Shown here: positions 1 to 64,000 of the stretch, piece by piece
How the letters are laid out: each line of letters starts with the position of its first letter
How positions within the stretch are numbered: the stretch's first letter is position 1
Position numbers and translations under genes: made by a program
Notes under the pieces: model-generated
The model's database searches: none
What the model saw: the letters and a program-made list of their open reading frames with translations, nothing else
Told to the model about the DNA's origin: nothing
Source of the DNA: Diplonema japonicum
Lineage: Eukaryota; Protista; Euglenozoa: Diplonemea
Assembly: GCA_964019335.1 (NCBI GenBank)
Contig: OZ025675.1
Location: 62,001-126,000 of the forward strand
Reading direction: 5' to 3'
Length of the DNA: 64,000 nucleotides

Positions 1-927
1 GATGTCGGTGAAGGCAAGGGCAACCTTCCCCGAGCTGAGGCCAGGTGCCGGGATCTCTTTTGTACACACCTCGCGTGTAGAGTGCAGTTCATCGAAGACA
101 GCATCAGGTACGTAAGGGCGGTAGATGTGGAGATTTGACAGGATGCTGTTGAAGGCATTGTAAAGCGGAGGAGGCAGGGGAGAGGTATTGAGGACCGCTT
201 GTGCTCGTTCAAGGTCGAAGCGGGAGAGGGTCTCGGCGATGGTCTCCGCTGCGGAGATCACATTCTCCATCTTTTCATGCTCTTTGTAGAGACGGCTAGA
301 GAATCCGCGGGTGAAGTAGAAGTCAAGCAGGAAGATGGAAATCTGAGCTAAGAGATATGCAGCGGAGCTAGAAAACTGACGGCCACAGGGCAGCTCTGTG
401 CAAGTACAGGAGTCACCACGTTCTTCTTGCGAAGGGAGGAAGGACAGGTCGTAGAGGCCAAAGCGAAAGGCAGATTCGACTGATGTGATGGCGAACCAGA
501 CCACTGTTGCAATGATGATGTTCTTCGTGACACGGGGTTCCATGTTGCAGACAAGTGCGATGTCAATGAGGAGGATGATCCCGGACCACGTCAGCAACCG
601 CCCCATGGTGAGGGACACATAGTCTACTAGAATTGATGACGTTAGTAACCCATAAAGGGATGCCTCAACCACACCACACCGTAGCTTCTTCTCAATCACG
701 ATCTGGCCCGCCATCAAGGCTCCCGCAAGAAACCCAGGCAGGGACATCACTACACGCATGTCAGTAAAGCCCAAATTAAGGAACAAGCTGAAGCCGTAGA
801 TAACCACCGCAGCCACTCCGGTGAAGAAGAGAAGTCTCTTCTTAAAAAGAAGTTGCTGTTCATCTCCTGGTGCAAAAAGGAGTTTATTTACCTGAGTGGT
901 GCAACACCACGAATACAGTGCAGCCAT
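1..927 (-). CDS. Receptor-type adenylate cyclase, 6-TM type (partial; runs off the left edge)
   Basis: ATG at 927, open frame to position 1: MAALYSWCC...LLDFYFTRGFSSRLYKEHEKMENVISAAE...YRPYVPDAVF...AFTDI, collinear with the full paralogues. Missing from the ORF track because there is no stop inside the window. Confidence 0.92.
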   Translation of the reverse strand, partial: MAALYSWCCTTQVNKLLFAPGDEQQLLFKKRLLFFTGVAAVVIYGFSLFLNLGFTDMRVVMSLPGFLAGALMAGQIVIEKKLRCGVVEASLYGLLTSSILVDYVSLTMGRLLTWSGIILLIDIALVCNMEPRVTKNIIIATVVWFAITSVESAFRFGLYDLSFLPSQEERGDSCTCTELPCGRQFSSSAAYLLAQISIFLLDFYFTRGFSSRLYKEHEKMENVISAAETIAETLSRFDLERAQAVLNTSPLPPPLYNAFNSILSNLHIYRPYVPDAVFDELHSTREVCTKEIPAPGLSSGKVALAFTDI

Positions 928-972
928 TTCCTTTTCCTTTTTAATACAAAACCTGCTGTTTTCTCTCTTTTC

Positions 973-1004
<32 letters not shown>

Positions 1005-1067
1005 CAAAAAAAAGAAAAACAGTTACTGAATAATTTAAAGCCTTAGAAAAAAAAGAAAAAGGAAATA

Positions 1068-1150
1068 TTAAGAGATCAAGGAAGCCAGTGTTGGTGGCGG
1101 CCTGCACAAACACTGTACACTTTATATCTCTATGTTATCCCCCATCACCA
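1068..1150 (-). mobile_element. Internally deleted copy of the ribozyme-SINE (5' end joined to 3' end)
   Basis: Minus strand begins GGTGATGGGGGATAACAT (cf. GGTGGTGGGGATAACAT at 5758). It continues almost directly into TGTGCAGGCCGCCACCAACACTGGCTTCCTT (cf. the 3' end at about 5478-5446). Confidence 0.65.
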
Positions 1151-1711
1151 ATATATATGTTCTTGTTATAAAGAGTCCGGCGTCAGGTGCAGACAGGGGT
1201 AGGCTGGTACTGCGCCGCGAGAAAAAAGAAATGTCCGGAAGGAAAGGCACTAGATGCTTCAGCTGACTGGCGTCTTCCCCTCCCAGACATTTCTTAGCTT
1301 TGAACAACAGAAGAAATAGCTGCCGTAAAGTGAAACATGTCGCACTGGCAAAATATTTGTATTTTAAACAGACAGGGCCGGAGGGCAGAACCATATACTC
1401 ACCTTCTTTTCGGTTCTTTCAAAAAAGAAAAAGGCTTATAACTTTCACAAAAAAAAAAAAAAAAAAACAGACCATAGAAATAAATAGAAATAAAGATCCT
1501 TATCCCGTAAATGTACCGAGCAAGATTCCCTTTTCTCACTACAGGCTACTAGGCCCCTTCGTACCTTCGGACATTGAGTTAGATCCCCAATTCTTTCTTT
1601 CTTTCTTATTTCCGTCGGTACTATGGGGGAAGTATAGAGGTGGCTCACTGCGATGAAGATCAAACTTTTCTCCTTATTTATTTAGAAAAGAACAGCGACA
1701 TGCTTCCGAGG

Positions 1712-1845
1712 AAAAACTAGTTTGGCGCTTCAGTGCTTGTGCGCACGAGCGGAATCTTACCTAACCCGTAGGATGGGTTAGAATAAAATAGCTCATTACG
1801 CTGCCATCAACTAGTTTTTAGTCTCGATAATAATATTGTTAAAAC
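1712..1845. repeat. Dispersed repeat family A (AAAAACTAGTT...AACTAGTTTTT, about 120 bp)
   Basis: Near-identical copies at 11722-11837, 35373-35490 and 36424-36525, partial at 17696-17745. 11-bp inverted repeat; this copy has an extra hairpin CTAACCC-GTAGGAT-GGGTTAG. Confidence 0.85.
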
Positions 1846-1865
1846 AAAAAAAAAAAAGAGAGGGG

Positions 1866-1975
1866 GCCCAACAATGCTACCACTACTCTTTTTAGCAATG
1901 TAATTTAACAATTCATAAATCAATATATACTGTTTTTTTTTTTTTCTTGTTGCATGCAAAAAAAAAAAAAAAAAA
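1866..1975. repeat. Dispersed repeat family B (partial)
   Basis: CCCAACAATGCTACCACTACTCTTTTTAGCAAT...ATCAATATA...TGCAAAAA is shared with the copies at 20400, 27802, 37729, 47331 and 49211. Confidence 0.8.
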
Positions 1976-2475
1976 AGAAAAAAAAGGGAAGAAAAAAAAA
2001 ATATCCTGTACAAAGACACAGTACAGTATCCTGTGCAGTACACGTAAGTAATCGGCAAGTAAGAGAATATAGGGAAAGGCGCCAAGGTAGCAGCTTCCAA
2101 TGGGGCCATTGGGCTTTATACGTGACATAAGAATTACTCCGAAGTCTGGGGAAAGGGAGTAAAACAACAAGAAAAAAAAATTTAAAAAAATGAGAATGAA
2201 AGAGATGAGATAAAGGGGGTTCCTGTTTTGGAACGTCCCCCTTGTCTCTACTTATCTACCCTGAGAATGAAAGAATACTGGGTCAGTTGGAAAGAGGGAA
2301 AGGAAACACTCCGAGATGGTGAACTCGTATTTTGGTTTTTCTCGAGTAAAGCAAAAAGAAAAAAAAAAGGGTCAAAAACCTGAAAAAAGTACATCTTTAC
2401 TCGGCACGGGGAACACAAGGTTTATTATCATTTTCTAACCACAATATTGCATTTGAATATATAAAAAAACTCAAA

Positions 2476-2908
2476 GTGCAGGACAAACCCCCTCATGGAG
2501 GGCCGCCCTTGGGTGGGTTGGGGGGGGGGCTATCTATTTATACTCCCCTTCTGGAGCATTGCTTTCGTTCCAATCGAGGCCTTGAGCGTCTTGCGGAGTC
2601 GTGTGATGCGGTCTCGCTTGTAAGCGGCTTTCAGTTCCATCAGCTTGTCGTGCGTGGAGTGGGTGGCGAAGATGGGCCTCCTGGCGAAACCCATAGCCGT
2701 CTTCCCACCTATTGCGATGAGGGACTTCACTCTCTTCTGTTCATCCGCTGGGAAGGGGCGTGGCTTCTTCCGTGCCCTGCATGCCGCGTTCAGCTTTCTT
2801 ATCAGTGCTTTGATCTTGCGAGCCCTATCTTCCAGCAGACCTCCCAGTAACTTGCCTGTCGTCCATTCGAAGTCGATGGCCAATTCCACCGCTGACACTT
2901 CAGAGCTG
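2476..2908 (-). mobile_element. 3'-terminal fragment of a non-LTR retrotransposon ORF
   Basis: ORF 2530..2934 contains VSAVELAIDFEWTTG, resembling VSRLELAVDFIATEG in the C-terminus of the larger retroelement fragment at 6731-8320. GC-rich island in AT-rich DNA with a basic C-terminus. Confidence 0.55.
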
Positions 2909-3086
2909 GAAAAAAAAGAATTGTTGTTGTGCAAAAACTAGCGTCTTACATTTAGCAAGCAACAATCCATGTCTTCTTATTCGACGCAGGGGGGGAAAGA
3001 TGATGAAAGGGCAATCCCACATGAGGACCAAACGTATGAAGGTGATGCCTTCACAATGCCTTATGACCTGTTGCGGCAGGATCCTC

Positions 3087-5258
3087 TCAGGAGGTAGAGG
3101 AGCCGCCAGCACAAGTATTAGAGCCCACAGCCCGAACCTTCACCTCATACACATTCAACTCCAAGCCAGTCTCTACATGAGGTTTGAACCGAACACTGTC
3201 CATCGCACACAGCTCCTCAGCCACGCTCCCATACAGGCAGAACACATCATCCTTCACTCCCAATGAGCACAGCGACCCTGCCACATCCACACACCTACCT
3301 AAGACTGTCACGAACTTCTGCTTGTTGCTCCCAACTGTCCCATGCCGAACATCACTGCTGGACAGACCGATATGCAGTTTTGCAGGAGTCTCTTGCCGAG
3401 CATCACTGCTGTGGAGCGCACTGTCACGTGGCTGTGTGGTTTCGACGGAGAATATTCTATTGAGAGTGACGACGAAGGAGAGGGAGTTCTCGATGTGTGT
3501 GGGGCAGGGACGGGAGGTGTTCCACCCAACAGCAACCCTGCTGCCCTGAACAGAGATGAGGACCCCATGTGACCTCTCAGCGGACATCATCACCTTCGTA
3601 AGTATATCATTAACGACGACAGCCTCAGCAGAGCGAAGCCTCATGTCCAGAAGACCCACGCTTGCCAAACTGGTTGACATTAACACGTCTGCAGAACGCG
3701 TGCCACGTGTCAGCGACCTGTCTGAAAGTGGTGAGCGGTGACAGCTGACGATCGCCGACTGAGATAACCTCCTGTCCCCCCTGCTGAGGAGGAGCTGTGA
3801 CTCGATGAAAGGTACCCTGCCAGAGAGGGAACTAGGCAGCAACATGAAAGGGTGCACACTGTTTGTCACGCCCCTCAGCCTCACCTCACCCATCTGTAGT
3901 ACAGATTCGTCTGAGAGTCCTTCAACCAGATCCATGACCTCCTCAGTGACAGCAACAGCACCCCCAACACAGGCCCCTTCCATCCGAGCCGCTTTGTTCA
4001 CAGTGTTCCCGAAGTAGTCGTACCTGCCTGTTAGTTTGTTCAGCTGCACATCAACCTCACCAAAGTGAACACCGATCCGAACACGAAGCCCACACCAAGG
4101 ACCGTCCTCATTCCAAGCACAGTGTCCGAGACTTAGTAATTCCTGTGGCCAGTTGCTGTTTGTCAGCTTTGCCTGAACAGACAAACCAAAAAAGACAGAA
4201 TTTGAGGCGCTCTCAAAGGCCACCATGAAGGAGTCCCCAATGGTCTTCACCTCGTACCCGTTGTGCTCAGAAAGACACTCCCGCATCACAGTGTTGTGAA
4301 CCTTCAGACCTTCCTTCATCCCCTCAGGGCACGCCTCCCATGTTGCCGTTGATCCTTGGATGTCGGTGAACACAATAGCAGCTCGACCAGAGTCAAGACC
4401 AGGTGCTGGTACCTCACGAAGGTACTCACCAATGTGCTGTTCATCAAAAACGGCCTCAGGGACGTAAGGGCGGTACATCTGTAAGTTTGACAAGATGCTG
4501 TTGAAGGCACTATGAAGGGGAGGGGGAAGGGGAGAGTCGTTGAGGAAAGCTCGAGCATGCACGAGGTCGAAGCGGGAGAGGGTCTCAGCAATGTTCTCAG
4601 CAGCAAGGATAACATTCTCCATCTTTTCATGCTCCCTGTAGAGACGGCTGGCGAATCCACGCGTGAAGTAGAAATCAAAAAGAAAAACGCTCATCTGCGC
4701 GACCAGAAATGCCACACTAGAGGAAAACGGCCTAACGCAAGGGAGATCCACGCAGCTACATGAATCACCACGCTCCGCTCGTGAAGGGAGGAACGGGAAG
4801 TCATAAAATCCGAGACGATATGAGGACTCAATCGCTGTGGTGATAAACCACACGATCGCTGCAAGGATGATGTTCCGTGAGACGCGTGGAGGCAGTCTCA
4901 GAACCAATGCGATGTCTATAAGAATGATCAGCCCACTCCACATGAGTACCCTCCCAAGGGTGAGGGAGACGTAGTCGATCATAAATGCTGTACACATGTA
5001 CCCATACAAAGTGCCTTCAATGACTACAGGCCGCAGGCGTTTCTGCCACAGAATCTGCCCCGACATAACCAGTCCTGACACACAACCAGGAATGGACATG
5101 ACTCGCCTTAAATCGTTTTCCTTTATATTCAACAACACACTGTACCCATACAACAAGAAGCCCACGATGCCTAGGAAGAATAGCAGCCGCTTCTTGAACA
5201 GTGTCTGTGGGTCGTCGTCAGCCGCAGAGAGGTACCTGTTTACGTATCCCACTAGCAT
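3087..5258 (-). CDS. Receptor-type adenylate cyclase, 6-TM type (723 aa)
   Basis: Class III motifs FTDIQGST, YEVKTIGDSFM, RVRIGVHFG, YDYFGNTVNKAARME. Lys (EVKT) and Asp (YDYF) indicate ATP specificity; six hydrophobic N-terminal segments. Confidence 0.95.
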   Translation of the reverse strand: MLVGYVNRYLSAADDDPQTLFKKRLLFFLGIVGFLLYGYSVLLNIKENDLRRVMSIPGCVSGLVMSGQILWQKRLRPVVIEGTLYGYMCTAFMIDYVSLTLGRVLMWSGLIILIDIALVLRLPPRVSRNIILAAIVWFITTAIESSYRLGFYDFPFLPSRAERGDSCSCVDLPCVRPFSSSVAFLVAQMSVFLFDFYFTRGFASRLYREHEKMENVILAAENIAETLSRFDLVHARAFLNDSPLPPPLHSAFNSILSNLQMYRPYVPEAVFDEQHIGEYLREVPAPGLDSGRAAIVFTDIQGSTATWEACPEGMKEGLKVHNTVMRECLSEHNGYEVKTIGDSFMVAFESASNSVFFGLSVQAKLTNSNWPQELLSLGHCAWNEDGPWCGLRVRIGVHFGEVDVQLNKLTGRYDYFGNTVNKAARMEGACVGGAVAVTEEVMDLVEGLSDESVLQMGEVRLRGVTNSVHPFMLLPSSLSGRVPFIESQLLLSRGDRRLSQSAIVSCHRSPLSDRSLTRGTRSADVLMSTSLASVGLLDMRLRSAEAVVVNDILTKVMMSAERSHGVLISVQGSRVAVGWNTSRPCPTHIENSLSFVVTLNRIFSVETTQPRDSALHSSDARQETPAKLHIGLSSSDVRHGTVGSNKQKFVTVLGRCVDVAGSLCSLGVKDDVFCLYGSVAEELCAMDSVRFKPHVETGLELNVYEVKVRAVGSNTCAGGSSTS

Positions 5259-5624
5259 TTGGTATACCCCTCCCGCCCTCCCTGTTTTGTTTACTTATTT
5301 GTCGGCATGAAAAGAAAAGTAGAAAGAAAGAAAGAAAAGAACCGGACTTAACGTTAGTTACAAAGAATAGAAAGTTTTTCTTTTTTCGTACACAGACAAC
5401 GCATCTAAAAGAAAAGAAAGAGAACAAAAAAAAAATATATGAGTTAAAGGAGGCCGGTGTTGGCGGCGCCCTGCACAAGAACTGTCTACTTGATTACAGG
5501 GGGCGCACCGCGGCCGAGTTGTAGCTTCTTCTGCGTTCCGCGTCGTGTCCTTAATGCGTGCGGTGTACAGCTCAACCCCAGCCGGGGCGTCCCGGGTAAC
5601 CAAGATTCTGCGCTCGTGCAGTTT

Positions 5625-5758
5625 GCTGCCTGTTCGTCACCCTGAGCATCTGCGTTACGTTCTTCCACTCGGGTGCTACCGGTGATGACCGACGAGGAGG
5701 TCAACAGCGAACAACACATCTGATGTTTTTCTTATATTTTCATGTTATCCCCACCACC
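5625..5758 (-). ncRNA. HDV-like (nested double pseudoknot) self-cleaving ribozyme
   Basis: P1 GGUGGUG(5758-5752)/CAUCACC(5687-5681). P2 GCUGUUG(5708-5702)/CAGGCAGC(5632-5625). P3 ACC/GGU closes L3 UCCUCGUC. P1.1 GG(5680-5679). P4 CACCC-GAG...CUC-A-GGGUG. J4/2 ACGAA with candidate catalytic C at 5636. Confidence 0.85.
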
Positions 5759-5820
5759 TTGGATCGAACCCACGACCATTGGATTAAAGGTCCAACGCTC
5801 TACCGCTGAGCTAGGTGGGC
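5749..5820 (-). tRNA. tRNA-Lys(UUU)-derived sequence (not a functional tRNA; A and B boxes intact)
   Basis: GCCCACC TA GCTC AGCGGTA GAGC G TTGGA CCTTTAA TCCAA TGGTC GTGGG TTCGATC. D arm and anticodon stem are intact with anticodon TTT, but position 33 is C and the 3' strand of the T stem is replaced by CAAGGT. Confidence 0.85.
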
Positions 5821-6574
5821 TCTTTTCTTTTAAAAAATAGCTTCGTTGAGATAGCGGAAAAAAAAACTCGACTGCGGGGTAACAACTATCTATTGTCACT
5901 GCAGTGCTACACGTAACTTCAGCACTACTGAATTTACAAAAAAAAAGAAGAACAAATCTTTTAAAAAAAAAAAGAAAAAAAAGGGAGAGCGGAGGATTTG
6001 CGAAAAGGTAACAAGGAGCAGTGGTCTCCACCAAAGGGCATCTGACCAACAGCATTAGAGATTGGTATCTAGCTTGCTAATTATTTTCTTTTTTCCTCCC
6101 CCCACCCTCCCTACTTCGGGGGAAAAGAAAATTAAAAAAGGGGGAGGTGGGGGAGTAAATCAGGCCCAACAACCTAACATGCGCTTAGAACGACGCATTA
6201 GAGTGACAGGGTGCTTTTCTACCGAAAAAGAAAGAAAGGTGACTATCCATGCCAATGACACTGACTCAAAGCGTGCTGCCCATCAAATAGTATCTCAGGA
6301 GAAGTGTAAAGCAAGGTTGACACCTTATTTCTTTGGCAAAAACAATAGCTAATATTGGGCTAATTTCTAGTAGGGGGTTAAAATTGTGCGCCTGACCAAC
6401 AGATACGAAGACGCGGTCTGGAAGTAGCACAGTGGTCGATACGGGAGGAATCTGGGAAGGCATCAAGTGCTACCAGAACACAAATCTGACCTCCCTATTT
6501 AGAAATCCCCCCAATATATAAGAGATAAAGGATTTAAAATAGAAACTCAAATGAAAATAGTTCATTTCAACCCA

Positions 6575-6700
6575 TTGGGATTGGCCGTTGTTTGTACGCC
6601 GGGTCAAACCTGGAGAACAGAAGTTTGTCAATCCGAAAACACGTTTGCCAACGTTCCCCTTTTATTCAGACAAGTCAAAGACTCGTTCTTGCAAAAAAAA
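6575..6700. repeat. Dispersed repeat family C
   Basis: ATTGGCCGTTGTTTGTACGCCGGGTCAAACCTGGAGAA...ACGTTTGCCAACGTTCCCCTTT...CAAGTCAAAGACTCGTTCTTGCAAAA also at 56078-56190. Parts at 35498, 55678, 57222, 61340, 63180 (inverted) and 63319. Confidence 0.8.
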
Positions 6701-6730
6701 AAAGAGCAAAAAAAAAAAAAAAAAAAAAAA

Positions 6731-8320
6731 AGAGACATTTAAGGGTACCTGCGGTATGTGGCAGGACGCCTGAAGAGTCTCAATCTATCTCTTGATCGAA
6801 CCTTTCTGCTGTGGTGTGGCCTTCGGCCCCTCGTTCGCCCTCCTCGGTACCTTAGGTATAAAACCCTCAACCGAGTTGGTAAGGACACAATAGTTGTACA
6901 GTTGTTTCTCAAGGATGTGGCGGGTCGCCGGGGAGGCGAATACCGGTCTAGAGGAGTAGCCCCTTATGGAGCCGTTGTAGTAACCCAACGTGCGTAGGGA
7001 GTGGACAGAGGCTACCGAAGCAGCTGGAATGAGGGGCGCTATGCGCTTATTGGTGTGGATGCGTTCTAGTGCCGCTATCACCCGGCCTATGACACGCGCG
7101 CTCTCCTGGATGTCCTCACCCTCTCCACAAGGCGAGAGTCCCTCTGTGGCAATGAAGTCCACGGCCAGCTCAAGCCTGGAGACCTGTCCACCTGTTGTGC
7201 CCCAGTGAAGGGCCGAGAGCCATCGGATGACGTGCGGGAATAGCCGCGGGAGTACTGTTGCCTCAAACCGTTGTCGTAGTACCACCTCAGTGACCGCGGC
7301 TTGAGCAAACACCCCTTCTCGAAGGGCCTGTTCCACAAGTGAACACTGAAGTCCACAGTCTTCTTTCGTGCAAAGGCGAGTTGCAAGTTGCCAGTAATCT
7401 CCGCCATCATTAGCTGTAACTCAGCTGTTTCCAGCACGAGCCCCCCCGTCGCAATGCCATGCAGTTGTGTGCACCGGGGCCACTGGTTACGTTGTGCGCA
7501 TAGTGCCGCCCGCTTCTCGGATGCTGTCCTGATGTGCTCGTGCGCCTGGCAGTCCCAGAGGGTGTGCTCCAGGAGCCTTGATGTATGTTGCGAAACGTCG
7601 AAAGTAGCGTCGCATCCCATGCACTTCGTCCGCCCCCCGACCGTGTCATTGATGACCTTGGGGTGGAATGGGAAAACGGCCCCCACTATCACCTGTAACA
7701 CCCTTCGAGCTTTGGGCGGATTGCGAGTCGCCCGGTGTAAGTGTAGCCCGTTGGTGGCCTTCTCGTCGATGTTGCCCGTCCCCTGAAAGGAGGGTCTGCT
7801 CTCTTCTAGGGCCGTTCGCAGGTGGACCTTCAGGAGCTTCCTGACCTCGTGCTTCAGGGCCCTTGGCTCCAGGGGTACCCATTGCCGCGCGAACTGCGCC
7901 CAGCTGGACCCCAGTTCCCCCAGCAGTTCGTGGGTCTGTCCGAGCATCCCGCAAGGGCCGAGGGGGCTCCCGCCCCGGGCGGCTTCCTTGTACTTGTCCC
8001 TGCACGTTTTAACGAGTGCCCTGGACCCTTCGTCGCTTTGCATCATTCGCGCAAACGTCGTGATTCTGCGGTATGCGGCTGCTGAATAAGGGTCCAGCCT
8101 GTGACCTTTGAAAGCCACCCCCAAGGAAGGCTCCCGATGAGCGAGTCGGGTTGTGTGGGCCCCATATGCAAGAGGTAATCTTCTTCCTGAGGGAGTCCAG
8201 AAGCGAGTCCGTGGGCGGTGTGTAGAGCACTCCGTAGAGCGCCGCTGGGAGGATGCAGTCCTCTATCGACCGCATCCAGCGCCGTGGCAAACCTAGTGTT
8301 CTTCGTTCGGGTGGGCTGCA
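6731..8320 (-). mobile_element. 5'-truncated, frameshifted non-LTR retrotransposon (post-RT region with Cys/His knuckle)
   Basis: Overlapping ORFs 8009..8290, 7087..8124 and 6785..7336 join into one broken frame. ILPAALYG resembles the RT thumb region; CMGC...LLEHTLWDC resembles the C-terminal zinc knuckle of LINE ORF2. No RT core in the window. Confidence 0.75.
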
Positions 8321-8719
8321 AAAAAAAAACAGAGGGGAAAACTTTTTTTTTTAGAATTCCTGATAAACTCTCTGCTGGCTGTCTCAGGTTCTTCTAGCTT
8401 CTTTTCGCGCATTAGAGGATTGAATAAAAAAAGAATAAGAGTAAAACATAAAAAGAAACAAAAAAAGAAAAAGAAGTAAAGGCATTATCACAGAAAATGA
8501 AAAGGAGGTTCTCCTTGGGGGGGTGGGGCAGTAGTTTGGTGGTGATGTTACTTCGTAAAAAGTAGACTTGCGCAATGGAAGTAAAGTCGATCTGTTGGAA
8601 TCTAACTTCAAAAACAATCGTTTGTGTGCAAGGGTGCTATTTTCACTAAAAACTAGCCCACTGCGCTAAAAACACAAAGCAAAGAGCTTTAAAGATAAAA
8701 CTCTCAAAAAAAAGAGGAT

Positions 8720-8855
8720 ATTACAGGGGGCGCAATTCGGCCGAGTTCTAGCTTCTTCTGCGTTCCGTGTCGCGTCCTTATGCGTGCGGTGTGCAACTCA
8801 ACCCTAGCCGGGGCGCCCCGGGTAACCAAGATTCTGCGCCCGTGCAGCTTGTGCA
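8720..8855 (-). mobile_element. Ribozyme-SINE internal fragment (body)
   Basis: Aligns to about 5492-5622 with scattered substitutions. Confidence 0.85.
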
Positions 8856-9029
8856 GTGAAAAGAAAAACAATAAAAACGGAGCGTACCACCAAAACGTGT
8901 TTGGTCACTAGAAAATATAAAGGAATATTATTCGTTTTACTACCAACAATGTCTTCTTTTCTCCGACTCTCCCTTCAAAAGGGCACAAAACGAGAGTTAC
9001 ATTATGACATGGCTCAGTACCATATTTAC

Positions 9030-9191
9030 CAGCGAGCTGTAGCTTAACCAAGATTCGGCGCTCGTGCAGTTTGCTGCCTGATCGTCACCCTGAGCATTTG
9101 CAATACGTTCTTCACCTGGGCGCTACCGGTGATGACCGACGAGGAAGTCACCAGCGAACATATTTCCATGTAAAGAAACTTCACGCTCACC
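9030..9191 (-). mobile_element. Ribozyme-SINE 5' fragment with degenerate HDV-like ribozyme, just downstream of the stop of gene 9233..11464
   Basis: Minus strand GGTGA(9191)...GCTGGTG ACT TCCTCGTC GGT CATCACC GG...CTCAGGGTGA CGAT CAGGCAGC. Confidence 0.8.
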
Positions 9192-9232
9192 AATCTTCGA
9201 AGGCTCGTCAGACCAACTGGAGTGCTGGAGTA

Positions 9233-11464
9233 CTAAGGCTGACCTTCAGTGGGTGCCACATTGCCAGTATAGATGGAGTCCAAGGCCCGAACCCTCAGCT
9301 CGTACACATTCAGGCTCAGGGCAGAATCAGAAGCATCAGAATAGAACTCGAACCGAACACTGTCCATCGCACACAGCTCCTCCGCCACGCTCCCATACAG
9401 GCAGAACACATCATCCTTCACTCCCAATGAGCACAGCGACCCTGCCACATCCACACACCTACCTAAGACTGTCACGAACTTCTGCTTGTTGCTCCCAACT
9501 GTCCCATGCCGAACATCACTGCTGGACAGACCGATATGCAGTTTAGCAGGAGTCTCATGTTTCTCATAAGTACTGCTGCTCGACACACGTTGTATGGATG
9601 TCACGAAGGAGAGGGAGTTCTCGATGTGTGTGGGGCAGGGACGGGAGGTGTTCCACCCAACAGCAACCCTGCTGCCCTGAACAGAGATGAGGACCCCATG
9701 TGACCTCTCAGTGCACATCATCACCTTCGTAAGTATATCATTGATGATGAAGGTAGCATCTGCAGCGTCATACGAGCTGGGCAGCTTCATTTCCAGCAGC
9801 CCTACACTGGCTGAGGCCGTTGCAACCAGTATCGTGTCGGTGCGCATGGTGCGTAGTGTGGACATAGTGTCGGTCATCAGCGTGCCTTGCGGTGTGTGTG
9901 GCCTCTGCACAAGGCGCCTGTCTTCCCTGCTGAGGAGGAGTTGTGACTCGACGTAAGGTACCCTGCCGTAGAGGTCCTTGTGTATCAGTATGTACGGGTG
10001 TACTGGGCCAGAAACGCCTTTCAACTTCACCTCACCCATAGGTATCACCACAGTCCCGGAAGATAAATCCACACACGCCATGTGCTCCATGACCTGTTCA
10101 GTGACAGCAACAGCACCCCCAATACAGGCCCCTTCCATCCGAGCCGCCTTGTTCACAGTGTTCCCGAAGTAGTCGTACCTGCCTGTCAAGGTGTTCAGCT
10201 GCACATCAACCTCACCAAAGTGAACACCGATCCGAACACGAAGCCCACACCAAGGACCGTCCTCATTCCAAGCACAGTGGTCAAGGTTGAGAAGCTCCTG
10301 CGGCCAGTTGCTGTTCACCAGCCTCTCCTGAACAGACAGGGAAAAGGAAACAGCATTGGTGATGCTCTCGAAGGCCACCATGAAGGCGTCCCCAATGGTC
10401 TTCACCTCGTACCCGTTGTGCTCAGAAAGACACTCCCGCATCACATTGTTGTGAACCTTCAGACCCTCCTTCATCCCCTCAGGGCAGGCCTCCCATGTTG
10501 CCGTTGATCCTTGGATGTCGGTGAAGACAAGGGCGGCCTTCCCTGTCTCGAGACCGGGTGTCGGCACGTCAAGAAAGTGCGCTCCTGTGTGCTGAATCTC
10601 ATCGAAGACGGCCTCGGGTAGGTAAGGGCGATACCGGTGAAGGTTGTTCAAGATGTTGCAGAATGCGCTGTGGAGGGGAGGGGGCAGGGGGGAGTCGTTG
10701 AGGACCGCTTGTGCTCGTTCAAGGTCGAAGCGGGAGAGGGTCTCGGCGATGGTCTCCGCTGCGGAGATCACATTCTCCATCTTTTCATGCTCCCTGTAGA
10801 GACGGCTGGCGAAACCACGGGTGAAGTAGAAGTCAAGCAGGAAGATGGCTGTCTGCCCAAAGAGGAAGATCACGCTACTCAACAGGCTCCTCTCGCAGGG
10901 GAAGTTCTGGCAAGAATAGTTCTCCTGACGACGTTCTTGTGAAGGCAAGAAGGAGAAGTCATAGAAGCCAAACCTGAAAGAGGACTCAATGGTGGTGATG
11001 ATGAACCAGAGTATGGTTATAGCAATGATGTTCCGTGTGACGCGTGTCTTCAGCCTGCAGACAAGCGCTATGTCAATGAGAAGGATGAGCCCACTCCACA
11101 TGAGCACCCTGCCAATGGTGAGGGAGACCCAGTCAATCAAATATGCTGTCAACATGAAGCCGTACATGCAGAACTCAACGACAAGGGGCCGTAACTTCCC
11201 TTCATAAAGCATCTGCCCAGCCAAGAAGACACCACAAAGGAAACCCGGGAGCGACACCAGGTTCTCGAAAGAAAAGCCAAACCCCGTGACTATCCCTGCG
11301 CCATAGATCATTGCCGACAAGATGCCTGTGGTCAGCAGCAACTTCTTTTTGAACAGTGCCTGAGGGCCGTCCCCAGGCTCAGTGAGGTGCTCACTCACAT
11401 ATGACTGCAAGCGCGTGAAGCACCCCAACAATGCAGCCGCCATATTCTTCCCCCTTAGTGTCAT
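9233..11464 (-). CDS. Receptor-type adenylate cyclase, 6-TM type (743 aa; alternative start 11443)
   Basis: Same catalytic motifs and architecture as 3087..5258. Confidence 0.95.
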   Translation of the reverse strand: MTLRGKNMAAALLGCFTRLQSYVSEHLTEPGDGPQALFKKKLLLTTGILSAMIYGAGIVTGFGFSFENLVSLPGFLCGVFLAGQMLYEGKLRPLVVEFCMYGFMLTAYLIDWVSLTIGRVLMWSGLILLIDIALVCRLKTRVTRNIIAITILWFIITTIESSFRFGFYDFSFLPSQERRQENYSCQNFPCERSLLSSVIFLFGQTAIFLLDFYFTRGFASRLYREHEKMENVISAAETIAETLSRFDLERAQAVLNDSPLPPPLHSAFCNILNNLHRYRPYLPEAVFDEIQHTGAHFLDVPTPGLETGKAALVFTDIQGSTATWEACPEGMKEGLKVHNNVMRECLSEHNGYEVKTIGDAFMVAFESITNAVSFSLSVQERLVNSNWPQELLNLDHCAWNEDGPWCGLRVRIGVHFGEVDVQLNTLTGRYDYFGNTVNKAARMEGACIGGAVAVTEQVMEHMACVDLSSGTVVIPMGEVKLKGVSGPVHPYILIHKDLYGRVPYVESQLLLSREDRRLVQRPHTPQGTLMTDTMSTLRTMRTDTILVATASASVGLLEMKLPSSYDAADATFIINDILTKVMMCTERSHGVLISVQGSRVAVGWNTSRPCPTHIENSLSFVTSIQRVSSSSTYEKHETPAKLHIGLSSSDVRHGTVGSNKQKFVTVLGRCVDVAGSLCSLGVKDDVFCLYGSVAEELCAMDSVRFEFYSDASDSALSLNVYELRVRALDSIYTGNVAPTEGQP

Positions 11465-11721
11465 GTATTTCTTGAAAAGGAATCAAACAGGGCACAAAAA
11501 AAGAAGAAAAAAGAAACATCTAGATTCCCATCTGACTAATTTATATATGAGTTAAAGGATCTTCTTTATGAGACGCCCCCTTGTCATACCTGTATCTATC
11601 CCCCTCAACGGTTCAAACAAGACAAAACAAAACAAAACAAAAACAGTTCATATCTTTTAATTCGTTCGTAGGAAGTGAAAAAATGCAAAACAAAGAACAT
11701 ATTGATTAAGGATGTTCTTTG

Positions 11722-11837
11722 CAAAAAACTAGTTTGGCGCTTCATTTTGTTTGTGCGCACGAGCGGAATTTTACCTAATAAAAATAGCTCATTACGCTGC
11801 CATCAACTAGTTTTAATCTCGACAATAATATTGTTAA
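11722..11837. repeat. Repeat family A copy (target of the piggyBac insertion)
   Basis: Matches 1712-1845. Its tail ...ATATTGTTAA|AACAAAAA resumes after 14051. Confidence 0.85.
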
Positions 11838-12192
11838 CCATTAAAGGACGAAGCGCTAGATATCTAGCGATCAAAAAATTAAAATTTTTGTATAGGCATT
11901 TTAAGTACCATAGACCCTTACCCTTGCACAGAATGACCTAGTTCCGCGATTTCTTTTCCATCGAAAATCACTTTTGGCCCCTAGATTAACCTCCAAAAAC
12001 ACCCTCGAAACCAGTTTTTGGTGGCACGAAAGCTCATATGAGCAGTACTGATTCAGACGAGTTCGGGAGTGCCCAAGGGGACATTCTCACTGACGATGGG
12101 ACCTCACCTAGAGCCAGTAGTGACGAGAAGAGTGAAAATATGCCCTGGGAGAGCGATATTACGCAGGTTACGCGTAAGAAGTGACAGGACAC

Positions 12193-12223
<31 letters not shown>

Positions 12224-14047
12224 AAATCACCCTTTTCCCACATGAGTGCATCAAGGATTTCCAAGCTGTTCATCTCAATGGGGTTTGTGAAATCTCTTTG
12301 CACCGTTTGCAAGTACCACAACCCTGACTTTGACTTCACTGTGGACGATATCTATCAGTTTGTGGCCTTGTGGGTGCTCATGGACATCATCCGCAAGGCT
12401 GGCATAAAAGATTACTGGCCGACCATTTGTGCCCTCGCCACACCTTTTTTTGGCAAGTGTAATGAAACGTTACTGCTTTTTGCGCTTACAGCGGTCGTTG
12501 CATTTTGGAGGGGTGAAGAGACAGACAGGTTGCAAAAAATAAGATTCTTGCTCCCCTACCTGTCTGCAACACTATTCCCCCGGAGAATCGATCATTGATG
12601 AGAGTATGATCAAGTCACACGGTAGGCATCGCTTCAGAGTATTCCAACCTGCAAAGAGGATAGGTGAGGCTGTGCACCGGACAGGATCTGACACAGGGTC
12701 GTGTTCAACTTGTCGATCTACTGTCCGCAGTGCTAATACCATTGTAAAAGCGTGAAAAAGCAATCAAACACAGCACTGTGGACCCCGATGTGAGGTATCT
12801 CAGCACTTGGCATATTACCTTCCCATTTGGTGAAGGTCATTGTAGGGGGGTGCTGGTGTTTGGGAGCCCTGACTCGCGTGCAGGATTGGCGTACCACGTG
12901 ATCACTGCAGAAGCACCAATGCTTATGATGCCAAAAAAGGACAACATGGCAACCAGAATGTCTCGGCGGCGGAGCTCTACTTCGAGCTTCTTGTCCTGCA
13001 GCTCGAGCGCGACAATGAAAGCTCTTACAACATTCTCCCGTATCTCCTGCGGTGCCTTCAATGGCGTCTTGCTTGACATGAAGTGAACGTCGTGCTCAGT
13101 CTGAAAGCGCACCCCACGTGACTTGTCGATGCCACTATTCGTGTCCACCTGGTGGATGGCTCGGCATCGATAGCGTTCCCCTTGTACCCCGGCATCGATA
13201 ACTTCTATACTGGCGTTACCCTTGTACAACAGATGTGGGAATCGGGTTTGTGGTGGAAACAATCCGAGGAAAGTCCAGTCAATGGTGGTAACAATCCGAA
13301 GAAAACCGACAGAATGTACCTAATCTTGCTCCAGTGAAGAAGCAAGTAGGCCCAGGCAGACCCAAAAACGGGTTCGCGATGAGCGACAACAGCTTTTCGA
13401 CTGTTATGCGCCAGTCCGGAAACAACCGCCCAGCAAGCACCCGTTCTGAAATGGGGACCGAGGGGCCCAGGAAAGATGCCAGGCGCGACTTCACAAAGGT
13501 CACTGGTCCAAAAAACTGGATGCAGCAAGACAATGCACACACCACATGCGTGTTTTGGGGGTCCGGGTGCAAACTATCTTCATCTGCAAGGCTTGTAACG
13601 TGCATCTGTGCCCAGCTCGCTTTGCGGACTATCACGAACCAGTGGTTTACCCACCCCAATCTACCCCCTCTGGAGGCCCGGCCACACCGAAGAAACGCCT
13701 AAGGTACCAGCGTCTCCAAACACATACCCTTCTCCCCAGGTCGTCATCTGAGCCAAGTCCCAAAAGCAAAACCCCCCCTAGCACTCCGAGGCCCAAGCGA
13801 AAAAAGTAAGGAAGTGTCTAACCTATGGGTGGGGTTTTACAATAAATTTCACTTCAATTCCTTATTCTATTCACTTCCCAGGGCCTTTGAGGGGCGTCTG
13901 GGGGTGTTTTTTGTCCCTCCTAGGTGATGTATTTTCTTTTACACAAGCGTCGTTCTATGGTTGCATGCTCGAGGATGTTTTAATTTTAGAAAATAAAAAA
14001 GTCGATGGTGACCTTTTTTTTGCCCAAAAACCCCCGTCCTTTAATGG
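11838..14047 (+). mobile_element. piggyBac-superfamily DNA transposon (defective, both ends intact)
   Basis: TTAA duplication at 11834-11837 and 14048-14051; perfect 13-bp TIRs CCATTAAAGGACG / CGTCCTTTAATGG; transposase remnants inside. Confidence 0.95.
12038..13809 (+). pseudogene. piggyBac transposase pseudogene
   Basis: Acidic N-terminus MSSTDSDEF; FVALWVLMDIIRKAGIKDYW...TPFF; DRLQKIR; IDESMIKSHGR (12594); IDNFYT (13194); Cys-rich TIFICKACNVHLC...DYH. Several frameshifts, a stop, and no recognisable third catalytic Asp region. Confidence 0.9.
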
Positions 14048-14407
14048 TTAAAACAAAAAATAAATCAAAAAAAATCAATCTATTCTTATTGCGCACCCTA
14101 CTGTGGACTAAATATTCTACGCGTGCCTGTCACCATTGGCTTCATCCACAGCCCCTCCATTGAGAAAAGAGATAAGAAAAGGAAAACCCCGAGATATGTA
14201 AAATAATCACAAAATCGAATACAGCCAGCATCCTTTCCCACACAATAGAGCTTTTGATATTTTATTTCTTGCAGAAAAAGAAAGGGCAATCACCCATAAT
14301 GGGGGGGGCTTAATACTCCCCTCCTAAAAAGAACCAAAGGGAACGTGCATTCAAAATATGCCGTCCATCATTTTTGGACTAAGATGTCAGCGATCGAAAG
14401 ATGTAAC

Positions 14408-14480
14408 ACAAGTGTCTTTTTATGGCTGCATGCTTGAGAGTGTTTTAATTTTAGAGAATTAAAAAAGCCGAAAATGGCGA
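14408..14480 (+). repeat. Degenerate copy of the piggyBac right subterminal region
   Basis: ACAAGTGTC...TATGGCTGCATGCTTGAGAGTGTTTTAATTTTAGA aligns with 13943-14010. Confidence 0.7.
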
Positions 14481-15009
14481 CAAGACGGCTGAAAGGCTTC
14501 AGTATCCACACCGCCAGAGAGAGAGAAATAACAGAAACATACATATATATATCGAATGTAAAGAGGGGTGCAGGCCTCCTGCTCCGCCTCCTCCAACAGG
14601 TATGGGCTGTGTGTCATATTAAATTCTGAATTGAAAAAGGAATAAATGAGCTGAAGGAAGTCTTTGTGAGATGGTCACAACACATGCCCACAGCAAACAA
14701 ACAAAATGGCTGGAACAAAGTGACGTGGTCATAATGGTCAATCTTTCTTTTTTCTCTGCGGCCAGCTCTTCTGAAGTGCCATGATCCCGAAAAGACTTAT
14801 ACAAGAAAGGTCCAACAATCCGACATTCTTAGCAGGTTTCTGTTTGTTTTCTGTTCTCTTGCTTCTTGCCAAGCAAAGGAAAGAAGCAGGGGGTGGGGGA
14901 GTGAAAGAGCAGCAGCAGAAATCACCTTTTCCGGTGGATCTGGGAATTAAAATTAAAGAAACTGATACAAACATTAAACAAGAACACCAGACCGAAGGCC
15001 AATATCTCA

Positions 15010-17166
15010 TCAAGACACAGCAAAAGGCTCGCCCTCCGGAACAGAGTTGAAGTCCTGAACACATGCTTCGTACACAACGCAGTCTGCTACCACGTAAAGC
15101 CTGAATCTTATGCTATCTATCGCACACAGCTCCTCAGCCACGCTCCCATACAGGCAGAACACATCATCCTTCACTCCCAATGAGCACAGCGACCCTGCCA
15201 CATCCACACACCTACCAAAGACTGTCACGAACTTCTGCCTTCTTCCCCCGACTGTCCCATGCTTCACCTCACTGTTCGACAGCCCGATGTGAATCCGAGT
15301 CTTCGACCGTTCAGGGTCCACCATTCTGTAGAATGATACAACGAAGGAGAGGGAGTTCTCGATGTGTGTGGGGCAGGGACGGGAGGTGTTCCACCCAACA
15401 GCAACCCTGCTGCCCTGAACAGAGATGAGGACCCCATGTGACCTCTCAGTGCACATCATCACCTTCGCAAGTGTGTCGTTCACAACGAGTGAAGTCTCCG
15501 CAACGTCATATACTTCGGGAAGCCTCATGTCCAGAACACCTACGCTTGCTGAGGATGATGATAAAAGCATCATTTCACGCCCTGCCTCATGTATGCTGTG
15601 CCCAATTGTCAGGGAATTAGAAGGTCGGCTGTTGCCAGCTGCCTGAAAGAGCCGTCGTTCCCCCCTGCTGAGGAGGAGCTGTGACTCGATGAAAGGTCGT
15701 CTGCCAGAGAGATTGTCAGGAAGCAAAATAGAGGGATACAAAGGGTCAGACACACCCTTCAGCCTCACTCTTCCCATCGGTATCGTGATAATGTCGACAG
15801 GAAGCTCAACCAGATCCATGACCTCCTCAGTGACAGCAACAGCACCCCCAACACAGGCCCCTTCCATCCGAGCCGCCTTGTTCACAGTGTTCCCGAAGTA
15901 GTCGTACCTGCCTGTCAAGGTGTTCAGCTGCACATCAACCTCACCAAAGTGAACACCAATCCGAACACGAAGCCCACACCAAGGACCGTCGTCATTCAAA
16001 GCACAGTGGTCAAGGAGGAGAAGCTCCTGTGGCCACACACTTTTCACGAGCCCCTCCTGAACAGACAGGGAAAAGGAGACAGCATCAGAAGGGTCCTCAA
16101 AGGCCACCATGAAGGAGTCCCCAATGGTCTTCACCTCGTACCCGTTGTGCTCAGAAAGACACTCCCGCATCACATTGTTGTGAACCTTCAGACCCTCCTT
16201 CATCCCCTCAGGGCAGGCCTCCCATGTTGCCGTCGATCCTTGGATGTCGGTGAAGACAATAGCTGTTTGACCAGAGATAAGACCAGGTGCCGGTGCTTCC
16301 TTTGCACGCTTTCCTGTGTGCTGAAGGCCATCGAAGACAGCACCAGGGATGTAAGGGCGGTAGACATGGAGGTTTGACAGGATATTACTGAAGGCATTGT
16401 GGAGGGGAGGGGGAAGGGGGGAAGTGTCGAGGGCTGCCTGAGCACGGACAAGGTCGAAATGAGAGAGGGTCTCGGCGATGTTCTCAGCAGCAAGGATAAC
16501 ATTCTCCATCTTTTGGCGCTCCGCGTAGAGACGGCTGGCGAATCCACGCGTGAAGTAGAAGTCAAGCAGGAAGATGGCAACCCGCCCGTATAAGATAATA
16601 ATAGCGTTAGAAAGTATGGGCTTGGTACACGGGAGGTGGGTGCAGCTGAATACATCCCGACGGTCCTCCTGTGACGGGAGGAAGGAGAAGTCATAGAAAC
16701 CGATGCGGAAGGAGGACTCGATGGCGTTCACGACAAACCAGACTAGCGAGGCGATGATGATGTTCCGTGTGGCGCGGGGCGGTAGCCTGCAGACAAGCGC
16801 GACGTCGAGCAGCAGGATGATGAAGGACCACATTAGTGGGTTGCTCAGCGCAGCACTTGAGTAGTCGCCTATCAAAATACCCAGCATGTAGCTGTACATG
16901 ACCACCTCTGCTACTCCGGGTCGCACCTTCTTTTCGAACAGCAGCTGACATAACAGCACAACACTTGCAACAAGCCCTGGCATGGCGGTGACGCGGCGTA
17001 TGTCTGCAAACCTCAAATTATTCACAATGAAGATGAAAACGTTGGTCAGCAGCCCTGCGAGCCCAGCGAAGAACAACGCTTTCTTTTCGAACAGCACTTG
17101 CTGGTCGTCCCCCGGCTCCCCGATGAGCTTGTTCACGTAGGCCAACAAGTTCTCTAAGTAGCCCAT
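15010..17166 (-). CDS. Receptor-type adenylate cyclase, 6-TM type (718 aa)
   Basis: Full motif set and intact ORF. Confidence 0.95.
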   Translation of the reverse strand: MGYLENLLAYVNKLIGEPGDDQQVLFEKKALFFAGLAGLLTNVFIFIVNNLRFADIRRVTAMPGLVASVVLLCQLLFEKKVRPGVAEVVMYSYMLGILIGDYSSAALSNPLMWSFIILLLDVALVCRLPPRATRNIIIASLVWFVVNAIESSFRIGFYDFSFLPSQEDRRDVFSCTHLPCTKPILSNAIIILYGRVAIFLLDFYFTRGFASRLYAERQKMENVILAAENIAETLSHFDLVRAQAALDTSPLPPPLHNAFSNILSNLHVYRPYIPGAVFDGLQHTGKRAKEAPAPGLISGQTAIVFTDIQGSTATWEACPEGMKEGLKVHNNVMRECLSEHNGYEVKTIGDSFMVAFEDPSDAVSFSLSVQEGLVKSVWPQELLLLDHCALNDDGPWCGLRVRIGVHFGEVDVQLNTLTGRYDYFGNTVNKAARMEGACVGGAVAVTEEVMDLVELPVDIITIPMGRVRLKGVSDPLYPSILLPDNLSGRRPFIESQLLLSRGERRLFQAAGNSRPSNSLTIGHSIHEAGREMMLLSSSSASVGVLDMRLPEVYDVAETSLVVNDTLAKVMMCTERSHGVLISVQGSRVAVGWNTSRPCPTHIENSLSFVVSFYRMVDPERSKTRIHIGLSNSEVKHGTVGGRRQKFVTVFGRCVDVAGSLCSLGVKDDVFCLYGSVAEELCAIDSIRFRLYVVADCVVYEACVQDFNSVPEGEPFAVS

Positions 17167-17858
17167 ACTTGCTCACCTGTAACAATAATCGACGAGATAT
17201 ACTCAAGAAAATCAATCAAAAGGAATCGTTCGCATCCTATGAAAGCAGGAACAAAGGAGAAAAGAAAACGGAGGTAGATACCTGCTTCGAGATGATCCAA
17301 TATAGGGACTTAGGTGCCCTTTGGACCGAAAGGATGCAGTTCAACAGCATCATGGTTGCAGAATAAAAATCAGGTAAATTAAAAAGAGCTAAGAGAATTC
17401 AAAAGAAAGAAAAAAGAGTACCTTTCAACCGTGTCAAAGTTAAATTAGAGTTTAATTTAACAAAACGCGCACCTAAAGGTCTCGCTGCCCTCTTTAAGAA
17501 GAAAAAGAAAGGGTGCTAAACACAAAAAAGAAGACAAGAGAAAAAGGAGGAGGAGGCATGGTCACTATCACCGGAATACCAAGGTATGGCATCACGAGAA
17601 AAAAGAATAAGGGTGCCTCGTGACCTACGTTCAGATAAAATCTCTGCCGCAATAAGATGAATTCTGCGCGTGCTGAGATTTTCGTTCTCTTGTCTAAAAA
17701 CTAGTTTGGCACTTCACTTGCTTGTGCTCACGAGCGGAATTGTGCCAACAATAACTCCCAGCTTGCATTTCAAGCTGAGGCACAGGGCAAAAAAGGGAGG
17801 TAGGAACAATCTTTTCGGGTTCTTTACTGCTTTTTTTCGTTTTTTTCTTTTTTTGATA

Positions 17859-19991
17859 CTAGGCCTTAACACTCACCTCATACACATTCAGCCCCAAACC
17901 TGTCACAGCAGCCTCTGCATGAAGCTCGAACCGAACACCGTCCATCGCACACAGCTCCTCAGCCACGCTCCCATACAGGCAGAACACATCATCCTTCACT
18001 CCCAATGAGCACAGCGACCCTGCCACATCCACACACCTACCTAAGACTGTCACGAACTTCTGCTTCTTTCCCCCGACTGTCCCATGCTTCACCTCACTGC
18101 TGGACAGACCAATGTGGAGCGCACTGTCACGTGGCTGCGTGGTTTCGACGGAGAATATTCTATTGAGAGTGACGACGAAGGAGAGGGAGTTCTCGATGTG
18201 TGTGGGGCAGGGACGGGAGGTGTTCCACCCAACAGCAACCCTGCTGCCCTGAACAGAGATGAGGACCCCATGTGACCTCTCAGTGCACATCATCACCTTC
18301 GCAAGTGTGTCGTTCACAACGAGTGAAGTCTCCGCAGCATTGCACTCATCGGGAAGCCTCATGTCCAGCAGGCCCACGCTTGCTGAGGATGACGGCATGA
18401 GTAGCATCTCGTGTATGCTGTGCTGTGGAATTGAGAGGGATTCCGAGGGTCGGTGGACGACCGGCTGGACAAGGCGCCTGTCCCCCCTGCTGAGGAGGAG
18501 CTGTGACTCGACGAAAGGTGCCCTGCCAGAGAGGCTGCCACAAAGTAAAATGAAAGGATAAACGGGATGGGACACACCCCTCAGCCTCACCTCACCCATG
18601 GGTATTACGACGCTGGCAACCTGTTCTCCGATCTGATCCATGACCTCCTCAGTGACAGCAACAGCACCCCCAACACAGGCCCCTTCCATCCGAGCCGCCT
18701 TGTTCACAGTGTTCCCGAAGTAGTCGTACCTGCCTGTCAAGGTGTTCAGCTGCACATCAACCTCACCAAAGTGAACACCGATCCGAACACGAAGCCCACA
18801 CCAAGGACCGTCGTTATTCCAAGCACAGTGGTCAAGGAGGAGAAGCTCCTGTGGCCAGATGCTGTTCACTAATTTCTCCTGAACAGACAGGGAAAAGGAG
18901 ACAGCATCAAGAGCTTTCTCAAAGGCCACCATGAAGGAGTCCCCAATGGTCTTCACCTCATACCCGTTGTGCTCAGAAAGACACTCCCGCATCACATTGT
19001 TGTGAACCTTCAGACCCTCCCTCATCCCCTCAGGGCAGGCCTCCCATGTTGCCGTCGATCCTTGGATGTCGGTGAAGACAAGGGTCGCTTGGCCAGAGTC
19101 AAGACCAGGTGCAGGAACATCCCTCGAGTGCTCTCCAGCGTGCTGAAGTTCAGCAAAGACAGCATCAGGAACGTAAGGGCGGTAAACCTGGAGGTTTGAC
19201 AAGATGTTACTGAAGGCGTTGTGGAGGGGAGGGGGAAGGGGGGAAGTATCAAGGGCCTCACGTGCCTTGGTGAGGTCGAAGCGGGAGAGGGTCTCGGCGA
19301 TGTTCTCAGCAGCAAGGATAACATTCTCCATCTTTTCATGCTCCGCGTAAAGACGGCTGGAGAATCCACGGGTGAAGTAGAAGTCAAGAATGAAAATAGC
19401 ACTGCGACCGAAAAAAATGACGAGACCCGTGACAAGGAAGGGCCTGGTGCATGGAAGGTCCGTGCAGGCTAGTAAATCATGGCGCTCATCTTGCGATGGA
19501 AGGAAAGAAAAGTCATAGAAGCCGACGCGGAAGGAGGACTCCACGGCGAAGACGGCAAACCATATCAACGAGGCGATGATGATGTTCCGCGTGACGTGTG
19601 ACGGCAGCCGGAGGACGAGCGCGATGTCCAAGAGAACGACGATGGATGACCACATCTGCGGGTTGTAGAGGGTAACAGACACCCAGTCGAAGAGAAGGAA
19701 GCTGAGAACGTCGCTGTACAACACCCACTCGACCAGCTGCTCCCGCACCTTTTTTTCATAAAGCAGCTGAACTAGCAACACGGAGTTCCCCACCAGACCA
19801 GGAGCCGCGCTTAAGCGACGCAGATCATCGAATCTCGCGTTGTTGGAAACGAAAATGTAGCCAAACCCAAAGACAGGCACCACCGCAGCATAAAGAAGTA
19901 CCTTCTTCTTGAAAAGCAGCTGCGTGCTTTCGTCCGACTGGTCACCTATGAGCTTATTCACACATGCCAAGAAGCCTACGACACAGCCCAT
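17859..19991 (-). CDS. Receptor-type adenylate cyclase, 6-TM type (710 aa from MGCVVG)
   Basis: Full motif set. Start set at ATG 19991 by alignment with paralogues; the track's upstream extension is low-complexity sequence with a non-ATG start. Confidence 0.93.
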   Translation of the reverse strand: MGCVVGFLACVNKLIGDQSDESTQLLFKKKVLLYAAVVPVFGFGYIFVSNNARFDDLRRLSAAPGLVGNSVLLVQLLYEKKVREQLVEWVLYSDVLSFLLFDWVSVTLYNPQMWSSIVVLLDIALVLRLPSHVTRNIIIASLIWFAVFAVESSFRVGFYDFSFLPSQDERHDLLACTDLPCTRPFLVTGLVIFFGRSAIFILDFYFTRGFSSRLYAEHEKMENVILAAENIAETLSRFDLTKAREALDTSPLPPPLHNAFSNILSNLQVYRPYVPDAVFAELQHAGEHSRDVPAPGLDSGQATLVFTDIQGSTATWEACPEGMREGLKVHNNVMRECLSEHNGYEVKTIGDSFMVAFEKALDAVSFSLSVQEKLVNSIWPQELLLLDHCAWNNDGPWCGLRVRIGVHFGEVDVQLNTLTGRYDYFGNTVNKAARMEGACVGGAVAVTEEVMDQIGEQVASVVIPMGEVRLRGVSHPVYPFILLCGSLSGRAPFVESQLLLSRGDRRLVQPVVHRPSESLSIPQHSIHEMLLMPSSSASVGLLDMRLPDECNAAETSLVVNDTLAKVMMCTERSHGVLISVQGSRVAVGWNTSRPCPTHIENSLSFVVTLNRIFSVETTQPRDSALHIGLSSSEVKHGTVGGKKQKFVTVLGRCVDVAGSLCSLGVKDDVFCLYGSVAEELCAMDGVRFELHAEAAVTGLGLNVYEVSVKA

Positions 19992-20399
19992 CGTGAGTGT
20001 AGCTCTATTAGAGATTATGGAAAAAGAAGAAAACCTTATCGAGGGAAAAGAAGGGGTGGGGGAGGGGGCGTCTAAAAGAAATCTTAACTTGACATTCTCT
20101 TTTTCTTTGTTGGCCGCAGAAGACAAAAAAAAGGGGTTTTTTCTTAACCTAGTAGGCCTTTCTTGCTCTGGGGGGGTGGGGGGGGGGGAGGACACAAAAA
20201 TGCGGTCAAGTCTTTTTTTTTCTTTCTTTTCTTTTTTTCGTTTTTTTTGATTTTTGATAAAATTGAATGTTGTTGTTACTTTAAAAAAAACAAAAAAAAA
20301 ATAGTAGGAAACATTGTTATTTTAGTTGACTAGGCTTATCCTAGCCTGTATAAACAACAATATCAAAAACTGGCTCTTCTTATGTGCGAAGAGAAGGAT

Positions 20400-20505
20400 G
20401 AGTCGGTTGATTGTTGTTTGTACCACTACTCTTTTTAGCAATAACAAATTCACTATCAATATATTGTTTTTCTTTGCTCGGTGCACAGCCGCAAAAAAAA
20501 AAAAA
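20400..20505. repeat. Repeat family B copy (internal deletion)
   Basis: GAGTCGGTTGATTGTTGTTTG...TACCACTACTCTTTTTAGCAATAAC. Confidence 0.8.
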
Positions 20506-21037
20506 TTCTGAATTAAAAAAAAAACAGAGGGAGGGAGGGAGGGGAGAAAAATCTCGGTACAAAAGGTATACAGGTCTTATATAGGAGGGTCTTAAAGTAT
20601 AAACACCTGACGAACCCATGATGTCTCACCGAACCTTTTCGGATTAAAGAAAACGAAGAGTAAGGATTACAAGAACTCAAGAGAAAGCATCAACGGGGGT
20701 ATGCTTGCAGCAGTGAATCCTCATCGCCATACTTACCTTAATTGTACCCTGACGTAGAATCCTGGTTCCAAGTGGGCCACTTCTGGTAAGGGACGTATCA
20801 GACCCACCAAAGGTGTCGTTTCATCTAGACAGCAGGATGAATCGAGAGCTAAGGTGTTCGCTCATCTGATCCCACAAAGGGGGCCCCACGCAACACAAAA
20901 AGCACAATAAAGAACAAATATATAAAAGAAAAAGAAGGGGGGAAAGGCAAATTACTTAACGTGCGTAGCCAACACTTCTTTCGAATGCTACAATGAACAC
21001 AAAGTCTTAAGGCCCATGTCTGTGAAATCATCATAAG

Positions 21038-23176
21038 TCAATGATTGCACGGCTCGCTTCCTGCCAAGGAACCTAAGGTACGAACGCATGCCTCATACAC
21101 ATTCAGCCCCAAACCTGTCACAGCAGCCTCCGCATGAAGCTCGAACCGAACACCGTCCATCGCACACAGCTCCTCAGCCACGCTCCCATACAGGCAGAAC
21201 ACATCATCCTTCACTCCCAATGAGCACAGCGACCCTGCCACATCCACACACCTACCCAAGGCTGTCACGAACCTCTGCTTCTTTCCCCCGACTGTCCCAT
21301 GCTTCACCTCACTGTTCGACAGCCCGATGTGGACCCCGACTCGGGATGCCATCACCATGTGAAGAGTGATGACGAAGGAGAGGGAGTTCTCGATGTGTGT
21401 GGGGCAAGGACGGGAGGTGTTCCACCCAACAGCAACCTTGCTGCCCTGAACAGAGATGAGGACCCCATGTGACCTCTCAGTGCACATCATCACCTTCGCA
21501 AGTGTGTCGTTCACAATGAATGAGGTCTGTGCAACATTGCACACATCGGGAAGCCTCATGTCCAGCAGGCCCACGCTTGCTGAGGATGACGACAGGAGTA
21601 GCATCTCTTGCTGTGTTAAGGTAGGTGACTCGGAGTGCCTCCTGAACGGTTGGACAAGGCGCCTGTCCCCCCTGCTGAGGAGGAGTTGTGACTCGATGAA
21701 AGGTGCCCTGCCAGAGAGGGTGTCGGGAAGCAAAGTGAACGGGCGTAAAGGGTCAGACACACCCTTCAGCCTCACTTCCCCCATCGGTATCGTGATTGTG
21801 TCAGAAATGCTTTCCCTAACAAGTTCCATGACCTCCTCAGTGACAGCAACAGCACCACCGATGCAAGCCCCCTCCATTCTTGAGGCTTTGTTCACAGTGT
21901 TCCCGAAGTAGTCGTACCTGCCTGTCAAGGTGTTCAGCTGCACATCAACCTCACCAAAGTGAACACCGATCCGAACACGAAGCCCACACCAAGGACCGTC
22001 GTCATTCCAAGCACAGTGTTCGAGACTTAGTAACTCCTGTGGCCACGTACTCTTAACCAGCCCCTCCTGAACAGACAGGGAAAAGGAGACAGCATCAATA
22101 GTTTCTCCGAAGGCCACCATGAAGGAGTCCCCAATGGTCTTCACCTCGTAACCCCCATTCATAGAAAGACACTCCCGCATCACATTGTTGTGAATCCTCA
22201 GTCCCTCCTTCATCCCCTCAGGGCAGGCCTCCCATGTTGCCGTCGATCCTTGGATGTCGGTGAAGACAAGGGCCGCCGTTCCTGTTTCACGACCAGGTGC
22301 CGGTACCTCCTTCAAGAGTTCACCAGCGTGCCGAAGCTCATCAAAAACAGCATCGGGGATATAAGGGCGGTAGACATGGAGGTTTGACAAGATGCTGCTG
22401 AAGGCATTGTGGAGGGGAGGGGGAAGGGTGGAAGTATCGAGGTTCTCATGTGCCTTGGTGAGGTCGAAGCGGGAGAGGGTCTCGGCGATGTTCTCAGCAG
22501 CAAGGATAACAATTTCCATCTTTTCATGCTCCGCGTAAAGACGGCTGGCGAAACCACGGGTGAAGTAGAAGTCAAGCAAGAAAATAGCACTGCGACCGAA
22601 AAAAATGACGAGACCCGTGACAAGGAAGGGCCTGGTGCATGGAAGGTCCGTGCAGTTAAGTAAATCATGGCGTTCATCTTGCGATGGAAGGAAGGAGAGG
22701 TCATAGAAGCCGACGCGGTAGGCTGACTCCACGGCGAAGACGGCAAACCATATCAACGAGGCGATGATGATGTTCCGCGTGACGTGTGACGGCAGCCGGA
22801 GGACGAGCGCGATGTCCAAGAGAACGACGATGGATGACCACATCTGCGGGTTGTAGAGGGTTGCGGACACCCAGTCGTCCAAAAGTGCAGTCAGCATGAT
22901 ACAGTACAAGGTACCCTCTGTCACACCGTGTCGGATCCTCTTCTCCAACACCAACTGCCCGAACAGTACCGAGCCCGCCACGAATGCAGGAGCAGATGTC
23001 ATGCGCCGAATGTCATCGAACCTCGCATTGTTAGACGTCAAGATGTACCCATACAGCACAACTGTCACAGCTGATGCGAAGAACAGGACCTTCTTGTTAA
23101 ACCGCGTCTGTGCGTCATCGCACGTCCTCATAATGAGTCTGTTCACATAAGCTAACAGACTGCTCATTTCTCTCAT
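21038..23176 (-). CDS. Receptor-type adenylate cyclase, 6-TM type (712 aa)
   Basis: Full motif set (GNTVNKASRME). Confidence 0.95.
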   Translation of the reverse strand: MREMSSLLAYVNRLIMRTCDDAQTRFNKKVLFFASAVTVVLYGYILTSNNARFDDIRRMTSAPAFVAGSVLFGQLVLEKRIRHGVTEGTLYCIMLTALLDDWVSATLYNPQMWSSIVVLLDIALVLRLPSHVTRNIIIASLIWFAVFAVESAYRVGFYDLSFLPSQDERHDLLNCTDLPCTRPFLVTGLVIFFGRSAIFLLDFYFTRGFASRLYAEHEKMEIVILAAENIAETLSRFDLTKAHENLDTSTLPPPLHNAFSSILSNLHVYRPYIPDAVFDELRHAGELLKEVPAPGRETGTAALVFTDIQGSTATWEACPEGMKEGLRIHNNVMRECLSMNGGYEVKTIGDSFMVAFGETIDAVSFSLSVQEGLVKSTWPQELLSLEHCAWNDDGPWCGLRVRIGVHFGEVDVQLNTLTGRYDYFGNTVNKASRMEGACIGGAVAVTEEVMELVRESISDTITIPMGEVRLKGVSDPLRPFTLLPDTLSGRAPFIESQLLLSRGDRRLVQPFRRHSESPTLTQQEMLLLSSSSASVGLLDMRLPDVCNVAQTSFIVNDTLAKVMMCTERSHGVLISVQGSKVAVGWNTSRPCPTHIENSLSFVITLHMVMASRVGVHIGLSNSEVKHGTVGGKKQRFVTALGRCVDVAGSLCSLGVKDDVFCLYGSVAEELCAMDGVRFELHAEAAVTGLGLNVYEACVRTLGSLAGSEPCNH

Positions 23177-23821
23177 GGGGTTTCTTTTTATTTATTTTCT
23201 TTATTCTTCCCTGCCTGTATGGGTGTGCAAATAGAAGAGAAGAGAAAAAAAAAAGAAAACGGCAACCCAAAAAGCCTACCGCGTGGTTTTCGAAAGAGAT
23301 GAAGTGTGCGGGTAAACAAGAATGAAAAAAAACCCTTTTCTTCTTTTTCTTTCTTTTTTGCTTGGAGTAAGAAAATATAAATGTATATATAGTATAAACA
23401 ATGCAAGCACCAAAGAGCGAATTTCTAAGTGCTATGACCTTGATGTTTTGTAAAGCGAAGGTATAGGTTGCGAGAAAACCCCTCAAAAAAAAACACTTTT
23501 TTTAGAAAGAACAAAAGGGGAGGGGAAAAAAAAAAACAAATAGAGAAAACATACCTGAAAAAGACGTAGAAGAATTGAAAAAAAAAGATTAAATAAAATA
23601 AATGTAAGTGATTAATTCAGATTGAGATGGATGGTTGCAGGGGAAAGAAAGAAAGAAAATAGAAAAAAAAACTAAAAGCTATTTGCTCATGACGGGGTGA
23701 ATAACAAGAGGTACCGTGAAGAGGTGCCGCTGCTCGCCACTGTTGAAAAAGACTTCACTTCTGTGAAGCGCCTTCTACAGATTTGGAAGAGGAAAAGGTA
23801 GGGGGGGGGGGGGGGGGGGGC

Positions 23822-24117
23822 TAGGGGGGGTCATATGGTCCTTAAAAAGGGCCACTTTTTGCCCTTTTTCAGGCTCTTCGCCAAGGGCATTTTGGGCCCT
23901 TAAAAAAAACTGTAACCACCCCAAAAGTGCCCACAAATCACCCAAACCCCCGTTTCCCGATGGTTTCCGGCCCCAGAAGTGCCCAGAATCGGAATAGGTT
24001 CTAATTTTGGGGCCCCCGTTTGGTACTTTCCCTATGTAATCCTAGGGAACATAAAATGCCCTTGGTGAAGAGCCTGAAAAAGGGCAAAAAACGACCCCCT
24101 TATGACCCCCCCCTCTA
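23822..24117. mobile_element. MITE family D (long TIRs)
   Basis: TAGGGGGGGTCATA...TATGACCCCCCCCTCTA ends, plus an inner inverted repeat TTTTTGCCCTTTTTCAGGCTCTTCGCCAAGGGCATTTT / AAAATGCCCTTGGTGAAGAGCCTGAAAAAGGGCAAAAA. Copies at 34651 and 62718. Confidence 0.85.
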
Positions 24118-24780
24118 GGCATAGGTAAGACGACTCGCACCAAATTCTCGCATGCGAGAATGATGCGAGAATTCTTTTTGGCTGAAACTTCAACAGGGAA
24201 AGCCAGGTGCCTGAGTGTCAAAATCTTCGAAGGACCTCAACAGGCAGTGCTTTGCCCCGTGGTGGGGCAGGAGTTCATAGACGGGTGGGCAATGTTGTGT
24301 TTGGTCGCAGCAGGCACCACCACCACCAAGCAGCAAACACGCCTTCTCAGCATCCCATTGGTGGAGCTCGCACATGAAGATACCGACACCAGACACGCTG
24401 CTGGCAAAGGGGCCCGGATTCGAGAAGGAGGCAAGGGCTCGAGAAGAGTGAAGCAAAGCATGAAAAGACCCTGTTGCCGCTAAGCACAGACGCCACCAGT
24501 GCCAAACATTTCTGGGCTGGTCGGATACTCAGTGGAGGGTGAATCACACACGGGGGCGGACGTGAACGCACTGATCGTGTTAGTTCGGGAGGAGTATGAA
24601 GGTCGAGGGGGGGTCATTTTTGACACATGCACACCTGAAGTGCACACTAGCATGTGCGAGAATCGTGCGAGAATGTGCGAGAATCATGCGAGAATTTCGG
24701 CTGCGTGCGAGTCGTTTTGCGAGAATTTCGGCTCAGATCTTTTTTGTGCGAGAATGCGAGTCGCCTCACCACTATGCCTG
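24116..24780. mobile_element. Non-autonomous TIR element family F with TGCGAGAA subterminal repeats (hAT-like ends)
   Basis: Left TAGGCATAGGTAAGACGACTCGCA versus right (reverse complement) CAGGCATAGTGGTGAGGCGACTCGCA. Clusters of TGCGAGAA at 24145-24172 and 24655-24755. Confidence 0.75.
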
Positions 24781-24858
24781 GGGGGGGGGGGGGGGGGGGG
24801 GTCAATCCCCAAAAGCGAGAAGTGTTAAAGAATATATGAGTTAGAAAAGGAGCTAAAC

Positions 24859-27636
24859 CTATGCCAGGCCGTGTGCGTATGATTCTCGAATCGCTTGGAA
24901 GTTTTGTCGGAGAGACGCGGCTTCTACATGTGCCTCATACACATTCAGCCCCAAACCTGTCACAGCAGCCTCCGCATGAAGCTCGAACCGAACACCGTCC
25001 ATCGCACACAGTTCCTCAGCCACGCTCCCATACAGGCAGAACACATCATCCTTCACTCCCAATGAGCACAGCGACCCTGCCACATCCACACACCTACCTA
25101 AGACTGTCACGAACTTCTGCTTCTTTACCCCGACTGTCCCATGCTTCACCTCACTGTTCGACAGCCCGATGTGAAGCTTGGCTCGTGATGTAATAAACCT
25201 GTGGAGAGTGACGACGAAGGAGAGGGAGTTCTCGATGTGTGTGGGGCAGGGACGGGAGGTGTTCCACCCAACAGCAACCCTGCTGCCCTGAACAGAGATG
25301 AGGACCCCATGTGACCTCTCAGTGCACATCATCACCTTCGCAAGTGTGTCGTTCACAACGAGTGAAGTCTCCGCAGCACCCCACTCATCGGGAAGCCTCA
25401 TGTCCAGAAAACCCATGCTTGCTGAGGATGACGTCAGCCCTGTCCCTCCTGTGTCAGGAATGCTGACGACAGGGGGTTGGACAAGGTCCTCTTCCGAGTA
25501 AAGTTGTGACCTGACATAAGGTGCTCGGAATGACAGGTTGTCAGAAAGTAAGATGGAGGGATACACGGAAGCAGCCACACCCCTCAGCCTCACCTCGCCC
25601 ATTGGTATCACGACAGCTTCAAAATCACAGAACTCAATCTTCTCCATGACCTCCTCAGTGACAGCAACAGCACCCCCAACACAGGCCCCTTCCATCCGAG
25701 CCGCCTTGTTCACAGTGTTCCCGAAGTAGTCGTACCTGCCTGTCAAGGTGTTCAGCTGCACATCAACCTCACCAAAGTGAACACCAATCCGAACACGAAG
25801 CCCACACCAAGGACCATTCCTGTCCCAAGCAAAGCGTTCAAGACGAAGAAGCTCCTGTGGCCACGCTCCCTCCAGAAGCCTTTCCTGAACAGACAGGGAA
25901 AAGGAGACAGCATCAATAGTTTCCTCGAAGGCCACCATGAAAGCGTCCCCAATGGTCTTCACCTCATACCCGTTGTGCTCAGAAAGACACTCCCGCATCA
26001 CATTGTTGTGAACCTCCAGCCCCTCCTTCATCCCCTCAGGGCACGCCTCCCATGTTGCCGTCGATCCTTGGATGTCGGTGAAGACAAGGGCGGCCTTCCC
26101 TGTCTCGAGACCAGGTGCGGGGATATTACTGACAGGGTAACTTGTTGCCGCAGCTTCGTCCACAGACATGGCACCTGGAAGAAAGGCCTTGTACTCCCTC
26201 AGACCCTTGATCGCCATGAGCATCCCATCAGTGACACGGGCCACCTCCTTCAGCATAACAGGTTTGTACATCGACTTCATGTGTGCTTCAGCTTTGTCCA
26301 GATCCATCGTCTCTAGGAACCTGTTCGCAGCAGCAAGGCTCAGCAAAGGTTGGGCGATCAGAACAATCTCCAAAACAGCAATCACCATGTCCACTGCGAA
26401 GATCACACAACAAGCGATGATGAACTTCACCAGTGCCGCGTACACCTTGTCGTTCACAGAGGACACAGTGCGCATCCAGAGAAGCTCGTAGGTGTTGGAA
26501 GTGGTACTGCAGACATGGGTGAGTCGCAGGAAGTACTCCCCGCCTTCTAGCGATGCGCTGACATTGTACACCGTTGGGAAGCTCGTGTCCCATGGGAACT
26601 TGAACCCCATCCTGACGGTGAAGTTAAAATCAGTAGAAGGAAGATGTGCGGTGAAGAAGGTTCCTCGAAGACGTGGCACTGAAGCATTCAATGCTGCGGC
26701 TACAGTTGGCCCGAGTTCATTGGGGTGCATTAGACAGTCCTTATTTGTTGGACACATAACTGAGCACCCTTCATAGCACTTCGGGCTGATGACCGGACTA
26801 TCGAAGAGCGTGTGCACAAAGACCTGCTGCTTGACAGAGTCGAGAACGATGAGACTGGTGTCTGCTGTTTGGAACTCTTCGATGATAGGTCCCCAGTTGC
26901 TGTAGTTGAATCGTGTTGAAGCAGTGAAACTGTAGTCATCTAACCACCTTGGCTTGTGGTTTAAAGAAAATTCAGAATAGATGTAAGGCTTCCCTTTATA
27001 GAAATAAGGCTCTCTGGTGTGCCATCCATTTTCATGAGAACGAATCTTTGCCCCAATAGGCAGATGAGAACCACTCTCCTCGATTCTCGTTCCTAAGTAT
27101 ATCTTCTTCAGCCCCCAAGAAAAGTATCCATGGGGACACGAATCGCTTGTCTCTGGGGCAGTAGAACTATCCGTTATCCAATCGGTGTCATCGAGATAGA
27201 TTGAACCGTAGAAGAAGCCATTGGGGTTTTGCGTGCAACCCTTATAACTCCCCGCCTTGCAAGTGCATGAAGCGTTGTAGCTCTGTATGTTAAGCAAATA
27301 GTATTCCATTACAGTGATGTATCTTGAAGAATGTACAGCAGCGTAGGCCTGTGCCCTCATGATGGCCTGAAGGCGAGTGACCTCATTTGATGAGTTTACT
27401 ACATCGTTCCTGTCGACGAGCAGCTTCAGCTTGTTGGATGTTGCCTCTACCTCAATGAGTGGTCTTCTAAGATCCTGCGTGGCACGGCTTGCCACAGATG
27501 CACTTGTGCCGTCTACTGCCGAGCGAAGTGCTGTAGCTATCTCCATGTGCAGCAAGTACCCTGCCGCGATAGAGATCCCGATCGACACCACCGCTGTTGC
27601 CACTATCATGAACCTTGATGGGATGTAGGTGCGCAT
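24859..27636 (-). CDS. Receptor-type adenylate cyclase, large-ectodomain type (925 aa)
   Basis: N-terminal hydrophobic anchor, about 370-aa Cys-containing ectodomain, second TM (VYAALVKFIIACCVIFAVDMVIAVLEIVLIA), HAMP-like linker, then the same cyclase and pseudo-cyclase tail. Confidence 0.95.
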   Translation of the reverse strand: MRTYIPSRFMIVATAVVSIGISIAAGYLLHMEIATALRSAVDGTSASVASRATQDLRRPLIEVEATSNKLKLLVDRNDVVNSSNEVTRLQAIMRAQAYAAVHSSRYITVMEYYLLNIQSYNASCTCKAGSYKGCTQNPNGFFYGSIYLDDTDWITDSSTAPETSDSCPHGYFSWGLKKIYLGTRIEESGSHLPIGAKIRSHENGWHTREPYFYKGKPYIYSEFSLNHKPRWLDDYSFTASTRFNYSNWGPIIEEFQTADTSLIVLDSVKQQVFVHTLFDSPVISPKCYEGCSVMCPTNKDCLMHPNELGPTVAAALNASVPRLRGTFFTAHLPSTDFNFTVRMGFKFPWDTSFPTVYNVSASLEGGEYFLRLTHVCSTTSNTYELLWMRTVSSVNDKVYAALVKFIIACCVIFAVDMVIAVLEIVLIAQPLLSLAAANRFLETMDLDKAEAHMKSMYKPVMLKEVARVTDGMLMAIKGLREYKAFLPGAMSVDEAAATSYPVSNIPAPGLETGKAALVFTDIQGSTATWEACPEGMKEGLEVHNNVMRECLSEHNGYEVKTIGDAFMVAFEETIDAVSFSLSVQERLLEGAWPQELLRLERFAWDRNGPWCGLRVRIGVHFGEVDVQLNTLTGRYDYFGNTVNKAARMEGACVGGAVAVTEEVMEKIEFCDFEAVVIPMGEVRLRGVAASVYPSILLSDNLSFRAPYVRSQLYSEEDLVQPPVVSIPDTGGTGLTSSSASMGFLDMRLPDEWGAAETSLVVNDTLAKVMMCTERSHGVLISVQGSRVAVGWNTSRPCPTHIENSLSFVVTLHRFITSRAKLHIGLSNSEVKHGTVGVKKQKFVTVLGRCVDVAGSLCSLGVKDDVFCLYGSVAEELCAMDGVRFELHAEAAVTGLGLNVYEAHVEAASLRQNFQAIRESYAHGLA

Positions 27637-27801
27637 TGTGAGCCGGGTTTAGGCACAGATTGGCCCTCCCCCCTTCTTATTTTTTTTCTCTTTCTCCCTG
27701 TATACAACTGAATAACAAATACAAAAAAAAGAAATAAAAGACAATAAAAGAGAAAAGAAAACTCGCTGTCTAGACAAAAAGGTCAAACAAAAAAAGAAAA
27801 G

Positions 27802-27915
27802 GAGTCGGCTGACTGTTGTTTTGTTCACAGCTTGGATTAACCTTTAGAAAGGATAAAGCCCATCAATGCTACTCTCTTTAGCAATAAGAATTCCACTATC
27901 AACATTGTTTTTCTT
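27802..27915. repeat. Repeat family B copy (diverged)
   Basis: GAGTCGGCTGACTGTTGTTTTGTTCACAGC...GATAAAGCCCATCAATGCTAC. Confidence 0.75.
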
Positions 27916-28213
27916 CAAAGGAACAAATGGGAAAAAAAAAACGAATTTACTAAAAGCCGCTAGTTGCAACCCATGGAAACAAAAGAAAGAACGAAAGGTA
28001 AAAACCTTTTGTACTACATAAGCATAGTAGCTGGAGAGAAGAGGGAAGACTCACCTTGATCACCAGGTGAAATTGACAGCAACGGCATCACAAGGATACT
28101 CACACGCGCAGATAATCTCTTGCAAATGATAAAAGATAAAGGAGGAAGGCCCTTCTGTCCCTCTGCGACCGATACGTCACCTTCCAGCATCAGGTGCGAC
28201 TGCGTATGCAGGG

Positions 28214-31024
28214 CTAGCAATCAGTTGCATATTGAAAGTCTGCTTGCATAGAGTCGAAGGCCCGAACCCTCGCCTCATAAACATTCAGCCCCAAACCTGT
28301 CACAGCAGCCTCCGCATGAAGCTCGAACCGAACACCGTCCATCGCACACAGCTCCTCAGCCACGCTCCCATACAGGCAGAACACATCATCCTTCACTCCC
28401 AATGAGCACAGCGACCCTGCCACATCCACACACCTACCTAAGACTGTCACGAACTTCTGCATTCTCCCCCCGACTGTCCCATGCTTCACTTCACTGTTCG
28501 ACAGCCCGATGTGAAGCTGTATCTTAGACCCGGGGACTGCCACCGCTCGATGGAGAGTGAAGACAAAAGAAAGAGAGTTCTCGATGTGTGTGGGGCAGGG
28601 ACGGGAGGTGTTCCATGCTATAGTTACCTTGCTACCCTGAACAGAGATGAGGACCCCATGTGACCTCTCAGTGCACATCATCACCTTCGCAAGTGTGTCG
28701 TTCACAACGAGTGAAGTCTCCGCAGCATTGCACTCATCGGGAAGCCTCATGTCCAGCAGGCCCACGCTTGCTGAGGATGACGACAGGAGTAAAGTCTCGA
28801 AGGAGCTGTGCTGACCCGTCTGGGAAGGCGGTCTGACAGCAGGTGGCATTAGGTGCCTGTTCCCCCTGCTGATGCGAAGTTCTGACTCAATGAAAGGAGC
28901 CCTGCCAGAGAGAGTGTTGGGAAGCAAGATCAAAGGGTGCAAAGGGTCAGCCACACCCTTCAGTACCATTCTACCCATCGATATCACAACCATGTCATGA
29001 GAATGTTCCTCAATCTTCTCCATGACCTCCTCAGTGACAGCAACAGCACCCCCAACACAGGCCCCTTCCATCCGAGCCGCCTTGTTCACAGTGTTCCCGA
29101 AGTAGTCGTACCTGCCTGTAAGTTTGTTAAACTGCACATCAACCTCACCAAAGTGAACACCAATCCGAACACGAAGCCCACACCAAGGACCGTCCTCATT
29201 CCAAGAACACTGGTCAAGGTTGAGAAGATCCTGCGGCCACACACTTTTCACGAGCCCCTCCTGAACAGACAGGGAAAAGGAGACAGCATCAAGAGCTTTC
29301 TCGAAGGCCACCATGAAGGAGTCCCCAATGGTCTTCACCTCGTACCCGTTGTGCTCAGAAAGACACTCCCGCATCACATTGTTATGAACTTTTAGACCTT
29401 CTCTCATTCCCTCAGGGCACGCCTCCCATGTTGCCGTTGATCCTTGGATGTCGGTGAAGACAAGGGCGGCCTTCTTTGACTCGAGACCAGGTGCGGAGAC
29501 CTCATCGTTAGGGTGGCTTGTCGCTAAATCGTCCTCCACAAACAAGGCACTCGGGAGGAAGGCCTTGTACTCCCTCAGACCCTTGATCGCCATGAGCATC
29601 CCATCAGCGACATGGGCCATCTCCTGCACCATCACAGGGCCGTACAACGATCTCATGTGTGCTTCAGCTTTGTCAAGATCCATCGTCTCTAGGAACCTGT
29701 TCCCAACAACAAGGCTCAGAAGTGGATAGGCGATCAGAACAATCTCCAAAACAGCAATCACCATGTCCACTGCGAAGATCACACAACAAGCGATGATGAA
29801 CTTCACCAGTGCCGCGTACACCTTGTCGTTCACAGAGGACACGGAACGCATCCAGAGAAGCTCGACGTGTGTATCGATGTAGACATTGGAGAGCCGCAGA
29901 AAATTCTCGCCGTCCAACGAAGTGTCAACGAAGTAATCCTTGTTGAAGGACGGGTTGTACCTGACCTCAGTGCGCATGCTTGTGGAGGGAAGATCTGCGG
30001 TGAAGAATGTTCCGCGGGGATGTGGCAATGCAGCCTTCACAGCAGAGGCAATTGTTGGCCCAAGGTCGACAAGCTGAAGCTGGCACTCCATCTTTATGGG
30101 TGCTCTGGAGCAGCCCAGGCTTTCACACTTTTCGTTGCACTCCGGTTTCACAACGGGACCGTCGTACAAAGTGTGCGCGAAGACACTGCTGCTGACAGAG
30201 TCGAAGACGATCAGCTCGGTATTTGGGGTCTGAAACTCTTTGATCACATCCATCCAAGGGCTGTAGAGGAAGTGCCCCATGATGATAAGATCATATCTTT
30301 CGTGTGCCCACGATAAAGAGACTCTCCGGATGTACGTTGTGTAAGCATGAGGGGTCCAGTCATGGCCCACCCAGATGGCTGTAGGCAACCACGTCCCATT
30401 GCCGTCGTTCGATTCCATGACCGATCTGACGTGAGCTTCGGTGTCGAAAGGCACGGAGGCGGAATAAACCTCAGGAGCGGGAGCACCTGTTTTATTGTTC
30501 AAAGCAATGTCGTCCAGTACCCAGGTGTTTGAATCGACCATAGCAACGCTTCTTGAAAGCCAATACAGTTCCACTCCGCCAGTGGCTGAGTTAAGGACAG
30601 GATCGGCCCACACCATCTGGCTGCTGAGCCCGTTGGTGTCGTCCCATGGGCATGCTGTGCACGAGGCATCGTATTCTTTAGATAGAAAATGTTGCAGACC
30701 GAACCTGTGCTCTGTTGTACTCAGGGCAGAGAAAGCTTGTGCGCTGAAGAGCGCTTGAACGAAGTCCATTCCGAGTGACACGTTCATCGAGTCCTCCCTG
30801 TCGAACAGTGTAGCCCCTTCAAGGGTGAGCATCGTTACATCATCGAGCATCAGCTTCAGGCGCTGCTTTGCGCTCTCTGATGCTGCAGCACTTGCGTCGT
30901 CCACCGCCGATCGCAGGACCGAGATACTCTCCACATACAGCATGCACCCTGCTAGAATAGAGATCGCAGTCGATACCACTGTCGCAGCCAAGATTAGCAA
31001 TGTAGCAGAAACGTAGATACGCAT
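28214..31024 (-). CDS. Receptor-type adenylate cyclase, large-ectodomain type (936 aa from MRIYVS)
   Basis: MRIYVS aligns with MRTYIP of the neighbouring gene; identical second TM; full catalytic motifs. Confidence 0.94.
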   Translation of the reverse strand: MRIYVSATLLILAATVVSTAISILAGCMLYVESISVLRSAVDDASAAASESAKQRLKLMLDDVTMLTLEGATLFDREDSMNVSLGMDFVQALFSAQAFSALSTTEHRFGLQHFLSKEYDASCTACPWDDTNGLSSQMVWADPVLNSATGGVELYWLSRSVAMVDSNTWVLDDIALNNKTGAPAPEVYSASVPFDTEAHVRSVMESNDGNGTWLPTAIWVGHDWTPHAYTTYIRRVSLSWAHERYDLIIMGHFLYSPWMDVIKEFQTPNTELIVFDSVSSSVFAHTLYDGPVVKPECNEKCESLGCSRAPIKMECQLQLVDLGPTIASAVKAALPHPRGTFFTADLPSTSMRTEVRYNPSFNKDYFVDTSLDGENFLRLSNVYIDTHVELLWMRSVSSVNDKVYAALVKFIIACCVIFAVDMVIAVLEIVLIAYPLLSLVVGNRFLETMDLDKAEAHMRSLYGPVMVQEMAHVADGMLMAIKGLREYKAFLPSALFVEDDLATSHPNDEVSAPGLESKKAALVFTDIQGSTATWEACPEGMREGLKVHNNVMRECLSEHNGYEVKTIGDSFMVAFEKALDAVSFSLSVQEGLVKSVWPQDLLNLDQCSWNEDGPWCGLRVRIGVHFGEVDVQFNKLTGRYDYFGNTVNKAARMEGACVGGAVAVTEEVMEKIEEHSHDMVVISMGRMVLKGVADPLHPLILLPNTLSGRAPFIESELRISRGNRHLMPPAVRPPSQTGQHSSFETLLLSSSSASVGLLDMRLPDECNAAETSLVVNDTLAKVMMCTERSHGVLISVQGSKVTIAWNTSRPCPTHIENSLSFVFTLHRAVAVPGSKIQLHIGLSNSEVKHGTVGGRMQKFVTVLGRCVDVAGSLCSLGVKDDVFCLYGSVAEELCAMDGVRFELHAEAAVTGLGLNVYEARVRAFDSMQADFQYATDC

Positions 31025-31828
31025 TTTGCAGCCCTTGACTGTATGGGGGAAAGAGTTAGAGGGGAGACAGCTGACCGCCGCATCTTGCGCAAGGAAATGG
31101 TTCCACGGACTCGTTTCTACGTGCCGAGCATGACAAAAGAGCAAAGAAAAAAAAAAAAAAAGAGACATTTAAGGGTACCAAAAAAAAACAAGAAAAAGAA
31201 AAGCGTTCGGAAAAGACACAATGCACGTGGTGATTAGAACAGAATATAAGAGGTGTAAAAGGTGCAAGTACAATATCGTACATAAACAAGAGTGGAATGA
31301 GCTACTAATTGAATGATAAGAATCTCTGGAGCACTGAGACCAGTTCCTGTCACCAGAAGTCTAGAGATATCGTTCACGAAACAAAAAGAAAAGACACAAA
31401 CGGAGAGCTCGGCAAGAGAGCTACCTTCCCGGTGAAATGTACCAAAAGAATTAATTCGTTAAGAAGTGCAGGGTGCTGGAATGGGGGGGGGAGTACTGTT
31501 CAATGCTTGAAGAAATAATTTTTGAGCTAAAGGAAGTCGTTGCGAGACTCTCAAATAAGGTTCAGACCTGATCACAAAACAGTGATTAGCCCCGATCTAT
31601 TGCAACACAGCAAATATTCAGCTTAGAGTGGATTCACCGTAAAGTTCAAACATCACAAAAAAAAGGAATGACGAAACTCTGTCGGTGAGAGCTGACCCTG
31701 CAAGGTTGGTTGAAGACCCAACTGCCCAACTCGGGTACAGCATATAAGAGAGAAAAACACATATAATATAACAGAAATAGATACATACATTCGATAGGTA
31801 AAAACTTTAGTTAACTAATAAACAAGTA

Positions 31829-33946
31829 CTAGAGACTTGTGATCGACATTATAGAGTCGAAGGCCCGAACCCTCGCCTCATAAACATTCAGCCCCAAACC
31901 TGTCACAGCAGCCTCCGCATGAAGCTCGAACCGAACACCGTCCATCGCACACAGCTCCTCAGCCACGCTCCCATACAGGCAGAACACATCATCCTTCACT
32001 CCCAATGAGCACAGCGACCCTGCCACATCCACACACCTACCTAAGACTGTCACGAACTTCTGCATTCTCCCCCCGACTGTCCCATGCTTCACCTCACTGT
32101 TCGACAGCCCGATGTGAAGCTTAGCCATCTGCTCTGCAGTCACCCTTTGGAGAGTGACGACGAAGGAGAGGGAGTTCTCGATGTGTGTGGGGCAGGGACG
32201 GGAGGTGTTCCACCCAACAGCAACCCTGCTGCCCTGAACAGAGATGAGGACCCCATGTGACCTCTCAGTGCACATCATCACCTTCGCAAGTGTGTCGTTC
32301 ACAACGAGTGAGGTCTCCGCAGCATCGCACTCATCGGGAAGCCTCATGTCCAGCAGGCCCACGCTTGCTGAGGATGACGACAGAAGCCCTAATTCGTGTG
32401 TGCTGTGCTGTGTTTCCGAAGGCCTCCTGTTGGCTGGCTGGACGAGGCGCCTGTCCCCCCTGCTGAGGAGGAGCTGTGACTCGATGAAAGGTACCCTGCC
32501 AGAGAGAGTGTTAGAAAGAAGGATGAAGGGATGCAAAGGGTCAGACACACCCTTCAGCCTCACCTCACCCATTGGTATCACAACAGCCCTTGACAAGTCT
32601 TCAACCAGATTCATGACCTCCTCAGTGACAGCAACAGCACCTCCAATACAGGCCCCTTCCATCCGAGCCGCCTTGTTCACAGTGTTCCCGAAGTAGTCGT
32701 ACCTGCTTGTCAAGGTGTTCAGCTGCACATCAACCTCACCAAAGTGAACACCGATCCGAACACGAAGCCCACACCAAGGACCGTCCTCATTCCAAGCACA
32801 GTGGTCAAGACTTAGTAATTCCTGTGGCCACACACTTTTCACGAGCCCTTCCTGAACAGACAGGGAAAAGGAGACAGCATCAGAAGGGTCCTCGAAGGCC
32901 ACCATGAAGGAGTCCCCAATGGTCTTCACCTCATAGCCGTTGTGCTCAGAAAGACACTCCCGCATCACATTGTTGTGAACCTTCAGACCCTCCCTCATCC
33001 CCTCAGGGCAGGCCTCCCATGTTGCCGTCGATCCTTGGATGTCGGTGAAGACAAGGACTGATTTTCCTGAGTCGAGACCAGGTGCCGGTACCTCCTTCAA
33101 GTGCTCACCAGAGTGCTGAAGCTCATCAAAAACGGCACCAGGGATGTAAGGGCGGTAGACATGGAGGTTTGACAAGATGTTACTGAAGGCGTTGTGGAGG
33201 GGAGGGGGAAGGGGGGAAGTGTCGAGGTTCTCACGTGCCTTGGTGAGGTCGAAATGAGAGAGGGTCTCGGCGATGTTCTCAGCAGCAAGGATAACATTCT
33301 CCATCTTTTCATGCTCCTCGTAAAGACGGCTGGCGAAACCACGGGTGAAGTAGAAGTCAAGCAGGAAGATGGTACTCTGAGCAACCATGGAGATAGCGGC
33401 AGATGAAAAGAAGCGTTTATTGCATGGGAGGTCCGTGCAGTTGACAGCCTCATGGCGTTCCTCTTGCGAAGGGAGGAAGGAGAAGTCATAAAGCCCGATG
33501 CGGAAGGAGGACTCAATGGCTGTGGTGGCGAACCACAGAAGCAAGGCAATGATGATACACCGTGTGACGCGGGGCTGAAGCCTGATGACGAGAGCTGCGT
33601 CCAGTACAATGACAGCGGACGACCACATTTGCGGAATGTACAACACCAAGGCAAGGTAGTCATTCATAATGATAGAGAGGAAGAAGCCATACAGCAAACT
33701 TTCTGCAACGTGATGCCGTAGCTTCTTTTCATACAGCAGCTGGCCAACCTGAAGAGCCCCCGTTACAAAGCCCGGCCAAGGCATCATGCGGCGCAGGCCT
33801 GAACCGCCTGTGTTTGTTGCTATATAGTATCCGAAAACCAGTAACTCTGCCACCCCAAAGATGAACAACACCTTCTTCTTGAAGAGTGCCTGCGGGTCAT
33901 CACCCTGCCTTCCCACAAGCCTCCGCAGCGTGGTGGAGCAGCTCAT
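31829..33946 (-). CDS. Receptor-type adenylate cyclase, 6-TM type (705 aa)
   Basis: Full motif set. Confidence 0.95.
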   Translation of the reverse strand: MSCSTTLRRLVGRQGDDPQALFKKKVLFIFGVAELLVFGYYIATNTGGSGLRRMMPWPGFVTGALQVGQLLYEKKLRHHVAESLLYGFFLSIIMNDYLALVLYIPQMWSSAVIVLDAALVIRLQPRVTRCIIIALLLWFATTAIESSFRIGLYDFSFLPSQEERHEAVNCTDLPCNKRFFSSAAISMVAQSTIFLLDFYFTRGFASRLYEEHEKMENVILAAENIAETLSHFDLTKARENLDTSPLPPPLHNAFSNILSNLHVYRPYIPGAVFDELQHSGEHLKEVPAPGLDSGKSVLVFTDIQGSTATWEACPEGMREGLKVHNNVMRECLSEHNGYEVKTIGDSFMVAFEDPSDAVSFSLSVQEGLVKSVWPQELLSLDHCAWNEDGPWCGLRVRIGVHFGEVDVQLNTLTSRYDYFGNTVNKAARMEGACIGGAVAVTEEVMNLVEDLSRAVVIPMGEVRLKGVSDPLHPFILLSNTLSGRVPFIESQLLLSRGDRRLVQPANRRPSETQHSTHELGLLSSSSASVGLLDMRLPDECDAAETSLVVNDTLAKVMMCTERSHGVLISVQGSRVAVGWNTSRPCPTHIENSLSFVVTLQRVTAEQMAKLHIGLSNSEVKHGTVGGRMQKFVTVLGRCVDVAGSLCSLGVKDDVFCLYGSVAEELCAMDGVRFELHAEAAVTGLGLNVYEARVRAFDSIMSITSL

Positions 33947-33947
33947 C

Positions 33948-33961
33948 CTGGAAAAAAGAAA
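33948..33961 (-). promoter_or_regulatory. Probable (trans-)splice acceptor
   Basis: Pyrimidine tract ending TTCCAG, then G and the ATG. Confidence 0.55.
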
Positions 33962-34650
33962 TACTGTGAGTGGAGTTGTTTATTTCATTTCTCTCAAAAG
34001 AAATCTGAGGATATCTACTTTAGTATTTGAAATTTATGCCTTCTTTCTGCGTGTTTAGCTGGGCGAGGTTACCTTTCAAACAGGAGAAAGAAAAGAAAAA
34101 AGAAAAAGAGGTATACGAAAAACTGATTCGAAAAGAATTCTCAAGGGGGTGCTCATTGTTCATAAGAACTTTCGTTTAGTGCTTCAGACTGCTCGTTGCA
34201 GTCAGCTTCCATTCCCTTGAGGGTGTCCTCTAGACTTTCTGCCTAAGATCTTAAAGATGAGGAAGAAAAAGCTCGAAGAAAAAAAAGCCTAAGTAGTTCA
34301 ATATTTTGTCATGTATTGTTGAATGAATTGAACCTTATGACTTATGTTTTTGCTTGCTTGCACACCTCTCGGCACAAGTACGCATAATGTAGTAAAATAA
34401 CTTAACATGGTTAACATTTTGAACAAGAAGGGGGAGGTAAAGCGCGCTGCCAAAGCTTTCTTTTTTTTTCTTTTCTCTCTGAAAAAAAAAAAAGAAAATA
34501 AGGAAGGAACGGAAACGGAAAACGTTTCTCTATTTTCTTGGAGCCGTCTCCTTAAGAAGGAAACGCGTTCGGTTTCCCGCTTTCCTACGAAGGAGCTGAA
34601 GAAGTCTCTTAAAGGGGTTTTCTACCCAGACTGGAGACATTCGGGGGGGT

Positions 34651-34945
34651 GGGGGGGGGGTCATAAGGGGGTCGTTTTTTGCCATTTTTCAGTTTCTTCG
34701 CCAAGAGCATTTTGGGCCCTTAAAAAAACTGTAACCACCCCAAAAGTGCCCACAAATCACCCAAACCCCCGTTTCCCGATGGTTTCCGGCCCCAGAAGTG
34801 CCCAGGATCATGTTCTAATTTTTGGGGCCCCCGTTTGGTACTTTCCCTGTGTAATCCTAGGGAACGTAAAAAAGGGCCCACCAAGCGAAAGAGCCATTTT
34901 CTTTTTTTGTTAGTTCTACTTTATCGACCACATATGACCCCCCCC
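34651..34945. mobile_element. MITE family D copy
   Basis: GGGGGGGTCATA...TATGACCCCCC ends; interior nearly identical to 23860-24050. Confidence 0.85.
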
Positions 34946-34958
34946 CCCCCCCCCCCCC

Positions 34959-35146
34959 CAGGGCTATGTTGGCAAGGAAACGCGTTTCCAAAAAAGAAAA
35001 GCCTTTTTTAAAATAAGGAAACGGAAACAGAAACAGTTTTCTCCAGAAGGGAAGACGTTTCCCTCCGGGAAAGAAACAAAAGACGTTTCCTTAAGTATTT
35101 GAAAAATGAGGAAACGGATCCCCCGTTTCTTGCCAACATAGCACCA
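34959..35146. mobile_element. hAT-like MITE family E (GGAAAC/AAACGG-rich)
   Basis: TIRs GCTATGTTGGCAAG / CTTGCCAACATAGC, left end CAGGG, many GGAAAC motifs. Copies at 40869, 62592 and 63031; fragment at 34500-34590. Confidence 0.85.
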
Positions 35147-35372
35147 GGGGGGGGGGGGAGTGAAAATAGTCTTATTTCTAGCGTGACAAAGCCCACAGGG
35201 CAATGAGAAGAAACATAACAAACAAATCAATAGTTATAGTCCTGTACCAGATAGTTACATATCTCAAAAAAAAAAAAGACTTGTTTTTGCTAAACGCGTA
35301 ATGCCGCCTTTTTCCTTTTAAAAGAGGGTCCTGTTGGCCCTTGTTTGTATGTAGACAGGTAAAAAATCTTTG

Positions 35373-35490
35373 CAAAAAACTAGTTTGGCGCTTCATTTTG
35401 TTTGTGCGCACGAGCGGAATTTTACCTAACAAAATAGCTCATTACGCTGCCATCAACTAGTTTTTAGTCTCGACAATAATATTGTTAATA
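35373..35490. repeat. Repeat family A copy
   Basis: Almost identical to 11722-11837, with an empty TTAA site. Confidence 0.85.
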
Positions 35491-35874
35491 CAAAAAATCT
35501 GGAGAAGGGTTTGTAAAACCCGAAAACAAGACCCCGTTCTTGCAAAAAGAAAAGAGAGAATCTCCTGATAAAGCGGCTCTCTCAAAAAGAATTTGAGTTC
35601 GACCGGGAAGAAATGTCAGCAGGTATCTCTCAGTGCTGCAAGAAGGTAACGAAGGGGGTAGAATAGAATATGTGATCTGCCGCCCTTTTCTTTGCTCAAA
35701 TATTCAAACAAAAACTATTTTCTGAAAAAAGGTATTGGGGAGAGAAAGAAAAAAAAAATCCGATGCTCATGGTTCGCTCCGGGAGTACTGGCCTCCTGTC
35801 AGACCCGTGTGTGGTCGGTCCTCCTATACAGCGCAGGGAGGTAGCGGTTGACCTTTCTTTTCCCAGACGAGCTC

Positions 35875-35913
<39 letters not shown>

Positions 35914-36129
35914 ATTTTTAAAAAAAAAGAAGAAAAGAAAGAAATGTTTGCCTACTCTTTTCTAGGTAGTGCTCATTCCCAAAGCGCCGCATCACCAAAT
36001 TAACAAAAATTAAGAAAAAAAAAAGGAAAAAAAAAAACACGCATGCTGCAATATGATAGAGGTGGGAAAAGGATCACAGTGAGAAACTACTAAAAAAAAG
36101 AAAAGAAATGCGAAAAAAAGAAATAGGGA

Positions 36130-36215
36130 AACCAAAAGATTTCTGCGCTTCTCCCGTGCAGTTTGCTGTTCGTCACCCTGAGGGGCATCTAGAGGATGTC
36201 AACAGCGAACAAAAC
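36130..36215 (-). mobile_element. Decayed ribozyme-SINE fragment
   Basis: CGTGCAGTTTGCTGTTCGTCACCCTGAG...GTCAACAGCGAACA matches the P2/J4-2 region; the P3/P1 region is disrupted. Confidence 0.7.
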
Positions 36216-36423
36216 TCGAACCCCTGTAAAATCCAAAGAGCAATTCAAAGGTTTCACCGTGTCGGATAAAAGCAAAAATCAAACAATCTTTTTTAATAAA
36301 TCCTTAACACCTATCCCGAAGTAAGCTCACATGCACTATCGGGGTTAACATAAAAGAAAAGAAGAAACGCGAAAAAAAGGCGATGTTTAAGGGCAAATCC
36401 CACTTGAGGACCACCCTTATAAA

Positions 36424-36525
36424 AAAAAACTAGTTTGGCGCTTCATTTTGTTTGTGCGCACGAGCGGAATTTTACCTAATAAAATAGCTCATTACTCAAC
36501 TAGTTTTTAGTCTCGACAATATTGC
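36424..36525. repeat. Repeat family A copy
   Basis: Same sequence with a short internal deletion. Confidence 0.85.
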
Positions 36526-36734
36526 TGTCTTACTAAACAAAAACAAAAAAAAAAAAAAAAAAAAAAAGAAAACGCCAGAATAGGGATGATAAATATTTCT
36601 TGCAAAACCCAATTCCCAATAATGCAAAATCGAGTCAACTCTTTTTTTTTTTCTTTCTTTTTTTTTTTTTTTTTTGAATTGTCACGTACTCCAGACTAGA
36701 AGAACATGAATGGTTTCTTCTTTATAAAGAGGTA

Positions 36735-36797
36735 AAGGAGGTAAGTGCTGCACAAGAACTGTCAACTAGACAGGAGCGCTCGAGTATAGCTTCTTAA
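36735..36797 (-). mobile_element. Decayed ribozyme-SINE 3' fragment
   Basis: AAAGGAGG...CTGCACAAGAACTGTC...GAGTATAGCTTCTT parallels 5446-5530. Confidence 0.55.
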
Positions 36798-36872
36798 CGA
36801 GCTTGAAAAAAGAAAAAGAAGACACTAAGTTTGAACCCCCTTTCTCAGGGGGAGGGTTTGAAAAAAATAGAC

Positions 36873-37282
36873 TTATATAACTCGAGCCGGGTTTTCAAGG
36901 GTGGGAGTGAAAATAAGATTTGACATGTCACTCCCAGTTTACTTTTGAAATTAGGTGCAACATTATTTCACTCCTCACCTAGGTTTTCTTTTTTTTATAA
37001 TTGGAAGGAAGCCGAAGGTAATGGGGAAAAAGCGAAGGGTACAAAGGCAGCGGCGTCGAAGATCATGAACGCCAGCTTGCCAACGAAAAGCGCCAGCACC
37101 TTACGAAGCAGAGTGGCACCGCTTTTGCTCTTTTCACAACTTCAGAACAAGGCCATGAAGCTTCGGTGTGTAGTGCAGGAACAAATGAAAGAGTATCTGG
37201 CAATGAAATTCAGCGACCCCTACAACATAGTGCGTCAGGCATGTTTTCCCGCACCCTTTCAAACCCGGCTCTTGTTAAATAA
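36873..37282. mobile_element. Probable non-autonomous DNA element with about 35-bp imperfect inverted ends
   Basis: TTATATAACTCGAGCCGGGTTTTCAAGGGTGGGA versus (reverse complement) TTATTTAACAAGAGCCGGGTTTGAAAGGGTGCGGG. GAGTGAAA(A)TAA motifs repeat to about 37685. Confidence 0.55.
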
Positions 37283-37728
37283 AACAACCTATTAGTGAAA
37301 ATAAGAGCATTATTCCACTTGTGGTGGCAGGTTTAACTCGTAGCTTTTTACTTCACGAGCGCAGCGAGTGAAATAATGCTATCTTATTTTCACTTAATAA
37401 ATAGCTTATTTATTGACTAACAAATAATGAGTCATTACGCATGGTTCCTCGGTGCAAAAAAACGGTAACGAGCGTTAAATAATGGCTCATTTGGCGGAAA
37501 GTACGTCGTTATTTCACTCTTCATCTGTTCTTTTTCACGCAGGTCAGCTTTTTTGGTGATTCTCCTAAGGTAATACAGGCCTTTAGGGTTGGAATGATGG
37601 ACAAAAATAGTCAAAATACCCCACCCCCAAAAAGATAACTAGTTGGCCTCCTAGAGTGAAGAAAATGACGAAGAGTGAAATAAAGAAACTAGTTTGACAC
37701 TACTCAAAGGCACCTAGCTTTTAAAAAC

Positions 37729-37854
37729 AGAGTCGGTTGATTGTTATTTGTGCACAGCCGGGGTTAACCTGTAGAAGGATAAGCCCAACAATGCTACCAC
37801 TACTCTTTTTAGCAATAACAATTCATTATCAATATATTGTTTTTCTTTGTTCAT

Positions 37855-37890
<36 letters not shown>
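37729..37890. repeat. Repeat family B full copy
   Basis: About 128-bp unit followed by a long A run; nearly identical to 49211-49345. Confidence 0.85.
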
Positions 37891-37893
<3 letters not shown>

Positions 37894-38392
37894 TTGAAAC
37901 AAAATACCCCACTTTCTTTCGGACCGACCTCCTGAATCTCCTTTCAACGATGCATCGGAACATATCACACCTTGCAACCTAAAATCTTATAGGTTATGGG
38001 CTATAGGTTGAAGAAAAGAAACCCCCCCGAAGCCTACTCCCCGAAATTTAAGTTGCAAGGTTTGTCAATATATCGAGAAATATTCGCATTTCTAGGACTG
38101 GTGTGTCAGGGAACGAGTCAGGCTTTCTTTAATTCTCCCAACATTAACCCTATTACCGCCTAGAAGGAAAGCAAACAGGAATTCTTCTCAGGGGGACCCA
38201 CGAAGCGAAGCGAAATGGGAGGGAAAATTAAGAAAATATTATTAAGAAAAGAAACCCCCGCTTTCTTACACCCCCCCCCTTTGGGTCTCTTGACACATCT
38301 TGTCTTGCCCCCACCTTATTGAGCCTCCCAGGACCAAGGATCTACTCATTCTGGCTATCAGGATTGAACTCTTATTTTGTTGTCAAGCAAGC

Positions 38393-40492
38393 CTACCCTG
38401 CAACCAGTGAGCCGTAAGCCCGTACGCGCGCCTCATACACTCTCAATCCAATGGCGGTAGTGGGGGGGATCTCCAAGTAAGGCACAAACCGAAAACTGTC
38501 CATCGCACACAGCTCCTCAGCCACGCTCCCATACAGGCAGAACACATCATCCTTCACTCCCAATGAGCACAGCGACCCTGCCACATCCACACACCTACCT
38601 AAGACTGTCACGAACTTCTGCTCCCTTCCGACTGTCCCATGCTTCACCTCACTGTTCGACAGCCCGATGTGAAGCTTAGCCATCTGCCCTGCAGTCACCC
38701 TTTGGAGAGTGACGACGAAGGAGAGGGAGTTCTCGATGTGTGTGGGGCAGGGACGGGAGGTGTTCCACCCAACAGCAGCCCTGCTGCCCTGAACAGAGAT
38801 GAGGACCCCATGTGACCTCTCAGTGCACATCATCACCTTCGCAAGTGTTTCGTTAATTAGTTGTGAGGTCTCCGCAGCATTGCACTCATCGGGAAGCCTC
38901 ATGTCCAGCAGGCCCACGCTTGCTGAGGATGACGGCGTCAAAATGAATTGCTGACCCGCGTCTGTGAGGGGGTTAAGCGACCTTTGTTCTGGCAGGACAA
39001 GGCGCCTGTCATCTCTGCTGAGGAGGAGCTGTGACTCGATGAAAGGTGCCCTGCCAGAGAGGGTGTCGGGAAGCAAGATGAAGGGATGCAAAGGGTCAGA
39101 CACACCCCTCAGCCTCACCTCACCCATAGGTATCACAACAACCCTAAACACGAATTCTCCAATCTTCTCCATGACCTCCTCAGTGACAGCAACAGCACCC
39201 CCAACACAGGCCCCTTCCATCCGAGCCGCCTTGTTCACAGTGTTCCCGAAGTAGTCGTACCTGCCTGTCAAGGTGTTCAGCTGCACATCAACCTCACCAA
39301 AGTGAACACCGATCCGAACACGAAGCCCACACCAAGGACCGTCCTCATTCCAAGCACAGTGGTCAAGGTTGAGAAGCTCCTGCGGCCAGATGCTGTTCAC
39401 CAATTCTTCCTGAACAGACAGGGAAAAGGAGACAGCATCAGAAGGGTACCTGAAGGCCACCATGAAGGAGTCCCCAATGGTCTTCACCTCATACCCGTTG
39501 TGCTCAGAAAGACACTCCCGCATCACATTGTTGTGAACCTTCAGACCCTCCCTCATCCCCTCAGGGCAGGCCTCCCATGTTGCCGTCGATCCTTGGATGT
39601 CGGTGAAGACAACAGCCGCCTTCTTTATCTCGAGGCCAGGTGGTAATACCTCCCTCAAGAGTTCACCAGAGTGCTGGAGTTCAGCAAAAACAGCATCAGG
39701 GATGTAAGGGCGGTAGACATGGAGGTTTGACAAGATATTACTGAAGGCATTGTGGAGGGGAGGGGGAAGGGGGGAAGTATCGAGGGCCTCACGTGCCTTT
39801 TTGAGGTCGAAGCGGGAGAGGGTCTCAGCAATGTTCTCAGCAGCAAGGATAACATTCTCCATCTTTTCATGCTCCTTGTAAAGACGGCTGGCGAAACCAC
39901 GGGTGAAGTAGAAGTCAAGCAGGAAGATGGCAAGCTGGCCGAGAAAGGTTGTAATCGCTTCAAGAAGGGGTGTAGGACAAGGAAGGGTATCGCACTCGCA
40001 AAGAACCATTTTGCGCTCTTCTTGCGAAGGGAGGAAGGAAAAATCGTAAAAACCGAGGCGAATGGTGGACTCGAAGGCAGTGGTGAGGAACCAAAGGATG
40101 GTGATGACGATGATGCTCCGTGCAACCCGCGGCTTCAGCTTCATCAGTAGAGACACGTCCAGCAGAACGACGATGGCTGACCACAGCAAGGAGCCACCAT
40201 GCGTAAGCGACACATAGTCGAAGAGTAAGATATCTGTCAGAACCCCATAAAGGAATATCTCCACAACCCCGTACCGAAGCCTCTTCTCAAACAGCAGTTG
40301 GCCCATTTGAGAAATACTCACTGTCAACCCAGGCACCCCCACGTAGGTGCTGAAGTCTGTAGATGTGCCACCTATCATAGTGGTGCCGTTAATTAATATG
40401 ATGGCGGTGCTGAAGAAAAACATCAGCTTCTTCTCGAACAGTACCTGAGCACTGTCATCCGTCTGCCTGAGCAGCCTAGTCAGGCACTTCAT
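38393..40492 (-). CDS. Receptor-type adenylate cyclase, 6-TM type (699 aa from MKCLTR)
   Basis: Full motif set; first ATG after the pyrimidine tract/CAG at 40505-40503. Confidence 0.94.
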   Translation of the reverse strand: MKCLTRLLRQTDDSAQVLFEKKLMFFFSTAIILINGTTMIGGTSTDFSTYVGVPGLTVSISQMGQLLFEKRLRYGVVEIFLYGVLTDILLFDYVSLTHGGSLLWSAIVVLLDVSLLMKLKPRVARSIIVITILWFLTTAFESTIRLGFYDFSFLPSQEERKMVLCECDTLPCPTPLLEAITTFLGQLAIFLLDFYFTRGFASRLYKEHEKMENVILAAENIAETLSRFDLKKAREALDTSPLPPPLHNAFSNILSNLHVYRPYIPDAVFAELQHSGELLREVLPPGLEIKKAAVVFTDIQGSTATWEACPEGMREGLKVHNNVMRECLSEHNGYEVKTIGDSFMVAFRYPSDAVSFSLSVQEELVNSIWPQELLNLDHCAWNEDGPWCGLRVRIGVHFGEVDVQLNTLTGRYDYFGNTVNKAARMEGACVGGAVAVTEEVMEKIGEFVFRVVVIPMGEVRLRGVSDPLHPFILLPDTLSGRAPFIESQLLLSRDDRRLVLPEQRSLNPLTDAGQQFILTPSSSASVGLLDMRLPDECNAAETSQLINETLAKVMMCTERSHGVLISVQGSRAAVGWNTSRPCPTHIENSLSFVVTLQRVTAGQMAKLHIGLSNSEVKHGTVGREQKFVTVLGRCVDVAGSLCSLGVKDDVFCLYGSVAEELCAMDSFRFVPYLEIPPTTAIGLRVYEARVRAYGSLVAG

Positions 40493-40502
40493 CCTTGACC
40501 AC

Positions 40503-40552
40503 CTGAAGTGAGAATGAGAATGCAAAAAGAAAAAAAAAGAAGAAAAAAGAAA
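40503..40552 (-). promoter_or_regulatory. Probable (trans-)splice acceptor
   Basis: Long pyrimidine tract ending ...TTCTCACTTCAG, 10 nt before the ATG. Confidence 0.55.
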
Positions 40553-40774
40553 TGTGAGGTGAAGCCCTACTTGGGCTACATACTACAGAAGAGAGTTTTC
40601 GTATTTTTCTTTCCTTTTATACCATGGAGCTGAATATGCTGTAAAAAAAAAAAAAGATGCAAAAAGAAAATGTCGAAGCAGCGGGTATTCTTTTCGCACG
40701 CTGTACCGAGTTTATCAAATCTTTCTTTTTTTAAACAGTAATCTCTAGCATAAAAGGAATAAAGACAAGTAGGA

Positions 40775-41310
40775 GATAGTTAAATTTCCTCCCAGGCCAC
40801 TTGTAAGGGAAACAGAATGGAAGTGCTGTGAAGGAAACGTGGAAAATATTAGTGTGCCAGGGGGGGGCGGCTATGCTGGCAAGAAACGGGGAAACGTTTC
40901 CGTTTCCATTTCCTTGTTTTTCAGATACATAAAGTCTTTTTCAGAGGAAACGTGTCCGTCTTAAGGAAACGGCCAAAATAAGAAACGCTTCCGTTTCCGT
41001 TTCCTTATTTTCAAAAAAAAGCTTGGAAACGCCAGAATAGCCCTAGGGGGGAGGGTGCCCCAGTTCATCAAGAAACTCAACAACAAAAAGAAGAAAAATT
41101 GTGACCTTTTTATCGAGGGCCACAGACTTCAGAAAATGTTCCTCAGTAAAACCGAAGAAAAAAAGACAAGGCCTTTCTTTTTTTCTTTTTTTGACAATGT
41201 TTCAAAATCAAAACAGTCAAAAAAAAAAAAAGAAAATGAAAACAAGAGATAGTTAAGTTTCATCCCAGGTCACTTGTAGAGAAACAGAAGGAAGTGCTGT
41301 GGAGGAAACG
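40775..41310. repeat. About 65-bp imperfect direct repeat (40775-40840, 41248-41310) bracketing a MITE
   Basis: ATAGTTAA...CCCAGG(C/T)CACTTGTA...GAAACAGAA...GGAAGTGCTGTG(A/G)AGGAAACG occurs twice. Confidence 0.7.
40869..41045. mobile_element. MITE family E copy
   Basis: GGCTATGCTGGCAAGAAACGG...GCCAGAATAGCCCTA. Confidence 0.8.
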
Positions 41311-41779
41311 GAGAAAGGTCAACAAGAGAGGGATCAACGATCTACGATACGTAAATGGAAAAAGAAGCCACTCTTTCTTCTGACTTGAAGCCATGGCACA
41401 TACGAGCACAGCTCTCTCGTGCCTTGGGCTCCCCGCCATAAAAGAAAGAGAACAACAGAAAGCATATGTGAGGGCAACAAAAAAAAAAACCCCCAGTAAA
41501 AAAGGGGGTTGTTTGACAGAACAAATTCTCTCAAACCAGCTAGAGGGAAATTGGGCGAAACCACAAAAAAACGAGAGAAAAAAAGAGTTGGAGTAAGCAT
41601 TTGTTTGTGCACACGGTATAAGTCCTGCTGGGATAAATACTGCATGCTACCACTACTCTTTTTTTCTTTTTTTTTTTCTTTCTTGCTCTTACAAGAAACT
41701 GAAGCAGCAGCACTTTGTTAAATACACAAAAGAAAAAAAAGGGGGGGGGGTGGAAAGTTTGGAATGGAATAGAAAGCGA

Positions 41780-44700
41780 CTAGTGGTCGCTGTTGTACTT
41801 CTTGCAGATGGAGATGAAGACCTGCTCCAAGGAGGTCTCGCTGATAGAGTAGTCGACGATGCCGAGGGGCTCGCGGGCCTTCTGGATGATGGAGAACATC
41901 TGGGACAGCTTCTGGCCGCTGGGGAGCTGGTAGGTCAGCCTGTGGTTGGTCTGCTCGACGAGTACCGACTGCGGGAAGGTGTCCTTGAAGAAGGCGACGA
42001 GCTCGGTCTCCTTTTCTGCCGCTACCTTCGCCTGGATCTCGTACGCCCCGCCGAACTTGCTCTTCAGGTGGGACAGTGTCCCCAGGCACTGCAGGGCCCC
42101 GTCTACCATGATCGCCGTGCGGTGCGCCAAGGCCTCTACCTCCTCCAGGTGGTGTGTTGTCAGCACCACGCACCGTCCCTTCCCGATCGACTGCAAGGCC
42201 GTCCACATCCCACGCCGCGCCACGGGGTCCATCCCCGCCGTCGGCTCGTCCAGCAGGATGCACGACGGGCCCCCGATCAGGGAGATCGCGATGCTCGTCT
42301 TCCGCTTGTTGCCACCCGACAGCGCCTTGCAGATCGTGTTCTGGTGCTCCTCCAGCCGAAGAATCTTCATCAGGCTCTCCGACATCTTCTTCCTCACCTC
42401 TGTCGGGACCCCGCGCAGCGCCGCGTACAGCTCGATGTGCTCCTTCGGGGTCAGCAGGTCCAGCAGCGCGTCGAACTGCGGGCAGTACCCCAGCTCCCTC
42501 TTCGCCTCCGCCGACTGCGTCACCACGTCGTAGCCCTTGATCGACGCGGTCCCCGCCGTCGGCGCGAAGTCCCCCGCCAGCACCGAGATCGTCGTCGTCT
42601 TCCCCGCCCCGTTCGTTCCCAAGAAGGCGAAGATCTCGTCTGTCTTCACCCCGAACGTCACCTCCTTCACCGCCACCTTTGGCCGTTTCCCGCCGGGGTA
42701 CACCTTCCTGAGCCTCCTCACCGCCACCACGTCCCCCGACCGCCCCCTCAGCACCTCTTTCTTCTCCGCCGCCACGTCGTCGTCCATCTCCATCTGCCGC
42801 CCTTCCCCCATCTCCCTCCCCTCGTCGTTGTCGTTGTCGTTGTCGTAGTCGTCGGTGGAACTCTGCGGCTTCCGCAACCCGAGCTTGTACCAGATCTGCG
42901 GGAAGTCGTGCGACATGGCGAGGGCCGCATAGATCGGGAACACGAGCCACAGAAACAGGACGTCCCACCCCACCACGTCCATCGACAGCGGCGTGTCGCC
43001 CGTCACCCCGTTGTTCCTGTTCGCCGGCAGCTGCGCCAGGGCGAGGATCCCGTCCCCGAGGCAGAAGGCGGGGATCACGCGGAACAGGAACCGCATCGTC
43101 TTCGCCGCCTCCTTCGTCGATTCGATGGACTGCAGGACCCCGATCATGATCACCAGCACGAAGCCCGACGTGTAGTTCCCCATGAGGACCGTGTTCTGCC
43201 CCGTCGACGGCTTCTCGAAGTGGAAGGAGGCGGCGTAGGCGGCGACGATGGCGGTCGTCCCGTACGACAAGAACAAGATCACGGTGGCGGCGAAGGCCTC
43301 CCCGCTCCCGATGTACTCCGTCCTGTCGAACATGAAGAAGACCATGATGCTGAGCGAGGTGCTGACTGCGAAGGCCACGAGGTCCCAGCAGAAGCTCGAC
43401 ATCCAGTAGGCGGTGAGCTTCACCCCAGACACGATCTGCACGTGCTTCGACTTCGACACGCGCTCCTTCACCAGGAAGGCGACGTAGTTCGCGGGGATGA
43501 AGCAGAAGGGCAGCATCACGTTGATCGAGGTGATCACGGCGATCATGCTCTCCGCAGCGTTCTTCGTGTAGTCGCTCAGCGGCAGGGGGTTGTTCACAAG
43601 CCGGATGTACGCCTCAGGGTCCCCCGTCTGCTCTTTCAGTACTGCCGAGGCGAACCCGTTCAAGGCGATCGGAAGGCTGTGCAGGCTGCTGGCGTTGTGG
43701 AACACCGTCTTGTGCGCGTTCCACCCCACCGTCGCCTGGTACAGCGCCTGCCAGCACTTCACGTCGTCCGTGTCCGTCCGGTGCAGCAGCCAGTCGCTCA
43801 TGTTCTCGTAGGTCCCGAAGGCCTCCGGCACGGGCGTCACACCGTCGACAGACGACGAACTCCTTCCGTAGGTGCTCCCCACGGGGGCCACAGGGAAGAT
43901 CGAGCTCTCCCCGTAGTGCCACAGGTCGATCGCAGGCCTGTCGCTCACCTTGATCCCTGCAAGCACCATCGTGTACATGATAAAGACAACAGGGAGGACC
44001 AGCTGGAAGGCAATCGTGCACTTGTCTCGCTTGCTGTACTTGAACTTCTTGTAGAACAGCCCGCGCCACTGCGACCTGTACAGCGCCGAGTCCTGCAGCC
44101 TCTCATTTGGGTCCATGTCGATCCCCTGCAGCAGCTGCGCCTCCTCCCCGTAATCTGCCTGCACATCAGAGAGGAGTCTTGTGTCGGAAACTGCAGGTGT
44201 TGTTGTTGTTGTTGTTGTTGTCATCATCGCGTCGTTGGCAGACTCGTCATTCGCTATCTTGATGAAGATTTCCTCCAAAGTCGTCACGCTCATCCCGAAG
44301 GTTCGGATCCCCAGCGCCTTCCCGTTCTTCTCCAGCGTCTCGAACATTTGAGCAAAGCTAGGAACCCCCCACATGGGGAGCCTCAGGGTTAGTTCCGACC
44401 CCGCCGCCGAAAGCTGCTCCACCTCCCCCTGCTGCAAGACAGCGGTGCTGCTGCTGCTGCTGCTGTTGCTGTGTGGTTCATCTTTCCTCAACGGGGGAAC
44501 ACCAACCTCCTTCCTCACAGCCGCGGTGATCCTTTCGGGGCTCGAGTTCGGGGCCAGCTCCATCGTGAGGTTGTAGCCGACACCGAGCTTCTGCTTCAAA
44601 AAGAACGACGACCCCCAGCAGTGCACCCGCCCGCCGTGCAGGATCGCGATCGAGTCCCCCAGCAGGTCCGCCTCGTCCATGAAGTGCGTCGTGAGGAGCA

Positions 44701-47068
44701 CCGTCCGACCCCTGCGCACGCTCTTCAAGAGGTCCCAGATTGCCCTCCGCGCCTGCACGTCCATCCCCGCCGTCGGCTCGTCCAGAATGATGAACCGGGG
44801 ACCCCCGATCAGCGAGATCCCCACGCTGAGCTTCCGCTTCATCCCGCCCGACAGCGCAGAGGAGTACACCTCCTTCTTGTCCAGGAGCTCCACCTTCTCC
44901 AATAGGTCATCCACCCGTTCCTCCAGCTCTTCCGACGGAATCCCCTTCACGCTCCCGTAGTAGCGCAGGTGCTCCGCACACGTCATCTTGTCCCACAGGA
45001 TGTTGTGCTGCGGGCACAGCCCGATGTCCCGCCGAACCGCCTCGAGGTTCTCACAGATGGAGTTCCCGAACACAGTCGCGTCCCCGGACGACACCGGCAG
45101 CATCCCCGTCAGCATGTTGATGAGCGTTGTCTTCCCTGCCCCGTTGTGCCCCAGCAGGGCCAGGATCTGCCCCTCGTACAGGGAGAGGTTCACGTTGTTC
45201 ACCGCCACCTTCTTCGCGCTCCCGGTTGCTTCCCCTTTGAACTCCTTCCGCAGGTTCCGGATCCGGATCCGCTCCTTCTGCAGCAGGTCCTGCTCCAAGA
45301 TGCTCTCCACGTTCTTCCCGTTCAGCATCCCGTCCATCGTCGCTATGTTCTCGAGGTCCGCGTAGCCGGCCGCCCCTTTACCGGAGAACCAGTAAGGGGG
45401 CCAACAGAAGTAGAAGAACCGCTTCTTCGCCCCCCACTCACTCGGCATCACCTGGTCCAGCCACCCAGCTACAAGCAGGTAGAGGAAGGTGTCGAACCAC
45501 AGGAAGCCGATGGACGATGAGAAGGAGTAGGCCCCCTCGTTCGCCGTCTCCCAAGTCACCGGGGAGGCCTTCCCCACCGACTTGAACACGATCGACATCC
45601 CCTCCGCAAAGGCACAGGTGTTGAAGATGGAGATGGTGTACATGGTTGAGGAGGAAGGGTCCCGCAGGATGAACGAGGGCAGCGCAGAGAACAGGAACAC
45701 CATCGGGCTCACGATCCCTGCGAGGGAGGCCTTCGAGAAGAAGGTCGACAGCAGCACCCCTGCAGAGGCGAGCGACAGCCCGTAGCTCACGAACAAGACC
45801 AAGAGGATGGAGTAGTCCATGTCCTGCAGCATCGTCGCCTTCAGGATGACGGAGAGAAGGACCCCCGTCACAGACATCTGCAGCATCGTCGTCACCACCC
45901 ACGAGAGCTTGAAGGCGGTCGAGGACAGCCCCATGATGAGCATCGCCTCCCGGATACGCGTCTCCTTCTCGCGCACGATAGACGACACGATCTGCGACAT
46001 GGGGAAGAGGAAGGCGAGGGTCAGCGTCAGAGGGGCGTAGAAGCCCCCCTTCGTCAGGAAGTCGTTGATGGAGTAACCCATCACGGGCATCGGGATGAGC
46101 GTAGACGTCGTGTCGTCCACCCCGCCCCCCGTCATGTTCCGGTTCAGAAGCGTTTGCAAGGTGAGGAAGCCGCCCCCGATGTACGTCCGGAAGAACCTCT
46201 CGAACCCTGCCTCCTGAGAGTCGTAGTCGAAGGTCTCGGGTGTCGAGGTCCGGTTCATCCGAATCTCGAGGTCGGTCGGGCCCCTCACCACCACCACCGC
46301 CCACATCTTGTTCGACCCCTCGTGCGACGTCGCATAGGCAGTCGCCTCCTCCTCCGTCTCGAAGGCGCTCCTCGTGAACTGGTAAGTGTACGTGTTCTCC
46401 ATGAAGTACCTGTCGAACCTCTTAACCAGCTCCTCCTCCTCCTGCCGCTTTTCTTCCTCCCCTCCGGCCCCAACGGCACTGGAACCCCCCGAGACGACGA
46501 TGCTGACGTTGGCACCAGAGCGAAGGGCGTTCGCCATCTTGTCCTCGCTGAAGCTGTCGGTCCCAGGGAGGTCCACCGTCTGCGCGAAGTGCCTCCACAG
46601 GGCGACAAGGTCGAAGCTGGGGATGGTGGTCGAGTTCTCCACCTGGAACCACGGGTCGAGGATGGCGGACAGGCCGCCGTCGTCGTCGTTGTCGGGGACC
46701 GACGAGTTCAGGCAGAGGTTGCCCAGACAGTGCCAAGGCTGCGGACTGGGCTCCTCCTTGCTGCAAGCGGGGTACCCCGCAGGGCTTCCATCCGCTGCCT
46801 CCAACCTGCACATCCACAGCTTGAAATACGCGTCCGCGTCGAAGTGGTCCCCGTAGAACTGCCGGTTCGGCTGCGTTGACGACCCTGCCGCAAAGTACGC
46901 TGGCACCACAGCAGCCATGAACAGCACAGGGAGAAGCACCTCCACAGCGCTCCCCACCCATGACCTGCTCTTCAGACGCAGGTTCTTCACCACCACAAAC
47001 CACACAGCCTGTAGTAGGCTTGGCTTCGAGAAAGTTCCCACCTCTATCCCGTGGCCCATGCTGCCCAT
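41780..47068 (-). CDS. ABC transporter subfamily A, full size (TMD-NBD)2, 1762 aa
   Basis: NBD1 GHNGAGKT / LSGGMKRK / IILDEP; NBD2 GTNGAGKT / LSGGNKRK / ILLDEP. ABCA hallmarks IVREKETRIREAMLIMGL, LVKERVSKSKHVQIVSG, TTLEEIF. Confidence 0.97.
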   Translation of the reverse strand: MGSMGHGIEVGTFSKPSLLQAVWFVVVKNLRLKSRSWVGSAVEVLLPVLFMAAVVPAYFAAGSSTQPNRQFYGDHFDADAYFKLWMCRLEAADGSPAGYPACSKEEPSPQPWHCLGNLCLNSSVPDNDDDGGLSAILDPWFQVENSTTIPSFDLVALWRHFAQTVDLPGTDSFSEDKMANALRSGANVSIVVSGGSSAVGAGGEEEKRQEEEELVKRFDRYFMENTYTYQFTRSAFETEEEATAYATSHEGSNKMWAVVVVRGPTDLEIRMNRTSTPETFDYDSQEAGFERFFRTYIGGGFLTLQTLLNRNMTGGGVDDTTSTLIPMPVMGYSINDFLTKGGFYAPLTLTLAFLFPMSQIVSSIVREKETRIREAMLIMGLSSTAFKLSWVVTTMLQMSVTGVLLSVILKATMLQDMDYSILLVLFVSYGLSLASAGVLLSTFFSKASLAGIVSPMVFLFSALPSFILRDPSSSTMYTISIFNTCAFAEGMSIVFKSVGKASPVTWETANEGAYSFSSSIGFLWFDTFLYLLVAGWLDQVMPSEWGAKKRFFYFCWPPYWFSGKGAAGYADLENIATMDGMLNGKNVESILEQDLLQKERIRIRNLRKEFKGEATGSAKKVAVNNVNLSLYEGQILALLGHNGAGKTTLINMLTGMLPVSSGDATVFGNSICENLEAVRRDIGLCPQHNILWDKMTCAEHLRYYGSVKGIPSEELEERVDDLLEKVELLDKKEVYSSALSGGMKRKLSVGISLIGGPRFIILDEPTAGMDVQARRAIWDLLKSVRRGRTVLLTTHFMDEADLLGDSIAILHGGRVHCWGSSFFLKQKLGVGYNLTMELAPNSSPERITAAVRKEVGVPPLRKDEPHSNSSSSSSTAVLQQGEVEQLSAAGSELTLRLPMWGVPSFAQMFETLEKNGKALGIRTFGMSVTTLEEIFIKIANDESANDAMMTTTTTTTTPAVSDTRLLSDVQADYGEEAQLLQGIDMDPNERLQDSALYRSQWRGLFYKKFKYSKRDKCTIAFQLVLPVVFIMYTMVLAGIKVSDRPAIDLWHYGESSIFPVAPVGSTYGRSSSSVDGVTPVPEAFGTYENMSDWLLHRTDTDDVKCWQALYQATVGWNAHKTVFHNASSLHSLPIALNGFASAVLKEQTGDPEAYIRLVNNPLPLSDYTKNAAESMIAVITSINVMLPFCFIPANYVAFLVKERVSKSKHVQIVSGVKLTAYWMSSFCWDLVAFAVSTSLSIMVFFMFDRTEYIGSGEAFAATVILFLSYGTTAIVAAYAASFHFEKPSTGQNTVLMGNYTSGFVLVIMIGVLQSIESTKEAAKTMRFLFRVIPAFCLGDGILALAQLPANRNNGVTGDTPLSMDVVGWDVLFLWLVFPIYAALAMSHDFPQIWYKLGLRKPQSSTDDYDNDNDNDEGREMGEGRQMEMDDDVAAEKKEVLRGRSGDVVAVRRLRKVYPGGKRPKVAVKEVTFGVKTDEIFAFLGTNGAGKTTTISVLAGDFAPTAGTASIKGYDVVTQSAEAKRELGYCPQFDALLDLLTPKEHIELYAALRGVPTEVRKKMSESLMKILRLEEHQNTICKALSGGNKRKTSIAISLIGGPSCILLDEPTAGMDPVARRGMWTALQSIGKGRCVVLTTHHLEEVEALAHRTAIMVDGALQCLGTLSHLKSKFGGAYEIQAKVAAEKETELVAFFKDTFPQSVLVEQTNHRLTYQLPSGQKLSQMFSIIQKAREPLGIVDYSISETSLEQVFISICKKYNSDH

Positions 47069-47330
47069 ATCGTGTGTGCGAGGTGCGCTTTTTACACACG
47101 CGATGTAAGAAAAACCTGGTGGATGCTAAACTATTGAACAGAACGAGAAAGAAATAGAAGCTGGAATTAAAGGGAAACAAGGCCACTAACGTACGTCAAA
47201 GCTTTGGTCCGAAAGTTGTACACACGGCTCGTCTTTGTGATCATCGCCCCTCCAGGTAAAGAAAGAAAAAAAGAATAAGCGCGTTTATCGCCATTCTTTC
47301 AGCAGAGAGGAATAATATCTTTAAAAAAAA

Positions 47331-47465
47331 AGAGTCGGTTGAGTGTTGTTTGTGCACAGCCAGGGGGGGGGGGGGTAAAACCTGTAGAAGGACAAGCCCA
47401 ACAATGCTACCCACTACTCTTTTTTTAGCACTAACAATTCACTATCAATAATGCAAAACAAAACA
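47331..47465. repeat. Repeat family B copy
   Basis: Same unit with an expanded G run. Confidence 0.8.
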
Positions 47466-47537
47466 AAAAAAAGCACCGCTGTCAGAAAGGCAAGAAAGGT
47501 GACAGGGTCTGCTGTAGTTGCGAGGAAGGGGCCGACA

Positions 47538-49037
47538 CTACGAACGCAGTGCATCGGCGTATGACATGCTGGAATCAGCTAGACTGCAAGGCACTCCGTA
47601 CTGCAGAACCTTAGCGGCGTGATATACACGAGTAGCGCCATGACTCCTCTCGTGGTTCATCTCCTCGAGCCAGTGCTGGGCTTCACGAAGGTACGAGTAC
47701 CTTGGAAAAAATTCATGAGAGCCTAGATTACGAGCGTACTCTTGCAAAAAAAATGTCGCACATTCGTGATGAAGTGTTTGCTCTCGTGCCTTCTTGACAG
47801 GGCGAACCCGGGGCCTCCTGCGGTGCTCAGTCCACTTGAACGACTGGAGCAGCTCTTCCTCGATACTCTCGTGCCTTGCATCCCGCTCTGCAAGCATAAG
47901 CTTCCTCCGCGTGTTCTCCCAGAAGTCAACAGTCATGCAAAAGTACTGTTGCAAAAAGAATGTCCCACTTTCATGATGAAGTGTTTGCTCTCGTGCCTTC
48001 TTGACAGGGCGAACCCGGGGCCTCCTGCGGTGCTCAGTCCGCTTGAACGACTGGAGCAGCTCTTCCTCGATACTCTCGTGCCTTGCATCCGACTGGAGCA
48101 GCACACTCTCGTGCCATGCATCCCGCTCTGCAAGCATAAGCTCCCTCCGCGTGTTCTCCCAGAAGTCAACAGTCATGCAAGGGCCGCACCCTTCCCTCAG
48201 TAGATATTCCGCAATCGCCTCCTTCTTATGGTACACGGACAGGGACAAAGCCTGTGACGCCGCCCTCGAATCCCCCAAAGCCCTGTTCTCGCAGAGCAGC
48301 TTCACGACATCGAAGCGGTCTGCCATGACGGCCGAAGACAGCGGCGTTCGGGTTCTCCTTTCGTCGGGCGTTTGCATCTTCGCACCATACTCCAGAAGGG
48401 CCTTGATGGCAGGTAGTGTGTCGCCTTTCTTCACCCCGCACAGAAATGTCAGAGGTGTTGTGTCGTGAGCGTCTTTCCAGTTCGGGTCGGCCCCACTGTC
48501 CAGCAGCAGCAGCATCATGGGGTAGTCGCATGTCTTGACTGCCATCTTAAGTGCCGTGCTTGGGTGAGGTGATCCACATTTGTTCCTTCCAATATAAACC
48601 TCGTCTACATCCACCTTCACAACATGCAGCAAGTGGTGTGCAATCTCAAGGTGGCCCTTTTGAACTGCCTTGTGCAAGAGGGTCTTCTGCTTGGAGTGCT
48701 TCCTACCGATGTCGATCTCTGCATCGAGCATCCGTCTGAACTTGTTGACGTCGCCTGTCTCGATGGCCTGCACCGCAGCGTCACGGCTCACACGCCAGTT
48801 GACCGCGCGGCATCCGCGGAGCAACCTCTCCCTGTCGTTTATCTTCGCCTCTACCTCCTCCCCGCACACCATCCCCAGACTGCTTAATCCCTGCTCCGGC
48901 TTCAGCAGCTCCCCCTCGTACCACAGTTCCACATACTCGCGGATCTTCCCCATCGCCCTCAGGTCCTCCGCTGTTGTGTCGTGCTCGATCTCAAAGTGCC
49001 TCGTCCTGCCTCTCTCGCTTCTTACAAAGATGTCCAT
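47538..49037 (-). CDS. Ubiquitin-like domain + ankyrin repeat protein (499 aa)
   Basis: The N-terminal about 65 aa MDIFVRSERGRT...LWYEGELL resembles a ubiquitin fold. Ankyrin-type TLLHKAVQKGHLEIAHHLL, TALKMAV...LLDSGADPN, TPLSSAV. Confidence 0.85.
   Translation of the reverse strand: MDIFVRSERGRTRHFEIEHDTTAEDLRAMGKIREYVELWYEGELLKPEQGLSSLGMVCGEEVEAKINDRERLLRGCRAVNWRVSRDAAVQAIETGDVNKFRRMLDAEIDIGRKHSKQKTLLHKAVQKGHLEIAHHLLHVVKVDVDEVYIGRNKCGSPHPSTALKMAVKTCDYPMMLLLLDSGADPNWKDAHDTTPLTFLCGVKKGDTLPAIKALLEYGAKMQTPDERRTRTPLSSAVMADRFDVVKLLCENRALGDSRAASQALSLSVYHKKEAIAEYLLREGCGPCMTVDFWENTRRELMLAERDAWHESVLLQSDARHESIEEELLQSFKRTEHRRRPRVRPVKKAREQTLHHESGTFFLQQYFCMTVDFWENTRRKLMLAERDARHESIEEELLQSFKWTEHRRRPRVRPVKKAREQTLHHECATFFLQEYARNLGSHEFFPRYSYLREAQHWLEEMNHERSHGATRVYHAAKVLQYGVPCSLADSSMSYADALRS
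47731..48180 (-). repeat. In-frame tandem duplication (240 + 210 bp) in the ankyrin gene
   Basis: CMTVDFWENTRR...HHE..TFFLQ.Y occurs twice, nearly identical at DNA level. Confidence 0.9.
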
Positions 49038-49140
49038 CGTTTTTCGTGTTGTGAAAAAAAGTAACTACATGAGGCAATGTGATAGCAGGCTTACGTTCTG
49101 ATAAAAAGAAACTCAAAAAAAGCACAGTACAGCAAAAAAA

Positions 49141-49345
49141 AGAGTCGATTGATTGTGATTTAGGTAAAAGAAGAAAAAATATTGTTTGTGCACAGCCGGG
49201 GTAAAAAAAAAGAGTCGGTTTGATTGTTGTTTGTGCACAGCCGGGGTTAACCTGTAGAAGGATAAGCCCAACAATGCTACCACTACTCTTTTTAGCAATA
49301 ACAATTCATTATCAATACATTGTTTTTCTTGTTCAAGCAAAAAAA
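49141..49345. repeat. Repeat family B copy with partial duplications of one end
   Basis: AGAGTCG...TTGATTGT and TTGTTTGTGCACAGCCGGGGT precede a full unit starting at 49211. Confidence 0.85.
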
Positions 49346-50045
49346 AAACTCAGAAAAGAATGAACTAACAAAAAGATGTGGGGGTGGGGGAGCGCACAAG
49401 AGTGAGTCAACTAAAAATTGTTTTCTCTTTCTTTGAGCACGAAAACAAAAAAGAAACAAGAACCTAAACATAGTTATGTCTTCTCGGTACAAAGAACGAA
49501 CAAATGTACAAAAAGAAAAACGATTGTTCGGAGAAAGGTGTCGGAATGGCGACTGAGCACCTTTTTGCTTTTTCTAAGTAGTGGAAGGTTCAAGTCAAAC
49601 AACACTGTTTTACAATTATTGTATTCTTTCTTCTTCAACAAAGAAAAAAAACAGGTCATCTCGCTAACCGTTTGGTACTACACAATTAAAGGCTGCTTTT
49701 TACAAAGACACGCCAAGAGTCAATGTTACGTGGGTGGGCAGGAAGCTTTATAATTATGATCATCGTATCATTCGGGCGATTGGTGCCTTATCCCTTTGCC
49801 TCAGGGCAGGGGAGGCCCGGTAAAATCCCAGTTGAAATGAAATGGAAGGTCTCTTATCATCGAACGCAGTTCAGAGTCGTGCTCAGTACTGAAACAAATT
49901 TAAATTAAAAGACAGAAATTAAAAAGAAAATAGCTGCTGGCCCAGGATCGTGTTCTCATTTCTCGTTTCATCAGCTTCATCTTGTCGTACGTTTAGAAAT
50001 TTCTAACACGCTCTAGGTTCAATCACACGCCAATGAAGCACAGCA

Positions 50046-52178
50046 TTAGCCGGCAATGATGGAGTCGAAGGCCCGAACCCTCGCCTCATACGCATTCAGC
50101 CCCAAACCTGTCACAGCAGCCTCCGCATGAAGCTCGAACCGAACACCGTCCATCGCACACAGTTCCTCAGCCACGCTCCCATACAGGCAGAACACATCAT
50201 CCTTCACTCCCAATGAGCACAGCGACCCTGCCACATCCACACACCTACCTAAGACTGTCACGAACTTCTGCTTCTTTACCCCGACTGTCCCATGCTTCAC
50301 CTCACTGTTCGACAGCCCGATGTGAAGCTGAACCCAATGTGATAGTAATCTGTGCATGTTGACGACGAAGGAGAAGGAGTTCTCGATGTGTGTGGGGCAG
50401 GGACGGGAGGTGTTCCACCCAACAGCAACCCTGCTGCCCTGAACAGAGATGAGGACCCCATGTGACCTCTCAGTGCACATCATCACCTTCGCAAGTGTGT
50501 CGTTCACAACGAGTGAAGTCTCCGCAGCATCGCACTCATCGGGAAGCCTCATGTCCAGCAGGCCCACGCTTGCTGAGGATGACGGCATGAGTAACACCTC
50601 GTGTATGCTGTGCTGTGTAATTGAGAGGGATTCCGAGGGTCGGTGGACGACGGGCTGGACAAGGCGCCTGTCCCCCCTGCTGAGGAGGAGCTGTGACTCA
50701 ATGAAAGGTATCCTTCCAGAGAGACTGTTGGGAAGCAAGATGAAAGGGTGCAACAGGTTAGCCACGCCCCTCAGCCTCACCTCACCCATTGGTATTGCGG
50801 CATTTTCGAAGGCCACATCTTCAACCAAATCCATGACCTCCTCAGTGACAGCAACAGCACCCCCAACACAGGCCCCTTCCATCCGAGCCGCCTTGTTCAC
50901 AGTGTTCCCGAAGTAGTCGTACCTGCCTGTCAAGGTGTTCAGCTGCACATCAACCTCACCAAAGTGAACACCGATCCGAACACGAAGCCCACACCAAGGA
51001 CCGTTGTCATTCAAAGCACAGTGGTCAAGGTTGAGAAGCTCCTGTGGCCACACACTTTTCACGAGCCCCTCCTGAACAGACAGGGAAAAGGAGACAGCAT
51101 CAAGAGCTTTCTCAAAGGCCACCATGAAGGAGTCCCCAATGGTCTTCACCTCGTACCCGTTGTGCTCAGAAAGACACTCCCGCATCACATTGTTGTGAAC
51201 CTTCAGACCCTCCCTCATCCCCTCAGGGCAGGCCTCCCATGTTGCCGTTGAACCTTGGATGTCGGTGAAGACAAGGGCCGCCTTCTTTGTCTCAAGGCCA
51301 GGTGCCGGTACCTCCTTCAAGTGCTCACCAGAGTGCTGAAGCTCATCAAAAACAGCATCAGGGATGTAAGGGCGGTAGACATGGAGGTTTGACAAGATGC
51401 TGCTGAAGGCATTGTGGAGGGGAGGGGGAAGGGGGGAAGTATCAAGGGCCTCACGTGCCTTTTTGAGGTCGAATCGAGAGAGGGTCTCGGCGATGTTCTC
51501 AGCAGCAAGGATAACATTCTCCATCTTTTCATGCTCCTCGTAAAGACGGCTGGCGAAACTCCGCGTGAAGTAGAAGTCAAGCAGGAAGATCATGCCCATG
51601 ATAAAGAAGTTCCCAGCCGCACCAGGGACGTTCTGTTTGCAAGGGAGGCTGGTGCAGTTGCAAACTGACTCGAAACGCTGCTCGTGGCCGGAGTTGAAAC
51701 TCTCATCGCCGATATCAAGCAGCCCGAAGCGCGTGGCTTGCTCAGTACTGGTGAGGAGGAGCCAGAAGATCAATGCTGTGATGACGATGATTGAGGAACG
51801 CGACCGTATCTTGCACACCAGCATGATGTCGACGACCAATATAGCTAGTGCCCACCGCCTTACGACCATCGTTCCCAAGGAAGCAAGATCGCTCAATATA
51901 ATAGCGACAACGTCACCGTAGCCCACCAGCTCTATGAAGGTGTCTGAAGGCTTCCTGTTCACAAATAACCACAACAGTGCACATGCATTGACCGACACAC
52001 ACATACATGAGCTTAAAGAGATAACCAAGAAGTTTGACGGGTTCGATAAAAGCCCAACACACCCGAGAAGAAACGACATTGAGAAAAACCACACCAGCAC
52101 CTCCTTTCGCTTCGCCATGTTCCGATCATCATCTGGGAGAGACAGGTAGCTGATAAAATACTTGTGCAGCAACCGCAT
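50046..52178 (-). CDS. Receptor-type adenylate cyclase, 6-TM subtype 2 (710 aa from MRLLHK)
   Basis: Full motif set; start chosen by alignment with MRSLHK of 53453..55597. Confidence 0.94.
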   Translation of the reverse strand: MRLLHKYFISYLSLPDDDRNMAKRKEVLVWFFSMSFLLGCVGLLSNPSNFLVISLSSCMCVSVNACALLWLFVNRKPSDTFIELVGYGDVVAIILSDLASLGTMVVRRWALAILVVDIMLVCKIRSRSSIIVITALIFWLLLTSTEQATRFGLLDIGDESFNSGHEQRFESVCNCTSLPCKQNVPGAAGNFFIMGMIFLLDFYFTRSFASRLYEEHEKMENVILAAENIAETLSRFDLKKAREALDTSPLPPPLHNAFSSILSNLHVYRPYIPDAVFDELQHSGEHLKEVPAPGLETKKAALVFTDIQGSTATWEACPEGMREGLKVHNNVMRECLSEHNGYEVKTIGDSFMVAFEKALDAVSFSLSVQEGLVKSVWPQELLNLDHCALNDNGPWCGLRVRIGVHFGEVDVQLNTLTGRYDYFGNTVNKAARMEGACVGGAVAVTEEVMDLVEDVAFENAAIPMGEVRLRGVANLLHPFILLPNSLSGRIPFIESQLLLSRGDRRLVQPVVHRPSESLSITQHSIHEVLLMPSSSASVGLLDMRLPDECDAAETSLVVNDTLAKVMMCTERSHGVLISVQGSRVAVGWNTSRPCPTHIENSFSFVVNMHRLLSHWVQLHIGLSNSEVKHGTVGVKKQKFVTVLGRCVDVAGSLCSLGVKDDVFCLYGSVAEELCAMDGVRFELHAEAAVTGLGLNAYEARVRAFDSIIAG

Positions 52179-52689
52179 CTTTCCCAAAAGGAACCTGATC
52201 TTCTTGTTAACAAAGATATTGAGCACGGTAAAGGAGGGGGGGGGTTGAAAAAATCCAGTATCTTTTGTTTACGACATCGAAAATATACCGGAAGTGAAAA
52301 GGGGAAGAGGGAGAAGAAGAAGACGAATTGCGTTGATACGTTCTTCAGTGGGGGGAAACGCTGTTGAGGTTGGAAATATGTTCTCAAAGAAGCAATCATT
52401 TCTTCCTGTAACAAAGTCACCTGTAACAACAAGATTTGAGACCTCACAAGGTTGCTGCTGTTGAAGTGAGCTGGGATGAAAACGACAAATAGACGTCCCT
52501 CTGTGAAAACCCGGTTCTTTCATTGTTCGGCAATCTAAGAAGAACGCGGGATATCTTCTTTCTTTCTTGGAAGTTGACACAGAATACGCATAGATATTGA
52601 AAACAAAGAAATAATAGACCATTCATCTTCCATCTAGTAGGTGAACCAATTGCTAAGGATGACAAAGGCGTTCGTTGGGGCACGACGGA

Positions 52690-52840
52690 CGCAAGTCTTC
52701 CTTGTTGAACAGCAGCAGTGTTTTTTGAGCTGAACGCGTCACATCATTGCCCGCCAAAGCCTCGCACTCTTCGATGCTGCCGCACTGCTGTCGTACACGG
52801 CAGAGCGAAGGATCGAGATACTCCCAAGACGTGGAGCGGC
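52690..52840 (-). pseudogene. Relic fragment of a large-ectodomain cyclase N-terminus
   Basis: One frame reads SISILRSAVYDSSAAASKSA (cf. SISVLRSAVDDASAAASESA in 28214..31024); another reads LLFNKED (cf. TLFDRED). DNA aligns with 30870-30930. Confidence 0.75.
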
Positions 52841-53452
52841 ATTTTTTCTTCTTTTCTTCTTTTTTTCTTTTTCCTTGTGCTGTTGAGAAGGATGAAGGAA
52901 GGCATGCCAGCCAAAACATGCAATAACATATTCACCTCTTGAAAAAGAAGTATTATTATATAAATTATATTTATATAGTAGCTTGCCGCTGCCTCATTTT
53001 CGATAACACTAAAAAAGCACAGGTGTCTGGTCCTCTTAACAAATCTGGAAAAAAAGACATTCTCCGCTCAGCTCCCCTCCCCTTCCCCCTCCCGAAGGAA
53101 CACCTGAGGTTGGGGTACAGAGGCAGAGAAGTTGTCAGCTGATGAAACTAGATGAACAGCTGTTCAGCAGATGAAGACCAAGTCAGGGGCAAGCAAAGGG
53201 ATATGAAGGCGGGGTAATCTCATAGCATTCTGTTTGTGCGCACGGTATAAATGCTGCTGGGGTAAATACTGCAAGCTATCACCTTGTTACAAGAACCTGA
53301 GCAGTATTTGTAAAGATAAAAAGTCCGATGTAGCATGCAAGGCATCACCTTCAGCTTCGCAAGAGCCGCACAGCAGCACGGCGCGGCAGTACTACGAGCA
53401 CCGAGCACTAGGTATCTCTCAAACTCTTCTAAAAAAAAAACAAGAGCATTTT

Positions 53453-55597
53453 TTAGAACGCACATATGTTATTGTTAACACATGTAGAACTTAAGGCATC
53501 GGCCTTCACCTCATACACATTCAGCCCCAAACCTGTCACAGCAGCCTCCGCATGAAGCTCAAACTGCATCTCTGTTTTGCATAATTCCTCCGCCACGCTC
53601 CCATACAGGCAGAACACATCATCCTTCACTCCCAATGAGCACAGCGACCCTGCCACATCCACACACCTACCCAAGGTTGTCACGAACTTCTGCATTCTTG
53701 CTCCGACTGTCCCATGCTTCACCTCACTGTTCGACAGCCCGATGTGAATACAGCACAGAGACTGGCTGAAGAGAGCTCGGAAGAGAGTGACGACGAAGGA
53801 GAGGGAGTTCTCGATGTGTGTGGGGCAGGGACGGGAGGTGTTCCACCCAACAGCAACCCTGCTGCCCTGAACAGAGATGAGGACCCCATGTGACCTCTCA
53901 GTGCACATCATCACCTTCGCAAGTGTTTCGTTAATTAGTTGTGAGGTCTCCGCAGCATTGCACTCATCGGGAAGCCTCATGTCCAGCAAACCCACACTTG
54001 CTACTGTCTTCGACAGAAGTACTACCTCTTGTGTGCTATGTCTTGACGAAGTGGTAGAGCTCCTTCTCACCAGTTTGACAAGGCGCCTGTCCCCCCGGCC
54101 GAGGAGGAGTTGTGACTCGATGAAAGGTACCCTGCCAGAAAGACTGTTGGGAAGCAAGATGAAGGGATGCAAAGGGCCAGACACACCCTTCAGTCTCACC
54201 TCACCCATTGGTATCACAATAGCTTCATTGTTTTGTGCCCCAATCTTCTCCATGACCTCCTCAGTGACAGCAACAGCACCCCCAACACAGGCCCCTTCCA
54301 TCCGAGCCGCCTTGTTCACAGTGTTCCCGAAGTAGTCGTACCTGCCTGTCAAGGTGTTCAGCTGCACATCAACCTCACCAAAGTGAACACCAATCCGAAC
54401 ACGAAGCCCACACCAAGGACCGTCGTCATTCAAAGCACAGTGGTCAAGGAGGAGAAGCTCCTGTGGCCACACACTTTTCACGAGCCCCTCCTGAACAGAC
54501 AGAGAAAAGGAGACAGCATCAAGAGCTTTCTCAAAGGCCACCATGAAGGAGTCCCCAATGGTCTTCACCTCGTACCCGTTGTGCTCAGAAAGACACTCCC
54601 GCATCACATTGTTGTGAACCTTCAGACCCTCCCTCATCCCCTCAGGGCAGGCCTCCCATGTTGCCGTTGAACCTTGGATGTCGGTGAAGACAAGGGCCGC
54701 CTTCTTTGTCTCAAGGCCAGGTGCCGGTACCTCCTTCAAGTGCTCACCAGAGTGCTGAAGCTCATCAAAAACAGCATCAGGGATGTAAGGGCGGTAGACA
54801 TGGAGGTTTGACAAGATGCTGCTGAAGGCATTGTGGAGGGGAGGGGGAAGGGGGGAAGTATCAAGGGCCTCACGTGCCTTTTTGAGGTCGAATCGAGAGA
54901 GGGTCTCGGCGATGTTCTCAGCAGCAAGGATAACATTCTCCATCTTTTCATGCTCCTCGTAAAGACGGCTGGCGAAACTCCGCGTGAAGTAGAAGTCAAG
55001 CAGGAAGATCATGCCCATGATAAAGAAGTTCCCAACCGCAGGAGCGACGCTCTGTCTGCAAGGGAGGCTGGTGCAGTTGCAAGTTGACTCGAAACGCTGC
55101 TCGTGGCCGGAGTTGAAACTCTCATCGCCGATATCAAGCAGCCCGAAGCGCGTGGCTTGCTCAGTACTGGTGAGGAGGAGCCAGAAGATCAATGCTGTGA
55201 TGACGATGATTGAGGAACGCGACCGTATCTTGCACACCAGCATGATGTCGACGACCAATATAGCTAGTGCCCACCGCCTTACGACCATCGTTCCCAAGGA
55301 AGCAAGATCGCTCAATATAATAGCGACAACGTCACCGTAGCCCACCAGCTCTATGAAGGTGTCTGAAGGCTTCCTGTTCACAAATAACCACAACAGTGCA
55401 CATGCATTGACCGACAAACACACATATGAGCTTAAAGAAATAACTAAGACGTTTGCAGAGTTCGAGAAAAGCCCAACACACCCGAGAAGAAACGACATTG
55501 AGAAAAACCACACCAACACCTCCTTTCGCTTCGCCATTTCCTGGTCATCATCTGGGAGAGACAGGTAGCTGATAAGACACTTGTGCAGCGACCGCAT
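53453..55597 (-). CDS. Receptor-type adenylate cyclase, 6-TM subtype 2 (714 aa)
   Basis: Full motif set; N-terminal two-thirds nearly identical to 50046..52178. Confidence 0.95.
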   Translation of the reverse strand: MRSLHKCLISYLSLPDDDQEMAKRKEVLVWFFSMSFLLGCVGLFSNSANVLVISLSSYVCLSVNACALLWLFVNRKPSDTFIELVGYGDVVAIILSDLASLGTMVVRRWALAILVVDIMLVCKIRSRSSIIVITALIFWLLLTSTEQATRFGLLDIGDESFNSGHEQRFESTCNCTSLPCRQSVAPAVGNFFIMGMIFLLDFYFTRSFASRLYEEHEKMENVILAAENIAETLSRFDLKKAREALDTSPLPPPLHNAFSSILSNLHVYRPYIPDAVFDELQHSGEHLKEVPAPGLETKKAALVFTDIQGSTATWEACPEGMREGLKVHNNVMRECLSEHNGYEVKTIGDSFMVAFEKALDAVSFSLSVQEGLVKSVWPQELLLLDHCALNDDGPWCGLRVRIGVHFGEVDVQLNTLTGRYDYFGNTVNKAARMEGACVGGAVAVTEEVMEKIGAQNNEAIVIPMGEVRLKGVSGPLHPFILLPNSLSGRVPFIESQLLLGRGDRRLVKLVRRSSTTSSRHSTQEVVLLSKTVASVGLLDMRLPDECNAAETSQLINETLAKVMMCTERSHGVLISVQGSRVAVGWNTSRPCPTHIENSLSFVVTLFRALFSQSLCCIHIGLSNSEVKHGTVGARMQKFVTTLGRCVDVAGSLCSLGVKDDVFCLYGSVAEELCKTEMQFELHAEAAVTGLGLNVYEVKADALSSTCVNNNICAF

Positions 55598-56077
55598 CTT
55601 CTCCCCAAAAGGGACCGATCTCCTTGTTGTTCCCTGTTAACAAAGATATTGAGCACGGGAAAGGGAGGGGTTAGTAATGAAAGAGGAATTGGTCGTTGTC
55701 TGAAAGAACGCAACGCATAACAAAGGCACGTCAGCCAAAAAAAGCAAATAACGTATTCACTTCTTGAAAAAGAAGTATTATAGCAGCAGCGTGCCCGTGA
55801 TAATGATAAGTCAGTGAAGAAGACTGATAGTCTAGAAACACTCTAGAACCTGAGCAGTACTTGTTAAATACAAAGAAATGCGATGTAACATGCAAACCTG
55901 CGCGAGAACCGCAGGCCCCTAGAAGAAGGGGAGAGGGTATGGTCAGTACTGGTAGCTCTGTCCTCCAGGTGCTGACCTCTTCAGGCACCCTTCAACGGAT
56001 CCTACTAGCGTCCTAGTAGGTATGGTATCCGTATTTGTATTGTGGACAAGGCCAAGCCCTTAGCGGCTACTGCAGGG

Positions 56078-56190
56078 AAAAGAGGAACTGGTCGTTGTTT
56101 GTCCGTCGGGTAAAACCTGGAGAAGCTTGAAACGTTTGCCAACGTTCCCCTTTTGTTTCTACAAGTCAAAGACTCGTTCTTGCAAAAACA
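56078..56190. repeat. Repeat family C copy
   Basis: Aligns with 6575-6700. Confidence 0.8.
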
Positions 56191-56218
56191 AAGAAGCCAA
56201 AGAAACCAATAGCATTTT

Positions 56219-57138
56219 TTAGAACGCACATATGTTATTGTTAACACACGTAGAACTCAAGGCATCGGCCTTCACCTCATACACATTCAGCCCCAGACCT
56301 GTCACAGCAGCCTCCGCATGAAGCTCGAACTGCATCTCTGTTTTGCATAATTCCTCCGCCACGCTCCCATACAGGCAGAACACATCATCCTTCACTCCCA
56401 ATGAGCACAGCGACCCTGCCACATCCACACACCTACCCAAGGTTGTCACGAACTTCTGCATTCTTGCTCCGACTGTCCCATGCTTCACCTCACTGTTCGA
56501 CAGCCCGATGTGAATACAGCACAGAGACTGGCTGAAGAGAGCTCGGAAGAGAGTGACGACGAAGGAGAGGGAGTTCTCGATGTGTGTGGGGCAGGGACGG
56601 GAGGTGTTCCACCCAACAGCAACCCTGCTGCCCTGAACAGAGATGAGGACCCCATGTGACCTCTCAGTGCACATCATCACCTTCGCAAGTGTTTCGTTAA
56701 TTAGTTGTGAGGTCTCCGCAGCATTGCACTCATCGGGAAGCCTCATGTCCAGCAAACCCACACTTGCTACTGTCTTCGACAGAAGTACTACCTCTTGTGT
56801 GCTATGTCTTGACGAAGTGGTAGAGCTCCTTCTCACCAGTTTGACAAGGCGCCTGTCCCCCCGGCCGAGGAGGAGTTGTGACTCGATGAAAGGTGCCCTG
56901 CCAGAAAGAGTGTTGGGAAGCAAGATGAAGGGATGCAAAGGGCCAGACACACCCTTCAGTCTCACCTCACCCATAAAGAGATAACCAAGACGTTTGCAGA
57001 GTTCGTAAACAGCGCAACACACCCGAGAAGAAACGACATCGAGAAAAACCACACCAGCACCTCCTTGCGTTTCGCCATTTCTTGGTCATCATCTAGGAGA
57101 GACAGGTAGCTGATAAGACACTTGTGCAGCGACCGCAT
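56219..57138 (-). pseudogene. Internally deleted duplicate of the 53453..55597 cyclase
   Basis: The junction at 56974/56975 joins VLVISL to MGEVRL. This equals loss of parent positions 54209-55433 (1225 bp, a frameshift), removing most TMs and the catalytic core. Confidence 0.9.
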
Positions 57139-58310
57139 CTTCTCCCCAAAAGAAGAAATAAACCAATCCCTGTTAACAAAGATATTGAGCACGAGAAAGG
57201 GAGGGGGGGGGTTTTAATAATGAAAGAGGAATTGGCCGTTGTTTTTTGAAAAGAACGTAACGCATAACGATGCCAAACCAGTTCTTTTTTTTCTTTCTGA
57301 TGAACATAACGTGCTTCTTTCTTCTTTCTGTTCTTATTCTTCTTTTCGCTTGTAAAGTAAGAGATAACTCTGTTTTGAAAATCAAATAATCTTATCTAAC
57401 CTGCTCACAAGAATCCTGAGATGAGACGCGACATGCGCCACCGCTCTATCAGTGCTTGTCAAGTTGTCAAGTACAAAAAAAAGAGGCTATCGATGCCTGA
57501 GGGGAGTACTGATAAAAAAAACCTCCCTCCATCAACACAACAATTGGTCAGTTTGTACTACGTAAGAAAAAGGTGTCTTTGAAGGGAACCTGCAGTATGT
57601 GACAGGATCGCCTAACGACAATCAACTCATCTAGTGTTTGATCCCTTCTGTCGTGGTAGTGCCTTAAAAAAGGGGGGGGGGAAGAAATGGAAAATAGCAC
57701 AGGGGACCGAAGCTTTTGTTGGTCCTTTCATCTGTCATTCTCCACATCTTTTTAGTAAAATCTCAGTATTTCTTGTTTACGACACCGAAAGGGGGGGGGG
57801 AACTAAAAACAATAATAATCATAAGAATTGCAGATTTTGTTCTTCATATTCGTAGGGATTGGCAGAACCGTAGCCCTAGAACCCGGAGAGTAGCAAACCT
57901 TTTGTTGAGGTTGGAAATATGCTACCGAAGAAATTGGCATTCTTTCCTGCAACAACGGTAAGTAATCTTAAGATTTGAGATGTAGAATAAGAGAGAAAGC
58001 AGCAAACTGCCGCAGTTTGAAGTGAGCTGGCATGAAAACGATCAAATAGCATATAGCCGCGTTATTCCAAGTCTTAAGCCTTTGGGGCAATTGGATCAAT
58101 TAAAACAAACAAGAAAAGGGTCTATTTACCTAATGAAGTTTAAGACCTTTGGAAGAACGCGGGATATCTTCTTTCTTTGAAGTTCACACAGAATACGCAT
58201 CATGTGGAAAATACTGAACAAGAGAAGAAGTTGAAGAGAAACAAAAAGAAGTTAAACAAAAGAAATACTAGACATCTATCATCCATCAGTTGGTGGAGCT
58301 TAGCAGGTGA

Positions 58311-60461
58311 TTAGTAAGGTGAACCAACAAGACACTCGTTTCCTACTATGATGGAGTCGAAGGCCCGTACCCTCGCCTCATAAACATTCAGCCCCAAACC
58401 TGTCACAGCAGCCTCCGCATGAAGCTCGAACCGAACACCGTCCATCGCACACAGTTCCTCAGCCACGCTCCCATACAGGCAGAACACATCATCCTTCACT
58501 CCCAATGAGCACAGCGACCCTGCCACATCCACACACCTACCTAAGACTGTCACGAACTTCTGCATTCTCCCCCCGACTGTCCCATGCTTCACCTCACTGT
58601 TCGACAGCCCGATGTGAAGCTTAGCCATCTGCTCTGCAGTCACCCTTTGGAGAGTGACGACGAAGGAGAGGGAGTTCTCGATGTGTGTGGGGCAGGGACG
58701 GGAGGTGTTCCACCCAACAGCAACCCTGCTGCCCTGAACAGAGATGAGGACCCCATGTGACCTCTCAGTGCACATCATCACCTTCGCAAGTGTGTCGTTC
58801 ACAACGAGTGAAGTCTCCGCAGCATCGCACTCATCGGGAAGCCTCATGTCCAGCAGGCCCACGCTTGCTGAGGATGACGACAGAATCCCTAATTCGTGTG
58901 TGCTGTGCTGTGTTTCCGAAAGCCTCCTGCTGGCTGCTTGGACAAGGCGCCTGTCCCCCCTGCTGAGGAGGAGCTGTGACTCAATGAAAGGTACCCTGCC
59001 AGAGAGAGTGTTAGAAAGAAGGATGAAGGGATGCAAAGAGTCAGACACACCCTTCAGCCGCACCTCACCCATTGGTATCACAACAGCCCTTGACAAGTAT
59101 TCTTCAACCAGATCCATGACTTGTTCAGTGACAGCAACAGCACCCCCAACACAGGCCCCTTCCATCCGAGCCGCCTTGTTCACAGTGTTCCCGAAGTAGT
59201 CGTACCTGCTTGTCAAGGTGTTCATCTGCACATCAACCTCACCAAAGTGAACACCGATCCGAACACGAAGCCCACACCAAGGACCGTCGTTATTCCAAGC
59301 ACAGTGGTCAAGGAGGAGAAGCTCCTGTGGCCACACACTTTTCACGAGCCCCTCCTGAACAGACAGAGAAAAGGAGACAGCATCAGAAGGGTCCTCAAAG
59401 GCCACCATGAAGGAGTCCCCAATGGTCTTCACCTCATAGCCGTTGTGCTCAGAAAGACACTCCCGCATCACATTGTTGTGAACCTTCAGACCCTCCCTCA
59501 TCCCCTCAGGGCAGGCCTCCCATGTTGCCGTCGATCCTTGGATGTCGGTGAAGACAAGGGCCGCCCTGCCTGAGTCGAGTCCAGGTGCGGAGACCTCTCT
59601 TAAGTGCTCACCAGAGTGCTGAAGCTCATCAAAGACAGCACCAGGGATGTAAGGGCGGTAGACATGGAGGTTTGACAGGATATTACTGAAGGCATTGTGG
59701 AGGGGAGGGGGAAGGGGGGAAGTATCAAGAGCTTCTTTTGCTTGAGCGAGGTCGAAGCGGGAGAGGGTCTCAGCAATGTTCTTAGCAGCAAGGATAACAT
59801 TCTCCATCTTTTCATGCTCCTCGTAAAGACGGCTGGCGAAACCACGGGTGAAGTAGAAGTCAAGCAGGAAGATATTAACCCGAGCAGAAAAGTAAAGCGC
59901 GGTGGAGGAGAGGAAGTCCCTGGAACACGGGAGCTCAGTGCAGTTGACAGCCTCACGGCGTTCCTCCTGCGAAGGGAGGAAGGAGAAGTCATAGAAGCCA
60001 AATCGGAAAGTGGATTCGATGGCGGTGGTGGTGAACCACAGGAGCGTAATGATGATGATGTTCCGCGTGACGTGTGACGGCAGCCGGAGGACGAGCGCGA
60101 TGTCTAAGAGAACGACGACACTAGACCACATCTGCGGTACAAAGACAGGGATGGCACCATAGTCAGTGAGGAGCACGCTCAACATTCCCCCGTAGAGCTG
60201 GATCTCTGCAAGGCCGTCCCGCACCTTCCTTTCGTACAGCAGCTGGAGGACCACCACAGCGCTCACGACGAACCCCGGCACTGCCATCAGCTGACGGATA
60301 TCCCCATACTTGTAGTTGACACTGAAGGCATAGCCATACACAATTGTCGCAGCCACTCCGGCGAACAGTAGTACCTTCTTCTTGAACAATGTCTGCGGGC
60401 TGTCGCCTGGCATCTCGATGCGTCTCCGCACGTATGCCATCATACTGGAGTAGAGGCCCAT
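58311..60461 (-). CDS. Receptor-type adenylate cyclase, 6-TM type (716 aa from MGLYSS)
   Basis: Full motif set; the track's upstream extension is homopolymer-derived. Confidence 0.94.
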   Translation of the reverse strand: MGLYSSMMAYVRRRIEMPGDSPQTLFKKKVLLFAGVAATIVYGYAFSVNYKYGDIRQLMAVPGFVVSAVVVLQLLYERKVRDGLAEIQLYGGMLSVLLTDYGAIPVFVPQMWSSVVVLLDIALVLRLPSHVTRNIIIITLLWFTTTAIESTFRFGFYDFSFLPSQEERREAVNCTELPCSRDFLSSTALYFSARVNIFLLDFYFTRGFASRLYEEHEKMENVILAAKNIAETLSRFDLAQAKEALDTSPLPPPLHNAFSNILSNLHVYRPYIPGAVFDELQHSGEHLREVSAPGLDSGRAALVFTDIQGSTATWEACPEGMREGLKVHNNVMRECLSEHNGYEVKTIGDSFMVAFEDPSDAVSFSLSVQEGLVKSVWPQELLLLDHCAWNNDGPWCGLRVRIGVHFGEVDVQMNTLTSRYDYFGNTVNKAARMEGACVGGAVAVTEQVMDLVEEYLSRAVVIPMGEVRLKGVSDSLHPFILLSNTLSGRVPFIESQLLLSRGDRRLVQAASRRLSETQHSTHELGILSSSSASVGLLDMRLPDECDAAETSLVVNDTLAKVMMCTERSHGVLISVQGSRVAVGWNTSRPCPTHIENSLSFVVTLQRVTAEQMAKLHIGLSNSEVKHGTVGGRMQKFVTVLGRCVDVAGSLCSLGVKDDVFCLYGSVAEELCAMDGVRFELHAEAAVTGLGLNVYEARVRAFDSIIVGNECLVGSPY

Positions 60462-61472
60462 TTGTTGTGTTCTGTGTGATCCTTTTTCTTTCTTTTTTTC
60501 TTTTTCTGTTTGTTGTAAGGAAACAAGAAATCTGAATGAAAAAAAAAAAAAAAAGAATGAGATATAAAAAAAAAAAGAAGAATTAAAAAAAAAAAATAAT
60601 TTCTTTTTTATTTTCTTTTTTTTTTTCGGTCGAAGAAAAAGGTATTTTTTGTCATGCAGGGAAAATAAAAAACTTAAAAAAAAGGGGGGGGGTTGAAAGA
60701 AAATGTTGGTATTTCTTTTTATATTCTTAGGCCGGTGGTGCTCTCTGTTTGTGTGCAAAATGATCACAAACCTTTTTCCTAAAAAAAGAAAAATAAATAA
60801 ATAAAGAGATTATTATTTGCAACGCATAACGTTCCAAGGTAACAGTTGCTGCTTAGAAAATGAAAGGAAAAAAAAAAAAGAAATATTGTAATGAAGTGGA
60901 AAGAAATTCAAAGTCTTGCGGAAGATTCCCCTGTGTTATGCGAAAGGGATGAAGAAGAATATATGTCTGTTACCATGACGCTGCTTCTTACTTCTTGGAA
61001 AGCACATCGAGGGGGAGGGGGGAAGGTAAAGACTAGCACACTTTAAGAAAAAAAGAGGGAAATGACACTTATTCTTTTTATTTCTTTCTTTCTTTCTTTT
61101 TCTTCTAGAAACGCGTTTTTCTTTTGCACCCTTTTTTGACCCCCCCCCAACCTTTTCCAGCTAGACTCGGTATTTCCGACAACTTCAGATCGGCGTTGAC
61201 TGAAAGCTATCTAACCGGATACCTTGAATTTCCTCTTTTTCATGACCTTTGACGGGTTCATTTATTAACATCTAGTTTCGTTTTGGACCTCCAGGGCACT
61301 TGTGGCACGAAAAGGTGCCAATATAGAAAAGAGAAAATCATGGCTGTTGTTTTGGACACGTCAAAAGACCCCCTTCTTGCAAGAAAAAAAGAAAAAGGAG
61401 AAAGAAGAAAAAAAAAAAAAAGTCAGTTTTTAGCATTGATTTTTTTTCACACGGTATAAATTCTGTGCTGGC

Positions 61473-61601
61473 CTATCGTAGCTGTGACAACCACTGCAGC
61501 AGCGGGTTCAGGTACCTGGAACGGGGCATCTCCTTCTCCACATTGCGCACCCACGACAGCGGCTGTGTCCCGATGTCGTCTATCTCCAGACGCGAAGACA
61601 T
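61473..61601 (-). CDS. Possible 42-aa small ORF or orphan exon
   Basis: MSSRLEIDDIGTQPLSWVRNVEKEMPRSRYLNPLLQWLSQLR*. GC-rich island with GC3-biased codons, directly after a long pyrimidine tract + AG. Confidence 0.3.
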   Translation of the reverse strand: MSSRLEIDDIGTQPLSWVRNVEKEMPRSRYLNPLLQWLSQLR

Positions 61602-61799
61602 GTCCGCTCAGAAGAGGGGGAAAAAAAAAGGGGGGGAAAAAAAGAAAACAAGAAAAAAGTCGAAAACTCACTTTGGTACCCAAAAAAAAAAAGCCGAAAA
61701 ATTCGCTTAATCCCAAAAAAAAAAAAAAAAGTGCTTTTTCTTTTTTTTTTTTTTTGGGCTTCTTGGGTTCCTAGTTGAAGGTAGGCGCTCTCCTTGGGT

Positions 61800-61885
61800 A
61801 TCAAGGACTTGGCAGTTTGTTGTGGCACCCTGCACAAGCACTATCTACTTGATGGGGGGGCGCACCTCGGCAGAGCTGTATTTCG
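61800..61885 (-). mobile_element. Decayed ribozyme-SINE 3' fragment
   Basis: GGCACCCTGCACAAGCACTATCTACTTGATGGGGGGGCGCACCTCGGCAGAGCTGTA aligns with 5465-5523. Confidence 0.75.
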
Positions 61886-62591
61886 ACAGGGGAGGGGGAC
61901 AAGAGCGAAGAAAAGACTGCCAGAAAGGAGTTGTGCGTGATGCTCTGCACAGGTCTTAACAGGAAGGGGGGTGAGGGAAGATAATCGAGTGAACTGTTAG
62001 CCCGCCCGACATGCAAATCTTCTTTTTGGTTCAAAAGATATATACGCCGCCTGGCGTACGAGCAACCTGATTGAGAATTCTTAAAAAATTCTTCGCTGCC
62101 CGTTCAGCAAACCCCATAAATAAAAGGGAAGAGTTCTTTTAAGGTAGACGTATATCGGTTATAGGCCGTCAACGTGCAGCCATGAATAAACAATGACAAA
62201 TAGGTTGGCGATACCACAGACTAAATAAAGGGAGCCAAAACCCCGGATAACTAATTATGGATACATTTTTCTTTTTTGTTCTTTTTTTTCTTCTTTCTTG
62301 TTAAAGGAACGACGAGAGCTTTCCTACGTGTCTGCCATTTCTTACTTTTTTTTCTGTTTTTTTTTTTCGTTCATATGAGCTCGTCCGGAAAAGAAAAGAA
62401 AAAAAGAAAAAAAAAGTCCATACTCCAAAATCTTCTTGTTGCACTCGCCGTTCTTTGGCAGACAGGGGGGCGTCTCCTTGGCTAAAAGCCTCTGACCAAC
62501 AGAAACTAAGAAAAAGAAAAGAAAATGCGAAAATCTGTTTGAACCGCATTACTTGGATAGCAACTACAGTACATCAGTTTTGTAAGAGGGG

Positions 62592-63175
62592 GGGGCTATG
62601 CTGGCATGGAAACGCGTTTCCATGCATTTTTTGAAAAAAAGGGAAACGGATACGGAAACGGAAACGTTAAGGAAGCCGTTTCCATAAGAATTTTGAAAAG
62701 TATGGAAACGGAAACGGCTTTTGCCATTTTTCAGTTTTTCGCTAAGCCCTTAAAAAACTCTAACCACCCCAAAAGTGCCCACAAATCGTTCAAACCCCCG
62801 TTTCCCCATCTGGGGCCCCCATTTGGTACAAATCAAGTGTAATCCTCTATAACGTTATAAAGGGATTAATAGGATTACACTAGATTTGGAACCAAACGGG
62901 GCCCCAGAAATTAGAACATAATCATGGGCACTTTTGGGGTGGTTAGAGTCTTTTTAAGGGCTCAAAAAGCCCTTTAGCGAAAAATGGCAAAAAATGACCC
63001 CTTAAGACCCCCCCCCCCCCCCCCCCCCCCCAGGGCTATGTTGGCAAGAAACGGGAAACGTTTCCGTATCCGTTTCCTTATTTTTCAGATACTTAAAAGG
63101 AAACGCGTTTCCTTCTTAGAGGAAACCTGTTCCCTTCTTAAGGAAACGTTTCCGCTTATTTTCAAAAAAAAGGGG
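62592..63175. mobile_element. Composite of MITE E (left half) + fold-back MITE D + MITE E
   Basis: E at 62592-62718 and 63031-63175. The D-derived segment 62718-63020 is an imperfect palindrome centred near 62855. Confidence 0.8.
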
Positions 63176-63367
63176 GGGGTCCGGCACGTACAAACAACGG
63201 CCAGTTCCTCTTTTTATGATCCTGGGCACTTCTGGGCCGAAAACCATGGGGGAAGGGGGGGGGGGGGGAAGAAAACCTTTGTACCAAGCAAAAAAAAAGT
63301 TAAAACCCTAGCGCGTTGTAAAGAGGAACCGGACTGTTGTTTGTACATGCCGGTTAAAAGCTTTTAA

Positions 63368-64000
63368 CCCATAAAGGACAGGAGCTGAATATTCAGCTAA
63401 AGAAAAACTTTTAAATTCTGCTAAGGCATTTTTAGTGCTCTGCATGCCCACTCTTTAAAGAGGGGCCTTATTGCGCGACTTTTTTTATACTGAATGCTAT
63501 ATCGCCCGTAAATTTTTGCATCCAAACTGCAAGGGGAGAAAAAAAATAGTGGCACAGACATTGTTTTTTTACACCCCATAAGGAGTAGTGCCGAAAGCAC
63601 TTCTGAAGAAGGGCCAGTGTCACCGGATGATGGGGATATCCCGGATATGGAATGGGATGACAAAATCGAGAAGGTGGGGAGGAACATATTTCGCAAGGTG
63701 CCAGGTCCAAGTGTACCAGTAGTGGTTCTCAACGGGCTGGAGGTTTTTCCTTTGTTTTTGATAGGGTGGCCCTCCAGCAAGGGGCTTGTCCTGTACTTTG
63801 AGTTGTTTTTCACTCCTGCGGCTCTAAAAGGCTATCGTGGGGTGGGCAGCAAGCCATTCGAGTGGTATAGAGGCCTTTGGATACTTACAGGGCTCATAAT
63901 CAAGACAGATATCAAGGTCTACTGGGCATAGGATGAACTCACAGATACCCCATATTCACAATATTTCAGAACGGTAATGGAAAGAAACAGGCTCCTAAAA
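63368..64000 (+). mobile_element. Second piggyBac-family element, left end and degenerate transposase start (runs off the window)
   Basis: TTAA (63364-63367) then CCCATAAAGGAC, resembling the first element's TIR. Peptide YFELFF...GLWILTGLIIKTDIKVYWA*DELTDTPIF matches the transposase N-terminal region. Confidence 0.8.

What the first reader, a model, noticed from the sequence alone, without database searches (positions are those of the whole stretch)
5430..5820. tRNA-Lys promoter head fused to an HDV-like ribozyme: candidate new self-cleaving SINE system
Seen: on the minus strand a tRNA-Lys(UUU)-derived sequence with intact A box (TAGCTCAGCGG) and B box (GGTTCGATCC) stops being tRNA right after the T loop. 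An HDV-like fold follows at once with every element in order: 7-bp P1, P2, P3 ACC/GGU, L3 UCCUCGUC, P1.1 GG, P4, J4/2 ACGAA. A structured body of about 190 nt and a T run come next. Established: L3 matches HDV genomic UCCUCG at the first six positions; HDV-like ribozymes define 5' ends of R2 and ingi/L1Tc-type retroelements and occur 3' of tRNAs in phage theta ribozymes. Inference: Pol III makes an RNA of about 385 nt that cuts off its own 62-nt tRNA-like leader at 5759/5758 and releases the mobile RNA. I do not know of a described element with this layout, but could not search.
Basis: partly seen in the sequence, partly recalled or inferred. Interest (0 to 1): 0.92.

Follow-up and report, generated by a model that had tools for sequence, protein, structure and literature searches.

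The report
Ribozyme-headed SINE inside a tRNA gene
A short mobile element that carries a probable HDV-like self-cleaving ribozyme at its front end has landed in, and cut short, an ordinary tRNA-Lys gene of a diplonemid protist; the tRNA piece is a one-off neighbour, not part of the element.

Summary
The sequence features are real. The proposed layout is not a family trait.

- **tRNA piece.** Window 5820-5761 (-) matches the first 60 nt of five intact tRNA-Lys(UUU) genes elsewhere in the genome. The last 12 nt are missing.
- **The repeat.** A 323-nt interspersed repeat (SINE-1) starts at 5758. The genome holds at least 634 copies with a near-intact ribozyme core. Only this copy has a tRNA B box upstream.
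- **Ribozyme fold.** The first 134 nt fit every HDV-like helix: P1, P2, P3, L3 UCCUCGUC, P1.1, P4 and J4/2 ACGAA with C5636. The predicted cleavage site coincides with the 5' boundary of the repeat.
- **Related elements.** Two APE+RT LINE families share the SINE's last 16 nt. They and a second SINE family also begin at G1 of HDV-like folds, with different helix sequences and a conserved core.
- **T run.** It is target or terminator sequence, not part of the element. The element's own tail is (TA)n.
- **Orientation.** Copies are co-oriented with the polycistronic gene arrays.

This matches the known L1Tc/NARTc (Pr77) and R2 arrangement, here in a diplonemid, probably Diplonema japonicum. No cleavage was tested.

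First readers noted ribozyme-headed SINEs and 5S-rRNA-ribozyme fusions elsewhere in this genome. I did not check those notes.

The parts
5761..5820 (-). First 60 nt of a tRNA-Lys(UUU) gene, with A box and B box intact. The 3' 12 nt (T-stem 3' strand and acceptor 3' strand) are lost.
   Evidence: ARAGORN and Rfam tRNA calls. 100% identity over these 60 nt to intact tRNA-Lys genes at L032-L035 (one mismatch in L036), which continue CCACGGTGGGTG plus a T run.
5759..5760 (-). Two A residues between the tRNA part and G1 of the repeat. The second is the extra A seen before G1 in 25 of 30 copies.
   Evidence: Flank table, gap-to-G1 table.
5436..5758 (-). One 323-nt copy of a high-copy non-autonomous retroposon (SINE-1). 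Its sequence equals the consensus of its subfamily.
   Evidence: 40 scored copies at 98-100% identity, all starting at query position 68-73. 634 genome matches to its 24-nt ribozyme core. T-rich TSDs of 7-14 nt in 26 of 31 copies, none for this copy. Subfamily comparison.
5625..5758 (-). Candidate HDV-like self-cleaving ribozyme. Helices: P1 5758-5752/5687-5681; J1/2 insert 5751-5709; P2 5708-5702/5632-5625; P3 5701-5699/5690-5688; L3 5698-5691; P1.1 C5697 C5696 with G5680 G5679; P4 5675-5671/5642-5638 with a distal extension; J4/2 5637-5633.
   Evidence: Pairing verified by script. Unique descriptor hit against 0 of 100 shuffles. Core ACCUCC..GU.GGU(N7)GG is invariant across four element families.
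5636..5636 (-). Proposed catalytic cytosine in J4/2 (ACGAA), the counterpart of HDV C75.
   Evidence: Position follows from the fold. The Rfam HDV consensus has GGCuAAuGGGAC at the same place. Catalysis was not tested.
5436..5451 (-). 3' terminal 16 nt (TCCTTTAACTCATATA), shared with the 3' ends of LINE families E and F. This is the likely recognition tail for the partner reverse transcriptase.
   Evidence: BLAST and sequence reads at L053:6933-6912(-) and L060:7039-7018(-), about 35 nt after the LINE ORF stop. The LINE ORFs carry RVT_1 and Exo_endo_phos domains.
5426..5435 (-). T10 run just downstream of the element. It is target sequence, most likely the remains of the tRNA gene's own Pol III terminator.
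   Evidence: Intact tRNA-Lys genes end in GTGC followed by T4-T7. In other copies the element ends CTCATA(TA)n and T-rich TSDs abut it.

Best explanation
A resident tRNA-Lys(UUU) gene, one of six in the genome, was hit by a 323-nt non-autonomous non-LTR retroposon, here called SINE-1.

How the element works (shown or inferred as marked):
- It targets T-rich tracts. Integration most likely began in the tRNA gene's terminator T run (inferred).
- The 5' junction formed inside the T arm and deleted the last 12 nt of the tRNA and the upstream half of the target duplication (inferred).
- SINE-1 has no promoter of its own. Its copies lie in the sense orientation inside polycistronic Pol II units (shown).
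- Its first 134 nt fold as an HDV-like ribozyme that would cut immediately 5' of G5758 and free the element's 5' end from the co-transcript (fold shown, cleavage inferred).
- Its last 16 nt plus a (TA)n tail are shared with two APE+RT LINE families, which would reverse-transcribe it by target-primed reverse transcription (sharing shown, mechanism inferred).

This is the L1Tc/NARTc and R2 logic in a diplonemid. Boundaries, copy number, partner LINE, TSDs, orientation and fold compatibility are shown. Cleavage, the mobilising enzyme and the order of events at the tRNA gene are inferred.
For: tRNA gene and its uniqueness:
- The 60-nt identity to intact tRNA-Lys genes breaks exactly there.
- The locus has its own unique 5' flank, with the same GA at -2/-1 as four of the five intact loci.
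- The tRNA-SINE junction is unique in the genome, against at least 634 core-bearing copies.

Element boundaries and insertion:
- Copies start at G1, mostly preceded by 1-3 extra nt ending in A, and end CTCATA(TA)n.
- T-rich TSDs occur in 26 of 31 copies; the window copy has none.

Sense strand:
- The SINE's last 16 nt equal the 3' end of LINE families E and F, on the strand of their ORFs.

Ribozyme fold:
- All helices pair and the descriptor hit is unique against shuffles.
- LINE E (L059:4412), LINE F (L054:4682) and a second SINE (L032:1003) also begin at G1 of HDV-like folds.
- P1, P2 and P4 sequences differ between these elements while the P3/L3/P1.1 core is invariant.
- P4 of LINE E versus F shows one C-G to U-A double change and no disruptive change.
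- The LINE ribozyme lies in the 5' UTR, because the transcript-derived ORF starts downstream of it.
- The compact L032 fold hits Rfam RF00094 full length at 29.1 bits, E = 0.009.

Orientation:
- 24 of 26 informative loci are co-oriented with flanking ORFs.
- Among the first 100 listed core sites, each contig shows at most one switch from - to +.

Other:
- Relatives' contigs carry the repeat but not the tRNA or flanks.
- Known precedent: PMC3185411, PMC4035085, PMC3414825.
Against: - No biochemical or read-level evidence of cleavage. Only Logan contigs were available, and they cannot show RNA ends.
- No Rfam HDV-family hit on SINE-1 even at E <= 10. The 43-nt J1/2 insert is the likely reason.
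- The nested MFE fold of the ribozyme region is no better than shuffles, z = 0.19.
- SINE-1 has G1-C at the base of P1 rather than the G1.U wobble of HDV. LINE E/F and SINE-2 do have the wobble.
- 25 of 30 copies carry an extra A before G1, often CA or CCA. A clean cut at G1 does not predict this.
- SINE-1 copies are 98-100% alike, so they give almost no covariation. The one apparent G-C/A-U switch in distal P4 (5658/5654) involves two CpG sites and a 2-bp stem, so it may be mutation bias.
- The SINE and LINE share only 16 nt.
Confidence: 0.75

Rival explanations
1. One reading: the tRNA-Lys head is the element's own Pol III promoter, and tRNA head + ribozyme + body is the unit of a new self-cleaving SINE family.
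For: In this one copy the A and B boxes are intact. No run of four or more T occurs before the T10 that follows the element.
Against: None of the 39 other scored copies has the head. It is the only B-box-to-SINE junction in 62.5 Mb, against at least 634 copies. The head is 100% identical to the genome's functional tRNA-Lys genes, so it is not a diverged SINE head. Copies have no way to inherit a promoter that the ribozyme cuts off.
Confidence: 0.03
2. Chimeric retrocopy: the LINE reverse transcriptase reached the 5' end of a SINE-1 RNA, jumped to a tRNA-Lys fragment and copied it. The tRNA part would then come from RNA, not from a gene at this site (as in U6-L1-type chimeras).
For: Many copies carry 1-3 extra nt (A, CA, CCA) before G1, which suggests template jumping or non-templated addition. 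An ATTTTTT lies 11 nt upstream of tRNA +1 and could pair with the downstream T run as a TSD. First readers report 5S rRNA-ribozyme fusions elsewhere in this genome (I did not check them).
Against: The 60 nt are a perfect DNA-level copy. They cover positions 26, 37 and 58, which in many tRNAs (my background knowledge) carry modifications that stop RT or cause misreads. The 5' flank shows the GA at -2/-1 typical of the genuine loci. A jump to a tRNA would normally start at its 3' CCA end, and that part is missing here. This model also needs an 11-nt filler.
Confidence: 0.12
3. The HDV-like fold of SINE-1 is a chance or decayed resemblance and does not cleave. The sharp 5' end would come from transcription initiation or another processing step.
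For: No Rfam hit. MFE is not better than shuffles. G1-C replaces G1.U. The extra A before G1 in most copies.
Against: The full set of helices and core nucleotides occurs once in the window and in none of 100 shuffles. Its G1 coincides with the repeat boundary. Three other element families in the genome show the same architecture at their 5' ends, with co-varying helices and an invariant core. One of them hits RF00094.
Confidence: 0.12

Closest known systems
L1Tc/NARTc and ingi/RIME of trypanosomatids: Pr77 hallmark with the L1TcRz HDV-like ribozyme (PMC3185411, PMC3383444, PMC4035085)
   Same: A euglenozoan host with polycistronic transcription. An APE+RT LINE and a short non-autonomous partner both begin with an HDV-like ribozyme that would release the RNA 5' end from co-transcripts. 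TSD-flanked dispersed copies.
   Different: Here the SINE and LINE ribozymes differ in sequence, sharing only the P3/L3/P1.1 core, whereas Pr77 is a common 77-nt hallmark. SINE-1 and the LINEs carry a 40-50-nt J1/2 insert. The tail is (TA)n in T-rich targets rather than poly(A). Only 16 nt of the 3' end are shared. No promoter function is known. The nearest named protein relatives of the LINE are from Diplonema, and no trypanosomatid protein was among the hits. Similarity to Pr77 itself was not tested.
R2 elements and their non-autonomous derivatives (SIDEs), with a 5' HDV-like ribozyme (PMC3414825)
   Same: Ribozyme-defined 5' end from a host co-transcript. A large J1/2 loop is tolerated (my recollection, not checked here). 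Non-autonomous copies keep the ribozyme and the 3' RT-binding end.
   Different: R2 is site-specific for 28S rDNA and uses a restriction-like endonuclease. These elements are dispersed in T tracts and the partner LINE has an APE-type endonuclease.
Classical tRNA-derived SINEs (internal Pol III A/B-box head retained in every copy)
   Same: This single locus looks like one: a tRNA head, a body, and a LINE-like 3' tail.
   Different: The head is absent from all other copies and is cut off by design in the proposed mechanism.
   Same: An HDV-like fold directly 3' of a tRNA-type sequence.
   Different: There the pairing is a conserved tRNA-processing arrangement. Here the adjacency is unique to one locus and destroys the tRNA. 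I did not check the literature on this.

Membership tests
HDV-like self-cleaving ribozymes | Nested double pseudoknot with P1, P2, P3, P1.1 and P4 in the canonical order | tested here: met
   All helices pair in SINE-1, and also in LINE E, LINE F and SINE-2. The descriptor hit is unique against 0 of 100 shuffles.
HDV-like self-cleaving ribozymes | Cytosine in J4/2 (C75 equivalent), with the L3 U...G and CC that pair with the GG of P1.1 | tested here: met
   J4/2 is ACGAA with C5636. L3 is UCCUCGUC. C5697 C5696 pair with G5680 G5679.
HDV-like self-cleaving ribozymes | G1.U wobble closing P1 at the cleavage site | tested here: not met
   SINE-1 has G1-C (5758/5681). LINE E/F and SINE-2 have G1.U. 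I did not establish how strictly the family requires this pair.
HDV-like self-cleaving ribozymes | Score at or above the gathering threshold of an Rfam HDV-type model | tested here: not met
   SINE-1: no hit at E <= 10. LINE E: none. SINE-2: RF00094 at 29.1 bits against a threshold of 50, E = 0.009, full-length alignment.
HDV-like self-cleaving ribozymes | Site-specific self-cleavage giving 5'-OH and 2',3'-cyclic phosphate ends | not testable with these tools
   Only contigs of public runs could be laid. No raw reads, and no bench.
tRNA-derived SINE | tRNA-related head with A and B boxes present in the family's copies | tested here: not met
   0 of 39 other scored copies. One B-box junction in the genome, this one, against at least 634 copies. 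No tRNA in 29 other SINE loci.
Ribozyme-terminated non-LTR retroposons (L1Tc/NARTc, R2/SIDE type) | The 5' end of genomic copies coincides with the ribozyme cleavage site | tested here: met
   All scored copies start at G1 within 1-5 nt. 25 of 30 have an extra A before G1.
Ribozyme-terminated non-LTR retroposons (L1Tc/NARTc, R2/SIDE type) | An autonomous RT-encoding partner that shares terminal sequence | tested here: met
   LINE families E and F (RVT_1 + Exo_endo_phos) end with the same 16 nt plus the same kind of tail. LINE E matches a transcriptome-derived protein (complete ORF) at 99% identity.
Ribozyme-terminated non-LTR retroposons (L1Tc/NARTc, R2/SIDE type) | Target-site duplications from target-primed reverse transcription | tested here: met
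   TSDs of at least 7 nt in 26 of 31 copies, for example ATTCTTT, TTTTATTT and TATTTCTTTT.
L1Tc/ingi clade specifically | The Pr77 sequence hallmark at the 5' end, and a poly(A) tail | tested here: inconclusive
   The tail is (TA)n, not poly(A). I held no Pr77 reference sequence, so I made no sequence comparison. The nearest protein relatives are diplonemid.

The most novel reading that the evidence does not exclude
By deleting the tRNA's 3' end and the upstream T run, the insertion created an accidental Pol III 'launch pad'. It consists of intact A and B boxes, then the ribozyme-headed SINE with no internal run of four or more T, then the tRNA gene's own terminator.

Pol III would make an RNA of about 385-395 nt. 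The ribozyme would cut off the 62-nt leader. The product would be a SINE RNA with an authentic 5' end and a U-rich 3' end, so this locus could be a privileged source copy.

First readers' unchecked notes report 5S rRNA genes fused just upstream of ribozyme-headed retroposons elsewhere in this genome. If real, such captures of Pol III genes, whose terminators are natural T-tract targets, recur.
Probability: 0.1. Interest if true: 0.7.

Novelty: new member of a known kind. Interest (0 to 1): 0.4.

Why it matters
It extends ribozyme-released LINE/SINE pairs from trypanosomatids to diplonemids, a very abundant group of marine protists whose mobile elements are barely described. The library I searched holds no paper on diplonemid retroposon ribozymes.

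It provides four co-varying HDV-like folds for bench testing. It also shows that the elements are inserted almost only in the sense orientation of the polycistronic units. That fits a life cycle which depends on host read-through transcription plus self-cleavage.

The tRNA fusion is a natural test case for whether a Pol III promoter can drive such an element. In itself it is a single disrupted tRNA gene.

Tried and rejected
1. **The + strand as the sense strand, with a poly(A) tail.** Long T runs (up to 37) abut the GGTGG end.
2. **Rfam.** No HDV-type hit on SINE-1 or LINE E, even at E <= 10.
3. **Thermodynamics.** Nested MFE folding does not single out the ribozyme or the body. A pseudoknot cannot be scored that way.
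4. **Covariation within SINE-1.** Copies are too alike. The 5658/5654 G-C/A-U switch (13 GC, 16 AU, 2 GU) is confounded by CpG decay.
5. **RNA ends from public runs.** All runs were Logan contigs. They show only that relatives and one marine metatranscriptome carry the repeat without the tRNA or flanks.
6. **Window copy as master.** It equals its subfamily consensus, which neither shows nor excludes this. Subfamily mates carry CA or CCA before G1, while this locus has CCAA, which argues weakly against.
7. **First descriptor hits in L051 and L052.** They lie inside an RNase H-like coding stretch (judged from my own reading of the sequence, no domain search was run), so I treated them as false positives.
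8. **An ATG inside J1/2 of the LINE.** I first took it for the start codon. The transcript-derived ORF starts downstream of the ribozyme.
10. **B-box patterns.** Two patterns required 11 nt of B box and so missed even the window copy.

Full report
**1. What is at 5430-5820**

On the minus strand, ARAGORN and Rfam call a tRNA-Lys(UUU). The genome (62.5 Mb, 132 contigs) holds five other tRNA-Lys(UUU) genes. The window copy is identical to them from +1 (5820) through ...GGTTCGATCC (5761), which is 60 nt. The intact genes then continue CCACGGTGGGTG and a T-run terminator. The window instead reads AA followed by GGTGGTGGGGATAAC.... So this is a genuine tRNA gene copy that has lost its last 12 nt. 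It is not a degenerate tRNA-like SINE head. Its 5' flank is unique, but it has the same GA at -2/-1 as four of the five intact loci.

**2. The sequence after the break is a high-copy repeat that never carries the tRNA**

- A genome search with 5430-5830 (-) gave 40 scored copies at 98-100% identity out of 1563 first-look candidates. All start at query position 68-73, which is window 5758 +/- a few nt. None includes the tRNA.
- The 24-nt ribozyme core, with at most one mismatch, occurs 634 times in the genome and 0 times in the reversed control.
- A pattern asking for a tRNA B box within 30 nt upstream of the repeat's start matches only the window copy. Two earlier patterns were too strict.
- No tRNA lies in 29 other repeat loci.
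- Contigs of public runs from related organisms, and from one marine metatranscriptome, cover 5436-5759 only. They do not cover the tRNA or the flanks.

**3. Anatomy and orientation of the repeat (SINE-1, 323 nt, 5758-5436)**

Copies begin at GGTGGTGGGG, mostly preceded by 1-3 extra nt ending in A. They end ...CCTTTAACTCATA(TA)n. T-rich target-site duplications of 7-14 nt flank 26 of 31 copies, for example ATTCTTT, TTTTATTT and TATTTCTTTT. The window copy has none.

I first suspected the opposite strand, with a poly(A) tail. That was wrong. Two LINE families carry RVT_1 and an APE-type endonuclease domain in ORFs of about 2000 aa. They end about 35 nt after their stop codon with the same 16 nt, TCCTTTAACTCATATA, followed by T-rich sequence, on the ORF strand (L053:6933-6912, L060:7039-7018).

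The T run is target sequence, and the element's own tail is (TA)n. LINE E matches a transcriptome-derived protein (complete ORF) at 99% identity.

**4. The HDV-like ribozyme**

| Element | Position (minus strand) |
|---|---|
| P1 | GGUGGUG 5758-5752 / CAUCACC 5687-5681 |
| P2 | GCUGUUG 5708-5702 / CAGGCAGC 5632-5625, one bulged G |
| P3 | ACC / GGU |
| L3 | UCCUCGUC |
| P1.1 | CC / GG |
| P4 | CACCC / GGGUG plus a distal extension |
| J4/2 | ACGAA with C5636 |
| J1/2 | 43-nt insert that forms its own hairpin |

A strict descriptor finds this site once in both strands of the window and in none of 100 dinucleotide shuffles. The descriptor was written after the fact.

Independent support comes from where the family starts. 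The predicted cut site is the 5' boundary of the repeat.

Further support comes from three other element families of this genome that also start at G1 of an HDV-like fold. These are LINE E (L059:4412), LINE F (L054:4682) and a second SINE with at least 218 first-look candidates (L032:1003).
- Their P1, P2 and P4 sequences all differ, yet they pair.
- The core ACCUCC..GU.GGU(N7)GG is invariant in a MAFFT alignment.
- Between LINE E and F, P4 shows one C-G to U-A double change, two one-sided changes and no disruption. The fold lies in the 5' UTR, not in the ORF.
- The compact SINE-2 fold has HDV numbering almost to the base. It hits Rfam RF00094 over its full length at 29.1 bits, E = 0.009, below the gathering score of 50.

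Weak points:
- There is no Rfam hit for SINE-1 or LINE E.
- Nested MFE gives z = 0.19.
- SINE-1 has G1-C instead of the G1.U wobble.
- Most copies have an extra A before G1, which a clean cut at G1 does not predict.
- Within SINE-1 the only apparent covariation (5658/5654) sits in two CpGs.
- Cleavage itself is untested.
- The 'structured body' is not supported, with z = -1.1.

**5. How it most likely works**

SINE-1 copies are co-oriented with flanking ORFs in 24 of 26 informative loci. Among the first 100 listed core sites, each contig shows at most one switch from - to +. That is the pattern expected of divergent polycistronic units.

The window itself is a one-strand array of adenylate cyclase and ABC transporter genes. 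The element has no promoter of its own, so it would be transcribed as part of the Pol II polycistron. The ribozyme would cut 5' of G1. The LINE E/F proteins would recognise the shared 3' end and integrate the RNA at T tracts by target-primed reverse transcription. This is the logic established for L1Tc/NARTc in Trypanosoma cruzi and for R2 (PMC3185411, PMC3383444, PMC4035085, PMC3414825).

**6. The tRNA fusion**

The most economical account has three steps.
- Integration started in the T-run terminator of the tRNA-Lys gene.
- The 5' junction formed 12 nt or more upstream, inside the T arm.
- The tRNA 3' end and the upstream TSD half were lost. This copy is one of 5 in 31 without a TSD.

A rival is a chimeric retrocopy, made when the RT jumped from the SINE RNA to a tRNA fragment. 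I rate it lower for three reasons:
- The 60 nt are a perfect DNA-level copy that includes positions which are modified in many tRNAs.
- The 5' flank looks like that of a real gene.
- A jump would normally start at the CCA end.

One reading is not excluded. The accident may have produced a working Pol III unit: A and B boxes, then the SINE with no internal run of four or more T, then the old terminator. The ribozyme would remove the leader from its transcript. The copy equals its subfamily consensus, which is compatible but not diagnostic. Its subfamily mates carry CA or CCA rather than CCAA before G1, which argues weakly against it as their source.

**7. Organism and novelty**

Four observations point to a diplonemid, probably Diplonema japonicum YPF1604. 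This is an inference.
- A spliced-leader gene at L054:4556-4594 has the diplonemid-type 5' part, ACCAACGATT... (compare 'Euglenozoa 14' in PMC3795323).
- The nearest named LINE relatives are from Diplonema papillatum.
- Marine runs hold the repeat.
- A 62.30-Mb assembly is reported for that strain (PMC13598402).

The D. papillatum genome paper lists LINE/SLACS/R2-like RT genes but no ribozymes. No paper in the library links diplonemids, retrotransposons and ribozymes in a relevant way. I therefore class this as a new member of a known kind.

**8. Earlier notes of this scan**

One note on this window says that other copies start at the cleavage site, lack the tRNA and are co-oriented with genes. 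I tested this and agree. Other first readers noted a ribozyme-headed SINE, and 5S rRNA genes fused just upstream of such ribozymes, elsewhere in the genome. I found only that the 5S genes are dispersed.

Noticed in passing
L059:4412-4524 (+) and L054:4682-4790 (+): Two APE+RT LINE families (ORFs of about 2000 aa, about 76% alike) begin with an HDV-like fold in their 5' UTR. It has G1.U, a 6-7-bp P1, a 40-45-nt J1/2 and J4/2 GCAAA. P4 shows a compensatory C-G to U-A change between the families.
   Followed up: partly
L032:1003-1079 (+): A second short repeat family (218 first-look candidates, copies 97-99% alike) starts with a compact 76-nt HDV-like fold. It hits Rfam RF00094 full length (29.1 bits, E = 0.009). 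This copy lies about 410 nt from another tRNA-Lys gene.
   Followed up: partly
G000 contigs C1-C24: Among the first 100 listed SINE-1 core sites, each contig shows at most one switch from minus to plus. This looks like a map of two divergent polycistronic units per chromosome.
   Followed up: partly
L053:6860-6935 (-), L060:7010-7040 (-), and SINE-1 3' ends: These LINEs and SINEs end in CTCATA(TA)n with no poly(A), and sit in T tracts. One LINE copy is followed by about 41 T. Both the tail type and the T-tract targeting are unusual for APE-type LINEs.
   Followed up: partly
SINE-1 5' junctions, e.g. L002-L030 at about 1500 or 1830: 25 of 30 copies have an A just before G1, often CA or CCA, lying between the TSD and the element. 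It is unexplained. It could be non-templated addition, a jump onto CCA ends, or RNA 5' ends 1-3 nt upstream of the predicted cut.
   Followed up: partly
L054:4556-4594 (+): A spliced-leader RNA gene of diplonemid type (...CAGTTTCTGTACTTTATTG|GTAC) lies 88 nt upstream of the 5' end of a LINE F copy, behind a run of about 41 A.
   Followed up: no
window 9160-9045, 8851-8720, 36215-36126, 61880-61824, 1125-1063 (all -): Diverged fragments of the same repeat family (77-92% identity), all on the gene strand. The 8720-9160 pair looks like an older, rearranged, longer variant whose P1 5' strand is degenerate.
   Followed up: no
G000 C52, C61, C51, C13, C18: Several other RT families (open frames 1429-1480 aa) lie in clusters spaced about 5-8 kb apart on a few contigs, which suggests arrays or nested insertion zones. 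Their ends were not examined.
   Followed up: no
window 3087-40525 (-): A tandem array of ORFs of about 700-980 aa. All three that were scanned carry an adenylate/guanylate cyclase domain. They are followed by an ABCA-type transporter and an ankyrin protein, all on one strand.
   Followed up: no
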